DNA of 34,328 bases from contig NKIB01000241.1 in the NCBI GenBank assembly GCA_002256025.1, forward strand, positions 1 through 34,328, written 5' to 3'. Positions 1-34,328 of this stretch are shown piece by piece. The position numbers and the translations under genes are program-made. The stretch comes from Asterionella formosa. Taxonomy: Eukaryota. The notes below the pieces were generated by a model. That model made no database searches. It was not told the DNA's origin and saw only the letters and a program-made list of their open reading frames with translations. Each line of letters opens with the position of its first letter. Position 1 is the first letter of the stretch.

Positions 1-199
1 CAAGATCATTTTGACGGGATCAAGGAAAGTGTGAGAAGTCTTGTTTGGGATTACATGAGAAATCAGGCAAGAACAAGACCTAGATAGACTATTAACAGAG
101 AGCTCACAATATTACAAAGTGTAAAGTGAAAATACGTTTTCAGCTTTAGTGATGGTCTTAAAAGTAAGATCTCTGATATTTCAACTAGACAATTTAACA
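1..199 (+). repeat. 3' part of the 5' LTR of copia A (end inferred)
   Basis: Ends GACAATTTAACA, resembling the verified LTR end of element C (GACCATTTCAACA). It is followed by the same type of palindrome and then the gag ATG. No second LTR is in the window to confirm the end. Confidence 0.6.
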
Positions 200-230
200 C
201 ATTTTAAAACGAACCTACAGGTCTAGAGAC

Positions 231-3200
231 ATGGTTACGGCCGATGAGAAATCAGGTGAAACTGTTTGCTTGATCAAGTTTGATGGAAGCGAAACTGCTT
301 GGCATGAGTGGAGTATCAAGACTCTTCAGCTTGCGAAATCTAAAGGATTTAGGCATGTTTATGCCAAAGACACGAAGCCAATCGACGATGATGCCTATTT
401 GGTGTCTACTGATGATGACGAGAAGAAGAAGTACGAGTTGAATGACAAGGCATATCAGCTATTGATTCTTAGTGTCAGTGGGATTGCATTTGGGATTGTG
501 AATTCTGCCAAGACAGATGATTTGATGGATGGAGATGCTTTTCTTGCCTGGCAGTATTTGGAAGATCGATATGCTCCTCATCAAGTTACTGATTTGATTC
601 AGCTAACAGGTGAATTCAACGATTGTACCTTGGAGAGTACTAAAGCAGACCCAGATGAATGGTTCATTGCTCTCGATAACATCAAGAACAGAATGCGTCA
701 AATTGATACATCATTTGAAAAGAAAGAGGTTGAAGTCATTGCGCACATGATGAACAAGTTACCTAAAGAGTACAGTGAAGTCATTACTGTTATTGAAGGA
801 ATGGGTACTATTACTTTATCAGATTTGAAATCTAAAATTCGTGCATTCTACCAAAGGAAGTTCAAGGATCTGAATACCAACGAGATTGCTTTGTGTGCAA
901 ATGGTAAATTCAAGGGACTTTGCAAGAATTGTGGAAAACAAGGACACAAGGCAGCTGACTGCCGATCCAAGAACAATACAGCAGGCGCAAACAAAGAAAC
1001 GAAAGGCAAAGGTGTCAAATGTTTCAATTGCAACAAGTATGCAGGTCACATTGCTAAGGATTGTCCTAAAGAAAAGAAAGAAATTGGAATGTTTGTTGGT
1101 ATTGTTGAAACGATCGAAATCCATGAAGGAAAGTCTGATACAGATGATGATTTTGAAATATTTGACTTGACTACAAACAACAAGACGTTTTTTGACTATG
1201 AATATGTTGAAGACACAAAGGTCTACACTACATGCGAAGAAACAGAATATGCATTTATTGGAATGACAATTGAAATTGTGGATGAAGAGATCAATCAAGC
1301 ACACCATGCAAGTATCAAAAACAGTGAGAGTAAAATTTGCGCATCAAGCGAGGAAAATGAACATTGGTTAGCTGATACAGGCGCAACCAGTCATATTACT
1401 ATGTGCAATAAGTATATGACAAATGTGAAAGCAGTAAATGTACGCGTTGTTGTAGGCGATGGTAAAGAAGTCATTTGCAAGGAACACGGAGATGTCTGCG
1501 TGCGAAACAAAGTGACCAATGAGACACTCTTTCTTACGAATGTCCTTTATACACCTACCTTTCATAAAAAAAATTATCAGCATTGGTAGTTTTGTACGTG
1601 ATGGTAAATACGAACTTGGTATGAAGCACAACAAAATGACTTTGACAAAAGCGGGAAAAACTGAGACGCTAGATTTCAAACGGAATCATTCAGATGTTTT
1701 GTACTATTTCCAAGGAACTCGTGGAATTTACCCAGGTGGGAGTGATATCTTATCTGCAGAGGTCACCACAACGAAATTGACCAGTATGGACATTAATGAA
1801 GCTCACGCTAAATATGGACATATTGGGAAAGCAGCATTGCGGGCGGGCTACTATGAAATCACTTGGTATCAAAATGACAGGTGTGATGTATACATGTGAA
1901 GGATGTGCGCTAGCTAAGGCTAAAGCAAAAAGTGTTCCTAAAATGACTATGAGCAAGGCTACTCAACCGGGCGAAAGTTTGTGCACAGATATCAGCGGTC
2001 CATATAAAAAGTCGATCTTAGAAAACGACTATTGAATCCTTGTTGTTGATGACTACACCGGAAAATCTTGGAGTTTCTTTGTTAAGAAGAAGTCACAACT
2101 TGCTTCAAAGATTGAAGATTTGTTGACTAAACTCAAAACGGCTGAGTATGTTACCAAGTTTCTCCGTTGTGACAATGCAGGTGAAAACGTCTCAGGTTTG
2201 ACAAAAGTATGCAACAAATTCAATATACAAATTGAGTTTACAGCACCCTACACACCACAACAGAATGGAATTGTTGAGCGAAAGTTTGTAACCATTCGTC
2301 AACTAGCATCTGCAGAAATATTTGCTGCAAAATTTAATGATGAATTTCAAGGTTTACTTTGGGCAGAGGCCATCAACACCAACACACGAATCACGAACAT
2401 TGTGGCCACATCTAATGATGGAAAAAGTGCAGATGAGAAGTTTTACAAAAAAGTTCCAATGATTTATGATCATCTAATGCATTTTGGCAGGATCGGATGG
2501 GTGAAAATTGGTGCTAAGAAAACAAATAAACTCGAAGAACAGGCCATTAAATGTGTGATGGTTGGTTATTCTCATGATCATGCTAGAGACACTTACGAAT
2601 GTTTAACCCTCAGACAAGAAAGATTTTAAATAGTCGAAACATTCGCTGGGCTGATTGGCATGGCCAAACAAGTCCAATCGCAGGTTTGAGGGATTTCAAT
2701 GTGGAAGGGGACACAGAAGTGGTTGATATTCCAATTGATGATGGAAAGCAGGACGAAGATGTTCTTCCTGTTGTGCCACCTATCCAGCAGGATATTGATT
2801 TGGAAACACCTGTTCCAGTTGTGAAACAAACAAGATTTCAGCTATCCGAAGCAGTGGGGAAGTTAGGCGATGAGATCAACAAAGATGCTTCGAAGAAGGC
2901 AAAATTGGAACGAGAATTGAAACGCCTTGACGGTTGCAAAGAAGTTACTGGCAAACGCAGTGCTCGGCGCAACTTACAACTAGATGACAAGAACAAAGGA
3001 TCAATTGAAGAAATAGATTATTCTGAAGCGGCCTATCAAGATGATGATGAACTATTTCAAAGTGAAGAAGGAGTAGAGAGGTTCTATGCATATTCTGCAG
3101 CTCTTGCTTCCGATCCTGGGGAGCCAAAGCATTACAAGGAGGCTATGAAAGGAGCCGAGAGCAAGCAGCGGACCGTTGCTATTAAAAATGAAATCAACAA

Positions 3201-3240
3201 TTTCTACAAGCGAAATGTTTGGAAAATGGTTCCTCGTGAC
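231..3240 (+). pseudogene. Disrupted copia gag-pol polyprotein
   Basis: Copia gag; zinc knuckles CKNCGKQGHKAADC and CFNCNKYAGHIAKDC; protease WLADTGATSH; pre-integrase HAKYGH..CEGC; integrase core; RT N-terminus EPKHYKEAM. Frameshifts near 1570 (poly-A), 1846 and 2597, and an in-frame TGA at 2033-2035 where element C has Trp. Confidence 0.92.
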
Positions 3241-3490
3241 GATTGGGCAAACCAATCCTGGCTGTTTGTGATTGGAAATGCCTTTCATACTACTTGGACC
3301 AGATTGGCAGGGCGGGATGTTTGATTCTCTTTTGGGACCAGAAAAAAGCACATTTGATTGATATTCTTTTTTACAGTACTTGCAATTCGCGAACTATAAC
3401 CTCAAACTTACATGTTCACAGCAAAACTTCTTGGTCTTAAAATAAAATAAAACTCTCAACCTTTGTTACAATTGATGGATCGGTTCAATT

Positions 3491-4129
3491 TTAGCTAGGC
3501 GGGAACGACGTTCTGATAAGGCTGCTGAAATTGAAGATTCTTGATAGCCTCGTATGGACAAGCGAGTTTTGAACCGAATTACGACCTTTGTAGTGATTGA
3601 GTTCATTGACCAATTGATAATATCCTTTGGCAAGTGCAAAATCTTTTTCCCTCAGTTTGTCATGTACTTGTTGGTCTGTGCGATTAGAAAATTTATGATA
3701 TGGCACCATGTCGTCCATCTGCATCCGGGAGTTATTAATGGTATCATTGACAGGAGCCATTTTTCTTGTATCAACAACTGAAAAAGAAACGTCATTGTCG
3801 CTGTCAGCATCAATTAGGGGACCCTTTGTACTAGTAGCTGATGGTATCCCCAGCGATGATGGGGTAGTACCCCCACTATCTCCCTGTTGCCGATTGGGTT
3901 CCTTTGGAAAATTGCCTATTCGCTTTTTCTTTGTTAACTCATTTTGGTACTTGCTTCTTTGTTCCATACCGGCGGTATTTGCCACATGTCGCTTGTCGCC
4001 GTGAATCTCTTTATGGTTTTTTGAATACATTGCTTGTACAACTAGATAACTGTTGTCATTCACTTCCTTAAAGTTCGATGATCTTAAAATCAGGTGTTGC
4101 AAGCTACAATGAAATGAATCATCAGCCAC
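3491..4129 (-). CDS. Hypothetical ORF, 212 aa, no recognisable domain; may be TE cargo or spurious
   Basis: Open frame only, with a GTG start; lies between TE fragments. Confidence 0.2.
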   Translation of the reverse strand: MADDSFHCSLQHLILRSSNFKEVNDNSYLVVQAMYSKNHKEIHGDKRHVANTAGMEQRSKYQNELTKKKRIGNFPKEPNRQQGDSGGTTPSSLGIPSATSTKGPLIDADSDNDVSFSVVDTRKMAPVNDTINNSRMQMDDMVPYHKFSNRTDQQVHDKLREKDFALAKGYYQLVNELNHYKGRNSVQNSLVHTRLSRIFNFSSLIRTSFPPS

Positions 4130-4253
4130 TACATATAATTTTTTATGCTGTCTAGATATGATAACATAAAACCAACAGTGCTATATACATTATCATATAC
4201 AAAATCAGAACCGAGTTTGAGTAATAGCATATCTTGTTTTCAATTATACAATT

Positions 4254-4680
4254 ATACAATCCTAAAAATGTGATGATTTACTGTTCCGCTGCAATAGCAG
4301 CAGTCATGAACATATGGTGTTCTGTTGCTTGCTTACTGCTCTGACCATCCTTTTTCAATTTTATGATCATACAATCCTAAAACTATGATGATTTACTGTC
4401 CCACAGCAGTAGCATCAGTCATGAACATATGGTGTTCTGTTGCTTGCTTACTACTCCGACTATCCTTTTTCATTTTTATGATCATATGATCCTGAAACTA
4501 TGATGCTTTTTTTTCGCTGCAGTAGCAGCAGTCATGAACATATGGTGCTCTGTTGCTCGCTTACTGCTCTGACCATCCTTTTTCAATTTTATGATCATAC
4601 AATCCTAAAACTATGATGATTTACTGTCCCACAGCAGTAGCAACAGTCATGAACATATGGTGTTCTGTTGCTCACTTACT
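4254..4680. repeat. Tandem repeat, ~115-bp unit, ~3.7 copies
   Basis: GTCATGAACATATGG recurs at 4303, 4418, 4531 and 4646 (spacings 115/113/115). Confidence 0.95.
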
Positions 4681-5723
4681 ACCTGCAGCGGTATACTGTT
4701 GTATCGTGGGAATCCCCTTTAACTGTGCAATTAGACCAGGAATAGGGGATTAGTGCTGATCGACTGAGACACACTGTCTCGGAATAGTGGACAAAAGACT
4801 ACCAACATTGTTCACGGGAGCCTTTGATCACCATGCCCTTTGAATCGCCTTCCCATACAAGCAAGCTGCACACTTTGGGATTCAAGCCCTCAAAAGCTTT
4901 CTAGGCAGATATCCACTCATGGACATGACATGCAATTGCTCGAAAAGGAAGATGATTCAGTTTATAGTGCTAGAGCAGCAGTGTGGCAGTAGTTGATAAG
5001 GAGTCCTCATCCTCAATCATGTTGCTGGGAAGTTTTGCATCATGAAGTGCCAGCTGTGTTACAAACTCATGAATAGGACCCCGAGAACTGGTGAGCGGCA
5101 GAACCGAATTCGGTTTGTTGTAAGTTTCTGAAGTCTTCTTCCAACTGAGGGTCCGATTATCTTCTAGATCAAAAGGGAGGGAGGCTTTCCTATGTTTTTC
5201 CTCATCCCCAGAGTCCTCGTCATCAGTAACAGTATTCATATTAAATCATAACATGTTAGATTCGACCCTGTCATCTTGCAGAACATTTCGGCAGCTCATA
5301 AACCGCGCGCTTCATTCCTGACGCAGATCGAAAAATAGCCACATTTGTTCCTGGGTCCAAGGGCACGCTTCTTGTCGCATAGTTCCCATGATTCCAATGC
5401 AGTACCACCTTGTCATCATATGCGGCACACCAGGTGCCTTTGATATTCTTATCATTTGCGGTTTGACTCCAATGTTGTGGAGAAAACATCTGGCATGGTG
5501 CCTTAGGGGCATATAGCATGCCTGGAATGACAAAAGCATGGATTCGCCCAGCATCGTCTTCAAACTTCAAATGAACTGTTCTCTTATGAGTGATTAAGAT
5601 GGGGCCTCCAATGCCATTTATCTGAGCTTTCACCTTGCTGGGTGTCCCTATGAAATCAGCAAAACAATTTGTAATGCACTTGGAACAGCAATTGTCGATC
5701 ATGATGGGGAAACTATCTGAGTC

Positions 5724-5845
5724 AAAAGGCACATGAGGAGCAGGCAATTGGCTGGCCGACGTCATGCCAACAATTGAGGTGCAAAAAAGGCACATGAGGA
5801 GCAGGCAATTGGCTGGCCGACATCATGTCAACAATTGAGGTGCAA
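5724..5845. repeat. 61-bp tandem duplication inside copia B, causing a frameshift just before the protease
   Basis: AAAAGGCACATGAGGAGCAGGCAATTGGCTGGCCGAC..CAATTGAGGTGCAA occurs at 5724 and 5785. Confidence 0.95.
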
Positions 5846-6641
5846 GCAATCAAATGGCGAGCAACCTGATATCTAGGTCGATGTCCTGTGGATCTCCGGG
5901 TAGTATTCCTGGAGACACCATTGGCTCTTGATGAGCATAGCAGAAAATCCCAACTCAAAAGTTATCTATAAGCTCCTCCCTGTTGATATCCCAGCTGTCT
6001 GTGCCACCAGCATATAAGTCGTCTATTCTGCTTGGGGGTATAAATGCATTTCTCAGGATTTTCACTAAATACTAACAAGCAGGTCCACATCATGATCACA
6101 GCCAACAAAACTATCCATCCACAAGGAAGGTATTCACTCAACAAATCCACGAAACTGAGAAGGGTCAACAGGGGAAGAATAACTTGAGTAGTAACATAAT
6201 TAGCCTCTCCAATTCATTTATCATCCCCTGGCCACTTCCCTATTCCATGCTGTCACCACCATTATCTTCATCCCGAGCATTATTGGAACCTTCATCATCA
6301 TCTTCCATTATTGTATTGTATGCCGCAGAAAGAGCTAGAGCTTTCTTGACCTTGTTACATTGCTTGTGTGGATCCTTGGGGACAGGGCGCACTTCATCTT
6401 TAATGTTGCACTCAGCAAGAGTGAGAACAGTTCAAGATGCATGATTAATACACCAGTGATACGACTTGCCATCAAAGATTTTGGATTTTGCATCTCCCTC
6501 AGCTGGGGGAACCAATTTCCAGGCCCATTTCTTTGCCACCTTGGCTTTGCGGGATTTCTCTTTCTTTTCAGCTGCCGCATCCTTGTTGTTTTTCTTAAAA
6601 TACTCCAACTTTGCAGTCAAAGCTATGATTTGAGCATCGGC

Positions 6642-7471
6642 NNNNNNNNNNNNNNNNNNNNNNNNNNNNNNNNNNNNNNNNNNNNNNNNNNNNNNNNNNN
6701 NNNNNNNNNNNNNNNNNNNNNNNNNNNNNNNNNNNNNNNNNNNNNNNNNNNNNNNNNNNNNNNNNNNNNNNNNNNNNNNNNNNNNNNNNNNNNNNNNNNN
6801 NNNNNNNNNNNNNNNNNNNNNNNNNNNNNNNNNNNNNNNNNNNNNNNNNNNNNNNNNNNNNNNNNNNNNNNNNNNNNNNNNNNNNNNNNNNNNNNNNNNN
6901 NNNNNNNNNNNNNNNNNNNNNNNNNNNNNNNNNNNNNNNNNNNNNNNNNNNNNNNNNNNNNNNNNNNNNNNNNNNNNNNNNNNNNNNNNNNNNNNNNNNN
7001 NNNNNNNNNNNNNNNNNNNNNNNNNNNNNNNNNNNNNNNNNNNNNNNNNNNNNNNNNNNNNNNNNNNNNNNNNNNNNNNNNNNNNNNNNNNNNNNNNNNN
7101 NNNNNNNNNNNNNNNNNNNNNNNNNNNNNNNNNNNNNNNNNNNNNNNNNNNNNNNNNNNNNNNNNNNNNNNNNNNNNNNNNNNNNNNNNNNNNNNNNNNN
7201 NNNNNNNNNNNNNNNNNNNNNNNNNNNNNNNNNNNNNNNNNNNNNNNNNNNNNNNNNNNNNNNNNNNNNNNNNNNNNNNNNNNNNNNNNNNNNNNNNNNN
7301 NNNNNNNNNNNNNNNNNNNNNNNNNNNNNNNNNNNNNNNNNNNNNNNNNNNNNNNNNNNNNNNNNNNNNNNNNNNNNNNNNNNNNNNNNNNNNNNNNNNN
7401 NNNNNNNNNNNNNNNNNNNNNNNNNNNNNNNNNNNNNNNNNNNNNNNNNNNNNNNNNNNNNNNNNNNNNNN
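6642..7471. other. Assembly gap (N run)
   Basis: Ns in the sequence. Confidence 1.
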
Positions 7472-7980
7472 AGGCGTAGACTTCCAGTATCACCATCAAA
7501 GGTGTGAGTCAACCTCTCAGTTGCCGACTTGTAAAGCTTCATGCCTTCGCTTTTTGCATAATCGACAGGGTCAGGATTTGCAAGAGCTGGAGTCAATACA
7601 AACACGAAAAGTGGAGGAGCAACAGCGGTTATGGTACCCCAAAAGGTTCTGGGGGTGCAATGTTCTGATCAATACAAGCCTTATGAATTTCACTCTTTTT
7701 CTTCAAGGTGGATGTCCTTGAATGCGACGGGGTCAATGTGAAATGATAGACATTTGTCTGAGCGACATACGTCTCAGTTAGCGCAGGGGAAGCGTGTGGG
7801 CATTGCAATGCAAAGCTGGTGTAGGCGATGCAACAATTATCGAATATAACTATGGTGAACAAATGAAGTTGATCAAGTTGTACCTTTATCATTATTGTAA
7901 GATCTATAAACTGTTGTTGCTGAACAGGTAGCCATCGTTCAACAACTCCACATAGCAAAAACGGTCATCGCCAACACCAT

Positions 7981-8535
7981 TCAACGCAGAATTGGAACAT
8001 GCAAATAACCGCAATGAAGGCGAGAATTGAGTCGAAAAATCCATCCAACTGCAACTCTCAATCTTGAATGCAGGGATGAACATTGCCCAGGTCCGCAGCA
8101 TGAAGATACATCATATACTTTGAAATAAGATGGTTGGCGTTGCAACGGATCAGACAGTATCTGATCCAACCTAAATAAAAAGCACCCAGTCGAAAGAAAT
8201 GAATTCGAATCAAATAATGAACCGATGACTGTCAAAACACAGATCGATCGGAACCCAGAGAATGCTGCCAACCACACCATAGGAGCAGTGCATGCGCCCA
8301 AAAGAAAACTGTATCTCACAGTTTCCTCTGAACCAGCGACGATGGCGGCGATCGATTTTTCTTCTTTCCAATCGCTTATGTGTTTGCTGGTCGGATCAAG
8401 GTCAGCTAGTGAAATACTTAGCAGTAGCTGTTTGTCATCAGAAGGAATGGGAATACTTGTGTTGACATCACTGGTAATATTGTCGCAAAATGATGAAGCC
8501 TGTAAATCTGTCATTTTGACATCATTTGCATTCAT
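7981..8535 (-). CDS. Hypothetical, possibly degenerate or spliced ORF
   Basis: ATG-initiated 184-aa frame with no recognised domain. Confidence 0.2.
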   Translation of the reverse strand: MNANDVKMTDLQASSFCDNITSDVNTSIPIPSDDKQLLLSISLADLDPTSKHISDWKEEKSIAAIVAGSEETVRYSFLLGACTAPMVWLAAFSGFRSICVLTVIGSLFDSNSFLSTGCFLFRLDQILSDPLQRQPSYFKVYDVSSCCGPGQCSSLHSRLRVAVGWIFRLNSRLHCGYLHVPILR

Positions 8536-8774
8536 TTTTTAATTGGTGAGATAGTTCCCTAAGTTGCATCTTGCCCAATATCGGCCAGTCAGGGTAATTT
8601 TCTCTATGGTATCGGTAATCCGCCATGTTGGAGAGGAGAAACCGCTTGGAGAAGCGCTACAGGAGGTTCCAGTAGACGTTGGTACTTCGGATTTGATTAA
8701 TTACTTAGGGCGTGCACATTTTTTACTACTAAAATTATAAACTTGTCCCAGAATTAGTTTCAAGTCTTGAATTG

Positions 8775-9720
8775 CTGGCCTCAATCAGCTCCATATGAAT
8801 GATTTTTTTGGTGGAAGGTAGTACTTTGCAATGAGAGAAACAGTCATTGAATGGGAGTAAGGATTTTTGGGCCCATTCCCATTGACACTAAATGTTGGGG
8901 ACACACAGCAAATGAATTTCGAAAATGGCCATGTTGGTCCATCCTGGATGTCACTGAAATAAAGAGAAGCAACACGACATGACATGATTCAATTAGGGAT
9001 TACCTCTACCAATGAAAGAAATCGTTCCGCCTTGTTGGAATTAGACCTGAAAACAAAAGGAATCAAAACCCAAGGAAAAAACAAGAAGGAACTAGTTCAA
9101 CTGTGTGTTTTGCATGAAATTGCTACAGTCACAAATGCTGAAAATTTTCGTTAAGGATAGGAAGGAAGAGCAAAGGGTTTGCAGCAAGGTCCTTGGGAAA
9201 GAGGATTCATTGACAGCACAAATGTAAACAAACATACACTTACTGGGAAGAGAGAACTCGGAATTGTCAACAATGTCAACAGCTTGAGACACATCATGGG
9301 AGGGTGTGCTGCCTTATTAAATGAAGAGGGAATTCTGGACTATATTGCAACCAAGATTGGCATCATGGTCCTTAGTAGGGGAAGGGATAGAGTAAATGTA
9401 GGCTTGTTCCAAAAGTGCATACCGAAATTTGAGCTTGAAAGAGAAGAAGGGGAAGGAAAACTTCAATGCAGTGTGTGCCATTGTATTTCAGAGCAAATCA
9501 TCACAGTTCAAAGAATACGAAAGTTCCCACAGCATGCTCGTCAATACCTAATGGCTTACTACCATGCCATTGATTCTGGTCAAGCAAGTTGGCTGACCAA
9601 CAGACTCAACAAGGCTATTCCAAATATGGCCCTGTGGCATTGACAAGGCTCATAAATGAGTTCAAGACACATCAATGTGCCTTTGACTTTGACAACAAGT
9701 TCGTTTGGAGTGTGATGAAT
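8775..9720 (+). pseudogene. Decayed IS630/Tc1/mariner-like DDE transposase, C-terminal half (copy 1)
   Basis: Manual translation across stops and frameshifts: GLNQLHMNDFFGGR..MRETVI..GFLGPFP.TLNVGDTQQM.F..GPSWM; EGRAKGLQQ..WERGFID; SLRHIMG; GEGIE*M*ACSKSAYRNL..KKGKENF; RIRKF..ARQYLMAY; FKTHQCAFDFD. Superfamily assignment is from recalled motif similarity. Confidence 0.75.
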
Positions 9721-9961
9721 GATGGTTGATGGTCTTGAGTTTCCTGTTGCATCAATTCTTTTACCCACTACATAGCTGTAAATCGTAATATAGAAATTTC
9801 ATTTAGACTAAACACATCGCATACTATATCTATGGTGGCCCAGCCATAATTGAGTCTATGCATGTATGATTCGAGAATTGATCAACACATAGCACGTATC
9901 ATGACCTTGTATGTATGAGTACAAGAACTGTAAACAGACATACAACGGTGTTGACTACCCG

Positions 9962-10122
9962 NNNNNNNNNNNNNNNNNNNNNNNNNNNNNNNNNNNNNNN
10001 NNNNNNNNNNNNNNNNNNNNNNNNNNNNNNNNNNNNNNNNNNNNNNNNNNNNNNNNNNNNNNNNNNNNNNNNNNNNNNNNNNNNNNNNNNNNNNNNNNNN
10101 NNNNNNNNNNNNNNNNNNNNNN
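9962..10122. other. Assembly gap (N run)
   Basis: Ns in the sequence. Confidence 1.
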
Positions 10123-10646
10123 GAATCCGAATTGGGATCTGTTAACAGGTACGGAGTACGAGTACCGGTACATAGTTTCCGTGGCTTGTTTGATAAGGAG
10201 CCCACGACTGCATTTTCGCTGCACGCACAACTGCTCCCTGCTGCCCGACGGAGGCGAAGATTCGTTCTTCAAGAATCGCACGTAGTACAGTACCTGGTAC
10301 CCTGGTACCTGTATTTACAGAAATCGAGGTAGTGCGTATGAATATACCTGTCATATGTACTGGTTGTCGAGAGACGAGGGGCAGCATCAGTGTTCCAATG
10401 CACGACAACCATTAGTGTCCACACACGCATACATTATGTCAGTCAACAAAGGAGGCGACAGATAAGTGAGTCCAGTTCTCATACTAAATTATGTACTAAT
10501 GAATATAGCGGTAATCATCATACTTTCACTCAATCACAAATTCCAACAACGAACTGAAGCGAATCGTCCTTCACGTCTGACCTAATAACAGCAAAGGAGC
10601 GATATGCAAGTAAGAGTATTCTCCAAAAGACAGAAAGCAAGCAACG

Positions 10647-11156
10647 ATGACACCCGCTCATCACGAAGAACTGAACAACAATGGAAGCGATGAAATGGAC
10701 GTGGCTCTGATGTTCGCAGGACCAATCACAGCTACTTCTTTCAAACTAGACGCCTGGTCCGCTCCTTCGTGTCTGCCTAAAAATCCTCTACCGATGGAAC
10801 AGAAACAGTTGGCTAACGCAGAGCGACCAACGTCGTGGTATCATACGTCTGATGATGATGACTCTCAATCGTGTGATTGGTCTGTGGATTCATCGGAGGA
10901 CGACCCTATTGTGGAAGATGCGAATCAGAAGGAAAATATCTCCGAAGAGATTCGGTTTGACTTTCGCTTGAGCCAATCATTGTCTTTTTCGGAAAATGAT
11001 GAATGTCCCTGCAGAGTCCGGTTTTGTAGCAGTATTCGTATTCGACACTATGAAAAGAGTGATCCAGAAGATATGGTCCATCTCTATTACTCAGCCCACG
11101 AGTTGCAGCGAATGATTGATTCCCACAGAGCTGAAGAGGAGACAGTCAGCAACTGA
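10647..11156 (+). CDS. Hypothetical acidic protein with a C-terminal RVRF...LYYS..EL..M motif
   Basis: Clean ATG-to-TGA ORF of 169 aa after an A-rich leader; low-complexity acidic middle; ordered C-terminal motif. Confidence 0.7.
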   Translation: MTPAHHEELNNNGSDEMDVALMFAGPITATSFKLDAWSAPSCLPKNPLPMEQKQLANAERPTSWYHTSDDDDSQSCDWSVDSSEDDPIVEDANQKENISEEIRFDFRLSQSLSFSENDECPCRVRFCSSIRIRHYEKSDPEDMVHLYYSAHELQRMIDSHRAEEETVSN

Positions 11157-11618
11157 GCTTCAGCCGGATTTTGTTGCACTTTAAAACCCGTCTAAAGAAG
11201 GAATGCCAGTGCCCTTCAAACCTTGCAAAATGCACGCAATGACCGAACCTAATTTTGTGGAAATTCCTTGCTCAGCTTGGTGCGCACTTGTCCATAAAAG
11301 TTCAAAACAAAATGGCTCAATCTTAGCAAACCCATAATCATGCTTGCACTTGATCTAGAGCCAAAAAATCATTGACACAGAGTGTAACGAACCAGCTGCA
11401 GTTATGTATGTCTGTAGTGCTAACTAATTACTAATTTCCTGAAAGGATCAAACAGTATCAACTACATTATGACCTTCAATAGATTGCATTAAACATTTAT
11501 CTCGGTAGCTTGTTACAAATAAATATTGATTGCAAACTATTTGGGTTGGCCGATACCGAGACCATAACAAAAGTTATTCACTTAGCTTTACAGGGACTAC
11601 CGGTAGTCATAAAAGTCG

Positions 11619-13049
11619 TCAAGGAATAATAACACGCATTGTCACTGATGCTGCACTTAACCCCCAAAACAGTTCAAGTTGATCCGCAGTCAACAAGTCC
11701 TCTCCCATCACTCGTTCAAATTTCCACCCCAAATGCGAGTGACAAAAACGGCAATAGGCAATTGTCCACGAGTATCCAGGGAACCAACTATCTTTCGTTT
11801 CCTTACCACCAGTGTACCATAAATGTTGTTCAGAAACGGCCCGTAATGTGATTGTTTGATGAATCACTCCATATTCGTTCACATACGCTCCTGACGTTCC
11901 TTCAGAACCAGCGACGGTAAACATATCTGTAGCAGAAGATAACTTGGTACTGCATAGTTTGCACAAAACATATGTTTGCTGTCGTTCTTGTTCTACCACT
12001 TTGTCATAAATATACCGTAGCCTCTCAACAGTGCCACCGGTTTTCAAAATGTATAGCTTGTCATGTTCTGACAGAGCCATATTGGAGGCCATGTAAAAGG
12101 AAAACGCCATTGGCTCGTCAGATGGTGGATTCAGATTCCAAGGCATTCTCAGCAGGACCGACTTGATCTGGTCGACCAACCTCCATGGCCACACCATCCG
12201 ATAGCAAAAGGAAGGAATAGCTGTCATCATAGACAAGGACGCCATAATGCCATCTTGACGCTGTAGACTGGATGATTGGGAACACATTGGCCTTTGAATG
12301 GGTGGTCGCTTTAATTCATCTTCAAATATTTCTTGTATTTGATAGAATTTCAAACCTACCAGGTCGTCGTCATTGTGGTATCTGCCATCTTGATCTGCAA
12401 CGCCGCCTACAATACGACATCGTCTCGTTCCCAACGCAGTCACAATAAGTTCGTCATATTCATCCACAACTTCTTCGTCACCATGTGTATACGTAACGGT
12501 CACAATGGTTCCAACACGTCCCAACAATGGGTCTCGTTCTATGGACGAGTCTCTTCGAATTCCATTTTCATTCAATGGAATTGGAGGTTCGTCGTCGTTT
12601 ACCAACAAACGTTGGTCTATAACATGCAAGCGAGATGCCCTCCTCGTCCAGCTTGATCGTTGACGATGCGACTGGACACGAGTTGGAATGTGTGTGAAAA
12701 TTCCAATTCGCACCTCCTTCCCCACCTCTATTAGTTGGCGAACATACTGGGCCCATTGTCGATGGACCAGTCGTAATGGCAGCGTGTTTCCTGGAAAGAC
12801 CACAACTCCTGGGAGTTGGAGGACAGGGAGCGTTGTTGTTGTATGATCAGTGACGACCCATCGATGCAATAAAATGTCTTGTGAAACAAAAAGTGAATGA
12901 GAAGCGCCAGGTAAGTAGGAATGATGCGAATAATTGGGACTGGAGTGTTGGTGTTGTGGTAAGGCGCTGGTACCACCATCGTCTAGATTCATCATGACTT
13001 CGTCGTGTTGATCCTCGCCTTCTATCTCTCCTTGATGATTTGTCAGCAT
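11619..13049 (-). CDS. CRBN: Cereblon homologue (Lon-N-like domain plus CULT/thalidomide-binding domain)
   Basis: LPVLQLPGVVVFPGNTLPLRL (Lon N-domain); SFYMASNM; Zn ligands CKLC and CRFC; YVNEYGVIHQT; SWFPGYSWTIAYC..CHSHLGWKF; FWGL. Uninterrupted 476-aa ORF. Confidence 0.95.
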   Translation of the reverse strand: MLTNHQGEIEGEDQHDEVMMNLDDGGTSALPQHQHSSPNYSHHSYLPGASHSLFVSQDILLHRWVVTDHTTTTLPVLQLPGVVVFPGNTLPLRLVHRQWAQYVRQLIEVGKEVRIGIFTHIPTRVQSHRQRSSWTRRASRLHVIDQRLLVNDDEPPIPLNENGIRRDSSIERDPLLGRVGTIVTVTYTHGDEEVVDEYDELIVTALGTRRCRIVGGVADQDGRYHNDDDLVGLKFYQIQEIFEDELKRPPIQRPMCSQSSSLQRQDGIMASLSMMTAIPSFCYRMVWPWRLVDQIKSVLLRMPWNLNPPSDEPMAFSFYMASNMALSEHDKLYILKTGGTVERLRYIYDKVVEQERQQTYVLCKLCSTKLSSATDMFTVAGSEGTSGAYVNEYGVIHQTITLRAVSEQHLWYTGGKETKDSWFPGYSWTIAYCRFCHSHLGWKFERVMGEDLLTADQLELFWGLSAASVTMRVIIP

Positions 13050-14373
13050 GATGGGAGTCTACTGAGACTCAGTGCTATATAAGTTGAGGTGGGTCTGTTG
13101 TCATCATGGAGCACAGCGAGAATTCTTGCTTTTGTTTCAGATGATACCTAGTACTGATGACCACCAGGTACCGTATGAGAGTTCGTTCAAAACGACAACA
13201 CATAGAAGTACGCACCAGGTATACCAGGTCCCAGGTACAAGACGATCACATCATGAGCACGTATGGAACACGGTGCCGTGTTTGAAGGTGCGTATGAAGT
13301 ACCGGTACCAGGTCCTCCACCTGATACCTGTACTAAATGTGTCCCCGGCAACGTACCTTACCACTGGTACGGACTCTGATTTGTGACGTAACAAAACATC
13401 AATTTCTATGAGACGCATGGTACATACTACGTTGTATTTGAGTACCGGTTCAGTTGTGTTCACGACTGACGTGATAATTACCAGGTATACAAATACAACA
13501 GCATACTACATGAATAATTTAGTTTTAAGGTCCTTCGCATTCCTCCTACCGGTACACATGTTGTCTTCGCCTTCAAATATATACTGGCATTCCAAGATAT
13601 ACTTTTGTTTAGCACGTACTGGCATGTCCATCAAAAGACTTGCATCTTTTTTTAGTGCACTGCAATTTCTTTCCAACATCAATGAATATAGAGTCCACAA
13701 CAACATCTTCAAGGCAAATCATTGACATCACATGGAGCACTTGTCATGTTGGATCATGGAATTGTGATGCCAGGGCAATAACTCCTTCGAATTCCTAACT
13801 TCATGTAGAAAGTATTCTATGTAAACATTGTCCCTCTTACATTTTCTGACAGTCCAACAATCTACCAACACGATGGACAGTTTAGAGGACAATGAGAAAT
13901 TTTGCTTTGAAGATCCCTAGAATTACTCTATTTTAGTATACTGATGATCAAACCAAATATTGCTCTTCAAACAGCATCAATCCAATTTCATTGCTGACAA
14001 TAGTTGGCTCATTCACCATGATGCCAACCATGATTAAAACAGAGGGATAAAACTCTTGCAAAGGAAGTCAACTAAAAAGGAAAAGTGGATGATCTAAAAT
14101 AATCAATTCTTTAAATAAGCTACATGACATTACAGCAGGGGACATCGAAGGATAGCTAATTCCGCCAGAAACAACAAGCACAGTTCTCCATATGCATGTC
14201 TGACTTGATGATGTGTCAGTCGCACATGATATGTGGAACGTCTCAGGTTCACGTAGTTCTTGTACCAAGGTAGAACAACTACGTCTTGAAAATAAAATAA
14301 GGTAGTCTAATTGAAGGATTGCAGTAAAAGACGGTTTTTCTAGAAGGAAGAAATTGCTAAATCTCGTCTCATT

Positions 14374-14757
14374 TTAGTACCTCAAATTCCTCTGGGCAGG
14401 TGTTGGAGCAGCTGTTGGCCAAGGAGTTGAGACCGGCCAAGGATTTGGAGCAACTCTTGGCCAAGGATTTGGAATCGGCCAAGGATTTGGAGCAGGGGTT
14501 GGAGGAGGATCAACTGGAACCAAAGCCGCTGTTACCTTAAATGGAGCGTTGCATTCAAAGAATCCACTTGAAGCGTTGCAGACGCATGTCTTGATAGCAG
14601 ATACGCCGTGTCTGATCACCTGGTAGTTACATTCGAGACCAGGTACCGCACAGGTGATTGTTTTGGTCCTTTTGATGCGTTTACCAGGGCAGATCGGATC
14701 ATTAGCGAAAGCACCGCTTGTAAAAAGGCAGATCCCTACGGCGATAAAAATCTTCAT
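14374..14757 (-). CDS. Small secreted protein: signal peptide, six-Cys domain, Pro-rich tail with PWP repeats
   Basis: ATG at 14757 gives MKIFIAVGICLFTSGAFA (signal-like). Mature part has CP..C..C.Y..C.C..C, then PTPAPNPWPIPNPWPRVAPNPWPVSTPWPTAAPTPA, and ends RNLRY. Confidence 0.8.
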   Translation of the reverse strand: MKIFIAVGICLFTSGAFANDPICPGKRIKRTKTITCAVPGLECNYQVIRHGVSAIKTCVCNASSGFFECNAPFKVTAALVPVDPPPTPAPNPWPIPNPWPRVAPNPWPVSTPWPTAAPTPAQRNLRY

Positions 14758-15445
14758 CTTGTCGTTGTGGCAGATCACAAAATTGTCGACCTTTCGAACT
14801 TTTGTTCACTCTTTTATGTGATAGAAACATGAGACGACGACCTTGTACCAAAAAAAGCGAAACTCGCCAGATCTTTTCATTTTTGTCCAGTACATATATA
14901 TATAGATTTAATGTTGAATATGACCATTGTAACCAAGATCGAGCACATCACGTATCCATTAAGCATACCTAAATCACCACGATTTGGGATAATTAGGAAG
15001 CAATGGTACGAGTCAACGATATAACGTTTCATAGCAAGTATAAATACCGGTAGACTCAGTAATATGACAAATACTAGTGCATGAATTTCTATTTTTACCA
15101 TTGCCGGCGTCATAACATGGTTCTCTCAGCATTTGTATCTATGTTATAATGCTCGATGGAGAAATTTCTTGCTTATATGCGTCAGACTAACAATGCTTTC
15201 AAAATTGCCCTTTACTAAAGCCTTTCTGAGCCTACTCGGATATCGGTACCAATAAAAATCCAACAGTTTGACTAGGAACATGTGTTATGCCATTTACTAT
15301 AGCCCTTTTCATCAGAAAAAATTCTACAACTGGCTGCCGATAGGAGATAAGCCTTTCACCATACACCCGCAAATAAAGGGCCTTTTTAGCTCCTTGCTTG
15401 CGTAAAATATTGTGAGAGCCTCGCGTACCGGTACGAATGCTGGAG

Positions 15446-16290
15446 CTCGTGACGGATGGAAATTTTGCCCCGGTAAGTCGTCTAATGGCATGTCCTGTGT
15501 GCCAATGGTTATTTAAGAAATATTTTCCTTTTCTTTTCAATATAGTCGAATATTTTAACTTCTCACGACCCCCCTCTTTCCAAGGCGGAACCGCCGAAGT
15601 TGGTGGTACCTGGTACCATCATGGCAACTTGCATGCTGGTTTGTAGCAACAAATTGATAGGTCCATAATGCTTGCTTTTGCCAATGATTACAAATAATAC
15701 AGCTACTGTTGTGAATCAAGGAGCAGTAGATGCATTGATTATCACCACAAATTCTATATTTGTAAATTCATTTTCTATGAATATATAGAGTGAGCGCATT
15801 GTTTGTCTTCCTAACAAATGGTGACATCAGTAGATTTTTGGATATGGCTGGACACCTCATAGGACAGCAGGCAAATTGGCTTCCATGTGTGTCTACCTGC
15901 ACCTAACAGCCTCCTTCCTATACAGCAATCCCAAATCGCTCCAGTCTCTGAGCGAACATGGTGATGTTGAATCAAAGAGGATACACACCAGACTCCATTG
16001 CTGAGATTTTTTCCTCATCACTCTTTCTGTATGTCTTCATGCTGCACGAAATCGCAAATTGTGCCTAGTACTTCAGTAGGTTTATGAAAGATGACAGATC
16101 ATAAGAGCAAGGACATTCCAGCAATGACATTTGACAATCAACAGTTAAGGTGTCAAGGATTGTGACAACTCTGACACCAGCTGCAATGGTGGGCTTACCA
16201 TCTCCTCCACCACAATCATTGCCTTTCTGACTAGCAAGCCTCCACAAAAGCTCTATCCTCCAAATATATATTATGTAGTATCCAAATGTC
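15446..16290. mobile_element. Terminal segment of a probable DNA transposon, starting CTCGTGACGGATGGAAATTTTGC
   Basis: 15446-15603 and 16112-~16290 align with the reverse complement of 32710-32876 and ~32515-32696. Adjacent to the 3' end of transposase relic copy 2. Confidence 0.7.
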
Positions 16291-16504
16291 TGCAAATAGA
16301 AAACATCGTATTTGTGTTATGCATTGTATAATGACAAGCATATGATCATATAATTTCAATTTATCACATAATATGCATGAATAATGATTATCATCATAGA
16401 GAATATGTAAGTATAAAATATAGATACATGTATTTATGTGATGCTTACCATCACACTACAACAATCAGCAATTGCTCAATCAATTGACATTCATTACAAG
16501 CCTG

Positions 16505-16960
16505 TAATCGAAGTCCAAGGGCATGACAAGGTAAGCCAACATGTACTGATGAGCTTGAATAGAAAAAGGTTGTTCCTCTGATAGACATGATCTAACGCTT
16601 CCTCTTGCCCCCTTCCCTTCTCCTTCAGTGACAGGTATCGATCACTCAGTATGCCCCTTTAGCACAGGCAGCATATATATATGCATATTTGCCTCTCTGC
16701 AAGCAATTTCTTCATGAGACACTTCGATGTAAACATGATGACCTCAAGGCCACTAACTCCCAGCTTGACCCATTCCTTTGCTCTCTTTCAAGATGTCAGT
16801 AAACATTGACATGATGTGTCTCAAACTTGAATCAAGGTTGACGATTTCATGTGCATCTTGCCGTCGAGTTAAATTGGTATCATCTTAAGGTAAGGTTTTG
16901 ACATCAATCAACCCTCTTCTCCACAAGACTTGCATCAACCCCTTCGCCTTGCCTTCCTTG
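16505..16960 (-). pseudogene. Decayed DDE transposase C-terminus (copy 2, same family as 8775-9720)
   Basis: Reverse strand reads EGKAKGLMQVLWRRGLID, SSLRHIMS, ACAKGAY, VRSCLSE, AHQYMLAY, LDFD, in the same order as copy 1. Confidence 0.75.
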
Positions 16961-17393
16961 AATTATATATTCCTTGTCTTGTGGTTTCAATTTCATACCA
17001 GGAAAAAATTTCCGAAGCTCACATTTGTTTTTACCTTTTGACCTATGGTACAGTATGTACCACGCTAGATATACTATATCATTAGATGGTACAAGTCCTA
17101 TATAACGTTAACCTTATAGGCTCTCCTATACAGACCATATACTTGTTTACTCTCACTGTAGAGATTTACACAGTACAAACTGTGTATGTATACCACGTTA
17201 ACCATAAGTGAAAGGTGTACCCTTTTACATTACGCACACGACTACCATGGAACCCATACGTAGTACATACACATGGACTCGAGAGTGATCATGATTAGTA
17301 CGTGATGCTATACACACGATTACGGTACTAGTTTGTAGCTCGTAGTACATATTGCATTATGTACCCGCAGCTATTTGTTACGTGATAACTATC

Positions 17394-17983
17394 GGTACAG
17401 ATGTATCTCTAGAATAGATGTACCAATGCTAGGCTAAAACATGACACCTAGCATGGACTCTTGACGCCCAGTACATACCCTTCTCATCAAGACCCTTGTG
17501 AGTCTTCTTGGACTAGGAGCTAATATAGATACATTAATCATTAAGCTCATAATTACCCAGAACCTACTTATTAAATCCCGACAACCATAGGTTTGGTGTT
17601 GGCACCTCTTAAGCAAGGTCAGTGTTTTTTATTTCACTACTAGAGACATCATGTTGGCATGAATGTCGCGCACCAGGAGTCATTGGTACAGATATATCTC
17701 TAGAATAGATGTACCAATGCTAGGCTAAAATATGACACCTAGCATGATGGACTCTTGACACCTAGTACATAGCCTTCTCATCAAGACCCTTGTGAGTCCC
17801 CTTGGACTAGGAGCTAATATGGATACTCTAATCATTAAGCTCATAATTACCCAGAACCTACTTGGTAAATCCTGACAACCGTAGGGCACCTTTGGTGTTA
17901 GCACCTCTTAAACAAGGTCAGTGTGTTTTTATTTCACTACTAGAGACATCATGTCAGCATGAATGTCGCGCACCAGGAGTCAT
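17394..17983. repeat. Direct tandem duplication, two ~291-299 bp copies
   Basis: GGTACAGAT.TATCTCTAGAATAGATGTACC...GCACCAGGAGTCAT starts at 17394 and 17685. Confidence 0.95.
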
Positions 17984-18479
17984 CCGGAATGGACCAACTT
18001 CAACAGGCTAGATTAGAAGATGTTATATTGTTCCCAGCCACTTAAAGTTGTGGTTCATAGATTCCTAGAAATCAAGGTCCTTGTTCAAGAATGATGGTTG
18101 AGTGGATAATGGAATTCTTGTCACCACAGCTTCTATTCATTAATATTGAATTGAATCCATCAGGTTGACGCTTTGAATTCCCTGTTCACTTATCGAATAG
18201 GTAAGCAGACTTATAAGTTGGATGCATATTTAGAACATCAGTTTTTTCTTCGAATTGACACATCATATGATTGTTGTAGTTCCAGTATCTCGAAAACGTC
18301 AGCATAAAATGCCTTCTTCTAGTACCATGAGATTGCCTTGTTAGTACCACTTACTATAATTAAATCCAGTTTTCTTCACAACTAATTAAAGTAGCCTTGT
18401 GACTCAATGCATTCATATGTGCAGTCGTAGGCAGGTAATGTATAGAGTATTCTTTTTTACTTTGTACTACATACTGTAT

Positions 18480-21200
18480 ATTGTTTATGTCGTTGGTGAC
18501 GATAGGTACCAGGTGAAGTATCTAACTAGAAGTAGTACTAGTATTTGTTGAATGTATGAGCTTATTTGTTAATCCTTGTGTGTAACTCGTTCTCTAAGTC
18601 GACACCAAAGTATACAATATAAGGGTTAGTCGAGTTCTCTCATTATGGAGTTCTGATATATATGATATAACACGAACCGTATATACATCTGTATTGATGT
18701 GCAAGATCGCTCACTCTCCCACACCAAGGGAAAACCTTTTACCTTTGAAAAGGTTTGATGTAATGAATGTTAATTCGTTCCGTACTATGCATGGTTTGTT
18801 GAAAAGTAACCGTACCATTGGTATATATGGTTGAATAATAGAATAAGGACCTCATCCATGGTCATCCAAGGTATTAATAGAATCCAATAGGATTAAAATC
18901 TCACCAACTGTGTAATCGCAAGAACGACGACGGAAATTATCACGACGTAGACATTTGTCAATCATCACTTGTCGACCTTGATATCCCAATATCAATTGCA
19001 TATCTGTAATCAAAGGAATATTTAATATCATATCATGTTGGAAAACCCAGCCATATTCCTGGTGAAATAAACAATGTACTGGGGGGGGGGGGGATTAAAT
19101 ACGCAATTTCCTATAAATAGTAGCTCGAGCTGCATACATGTTGGAAAACCCAGCCATATTACTGGTGAAATACGCAATGTACTATAAATAGTAGCTCGAG
19201 CTGCATATGATGCATCTGCAAAACATGTATCCACGATATTCTGAGCTTGAAGTTCCTTGATTGGAGGATGAGCCTTTAACATAACTCGTAGACTATTACT
19301 GATAGATTGATGTAAACGTTCACGGATAGCAGTTGTTGATGGATTCTTGACTGCAACAATCCCAATTTTAATTCCATTCAAAGCTAACATGTGTATGAAA
19401 GGAATACCAGTAAATTGACCTCCATTGTAATGTATACAACCTTTTGGACGGAGATATCTGTCTAAACAATCCTTTTCAAATTTCACCGCAACATATTCTG
19501 ATGTCTTATTATTGATTTGTGAAATTTCTGGTAAATTGGTGACTGTGATAACTCAAGTTGGAGCACGAAATTCAATCGCTTGTGCAGCCACTGTTATCTT
19601 CCATGGAACAATGAAATCCATTGTGATTTCTGATCATTGTAGAAACAATGCATTCCTTGGTGGAAGTTCACCAAAAACCAGCACCAGGTAATTTTGTACG
19701 TTTTGACATGTTTCATATATGCTTGCTATATGTTTCACTCTTGCCTTAAAAAGTATTTCATCTTGTCATACCCACATGAGCTAATATCTGATGATACCAA
19801 TTAATAATAGGATCCAATGATAGTAATGTTGGAATAACAATACGTCAAGTATCTCCTGGATTCTTCACAAAGCATATTAAATGTATATCATGAAAATTGA
19901 TAAAGGGAAATTTTAACGGATGTGTTTGTTGATTGAGAATGAGATGTTTGGTTAGATTGAGAATCAATTGTATATCCAGCAATTGTCTATCATGTATTGA
20001 ATTATAATCCAGAGGATATTGAATATTGTCTGCCAAGATTGGATGATTGAGGAGACAGGCAAACAGAGGTACATGTCATCTAATTCAATTGAGAAAATAG
20101 AAGTGGATGTTGATGCTGAAGGTTCGGCCCAACTAAATCAATTGATAAAGTAGAAGTGGATTTTGATGCTGACGATTTCGGCCCAATATCATCCCCCACC
20201 AAAGACTCAAGCCTCGGGAGGCGAGAGATAGAATCTGTAATATTTGACCTTATCAGTACCTCTTCATATCGTGAAAAGTAAGAAGATATTCTTCAGTATA
20301 AAGCCTCCACCGGAGAACACGTTGATTTTCTGTGTAGGGCAATGTAGATTAAAAAAAGATCAGTGTGAACATGTAGAACCGCATTCAATAAAATAGAGCG
20401 AAATTCTTTGAAAGTTTCTTAATTGAAAATCAGAAACATTAGTAAAAAATATGGAAAGGAAAATTACGATCAGGATAGCTCATGAGTGTATCTGCAACTA
20501 ACAATGCTTTCATTGATTCAAAAGCTTGTTGATGTATGCATAGGTAACCATACAAATGGACCAGTTCCATGTAAATACTTTTTTAATTTTGAAGACCAAA
20601 ATTTGAAGTCGGTTGGAGTTTATCGATATCCCAATAAGCCAGTTTCTTCATTAGGCCATTTCATTCGGAATTGCACTGGATGACTTGTGGTTAAATACAT
20701 TTATTTCAGCCATAACAGCAGCTTTCCGTATCTGTATAGTTAGCAGCTTTAATACTCCATGTGTGAATATAATCCTCGATAGATGTATCAAAATAGAATA
20801 ATCCATCATGTAAATGTTCTGTATCATTGTAGAAATCAATGACATGCAGAAAAACACTGATATATCCACCACATAGGACATATTATTTTGTACAAAATCC
20901 ATCATAAATTATCCAGCTGGACAAAATGAGCAAACTCGCAGAATTTACTAAGACCAGGTACTTTTGTTGCAGGATACAAGCTGACGGATTAAATTTTGGG
21001 AGCATCATGCATGTTTTATGAAAGAGTACTGGCAAAGGAAGAAAAGATGGGATCATACCTGCTATGCATGGTATATATTAATTATAAATGTTCGATTTAC
21101 AACGAAATGTCCTTAAGTGAAATCCTTTCATAAGTTAAAGATCAGGACCCACCGCGATCAAGTAATATTCATCTTATGTCATGTATATACAACGCAGCCA
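18480..21200 (-). mobile_element. Heavily decayed Ty3/gypsy retrotransposon (RT-RNaseH-INT plus probable 3' LTR)
   Basis: Order RT (YVVDI), RNaseH (ETFKEFRSILL..LHVHTD; QRVLRWRLYTEEY), integrase (RYLRPKGCIHYNGGQFTG..KNP..AIRERLHQ), ending ERINIHYIKPFQR* at 18739. A purine tract GGGAGAG is followed by TG at 18713, the likely LTR start. Outer limits approximate. Confidence 0.85.
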
Positions 21201-21828
21201 CCAATCCTTGGGTCGTTAATGACATAGGAATGAAATGCAATTTAGCTTAGTATGCATTCTTAGGGAAAGAAAGAATGAGACCGGAATCAGGCCTTGAGAT
21301 GTGCATATGGAATGATATATTGAATCTACATTTGCATTTTAAAATATCCTGCGTTACAATAGCGGTGATATCCAACCTGTAATTATCCTGCAAATAACCA
21401 AAGTTATTCAGGTAATGATTGATGTAAGACATATTCAATGTGCTGTCGCTCATAAATATATATATATGTATGTATATTATTAAAATCAAAGCATTGTTGC
21501 TATTGTCGTACAAACTTCTGTTAAGGCGATCTGTTCAGCATTCTGCTGGTTTTTCAGGCACATCGGCCACTAACTGACCGACAGGATTCATGACCACTAA
21601 AATTTCCTGGGCAGATTCATGAAAGTTGGCAGGTATGGCCCTTGGCACAGTACCCTAAACAGACATCATCATAGGGTTAACCCATGGATTTGCTTGTATA
21701 AAACATGCACAGAAGAAAAGCATGAATAGGGTTAGCTGTGTTAGTATGATAATTTGCTCCGCATAGAATTTCTACACCAGAGGAACATGAACAGGAAAAG
21801 GGTTAGTAGTGTTAGTAATGTTAACTCA

Positions 21829-22237
21829 TGTCAAGAATATTAGCCCGAGTCACATGGATTGTGGATTCGCTTGTAATCAAACGAGTCGAATAATGCATTG
21901 CCACGTCAATCAGCTGTCTAACGAGATCAAAGATTGAAGATTTCTATGGAAATGTTAAGTGGAAAATCGAGGAGAGTCTTTGAACGGCTTTGCAGGAAGC
22001 AAAGATGCATGGAAAGGAAACATTTAGTTTAGCTTATAATTTAATTTGAGTTTTAGATTATCAACCGAGGAAACAGTGTGTTAATTGACAGGAAGGTCAA
22101 TAAGTCTATCTAGCAGGAAGGCTGGAAGCAGGGACAAGAAGAGAGAAAGTAAGAGGTACTAGGTAGTACTACGATCACGTAAGAGTCTACGTGAAGAGAG
22201 ACCCAGCTCGCAGGAAGGAGTACGGACCATTTCAACA
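21829..22237 (+). repeat. 5' LTR of copia C (409 bp)
   Basis: TGTCAAGAAT...TTTCAACA; direct repeat of 26705-27110 with about 21 substitutions and one 3-bp indel by manual alignment. Confidence 0.97.
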
Positions 22238-22273
22238 CGCTTTAAAGCGGATAGGTTTGAAAGGGTACTCAAG

Positions 22274-25200
22274 ATGGGAATTGACGACGAATCGTCAGGA
22301 GTGCGGTTGCCAACATTTGATGGTAACGATGCCAAGTGGCACATTTGGAAAGCGAAGTTTGTGGCCTATGCCTGCTACAAAGGTTTTGAAGGAATCCTAA
22401 ATTGAGATGAAGTATCACCAGGTGAGAGAGATTCAGCTGGAGTGAAGATTGTTCCGAGCGACAACGATGAGAAGCGTGCGAAACGAAATAATACGGTTGC
22501 ATATGCAAGTTTGATTATGGCATGTCAGAGTGGACCATTTGGATACGTAAATGCTGCCAGAAGTGAAGAGTTCCCCAATGGAAATGCGAAGGAAGCGTGG
22601 GACAAGTTAGTTTCTACGTGCGAGTCAAGTAATATGGCAAATGTGATTGCCTTGTCAGGTCAGTGGACAAAATGCACGATTAACGAGAATGAGAACCCCG
22701 ACATTTGGTTTGTGGAGTTGGATAGAATTCGAGAACGATTGAGCCGTACGAGCTCCGCAATTTCGGATGGTGCCTATGTGGCTCACGTTGTCAACAACCT
22801 ACCGGAAGTCTACAAGAGTTTGGTGGTTGGAAAATTTGGTCTCGCGAGCTCCGAGCTCACGATCCAAGAGGTCAAGAAGAATGTACGCGACTACCGGTAT
22901 TATTACAATTTGTATGTGCGTGACAAAACCAAGACAAGTAAGAATAGCGAGCAGGCCTAGCGAGCAGGCCTTCTTTTCAAAAAGCAAGTTTAATGGAGAC
23001 TGCAGGAAGTGTGGCAAGTATGGCCACAAGGCAGTTGATTGCCGAAGCAAGGGCAATACTACAGAAAAGAGAGAATTAACTCCCGAGCAACGGAATAAGA
23101 GAAAGAATGCGAAGTGTTATAATTGCCAGAAGATGGGGCACTATGCCAGTGAGTTCAACAATCAACAAAATGTACCAATCAAACAGAAGGGAGAAGACGC
23201 CAACACCACTACGCAAGGAATGTTCGTGGTGACGTGTATTGAGGCAAGGTACAACGAAGAGGTAAATCATACGTGCATGCATAAGGACCATTGGCTACTA
23301 GATAGTGGTGCTACGGTACATATATGCAATGATGAGCGCATCATGGAGGACAAGCGCGCAGTGCATGAAACTGTTCTTGTGGGAAATGGCGCAGCAATTG
23401 TTGCGACCGTATCAGGCACGGTGACCCTTACGACGACAGACAAAGGAAAAGTGTTGAAACTCACCAATGTGCTCTATGCACCGGAGTTCACGCAGAGCAT
23501 CATCAGCATTTCGAGAATTATTGACAAGGGAATCAAAGTTATGTTTGACGATGATAAGATGACAATCAGAAACAACAACGGATTTTTGATCTGCAAACGT
23601 GATGAAACGAGGACAATTGGTGCAATGTACCATGTGCAAGGAACGCCTATTCTAAAGGAAATGGTGTTGGAGGTTGAACAAGAAAGCGAGAAGCCAACAC
23701 AACAATCTATCGACTATGATAAAGAAGACAAGAATGAATGGACGAAAGTCGACGAAAAGAAGTAAACGACGAAAGCGAAAGATGAAACGATCAAGAAAAG
23801 AAACGCGAACGAATATAATGATGTGATTGTGGAAATAAATGAAGCGCACGAAATGCTTGGACATGTGGGGGAAAAATGTCTTCGTGAGACATCGAAATTA
23901 TTTGGGTGGAAACTTGTTGGAAATTTAAAGGTGTGCGCAGGATGCACAGCAGCCAAGGCGAAAGCACGCGCAGTACCCAAGATGACGCAAGAGAAGGCTA
24001 CGACACCAGGAGAAAGACTGTCTATTGATATTAGCGGACCCTACTCAAAATCCGCTGTGGGAAATCAGTATTGGGTGATGGCCGTGGACGATTATACAAG
24101 GAAACGCTGGAGTTATTTTATCAAGAAGAAAAGTGACATCAGAACTGTCATTGGAGCGTTACTCACAAAACTTGCCGGTGCAGGACATAAGACTAAATTT
24201 TTCCGATGTGATGATGCAGGTGAGAACTCCAAGCCACTAAAGAAAGTATGTGAAAACCAAGGTGTCAAGATGGAATTTACGGCACCTCATACTCCGCAGC
24301 ACAATGGTGTTGTGGAGCGTGGTTTTGTTACAGTGCGTCAGAGAGCACTTGGTATGATGCTAAGTGCGAAGTTTACAGATGAATATCAGGGGCTATTGTG
24401 GGCAGAAGCTGTACATACTGCGACAAGATTGACAAACAGTACAGTGAATTCAGTGACTTAGAAGAGTCCTGATGATGTGTTCTATGGAGAAACGAATACA
24501 AGGCGGCCCTACAAGCTCTACAGGCAATTTGGACGTGTTGGTTGGGTTACTATAAGAGAAGGTGTCAAGAAATTAGATGCACGTTCCATCAAGTGTGTCT
24601 TTTTGGGATACTCAGATGACCACTCTCAAGATACGTATTGCATGTATAATCACGAGACAAATACATAAAACCAGTCATCAAGCAACCAACAGGATACGGA
24701 GATATCAGTACGAGAAGATAATGAAGAATTGCATGACGATTTTTATGACAAGTTCGAACCTCGAGAAGTGTCCGATAATGAAGATGAAGATGATGACAAG
24801 CAAGAATTGGGGAGGAAAACTGAACAATCAACTAAGATAGATGGTACTACGAAATACGAAGATACAGGTACCAATACCCCAATTGTGAAGGCTAAACGTG
24901 CGGAAAGTGCTCAGTCTAAGCAAGCGAAGTTGGCACGTGAAATGCGAAGATTGGACTCATCGTTCAATCCTACGAGTACGAAAATTGTGAAATTTTCAGG
25001 AGATACTGAGATGCCTGGTGTTATCAAGGAGGATGACATGAAGGAAGTTACAAAGAATACACAGATGAATCTTGTGTACAACGCAAGTCTGGCTTCTGAT
25101 CTAGGATTGCCAACAAGCTACAATGAAGCAATGGCAAGACCAGACAAGAAAGAGTGGATCAAGGCGATCAACAAAGAATATGAAAACTTCCAGTCGAGAG

Positions 25201-26813
25201 GAGTGTGGAAAGTTGTCAAGCGTGACACTGTTAAAAAGCGAACACTAAAAACGAGATGGGTGTTTCGAATTAAAGAAGATGTGGTAACCGGGAAGAAAAT
25301 TTACAAGGCAAGATTGGTCGTGAAGGGATATGAGCAAATCCCAGGTATTGATTTTACTGAGACATTTGCTCCAGTCGCAAGCGATGCGACAATCAAAACG
25401 GTAGTAGCAGTGACGATGTATAACGGTTGGCGAGCAGAGGCTATAGATGTGGAAGCAGCATTTCTAAATGCTGATGTCGATGAGAACATTTAAATTGAGC
25501 CCCCTCAAGCTTTGATCAGAGTCGATTCCGATACACATGTTTGCAAACTTGTGAAGGCTATGTAAGGGATAGTACAAGCTCCACAATGCTGGTCCAGGAC
25601 GTTTGCGAAATGTGTCACCAATAAACCAGGTATGACAAAGAGCAAGATCGACCCTATGTTATTTATGCACCGGAACAAGGATGGACAAATTGATGGTCTA
25701 CTTGTTAATTACGTGGTTGACGGTATTGTATGTGGGACTCCAAGTGCAGTGGAGTATATGAAAAATGTTATCAAGGAAGATTTCAATATTACCAAGCAGG
25801 GTATTGTACAGAAACACCTAGGAGTGGAATATGCTTGGAAAGAGGACAAGTATGGTGAATACTGGGAGGTGCAGATGCAGAAATTTCGTATGCAACTTCT
25901 ACACGAATACGAGAAGCTGACCGGTATGAAAATTCAGTCATACACAACGCCGGGCGTACCAGGAAAGACATTGAACAAAAATGACGAAAAAGTCATTATG
26001 GAAGGAGAATATCGAAAAATTGTGGGCAAGTTATTATGGTCTACAAAGAAGGATTCGCCGGACTGTGCAAATGCGGTTCGGGAATTATCGGCTCATTTAA
26101 GCTGCCCAGGTGAAGAACAATGGCATACAGTGGCAAGAGTCATTGGTTACCTATCCAATATGGAGGATAGAGTTCTCAAGTTACGTAAGCCAAAAGAGTT
26201 AAGAGTCATTGCCTACATGGACAGTGACTCGGCTGCTAATAAGGTTAACAGGAAGAGCGCGACTGGCTATCTTGTAACTATTGGCGGGGCACTTATCAGT
26301 TGGCAGTCGAAGGGACAACAAACGGTTACGCTGTCCAGCACGGAAGCCGAGTATGTGGCGATGTCCCAGTGTGAACAAGAGATCAAGTTCATAGCAATGC
26401 TACTGAATGAGGTTACTGGTGGTAAGGTCATGTTACCAAGTATCCTACGAGAAGACAATACAGGAGCTATTTTTATCGCGAAGAATCAGCAAATCGGAAC
26501 CTGGACAAAACACATTGATTATAAGTATCATCATGTAAAGGACATGATTGAGGATGAAGAATTGGAAGTCATTTTTATAAGGTCGGAAGATAATTTTGCG
26601 GACATTATGACCAAGAACGTGAAGGAACAGATTCATACGAGATTGTCCGAACCAGTTCAGAGTGGAACGATGTTACAGCCTCTTGAGCGTGGCAATGGGG
26701 AGGATGTCAAGAATATTAGCCCGAGTCACAAGGATTGTGGACTCGATTGTAATCGAACGAGTCGAATATTGCATTGCCACGTCAATCAGCTGTCTAACAA
26801 GATCAGAGATTGA
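22274..26813 (+). pseudogene. Copia C gag-pol, ancestrally one ORF, now with several stops and a frameshift
   Basis: MGIDDESSGVRLPTFDG..; knuckle CRKCGKYGHKAVDC; WLLDSGAT; integrase; RT KARLVVKGYEQIPGIDF, DVEAAFLNA, YVDD mutated to YVVD; RNaseH LSSTEAEY..EDNTGA..ADIMTK. Stops at 22403, 23763, 24459, 24666, 25491 and 25563. A 13-bp duplication at 22945-22970 shifts the frame. Confidence 0.95.
26697..26704 (+). other. Polypurine tract of copia C
   Basis: GGGGAGGA immediately before the TG of the 3' LTR. Confidence 0.85.
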
Positions 26814-27110
26814 AGATTTCTAAGGAAATGTTAAGTGGAAACTCGAAGAGAGTCTTAGAATGACTTTGCAGGAAGCAAAGATGCATGGAAAGGAAACATT
26901 TAGTTTAGCTTATAATTTAATTTGAGTTTTAGATTATCAACCGAGGAAACAGTGTGTTAATTGACAGCAAGGTCAATTAGTCTATCTAGCAGGAAGGCTA
27001 GAAGCAGAGACAAGAGAGAAAGTAAGTGGTACTAGGTAGTACTACGATCACGTAAGAGTCTACGTGAAGAGAGACCCAACCCGCGGGAAGGAGTACGGAC
27101 CATTTCAACA
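26705..27110 (+). repeat. 3' LTR of copia C (406 bp)
   Basis: Direct repeat of 21829-22237. Confidence 0.97.
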
Positions 27111-27294
27111 GCTAAAGTCACCTCCCCGGGTACCGGTATGTATTTCTAACCCTAAAATGTATGTTCATAACACAGCGGTACGGTACCGGTCCTCCTCCCA
27201 CGACTAAAGCGAACGGACAAAATACGCGGTGTTGTTACTGATCCAAAATATTAAAGACGATCCATACACATAGGTCGTCTCGCAAATCAATGCA

Positions 27295-28329
27295 ATGGCT
27301 TTCCGCGCTTGGAGCGAGCAACTAAATGCATCCTACACTTCTATTATGGAATTTGGAAGAGCCGCAGAACAAGATAAAGAAAGTCCATTGTTGTTTGAGA
27401 ACTGGTCGCCTCGCTTCAATAAGTTTTTGATGGGTTCTGCTGTTCTTTACTTTCGATGTCTTGTTCCGGGCTGCCTCCAAAAAGTACCGGTAGGACCTCT
27501 CAAGCATATCATCGCCTTGCCTCTCTATCTGTGCCTTTCAGCACCCCTGATTCTCTTTGTAGCGTGCCTCTATTTTCTCATTCTTATCCCCATTGTCGAT
27601 CTGATCCGACTACTCTGGCTAATGATTCTCTTTTCAGTGGGCCTCTATTGCCTCATTCTTGTCTCCATTGTCGATCCGATCCGACTAGTCTGGCCAACGC
27701 TTCTCACCGCTACTCTCGAAAAGGGCTCGCTCCAACGCAATTACCTTCGCTTGGAGCAAGAGGGTGAGGTCATTCACGGCACTGTATCCAAGCGATTGGC
27801 TGCACTTGGATTTTCGAAGGATACATACCATTTAGTTATCAAGTATTCAACTCCTTGCGGAGAAGTGTTTGAGACAGCACCTTGCATCATGCTCAATGGT
27901 GATGAGAGGAATGCCATTATTGGGGAACACGTTGACCTTGTATGCATACCAACTGAGAAATCTTCAGGGTATCCGAAGGTTCTGTTGGAAAAGGAAATGA
28001 AAGAAATCGAGTGGAAGCCACAACGAGGTGTGCTTCTTTGGCTTTTGTGGACAATTCCCAGTTCCTTGCTGTATTATGCAATTGCTATTGCATTCATTCA
28101 CTGTGCAAGGAAACAAAACCCTGGTGCCTTTTGTGGAACTATGCTATTATATTGGAATCTGGCATTTTTCGCCATAATCTGGAAACTAACCTTCTTTCCA
28201 AGGTATTGTGAATTTCTTGGAAATGGGGCTCGATTTTTGGCCACAAGAGTCATTCTTGAGGAGGAAGAGGAGGAGGACAATAACCATGAGGAAGATGGCT
28301 CACCTGACACATCCACAACAGTAATTTAA
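27295..28329 (+). CDS. Multi-pass membrane protein with a DUF3592-like central domain
   Basis: Clean 344-aa ORF. Hydrophobic N- and C-terminal helices flank L..EG..I.GTV..R...Y.L.I.Y....G..VDLV..P, followed by an acidic tail. The domain call is by resemblance only. Confidence 0.75.
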   Translation: MAFRAWSEQLNASYTSIMEFGRAAEQDKESPLLFENWSPRFNKFLMGSAVLYFRCLVPGCLQKVPVGPLKHIIALPLYLCLSAPLILFVACLYFLILIPIVDLIRLLWLMILFSVGLYCLILVSIVDPIRLVWPTLLTATLEKGSLQRNYLRLEQEGEVIHGTVSKRLAALGFSKDTYHLVIKYSTPCGEVFETAPCIMLNGDERNAIIGEHVDLVCIPTEKSSGYPKVLLEKEMKEIEWKPQRGVLLWLLWTIPSSLLYYAIAIAFIHCARKQNPGAFCGTMLLYWNLAFFAIIWKLTFFPRYCEFLGNGARFLATRVILEEEEEEDNNHEEDGSPDTSTTVI

Positions 28330-28392
28330 AAGACAATGAACTATTTTTTGCATCATGCACTGAAAAAAGGAGTGAGTAGTTTAATTGCAATT

Positions 28393-30081
28393 TTAGCCTT
28401 CATAGAATTTAGGAGGCCTGAATACAGCATATAGATTCATTTTGATTCTTTCAAATCGAACTGGTTTTTCTGGCAAATGAACAATAAATGCATCTTCCTT
28501 TTCAGAGTCATAGTAGCTAATCCTGTACCTATCTGCCATTTCAGTGTAACTGAAGATGTTGGTAATTGCCTTGTCATTAAACCATACTTCTCCCCATTGT
28601 GGAAGATCAGCCTTCGTATTAGTGACCATGGATCCACCATTTGTGGCCAGATGCATGTATCCATTGTTAGACATTCGATTTTTTTCAACCATTTTTGGAT
28701 TGCAAAAGACTGTAACACTTGATGGATTGTCTAATAGTATCCAGTCATGCATCTCAGATGCTTGATAGAATTGTAATTTCATGTTAGCTCCTTCCCATCC
28801 CACTTGATTGACATTTGCTTGTTGTGAAGCTTGTGGTGACTGTGGGCTATTGGAAGTAACAGAGGTAACCGTACTTGTGTCCGATGTAGTGGCCTGTGCC
28901 TGTGCATGGCTTCCTTGGGCCTTGTTGATTGCCCGTTCCTCTTTGGGTTTATTCTTCTCACGAAATCATGGTGATTTATGTCCAGCTCTTCCACAGTAGT
29001 AAGCAACATTATCCTTCTAATTGTGCAAACGATAAGTTCACATCTTCATCGACTTCGAAGCATCCTTTGATCCCTATCTTTTCTTGAGATCCCCTGGATT
29101 CATGCAACCGTTTAGTTTAGTTGTTATGTCGATGACTGTTGAGTGTTCAGCCCAGTCATAATTGATCTGTATTTGTCCTGGTATAAATAGGCCTGGAATT
29201 GACTGAATGCCTGTTCTCGAAATTTATCTTGTAGCTTGATATTTGTCTCATAGTACCCATCCATGGCGACAATGAACTTGGTTAGGATAATGAGTCCTCC
29301 AATGTGTGACTTGAGCACATCTCATGCCACACGAGATCTCTTGGTATAGTCCTGAAGAATTTCTCCATCCTTTTGCTTTGTAGTTAATTTCGTTTTCATT
29401 GCATCTAAAATGATCGACATTGAATATCGATTCTCTTGATAAGTTAGTGTGTGTTCTTTAATTGCAAAAAGTAGGTTATTGGGTGATTTTTGATCCTATT
29501 GTAATCCAATCTCGCTTTGATCTTGTTCTTCATAGTTTTGTTGCATCTTTCCCAGAGCAATGCTTATGCCTTGGTGTTATTATTTTCATAGGTTAGTAAC
29601 CTCTTTCTTTATGCATCATAATCGCAAAAAGCAACAAGGTAATTGGATTATTTTTTAATTTACATAATCCAATCTTGCTACAATCTTGTTTTTTCATAGC
29701 CTTGTTGCATCTTTCCCAGAGCCACGCATACGCCTTGATATTGTTATTGTTGTATTTATATACTCTTTTATTGTAGGCGATCATCATCTGTGGTTGCGAG
29801 GCTCACTTGCATTTTTGGCATCCATGCTGATTTGCTCATTGGCTGGTTCTAATAACTTGAGCGCGCTTCATATATCATTCCCATAGTCGAAGTTTCTTGA
29901 TATAATTAATGAGATACTCAGTATTAGTCTCATAGTCAGATTCCTGCTTCGCTGATCTGAGGTAGTATTTGTAGTCATTAACATACTTCTTGTTGGTTTA
30001 AGAAGCTTTATTGCTCCCTCCCTTAGCTTGAAACTTGCCCTTGGCCTAAGCCTTCTTGGTAAACTTTCCTTTGTCACTCAT
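28393..30081 (-). mobile_element. Ty1/copia (CoDi-type) relic D: gag plus protease, truncated before integrase
   Basis: Gag start MSDKGKF, ..DYGNDI, KAYAWLWERCNKAMK; decayed knuckle YCGRAGHKSP; protease WILLDNPSSVTVFCNP..TNGG..GEVWFNDKAITNIFS. Part of gag is duplicated internally (~29490-29590 vs ~29660-29760). Confidence 0.85.
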
Positions 30082-30499
30082 TTTGCGCCTTTTGCGACTT
30101 CGTCAGACTCTGGATGAACTGGTATCCTCAAATCTTGTCTCCGGAAATTCCATAGTTCTGCACACGTGGAAATTGAAAACAAATGTAATAAGTAACTTCA
30201 TCTTCAAGTGTACCAGAAGACTACAGGTAATGCTACATAGCGATCCTCTGTACCATCTTCTCCCATCCCCCAGGAAACGACGATAATGGAAAACACTTTG
30301 AATGTTGCAGCTGCAGCATCCTTCAGCGAAGCATCAACTATTGATTTCGAAATAGAATACTTGCTGATCAGGAATGAACCCCCATGTGAAACAAACTACA
30401 ATGCTATCGAAGCGATTCTCACAAACAATGCAACAGCGCCATGTCAACCGACTAAGGACACAATACACAACTAAAGACAATCCGAGGAAGTGGGCATTA

Positions 30500-30865
30500 G
30501 CATCAACAACAATGACAATCAGAATCAATTTTTTTACAAAGAATGGAATACCAAAACCCCTGCAAATTACATCACCAGTGCCATAGTATGCTAACAGCGT
30601 AATGACACAACGACTAACTCACGATAATCCATGGCGGCGGACATGAGCTACTGCCACCATTACAATCAGAATACAAACATCTACAATGAATGGAATAAAA
30701 AAACCGATGTTGCAGCAGCCATTAACATGAACAATGATGATAATCAGAAAAACAGCATCTACAATGAATTGAATACAAAAAAAGACGAGGCAGCTGACAT
30801 TAACATCAACAACATCAATAATCAGAACCACAGCAGGACCATCTACAATGTATGGAATACCAAAA
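30500..30865 (+). repeat. Degenerate ~78-bp coding-like repeats (NQN..IYNEWN.K) in an Asn-rich decayed frame
   Basis: AATCAGAA...TACAA.G.AT.GAATA units start near 30517, 30664, 30742 and 30819. Confidence 0.75.
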
Positions 30866-31816
30866 ACTCTTTAAATCAAATTCAGGCACAGAAACACAGC
30901 TATCGACAGCACCATATGAACCAACTAACAACGCAATGAATAACTCAAGACAATCCAAGGCAGCAGGCAATAGCATCAACAACGAATACAATTGGAGTCA
31001 TAGATACACTCCATCATTGAAGGGACTCACTCTATGATGGGAATGGTTGGAGAAATGTCACGCTTGGGCACATCATTGGCCCCCCTAAAATTCATCATAT
31101 TTGCTCTGTGTCTATCCAGGCAAGTGCGATTATTAGCTTAGTTTTAATGTACTTTAAAATTTGATTTATCTTGTTTCTCTTGTCTCCGGACTCTCCACAG
31201 TCCGCCTGCTGTTGTTTGTGATATTGTGGCTCTTCCTGTTCAGTTAATTCAATTAAAACTGTTGAAATTGCGTCCCAAAGACTTCTATTGCTTTCTTGTA
31301 TCTTGTCGGCTACCTAATGTTTCAGGATGCACCCATCAGCCATATGTATGCCATATGTATACTGGTAGCATTTTACACCGGTAACCCCCCAGGAGTACCA
31401 GGTACCATGATCGTACAAGGTGTAGAAGGGTTTGAAGGTAAAATGTACCAGGTACCATGGTACCAGCAACTTTTGAAACCCTGATACAGCGCGTGGTACT
31501 CCGAGGACAATTCTATTTTGTGATTCTCAACATCACGCTTCCACCCGGCTTTCCCTTCCACGTAATATCATTGCTCTACAACAATGGTCCTTCATCGTTC
31601 TGTTTGTGAGTTCCTTCGGATGATGGTTCTTCTTTTTGCTGGAAAAGTCAAGACTACATATACCAGAATATATATATAAATAGTTAGTAACACCACTACC
31701 GGTATTTCAAAAATGATCCGAACTATTACCGATAGGGTACCTGCTACGGTTCTTTAAATCCAGAACGAAGGATATGCGGTTTTTCGCTTTGGCCAGAAAA
31801 GACTAATTTTGGAGAC

Positions 31817-31970
31817 TTCAGGAAATTCCATGCATTTTCTGAAATTTCCTCACGCATTTCCTTACGTTTCCTGAAATTTCCTGAAGTTTCCTTAAGTTTT
31901 CCTGAAAGTCATAGTCATTTCCTGAAATTTATAGGAATTTCCTGAAAGTCATAATGCTTCCTGAATGTCA
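31817..31970. repeat. Array of short TTTCCTGAA(A) motifs
   Basis: About ten exact or variant direct copies, plus inverted copies at 31817 and 32103. Confidence 0.85.
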
Positions 31971-32514
31971 TTGTCTTATGCTGGGTGTTCTCGTTTTTTC
32001 AATTAGAAGAATTCCGCTATTTATTTTGTTGAATCGTGCTATGAATAGAAGATGTTCTTTATACGTTATAAAATATGTCGATGACCGGTAACATGTTGTC
32101 CGTTTCAGGAAAATGACCGCTGGTTGAAGGTACAACAACGAGATGCGGTCATTTTGCTTAAATAAACAATTCGATATCGGATAAAAGCAGCTAAATCCTA
32201 AGTTCAGCAAAATTACCGCAACTTGCTGGTGGATCGTTTTGAATACGTCGTCATCACCGAAGGGGAATACCGGTATTTAGTTCTTAAGTAATTTCTTTTT
32301 AATTTCTTATTAGCCAATTTGCAAACCACCTTTATACCGGTACCGGTACCAGTACTCAAATTCATTGGGATCAATAATACCGCCCACTCTGCTTGCGCCT
32401 GATCGGCCATTTGGAAGGAATTTCATAGCTGCATCATCAGCATCAGCCAAGCAACAAAAATAAAAAACGTCGCTGCATGTAATCCAAACTTGCCTACTCC
32501 ATCCAATCTTCTGT

Positions 32515-32876
32515 TAGGGTAGTAACAATATCATCTGTTTGGTGGATAGAGCGTTGGTGGAGGCTGCTTGCTTGTCAGAAAAGCAAACGGTTGTGGAGGC
32601 GAAGGTAAGTTCATTGCGGCTGGTCTCAGAGGTATCACAATCCTCGTCTCATCGGTGCCTTCATTGTTGATTGTCAAATGTCATTGCTGGAATGTCTCTT
32701 AACGAAATGCCAACTTGGGCAGTTTCCATCAGCCCAAGAAGGGGTCGTGAAACGCTAAAATATTCGACTATAGAGAAAAGTCAAGAAATGAAAATGAAAA
32801 ATTCCTTAAATAAGCATCGGCCTACATGACGTTTCGGTAGACGACATACCGGTGCAAAATTTCCATCCGTCACGAG
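32515..32876. mobile_element. Second, internally deleted copy of the CTCGTGACGG element end, inverted relative to 15446
   Basis: Ends ...CAAAATTTCCATCCGTCACGAG at 32876; 32665-32696 is a 32/32 reverse-complement match to 16112-16143. Confidence 0.75.
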
Positions 32877-33142
32877 GAACGAGGAACGAGGATTGCTCCA
32901 TGTAAAGGTTGCCTGTGATATTTGCAGAAATGGCAGTCGAACAAGTTGGTAATTTGAGTCTCGCAATATCTGCCTATGTACGGATCATGCTGAACATGAG
33001 AGTGGTTGGCGCTTAGTAGCAGATGTACATACGGAGATGTGATGTCATCCATGATTAATTTCCGTTGTATATCACAGTTGCTTGATTTAACATATCACTC
33101 AGCGACATCACATAAAAATTCATTTGGATAACCATAAAAACA

Positions 33143-34045
33143 ATGCAACCCGCCCTTATGCCAGCCTTCGAAATGCAATGTGACAGAAGTGAACCCGCCC
33201 TTATGACAGCCTTCGAAATGGAATGTGACAGAAGTGACGACATCGTTTCGTTTTTGCTCTTCTCTTTCTTCAAGATTCTTCCTAGCATCTTGTTCTGCTT
33301 GGGTTTGTATGCTCATCGCCAAGTTGTCGCGTGGGTTGGTCAAGAAGAAAAGGATATTCCCGAAATTCTGATCCATACATCTGGCGGAAATGAGAAAGAA
33401 TATGCCAAACTGAATCATAAATACATCGAACAAGAAACAGTGCCAAATTGAGCGTTGTTTGTTCTCTGTGGCATGGCTCCTGCTGTCTTCTTTGTCTGGT
33501 CTGGAACAAAATACGGACCCAAGGGTGATGAGTATGCAAATCTGTGTTCTCTATTTCGTTCAATAGGTTCGACTTGGTTCGTCACCGATGTTCTCAAGGT
33601 GCACTGTGCTCGACCCAGGCCTCACATATACCAAAGATTGGGTTTTGATATAAAGACCAAGAAATGTCAAGAAAAAGATCGACGACAAATTCAGGATGCG
33701 TTCATGTCGTTCCCATCGGGCCATGCCAGTCTCTCTTTCACCACCATGGTGCGCGTATCATTGGAGCTGACGCAAATTTTACAAAAGTGGCCATTACATC
33801 GGCTGGCCTGGACTCCCGTGGTTTTGGCCTTGTATATTGCAAGGACTCGAGTTCTAGACCACTGGCATCATCCTGAAGACATCATTGCTGGTGCTGTCCT
33901 CGGTACTGTGTTTGCTTTGTTGGATGATTCGATTGTGGTTTATTCAATTACTATCTTCCTATTGATTCTTGTCGACCAGCTCATCAATAAAGAGATTAAA
34001 CGCAACCTGAAAAAAACAAAAATAGATGGCCTGCAGATTGCATGA
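33143..34045 (+). pseudogene. PAP2-family lipid phosphate phosphatase interrupted by one in-frame TGA (33449-33451)
   Basis: Motifs C1 KVHCARPRP, C2 SFPSGHAS and C3 TRVLDHWHHPED are intact. The two ORFs are in the same frame and join as ETVPN*ALFVL. A 45-bp tandem duplication lies at the N-terminus (33147-33236). Confidence 0.85.
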
Positions 34046-34057
34046 TGCGATAATGCG

Positions 34058-34267
34058 CTATCTGGAATAAACAATACAATCTTTGATCATACCTGTTCGA
34101 AGTTTTGTAGACTGTCTATTCCTGGAGGAGCAACCAGAAACGGGTGGTAACAGTAGCCGGAGTCGGTGCCGAGGTCGTACAATGGGAGCAGGAGTTGTCA
34201 CAACGACTGGAACCGGCCAAGGACTAGCCAGAGCACCGCTGGTGAGAAGGCAGAGCCCCATGGCGAG
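34058..34267 (-). pseudogene. Decayed or reduced paralog of the secreted PWP protein at 14374-14757
   Basis: LAMGLCLLTSGALASPWP aligns with IAVGICLFTSGAFANDP at protein and DNA level; TTSAPTPA continues in another frame. Confidence 0.6.
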
Positions 34268-34328
34268 TTCGCTGAAGCAAACTTATAGCACGATTAGTGA
34301 ATGAAAATATGTCCTATTGAAGCCCTCA

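What the first reader, a model, noticed from the sequence alone, without database searches (positions are those of the whole stretch)
200..211. Second, divergent copia element has the covarying palindrome at the same position
Seen: element A reads ...ATTTAACA|CATTTTAAAACG and element C reads ...TTTCAACA|CGCTTTAAAGCG. Positions 3 and 10 change together (T/A versus C/G), keeping the pairing. The one mismatch in A (position 2, A for G) is what CpG decay would produce. The gag ATG follows 19 nt later, and the LTRs are otherwise dissimilar. Inference: a compensatory change points to selection on self-pairing rather than on a fixed tRNA sequence. The LTR end of A is inferred by analogy.
Basis: partly seen in the sequence, partly recalled or inferred. 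Interest (0 to 1): 0.75.

Follow-up and report, generated by a model that had tools for sequence, protein, structure and literature searches.

The report
Palindromic primer site in diatom Copia
A group of jumping genes in diatom-type algae carries, exactly where such elements normally dock a host tRNA to start copying themselves, a short self-complementary sequence that stays self-complementary as its letters change, which suggests they use their own RNA as the starter.

Summary
Confirmed. Family A's LTR ends at window 199 (paired LTRs in L185; 17 of 30 LTR hits diverge right after AACA), and 29 of 40 family-A copies read CGTTTTAAAACG flush with it. The window copy is a CpG-decayed one. The feature is clade-wide: nine families in this genome (gag about 30-75% identical) carry four palindromes, and related contigs elsewhere add CGATAATTATCG and a 14-mer. 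Pairs 3:10, 5:8 and the central 6:7 covary (shuffle 2e-4). No tRNA match beyond chance (incomplete set), no Tf1-type copy in the LTR, no fungal CHSeq2. A family-specific U5-leader stem flanks the site (permutation p 5e-5). Best reading: tRNA-free priming by the element's own RNA ending at the palindrome, more likely from the second genomic RNA (12-bp duplex, -12 to -21 kcal/mol) than by fold-back (0 to -2.5). Priming itself is inferred, not shown. One mirror-image variant pair in a rare sub-lineage fits but is weak. Closest in print: the Conserved Hairpin Site of fungal GalEa. The scan noted this feature before on element C of this window, elsewhere in this genome and in other genomes.

The parts
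1..199 (+). 3' part of the 5' LTR of copia element A (cut by the contig start; 462 nt, TG...CA, in related copy L184)
185..190 (+). U5 arm (CTAGAC) of the predicted U5-leader stem, 9 nt before the palindrome
   Evidence: predicted; z -3.4 against shuffles, on copy L185
200..211 (+). Palindrome in the primer-binding-site position of element A, flush with the LTR; this copy has G>A at 201 (family form CGTTTTAAAACG)
221..226 (+). Leader arm (GTCTAG) of the predicted U5-leader stem, 9 nt after the palindrome
231..3240 (+). gag-protease-integrase and start of RT of element A; decayed, in several frames, 3'-truncated near 3240, no 3' LTR
21829..22237 (+). 5' LTR of copia element C (409 nt, TG...CA)
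22238..22249 (+). Perfect palindrome CGCTTTAAAGCG flush with the 5' LTR of element C
22230..22262 (+). Inner part of predicted U5-leader stem of C (TTTCAA 22230-22235 with TTGAAA 22257-22262) around the palindrome
   Evidence: predicted on copy L101; p 0.05 against shuffles
22274..26704 (+). gag-PR-IN-RT-RH of element C (several frames), ending in a polypurine tract flush with the 3' LTR
26705..27110 (+). 3' LTR of element C (406 nt, 94% identical to the 5' LTR); not followed by the palindrome

Best explanation
The palindrome is the minus-strand primer-binding site, and the primer is the element's own RNA. The two genomic RNAs in a particle pair through the palindrome (12 bp, extended on both sides by the U5-leader arms). 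One RNA is cut at the 3' end of the palindrome, probably by the element's RNase H as in Tf1. Its new 3'-OH then sits opposite the first base after the partner's LTR, so RT copies U5-R at once. Plus-strand synthesis later copies the primer, giving the reverse complement of the site, and this must anneal to the minus-strand copy at the second strand transfer; both steps need a palindrome over all 12 positions. Shown: position, conservation, covariation, lack of the alternatives tested. Predicted by folding: duplex and flanking stem. Inferred: dimer, cut, priming.
For: Flush with the LTR end in all nine families found through a gag motif rather than through the palindrome (B4 and F rest on one copy each). 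149 of 220 junction matches over A, B1/B2/B4, C, D and E are perfect, 44 differ only at terminal CpGs, 25 otherwise, 2 unrelated. Imperfect A copies are the more diverged ones (median 3.3% against 0.9%; 9 and 21 copies). Five 12-nt types covary at 3:10, 5:8 and 6:7 (joint shuffle probability 2.2e-4, relatedness not corrected); a sixth has a symmetric 2-nt insertion. Homodimer -11.8 to -21.1 kcal/mol against hairpin -0.1 to -2.5. U5 and leader of the same family pair better than across families (-11.3 against -7.8; permutation p 5e-5; 15 families); a U5-IR-like structure is needed by Tf1 (reference title seen). RNase H, RT and integrase acidic residues and the PPT are ordinary. One mirror pair in family A (position 5 T>A and position 8 A>T) shares two rare LTR variants, as only 2 of 351 copy pairs do.
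Against: No direct evidence of a cut or of a primer: only assembled contigs were available for RNA runs, which cannot show ends. The mirror pair is one post hoc case; one member (C12297) is an LTR preceded by RT/PPT and followed by only about 55 nt of leader, so it may be a recombinant or an assembly join, and each shared variant also occurs in one other LTR. Five repeated non-CpG variants occur twice on the same side with no mirror seen (A position 7; C position 3; D position 5; E positions 7 and 8). In E two separate insertions of one sub-lineage carry a central mismatch, so one mismatch is tolerated. The flanking stem is individually significant in only 6 of 15 families, and the cognate pair is the best in its row in 4 of 15. 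Cutting one RNA costs half of the packaged genomes. The data do not separate trans from fold-back priming except by energy.
Confidence: 0.42

Rival explanations
1. Same own-RNA primer, but in cis: the RNA cut 3' of the palindrome folds back (4 bp plus a tetraloop, held by the U5-leader stem) and primes on its own U5. The full palindrome is then needed only for the second strand transfer.
For: In monomer folds the palindrome forms a short (3-4 bp) hairpin in 8 of 8 families tested, mostly at the apex of a longer stem. Geometry is the same as in the best reading. Hairpin priming has been proposed as ancestral for LTR elements (PMC3601003, passages).
Against: The isolated hairpin of types A and B is worth -0.1 kcal/mol; after the cut the leader arm is on the other fragment. 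A 4-bp primer stem is far shorter than known RT primers (own knowledge).
Confidence: 0.2
2. The palindrome is only a dimer-initiation/packaging signal (as Ty1 PAL1/PAL2 or a retroviral DIS), and priming happens by another route not seen here.
For: A palindrome at the apex of a stem is DIS-like. Ty1 dimerises through palindromes in its 5' UTR (PMC6844567, passages). Central covariation fits any intermolecular duplex.
Against: It starts exactly at the first base after the LTR in families only about 30% identical in gag, where the primer's 3' end must sit, and leaves no room for another site; Ty1 and retroviral dimer signals exist beside a tRNA site. No other primer site was found.
Confidence: 0.18
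3. The site binds a host tRNA fragment or other small RNA that happens to be palindromic (half-tRNA priming as in Osser, Bianca, FunCo1).
For: Half-tRNA sites flush with the LTR are known in Copia (PMC6317226 passages; PMC5445492 section 10). The tRNA set tested is incomplete (63 of 3876 candidates scored; 61 distinct sequences, 27 on nuclear-type contigs). Type C matches 8 contiguous bases of an organellar tRNA-Asp (reached by 10 of 200 shuffles).
Against: Best matches (5-8 contiguous; 8-9 of 12) are within the shuffled range (means 5.7 and 8.7) and the longest are organellar. Six different palindromes, one of another length, would need six primers. An even-centred palindrome does not fit a 7-nt anticodon loop (own knowledge).
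Confidence: 0.1
4. A DNA-level site for a dimeric protein (host factor or integrase), or a neutral remnant.
For: Dimeric proteins bind palindromes (own knowledge); the CG ends and T4:A9 never vary among the five 12-nt types.
Against: Half-site sequence and length vary while symmetry is kept; the site lies outside the LTR, so it is not at the integrating end; neutrality is excluded by conservation while LTRs are unalignable.
Confidence: 0.05

Closest known systems
[quoted passage not shown] 2017, PMC5445492; abstract, passages and section 10 read)
   Same: Ty1/copia; no tRNA site; a palindrome at the LTR junction (CTGATCAGT or CTAATTAGT plus the LTR's last A) whose variants also change in pairs; hypothesised to replace the PBS; no LTR complement found; mechanism unknown.
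   Different: Here 12-14 nt, wholly outside the LTR, CG...CG ends; no downstream CHSeq2 complement; instead a family-specific U5-leader stem around the site. Zinc knuckles are CCHC and RT reads HVDD, not the fungal GalEa C2C4C4H and QTDD.
Tf1/Tf2/Tj1 self-priming (Tf1/sushi, Tcn1; predicted for plant TAR Copia) (PMC4600332 and PMC6317226, passages)
   Same: No tRNA; primer cut from the element's own RNA at an RNA duplex.
   Different: Tf1 uses the 5' end of the transcript, complementary to a non-palindromic site. No such copy lies in these LTRs (best 8-9 of 12, p 0.29 or more in 8 families).
Ty1 PAL1/PAL2 and retroviral dimer initiation sites (PMC6844567, passages)
   Same: Self-complementary sequence near the 5' end, hairpin-to-extended-duplex geometry.
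   Different: Those act beside a tRNA primer site; this palindrome occupies the primer site.
CoDi Copia elements of diatoms (Maumus et al. 2009, PMC2806351, passages; supplements not available)
   Same: Copia order PR-IN-RT-RH; nearest named eukaryote relatives are from Fragilaria crotonensis and Fistulifera solaris (43-45% in RT-RH).
   Different: The main text has no hit for tRNA, palindrome or priming; which CoDi group this clade belongs to could not be tested.

Membership tests
Ty1/copia LTR retrotransposon | Domain order gag-PR-IN-RT-RH | tested here: met
   Pfam hits in that order in A (to integrase/SH3) and C (to RT); full order in family-A record P0003
Ty1/copia LTR retrotransposon | LTRs with TG...CA ends and a PPT before the 3' LTR | tested here: met
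   A: 462 nt, PPT GAGATCAGGGAGGG; C: 409/406 nt
Ty1/copia LTR retrotransposon | Target-site duplication | tested here: inconclusive
   Element C flanks ACTCA / GCTAA do not match; A is truncated; other copies not tested
tRNA-primed Copia (3' end of tRNA) | Site begins TGG, complementary to CCA | tested here: not met
   All types begin CG
Half-tRNA-primed Copia (Osser, Bianca, FunCo1) | Site complementary to an internal tRNA segment | tested here: inconclusive
   No match beyond shuffles in 61 tRNA sequences; set incomplete
Tf1-type self-priming | LTR holds the complement of the site at the transcript start | tested here: not met
   Best 8-9 of 12 in up to 500 nt upstream, p 0.29-0.92, 8 families
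Fungal GalEa CHS | Palindromic sequence at the LTR junction in place of a PBS | tested here: met
Fungal GalEa CHS | CHSeq2 complement 12-41 nt downstream | tested here: not met
   Best downstream match 6-9 of 12; only family D reaches p 0.02, 1 of 8, at 2 nt distance
Fungal GalEa CHS | C2C4C4H zinc finger, KSRLVI, QTDD, CQPEA motifs | tested here: not met
   P0003 has two CCHC knuckles, KGRIVV, HVDD, GPICA
CoDi groups 1-7 of diatoms | RT phylogeny with reference CoDi elements | not testable with these tools
   No reference CoDi sequence was returned; supplements unavailable

The most novel reading that the evidence does not exclude
A priming mode for LTR retrotransposons distinct from whole tRNA, half-tRNA and Tf1-type priming: the two packaged genomic RNAs pair through a palindromic primer site, one is cut at the end of the palindrome and primes the other, so dimerisation and priming are one step. 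Copying the primer into plus-strand DNA turns each mutation into its mirror image and offers a built-in route to compensatory change. It would also explain the fungal GalEa CHS palindrome.
Probability: 0.4. Interest if true: 0.88.

Novelty: new variant of a known kind. Interest (0 to 1): 0.7.

Why it matters
How reverse transcription starts is a defining trait of LTR elements, and only three primer types are described (PMC6317226, passages). A palindrome in the primer position was reported once, in fungal GalEa, with no mechanism. This clade offers many young copies, natural compensatory variants including the central pair, and a 90-nt RNA that can be tested in vitro, so the open CHS question becomes testable. 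Independence from host tRNA would also free an element from tRNA-fragment silencing (inference), and pipelines that require a tRNA site will miss these elements.

Tried and rejected
Tf1-type complement in the LTR: none. CHSeq2-like downstream copy: partial look-alikes in C, D and F, significant only in D. tRNA match: not above shuffles. Viral contigs: no gag relative, one RT locus without its 5' end, and 5 pattern hits with no gag nearby. Metagenome scan returned 12 loci of the same families as this genome plus one unrelated gag, so no new types. Of 79 genome-contig loci, those of 3 kb or more were scanned; two close relatives showed the junction, and L238's CA+palindrome lies in an internal repeat and was dropped. 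L280 lies inside pol and was dropped. Two gag-pattern hits (L095, L159) are not gag. One search was uninformative (trailing N ignored). The palindrome count of 985 was an artefact of N runs; the corrected count is 16. RNA runs: contigs only; three of four bridge the junction with no variant listed, but they do not show transcription or ends. The six family-E copies with position 1 C>T are not a fair mirror test: four share one upstream context with a truncated LTR. The gag tree resolves only two clades (A/B/E and C/D/F), so the order of changes is not known. Literature: searches found no description of a palindromic primer site in diatom Copia; subscription papers, GyDB and Repbase entries and the Maumus supplements were not seen.

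Full report
Setting. The window is contig C241 of a 68-Mb fragmented eukaryote assembly. A plastid contig with dnaB, psbV-like and rpl11/1/12 ORFs (gene names from my own reading of the translations) and the named relatives of the RT-RH region (Fragilaria crotonensis twice, Fistulifera solaris once, among 120 rows listed that are mostly unnamed) point to a diatom. Element A (1-3240) and element C (21829-27110) are Ty1/copia by domain order. A is decayed and truncated; C has two LTRs 94% identical but no matching target-site duplication.

The observation. Window 200-211 is CATTTTAAAACG. Of 30 hits to the LTR part alone, 13 continue into this site and the leader, and 17 break off right after ...ATTTAACA with unrelated flanks. 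Contig L185 carries both ends of one family-A element and the two part at the same base. So the LTR ends at 199 and the 12-mer is flush. 29 of 40 family-A junctions read CGTTTTAAAACG. The window copy shows 7.3% change at CpG positions against 2.2% elsewhere, so its G>A is ordinary decay. ATG follows after 19 nt in A and 24 nt in C.

How far it reaches. A search for the gag motif F-D-G-x4-W-x2-W, blind to the palindrome, gave 256 matches against 4 for the control. I read 50 of them: 48 are gag, in nine families, each with a palindrome or a decayed form behind TTYAACA or a near variant; one copy (L144) has lost the 5' half. Types: CGTTTTAAAACG (A), CGTTTATAAACG (B1-B4), CGCTTTAAAGCG (C, D, F), CGCTTGCAAGCG (E). 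B4 and F rest on one copy each. Anchored on both sides, 149 of 220 junctions are perfect, 44 differ only at the terminal CpGs, 25 otherwise and 2 are unrelated; these counts include assembly duplicates. Eukaryotic contigs binned into prokaryote genomes add a 41%-identical element with CGTTTTAAAACG (L200), elements with the 14-mer CGTTTTTAAAAACG (L199, L293, L299) and three with CGATAATTATCG (L281, L290, L305). For these the LTR end is inferred from TTYAACA and from the position after RNase H or before gag, not from paired LTRs. The pattern fixed the CG ends, and I followed up only palindromic hits and one other (6 loci), so non-palindromic relatives could have been missed there. A distant Copia in the same set has the GalEa tRNA-Met site (L216), so the palindrome is not a generic LTR-end feature.

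Covariation. Among five 12-nt types, pair 3:10 is T:A, C:G or A:T; 5:8 is T:A or A:T; 6:7 is T:A, A:T or G:C; none is broken. Dealing out the 3' letters anew keeps all pairs with probability 2.2e-4, uncorrected for relatedness. Within the A/B/E clade alone (support 99/98) three types occur. Positions 5-8 cannot pair in a hairpin, so their covariation calls for a full-length palindrome.

What it is not. No copy of the site lies in the LTR (Tf1 type) and no CHSeq2 lies downstream. Against 61 tRNA sequences the best matches are within the shuffled range; the longest, 8 contiguous bases for type C, is to an organellar tRNA-Asp and is reached by 10 of 200 shuffles. The set is incomplete.

A second layer. 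In monomer folds the palindrome caps a longer stem between U5 and the leader. In A, B1, B3, B4 and E the stem is set off symmetrically (9+9 or 7+7 nt); in most others it begins 1-2 nt from the LTR end. U5 pairs better with its own family's leader than with others' (-11.3 against -7.8 kcal/mol; p 5e-5), but only 6 of 15 families are significant alone. In a dimer these arms would extend the 12-bp duplex on both sides.

Mechanism. The primer must end in the complement of the site, which for a palindrome is the site itself. The simplest source is the element's RNA cut 3' of the palindrome. In trans this gives a 12-bp duplex of -11.8 to -21.1 kcal/mol; in cis a 4-bp hairpin of -0.1 to -2.5. Either way the plus strand copies the primer and must anneal to the minus-strand copy, which needs symmetry to the centre (established scheme of LTR replication, own knowledge). 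RNase H cleavage of an RNA duplex is the Tf1 precedent (reference titles). The catalytic residues and PPT are ordinary. The dimer, the cut and the priming are inferred.

A test of my own. The model predicts mirror-image variants within a sub-lineage. Family A has one such pair: CGTTATAAAACG (C12297) and CGTTTTATAATG (C14258 = C7331, one locus; position 11 is CpG decay). They share two rare LTR variants, as 2 of 351 pairs do. Against: C12297 is an LTR preceded by RT/PPT and followed by about 55 nt of leader, possibly recombinant or misjoined; each shared variant occurs in one further LTR; and five other repeated variants occur twice on the same side with no mirror. I count this as suggestive only. 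RNA-library contigs from four environmental runs cover family A and three bridge the junction, but contigs show neither ends nor transcription.

Literature. Donnart et al. 2017 (PMC5445492; abstract, passages, section 10) describe the palindromic CHS of fungal GalEa and say no model fits. Neumann et al. 2019 (PMC6317226; passages) list three primer types and predict Tf1-type priming for TAR Copia. Maumus et al. 2009 (PMC2806351; passages) do not discuss priming; its supplements could not be read and may bear on this. I also read passages of PMC3587641, PMC4600332, PMC6844567, PMC3601003, PMC6934838 and PMC11042837. Searches found no account of this site in diatom Copia. Earlier notes of this scan report the same kind of site; I tested the claim here independently and add the family-A LTR end, the U5-leader stem and the mirror test.

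Verdict. Real, clade-wide, selected for full symmetry; most likely a tRNA-free primer site using the element's own RNA (trans 0.42, cis 0.2). New variant of a known kind; a distinct priming mode if the dimer route holds.

Noticed in passing
window 11619-13058 (-): 479-codon stop-free frame with LON substrate-binding and Yippee domains, a cereblon homologue (E 1.8e-32 to human cereblon chains).
   Followed up: partly
window 33452-34045 (+): PAP2-family phosphatase frame.
   Followed up: no
window 21824-21828 and 27111-27115: Element C has no matching 5-bp target-site duplication (ACTCA / GCTAA); it may be a recombinant of two insertions.
   Followed up: partly
window 6642-7471 and 9962-10122: N runs (991 bases) that create false long ORFs and false palindromes.
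   Followed up: yes
window 4169-4682: Tandem array of about 115-nt units, some 96% alike.
   Followed up: no
window 15446-16150 and 32658-32876: Two diverged copies of a repeat in inverted orientation, 17 kb apart.
   Followed up: no
family D junctions: The 4-6 bases right after the palindrome are highly variable, with indels, while the 12-mer is constant; could mark imprecise second strand transfer.
   Followed up: no
L327 (G000:C12297) and L337 (G000:C13812): LTR followed by the palindrome and leader but preceded by PPT (L327, shown; L337, apparent): tandem or three-LTR arrangements, or assembly joins.
   Followed up: partly
L199, L200, L276 and window 26691-26707: [quoted passage not shown]
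   Followed up: no
L326 (G000:C2802:7629-7643, -): One GalEa-type tRNA-Met site (CA|TGGTAGCAGAGC) in this genome; no protein match to this clade nearby.
   Followed up: partly
L197-L275: Many prokaryote species-representative genomes hold eukaryotic Copia contigs, apparently contamination.
   Followed up: no

Follow-up and report, generated by a model that had tools for sequence, protein, structure and literature searches.

The window analyzed here, a stretch of 34,328 nucleotides from Asterionella formosa (contig NKIB01000241.1), carries two Copia elements: a truncated one at its start, element A, and one with both of its long terminal repeats (LTRs) in place, element C. Their features are as follows.

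1 to 199, + strand: partial 5' LTR of the truncated Copia element A, ending ...CAATTTAACA
200 to 211, + strand: CATTTTAAAACG, which is the palindrome CGTTTTAAAACG of family A decayed by one base
231 to 3324, + strand: gag-pol remnant of element A, with gag about 30% and integrase 57% identical to those of element C
21829 to 22237, + strand: 5' LTR of element C, 409 nt, TGTCAAG...TTTCAACA, aligned with the 3' LTR
22238 to 22249, + strand: perfect 12-nt palindrome CGCTTTAAAGCG, in the place of the primer-binding site and adjoining the terminal CA of the LTR
22250 to 22273, + strand: 24-nt spacer ahead of gag, which varies between families
22274 to 26813, + strand: broken gag-pol of element C, recognized from ORF pieces and the Pfam domains gag_2, zf-CCHC, Pol_BBD, rve and RVT_2
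26697 to 26704, + strand: polypurine run GGGGAGGA, abutting the 3' LTR
26705 to 27110, + strand: 3' LTR of element C, 406 nt

Element C is a Ty1/copia LTR retrotransposon, with TG...CA LTRs, a polypurine tract and Pfam domains in the order listed above, which is that of Copia elements (gag, protease, integrase, RT/RNase H). Its LTRs are identical in 385 of 409 aligned columns (94%), and the alignment places their common end, ...TTTCAACA, at 22237 in the 5' copy and at 27110 in the 3' copy; past this end the two copies are no longer alike (CGCTTT... behind the 5' LTR, GCTAAAG... behind the 3' LTR). With the border fixed in this way, the original prediction that a perfect palindrome lies right behind the 5' LTR is borne out, as is its placement of the gag ATG 24 nt beyond the palindrome, at 22274 to 22276. 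It was also correct in reporting neither a TGG-initiated primer-binding site nor a GGTTATG half-tRNA-Met site, since neither motif occurs between the LTR end and the gag ATG.

The copy of element C in the window is decayed and old: its gag-pol frame is split into several ORF pieces, its LTRs are only 94% identical, and no 5-bp target-site duplication was seen (the flanks are ACTCA and GCTAA). An in-frame TGA in its gag (22401 to 22405) is a minority state; most contigs of all four sequencing runs examined have G at 22401 and 22403, as does an intact relative, L001. The purine run at the matching place in another relative, L003, is GAGGAGGA. The spacer of element C pairs weakly with the palindrome, no better than shuffled sequence, and the leaders of elements C and A likewise fold no better than shuffles (z from -1.5 to +0.6), with the 12-mer not placed in a loop. 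A search with ARAGORN found no tRNA in the window.

Elsewhere in the window, an intron-less host ORF of 479 aa (11619 to 13058, - strand) encodes a cereblon-like protein with LON substrate-binding and Yippee/Mis18 domains, whose relatives fall into eukaryotic clusters of mixed composition, and a tandem array of four units of about 115 nt (4169 to 4682) lies just past the truncated element A. Three other long ORFs (5271 to 5822, 19028 to 19552 and 28393 to 28965, all on the - strand; the first and last without a Pfam match) may be remnants of other mobile elements. Runs of N at about 6640 to 7470 and 9960 to 10120, 991 in all, are assembly gaps.

A 12-nt palindrome is unremarkable in itself: the window holds 16, compared with 9.75 ± 3.1 in shuffles, or about 2.9e-4 per position. 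What goes beyond chance is the place of this palindrome and its recurrence in relatives. Metagenome contigs were scanned with an alignment of the A and C integrases, which gave nine loci, eight of them holding a leader; scans of viral contigs found nothing. Together with elements A and C of the window, these eight loci (of which L007 has two copies) provide 11 junctions, all located by homology and position and not by palindromy. The leader of element A reads ...CAATTTAACA CATTTTAAAACG AACC..., followed by ATG, and the LTR end of family A is known to within 1 nt from the 3' LTR of L004. At all 11 junctions a 12-mer follows directly after ...AACA, and eight of these 12-mers are perfect palindromes.

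C, L001 and L002: CGCTTTAAAGCG, perfect
L003: CGCTTTAAAGCG, perfect; 5' region 73% identical to that of C, leader unalignable
L004 and L008 (family A): CGTTTTAAAACG, perfect
L005: CGTTTATAAACG, perfect
L007, second copy: CGCTTGCAAGCG, perfect
Element A of the window: CATTTTAAAACG, imperfect; frame broken
L006: TGTTTATAAACT, imperfect; frame broken
L007, first copy: TACTTGCAAGCG, imperfect; frame of 1494 aa open, start ATG lost

The palindrome is thus a conserved feature of this lineage at the place of the primer-binding site, as had been predicted, and the three imperfect 12-mers sit in copies that look mostly decayed. Open frames of 1494 to 1580 aa are found in L001, L003, L004 and both copies of L007; L001 encodes an intact Gag-Pol of 1530 aa with CCHC knuckles, YVDD and DSPDC. 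The nearest named proteins, at 43% identity, are from the diatoms Fistulifera and Fragilaria. The source of a 99% identical Pol fragment calls it "histone deacetylase 1/2", and a further relative bears the name "transposase InsO family protein"; these names look like misannotations of Copia Pol. In L007 (700 to 10419), two copies of the same family stand in tandem, with the middle LTR common to both.

These families look alive on the basis of their intact frames, while their abundance and transcription are indicated through contig data only. Sequence words of the stretch are present in 20 runs from 13 studies, including 6 RNA runs. The best DNA run, which is algal, has 57,637 contigs on element C, and the contigs of one RNA run cover 22213 to 26831; the four runs examined consist of contigs, which strictly show neither copy number, transcript ends nor transcription. 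None of the variants listed (40 of 516 rows with another letter and 12 of 65 indel rows) falls in 22238 to 22249, which we do not count as conservation, and indels begin at 22255 in one RNA contig. The minority TGA noted above agrees with element C of the window being a decayed member of a family that is still living.

More distant relatives were obtained by scanning prokaryotic genome contigs and then searching a gag profile in four records of metagenome-assembled genomes (MAGs). Records labeled as bacterial MAGs (L010 to L019, and G001 to G004 with L020 to L070) contained many Copia gag and pol contigs, with up to 26 gag matches per record, which indicates eukaryotic (algal) contamination of these bins. 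The distant rows given below have less weight than the 11 junctions, as they were chosen as palindromes preceded by CA upstream of gag and have LTR ends that are not fixed.

L018: ...TATCA CGATTATAATCG
L022, L045, L046 and L053 (the G003 group): ...TTTTAACA CGATAATTATCG
L024: CGATAATTCTCA, a decayed form
L028: ...CTCAACA TACTTTAAAGTA
L025, sister of L028: ...CTAACA TACCAATTGGTA
L047: ...TTTCAACA CGTTTTTAAAAACG, a 14-nt palindrome

Within the G003 group, the 12-mer is identical even though the flanks are only 74 to 78% identical or cannot be aligned. No junction between a 3' LTR and its flank was found in G003, and the MAG-derived contigs carry one collapsed LTR or none. The palindrome extends to A...T only in L003 and the G003 group. 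The leader of L025 between palindrome and gag, about 560 nt long, is taken up by tandem repeats with a unit of about 30 nt (AGGGTAAGACGCAATATAAAAACGAATAAC). Over all the relatives, there are eight distinct perfect 12-mers and one 14-mer, and at least ten families of a single algal Copia group have a perfect palindrome of 12 nt (once 14 nt) immediately behind the terminal CA of the LTR.

Not all members of this group share the feature. No CA-preceded palindrome was recognized in 11 gag-bearing loci (L015, L017, L026, L027, L030 to L032, L039 and L041 to L043), six of which form a supported clade in the gag tree. This tree comprises 18 rows; L015 is left out, as are L045, L046 and L053 for their short matches and L026, L029 and L041 to L043 as partial. 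It does not resolve the deep forks, and L047 sits on a very long branch. In the clade that has no uninterrupted palindrome, L031 has an interrupted one (TATTTAA, 6 nt, TTAAATA) directly after ...AACA, about 40 nt after ...TTAACA, and L027 and L031 share GTACT...AGTAC arms; this may represent the same site in hairpin form. Two other relatives found with the same gag profile, L023 and L029, show what an ordinary site looks like in this group, where such sites are also present: the leader ahead of gag contains the half-tRNA-Met-type GGTTATGAGCCC, which in L023 stands directly behind ...CACA, and the site reads GGTTATGAGCCCAAGAG in L023 (about 215 to 240) and in L029.

The original prediction had proposed that the relatives be examined for covariation. 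For this purpose the palindrome was scored as six nested pairs, with 500 shuffles and slid windows as controls. In the 11 unselected rows (8 distinct), 93.8% of cells were paired, compared with 80.3% in shuffles, and two of the six pairs were changed on both sides; the covariation score was 0.464, compared with 0.197 in shuffles and at most 0.167 in the slid controls, and it was reached by none of the 500 shuffles. When seven rows were added (18 rows, 13 distinct), 93.6% of cells were paired (67.5% in shuffles), five of the six pairs showed two-sided change, and the score rose to 0.692 (0.191 in shuffles, at most 0.286 in the slid controls), again reached by 0 of 500 shuffles, counts that are not probabilities because the shuffle control leaves relatedness in. 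More weight attaches to the slid controls and to the recurrence of two-sided changes. Among the eight distinct perfect 12-mers, each of the six pairs occurs only in two or three states, all of them complementary.

Pair 1/12: CG, TA
Pair 2/11: GC, AT
Pair 3/10: CG, TA, AT
Pair 4/9: TA, CG
Pair 5/8: TA, AT
Pair 6/7 (central): TA, AT, GC

Self-complementarity has therefore been kept through compensatory changes, an outcome in favor of the original prediction, and the 12-mer is under selection for self-complementarity in this Copia group. Positions 1, 2, 4 and 5 hardly vary, and pairing by itself is therefore insufficient to account for the whole pattern. Had element C been considered by itself, its broken state and the palindrome content of the window (16 where about 10 are expected) would have been compatible with a palindrome that is purely a product of chance and has no function in a decayed copy. 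The presence of a 12-mer at the same place in all 11 junctions, and in distant families with compensatory change, refutes this explanation, to which we give practically no credence.

The covariation also bears on the type of pairing. The original prediction had envisaged a fold-back, in which an RNA ending at the last G would form a hairpin of 4 bp with a 4-nt loop (CGCT-TTAA-AGCG) and prime itself. The four outer pairs can indeed form such a hairpin in all of the families, and its 3' end would lie at the U5 border; however, pairs 5/8 and 6/7, which would form the loop, change only in a compensatory manner, the central pair among all three of its states. Furthermore, the predicted hairpins are marginal (-0.1 to -2.5 kcal/mol), whereas the 12-bp homodimers have energies of -11.8 to -21.1 kcal/mol. 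Compensatory change within the would-be loop and the marginal hairpins together indicate a duplex between two copies over a hairpin. We therefore favor a 12-bp duplex between two RNAs and regard intramolecular fold-back as quite improbable. The other arrangement that had been put forward, pairing with the partner genome, is favored by these homodimer energies as far as the pairing goes; that the partner RNA also acts as the primer is what we infer.

If the palindrome occupies the place of a primer-binding site, the nature of the primer must be considered. Other Copia elements use internal tRNA fragments, namely half-tRNA-Met, half-tRNA-Ile and an internal region of tRNA-Lys (PMC6317226, PMC5445492), and the GGTTATGAGCCC of L023 and L029 shows a site of the half-tRNA-Met type among the relatives themselves; the 12-mer could accordingly be a conventional site at which a fragment of a host tRNA, or some other host RNA, anneals, its palindromy being a coincidence. 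However, this would take nine host RNAs for the nine different palindromes, every one of them self-complementary over 12 to 14 nt, and two different palindromes (those of A and C) are found in one genome, so that a single host RNA cannot serve both. In the palindrome families, neither a TGG start nor GGTTATG was found among the eight 12-mers, the 14-mer and the leaders, and the sequence behind the 12-mer is unconserved among families. A search of Rfam gave no tRNA-like match; its sole match, GlsR14 (16 bits, E 0.3), is far below threshold and is taken as chance. In the tRNA cloverleaf, the anticodon and T arms have 7-nt loops, and loops of this size cannot center a perfect even palindrome. A host-RNA primer is thus set aside by argument, from the nine words and the two in one genome, and not by a search of host RNAs; we consider it very improbable.

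Two known arrangements were also tried and rejected. For priming of the Tf1 type, the upstream LTR was compared with the site extended by 6 nt, and in six of six families it held a complement of at most 6 nt or none. For a downstream box like the CHSeq2 of fungal GalEa elements, pairing of the leader was better than in shuffles in only one of six families (L003, fraction 0.016); in the others the fraction was 0.17 to 0.88.

According to the established model of reverse transcription, the position at which the 3' end of the primer anneals determines the inner border of an LTR. The 12-mer begins at +1 of this border, the LTR end being fixed by the second LTR in element C and within 1 nt in family A, and it is therefore best read as the primer site. 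On balance, we lean toward the view that the 12-mer is a primer-binding site and owes its palindromic form to a primer of identical sequence, supplied by another copy of the RNA of the element itself. In Tf1, an RNase H cut within an RNA duplex supplies the 3'-OH of the primer. By analogy, it can be imagined that two genomic RNAs, or a genome and a fragment, would be joined by the palindrome in an RNA duplex of 12 bp and that one strand would be cut just 3' of the palindrome. The 3'-OH left by this cut would be base-paired to the partner precisely at the U5 border, and reverse transcriptase would extend it into the U5-R of the partner and so produce minus-strand strong-stop DNA. With primer and site being the same word, the site would be regenerated at plus-strand transfer, and dimerization and initiation would be coupled in one element. 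A cut 3' of the site would sever the site of the cut RNA from its coding part; hence, the model needs one RNA to be sacrificed.

The duplex could have another role. Self-complementary motifs are candidate dimerization sites in retroviruses and in Ty1, itself of the Copia type, where the 6-nt motifs PAL1 to PAL3 have been proposed to act in genome dimerization beside the tRNA site (PMC3592414). Like these motifs and the retroviral dimerization signal (DIS), the algal palindrome is self-complementary and near the 5' end of the genomic RNA; its 12-bp homodimers are stable, and covariation of all six pairs fits dimerization equally well. It may therefore be only a dimer-linkage or packaging signal, with another primer being used. 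The motifs of Ty1 and the retroviruses, however, measure 6 nt, are found in loops or short stems and have a separate tRNA site next to them, whereas the algal palindrome occupies the primer site itself, in every family exactly at the LTR border where the primer must anneal, and there is no other site between LTR and gag. We consider a role restricted to dimer linkage unlikely, while judging it the foremost of the alternatives to priming by the partner RNA.

Next in our judgment is the possibility that the palindrome is a DNA or RNA site for a dimeric protein, of the element or of the host, that acts in transcription, packaging or integration. A homodimer recognizes identical inverted half-sites, so symmetric change of both halves would be expected here as well, and the nearly constant outer CG and TT..AA hint at sequence-specific recognition. 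Against this, the half-sites differ among the close families A, L005 and L007, which group together in the gag tree, and the specificity of such a protein would have to coevolve fast; nor would a protein site explain the exact +1 place or the absent primer site. We hold this explanation to be improbable, and we rank fold-back and then a host-RNA primer below it.

The choice of the primer for minus-strand synthesis is a defining step in the replication of LTR retroelements, and the routes that are understood are tRNA 3' ends, tRNA halves and fold-back of the Tf1 type. The original prediction had confined self-priming to Ty3/gypsy elements, which is incorrect: self-priming of the Tf1 kind has been predicted for the plant Ty1/copia element TAR (PMC6317226). 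Like the Tf1/sushi type and TAR, the mechanism proposed here would be independent of tRNA: the RNA of the element would furnish the primer, and cutting of an RNA duplex would provide its 3'-OH. It differs from Tf1 in that the Tf1 site complements the first bases of the transcript, whereas the algal site pairs with itself and has no complement of 7 nt or more in the LTR in any of the six families. The half-tRNA-Met elements copia, Osser and Bryco (PMC6317226) belong to the same superfamily, and in the algal group it is L023 and L029 that carry a site of their type, GGTTATGAGCCC, in contrast to the palindrome families, which are without GGTTATG.

The closest precedent is provided by the fungal GalEa elements, and the background on copia priming in the original prediction was incomplete in this respect. 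In GalEa, a palindromic "Conserved Hairpin Site" (CHS) adjoins the 5' LTR in place of the primer-binding site; there is no tRNA site, and the authors found no complement to U5 and state that no model fits (PMC5445492). In the literature that we searched for palindromes at the primer-binding place of LTR elements, we found only this report and a paper citing it (PMC6934838); a paper on the diatom CoDi elements (PMC2806351) contains no discussion of primer sites. CoDi-like clades of diatoms, Ty and GalEa have been placed in one branch of Copia (PMC5445492). GalEa and the algal group are alike in being Ty1/copia elements without a tRNA-complementary site and with a palindrome abutting the 5' LTR, and GalEa LTRs likewise end in ..aaCA or ..caaCA.

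There are also clear differences. The CHS box is 9 nt long and palindromic only together with the last A of the LTR (10 nt), and a second box, CHSeq2, lies 2 to 41 bp downstream with a fixed A/A mismatch (PMC5445492); the algal palindrome is 12 nt long (once 14), starts after the A of the LTR in most families, and has no consistent second box, with leader pairing in one of six families. The CHS occurs in essentially two sequence forms, CTGATCAGT and CTAATTAGT, which differ at paired positions (PMC5445492), compared with the eight 12-mers and one 14-mer of the algal group, whose words differ from both. The GalEa proteins have C2C4C4H, QTDD and CQPEA where the algal ones have CCHC, YVDD and DSPDC, and the hosts are fungi in the one case and algae in the other.

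As a more tentative proposal, which we regard as possible but somewhat short of probable, the GalEa CHS and the algal 12-mer would represent one mechanism of the Ty/CoDi/GalEa branch in two versions, which may be inherited or convergent. This would be a third route of initiation beside tRNA priming and Tf1 fold-back, in which copackaged genomic RNAs pair through the palindrome and one of them, once cut, primes the other, so that dimerization and initiation are one act.

Pipelines that filter for sites of the tRNA type, such as the LTRdigest filter (PMC7466962), would miss such elements. A second lineage, algal and related to diatoms, now shows the design seen in GalEa, and in it all six pairs covary, the center included. 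What was a curiosity thereby becomes a constraint, that of a full 12-bp self-duplex, and a concrete mechanism can be put forward for it. In conclusion, a palindromic site that replaces the primer-binding site was previously known in GalEa; what is new here is its rich variation, with covariation, in a diatom-related algal lineage.
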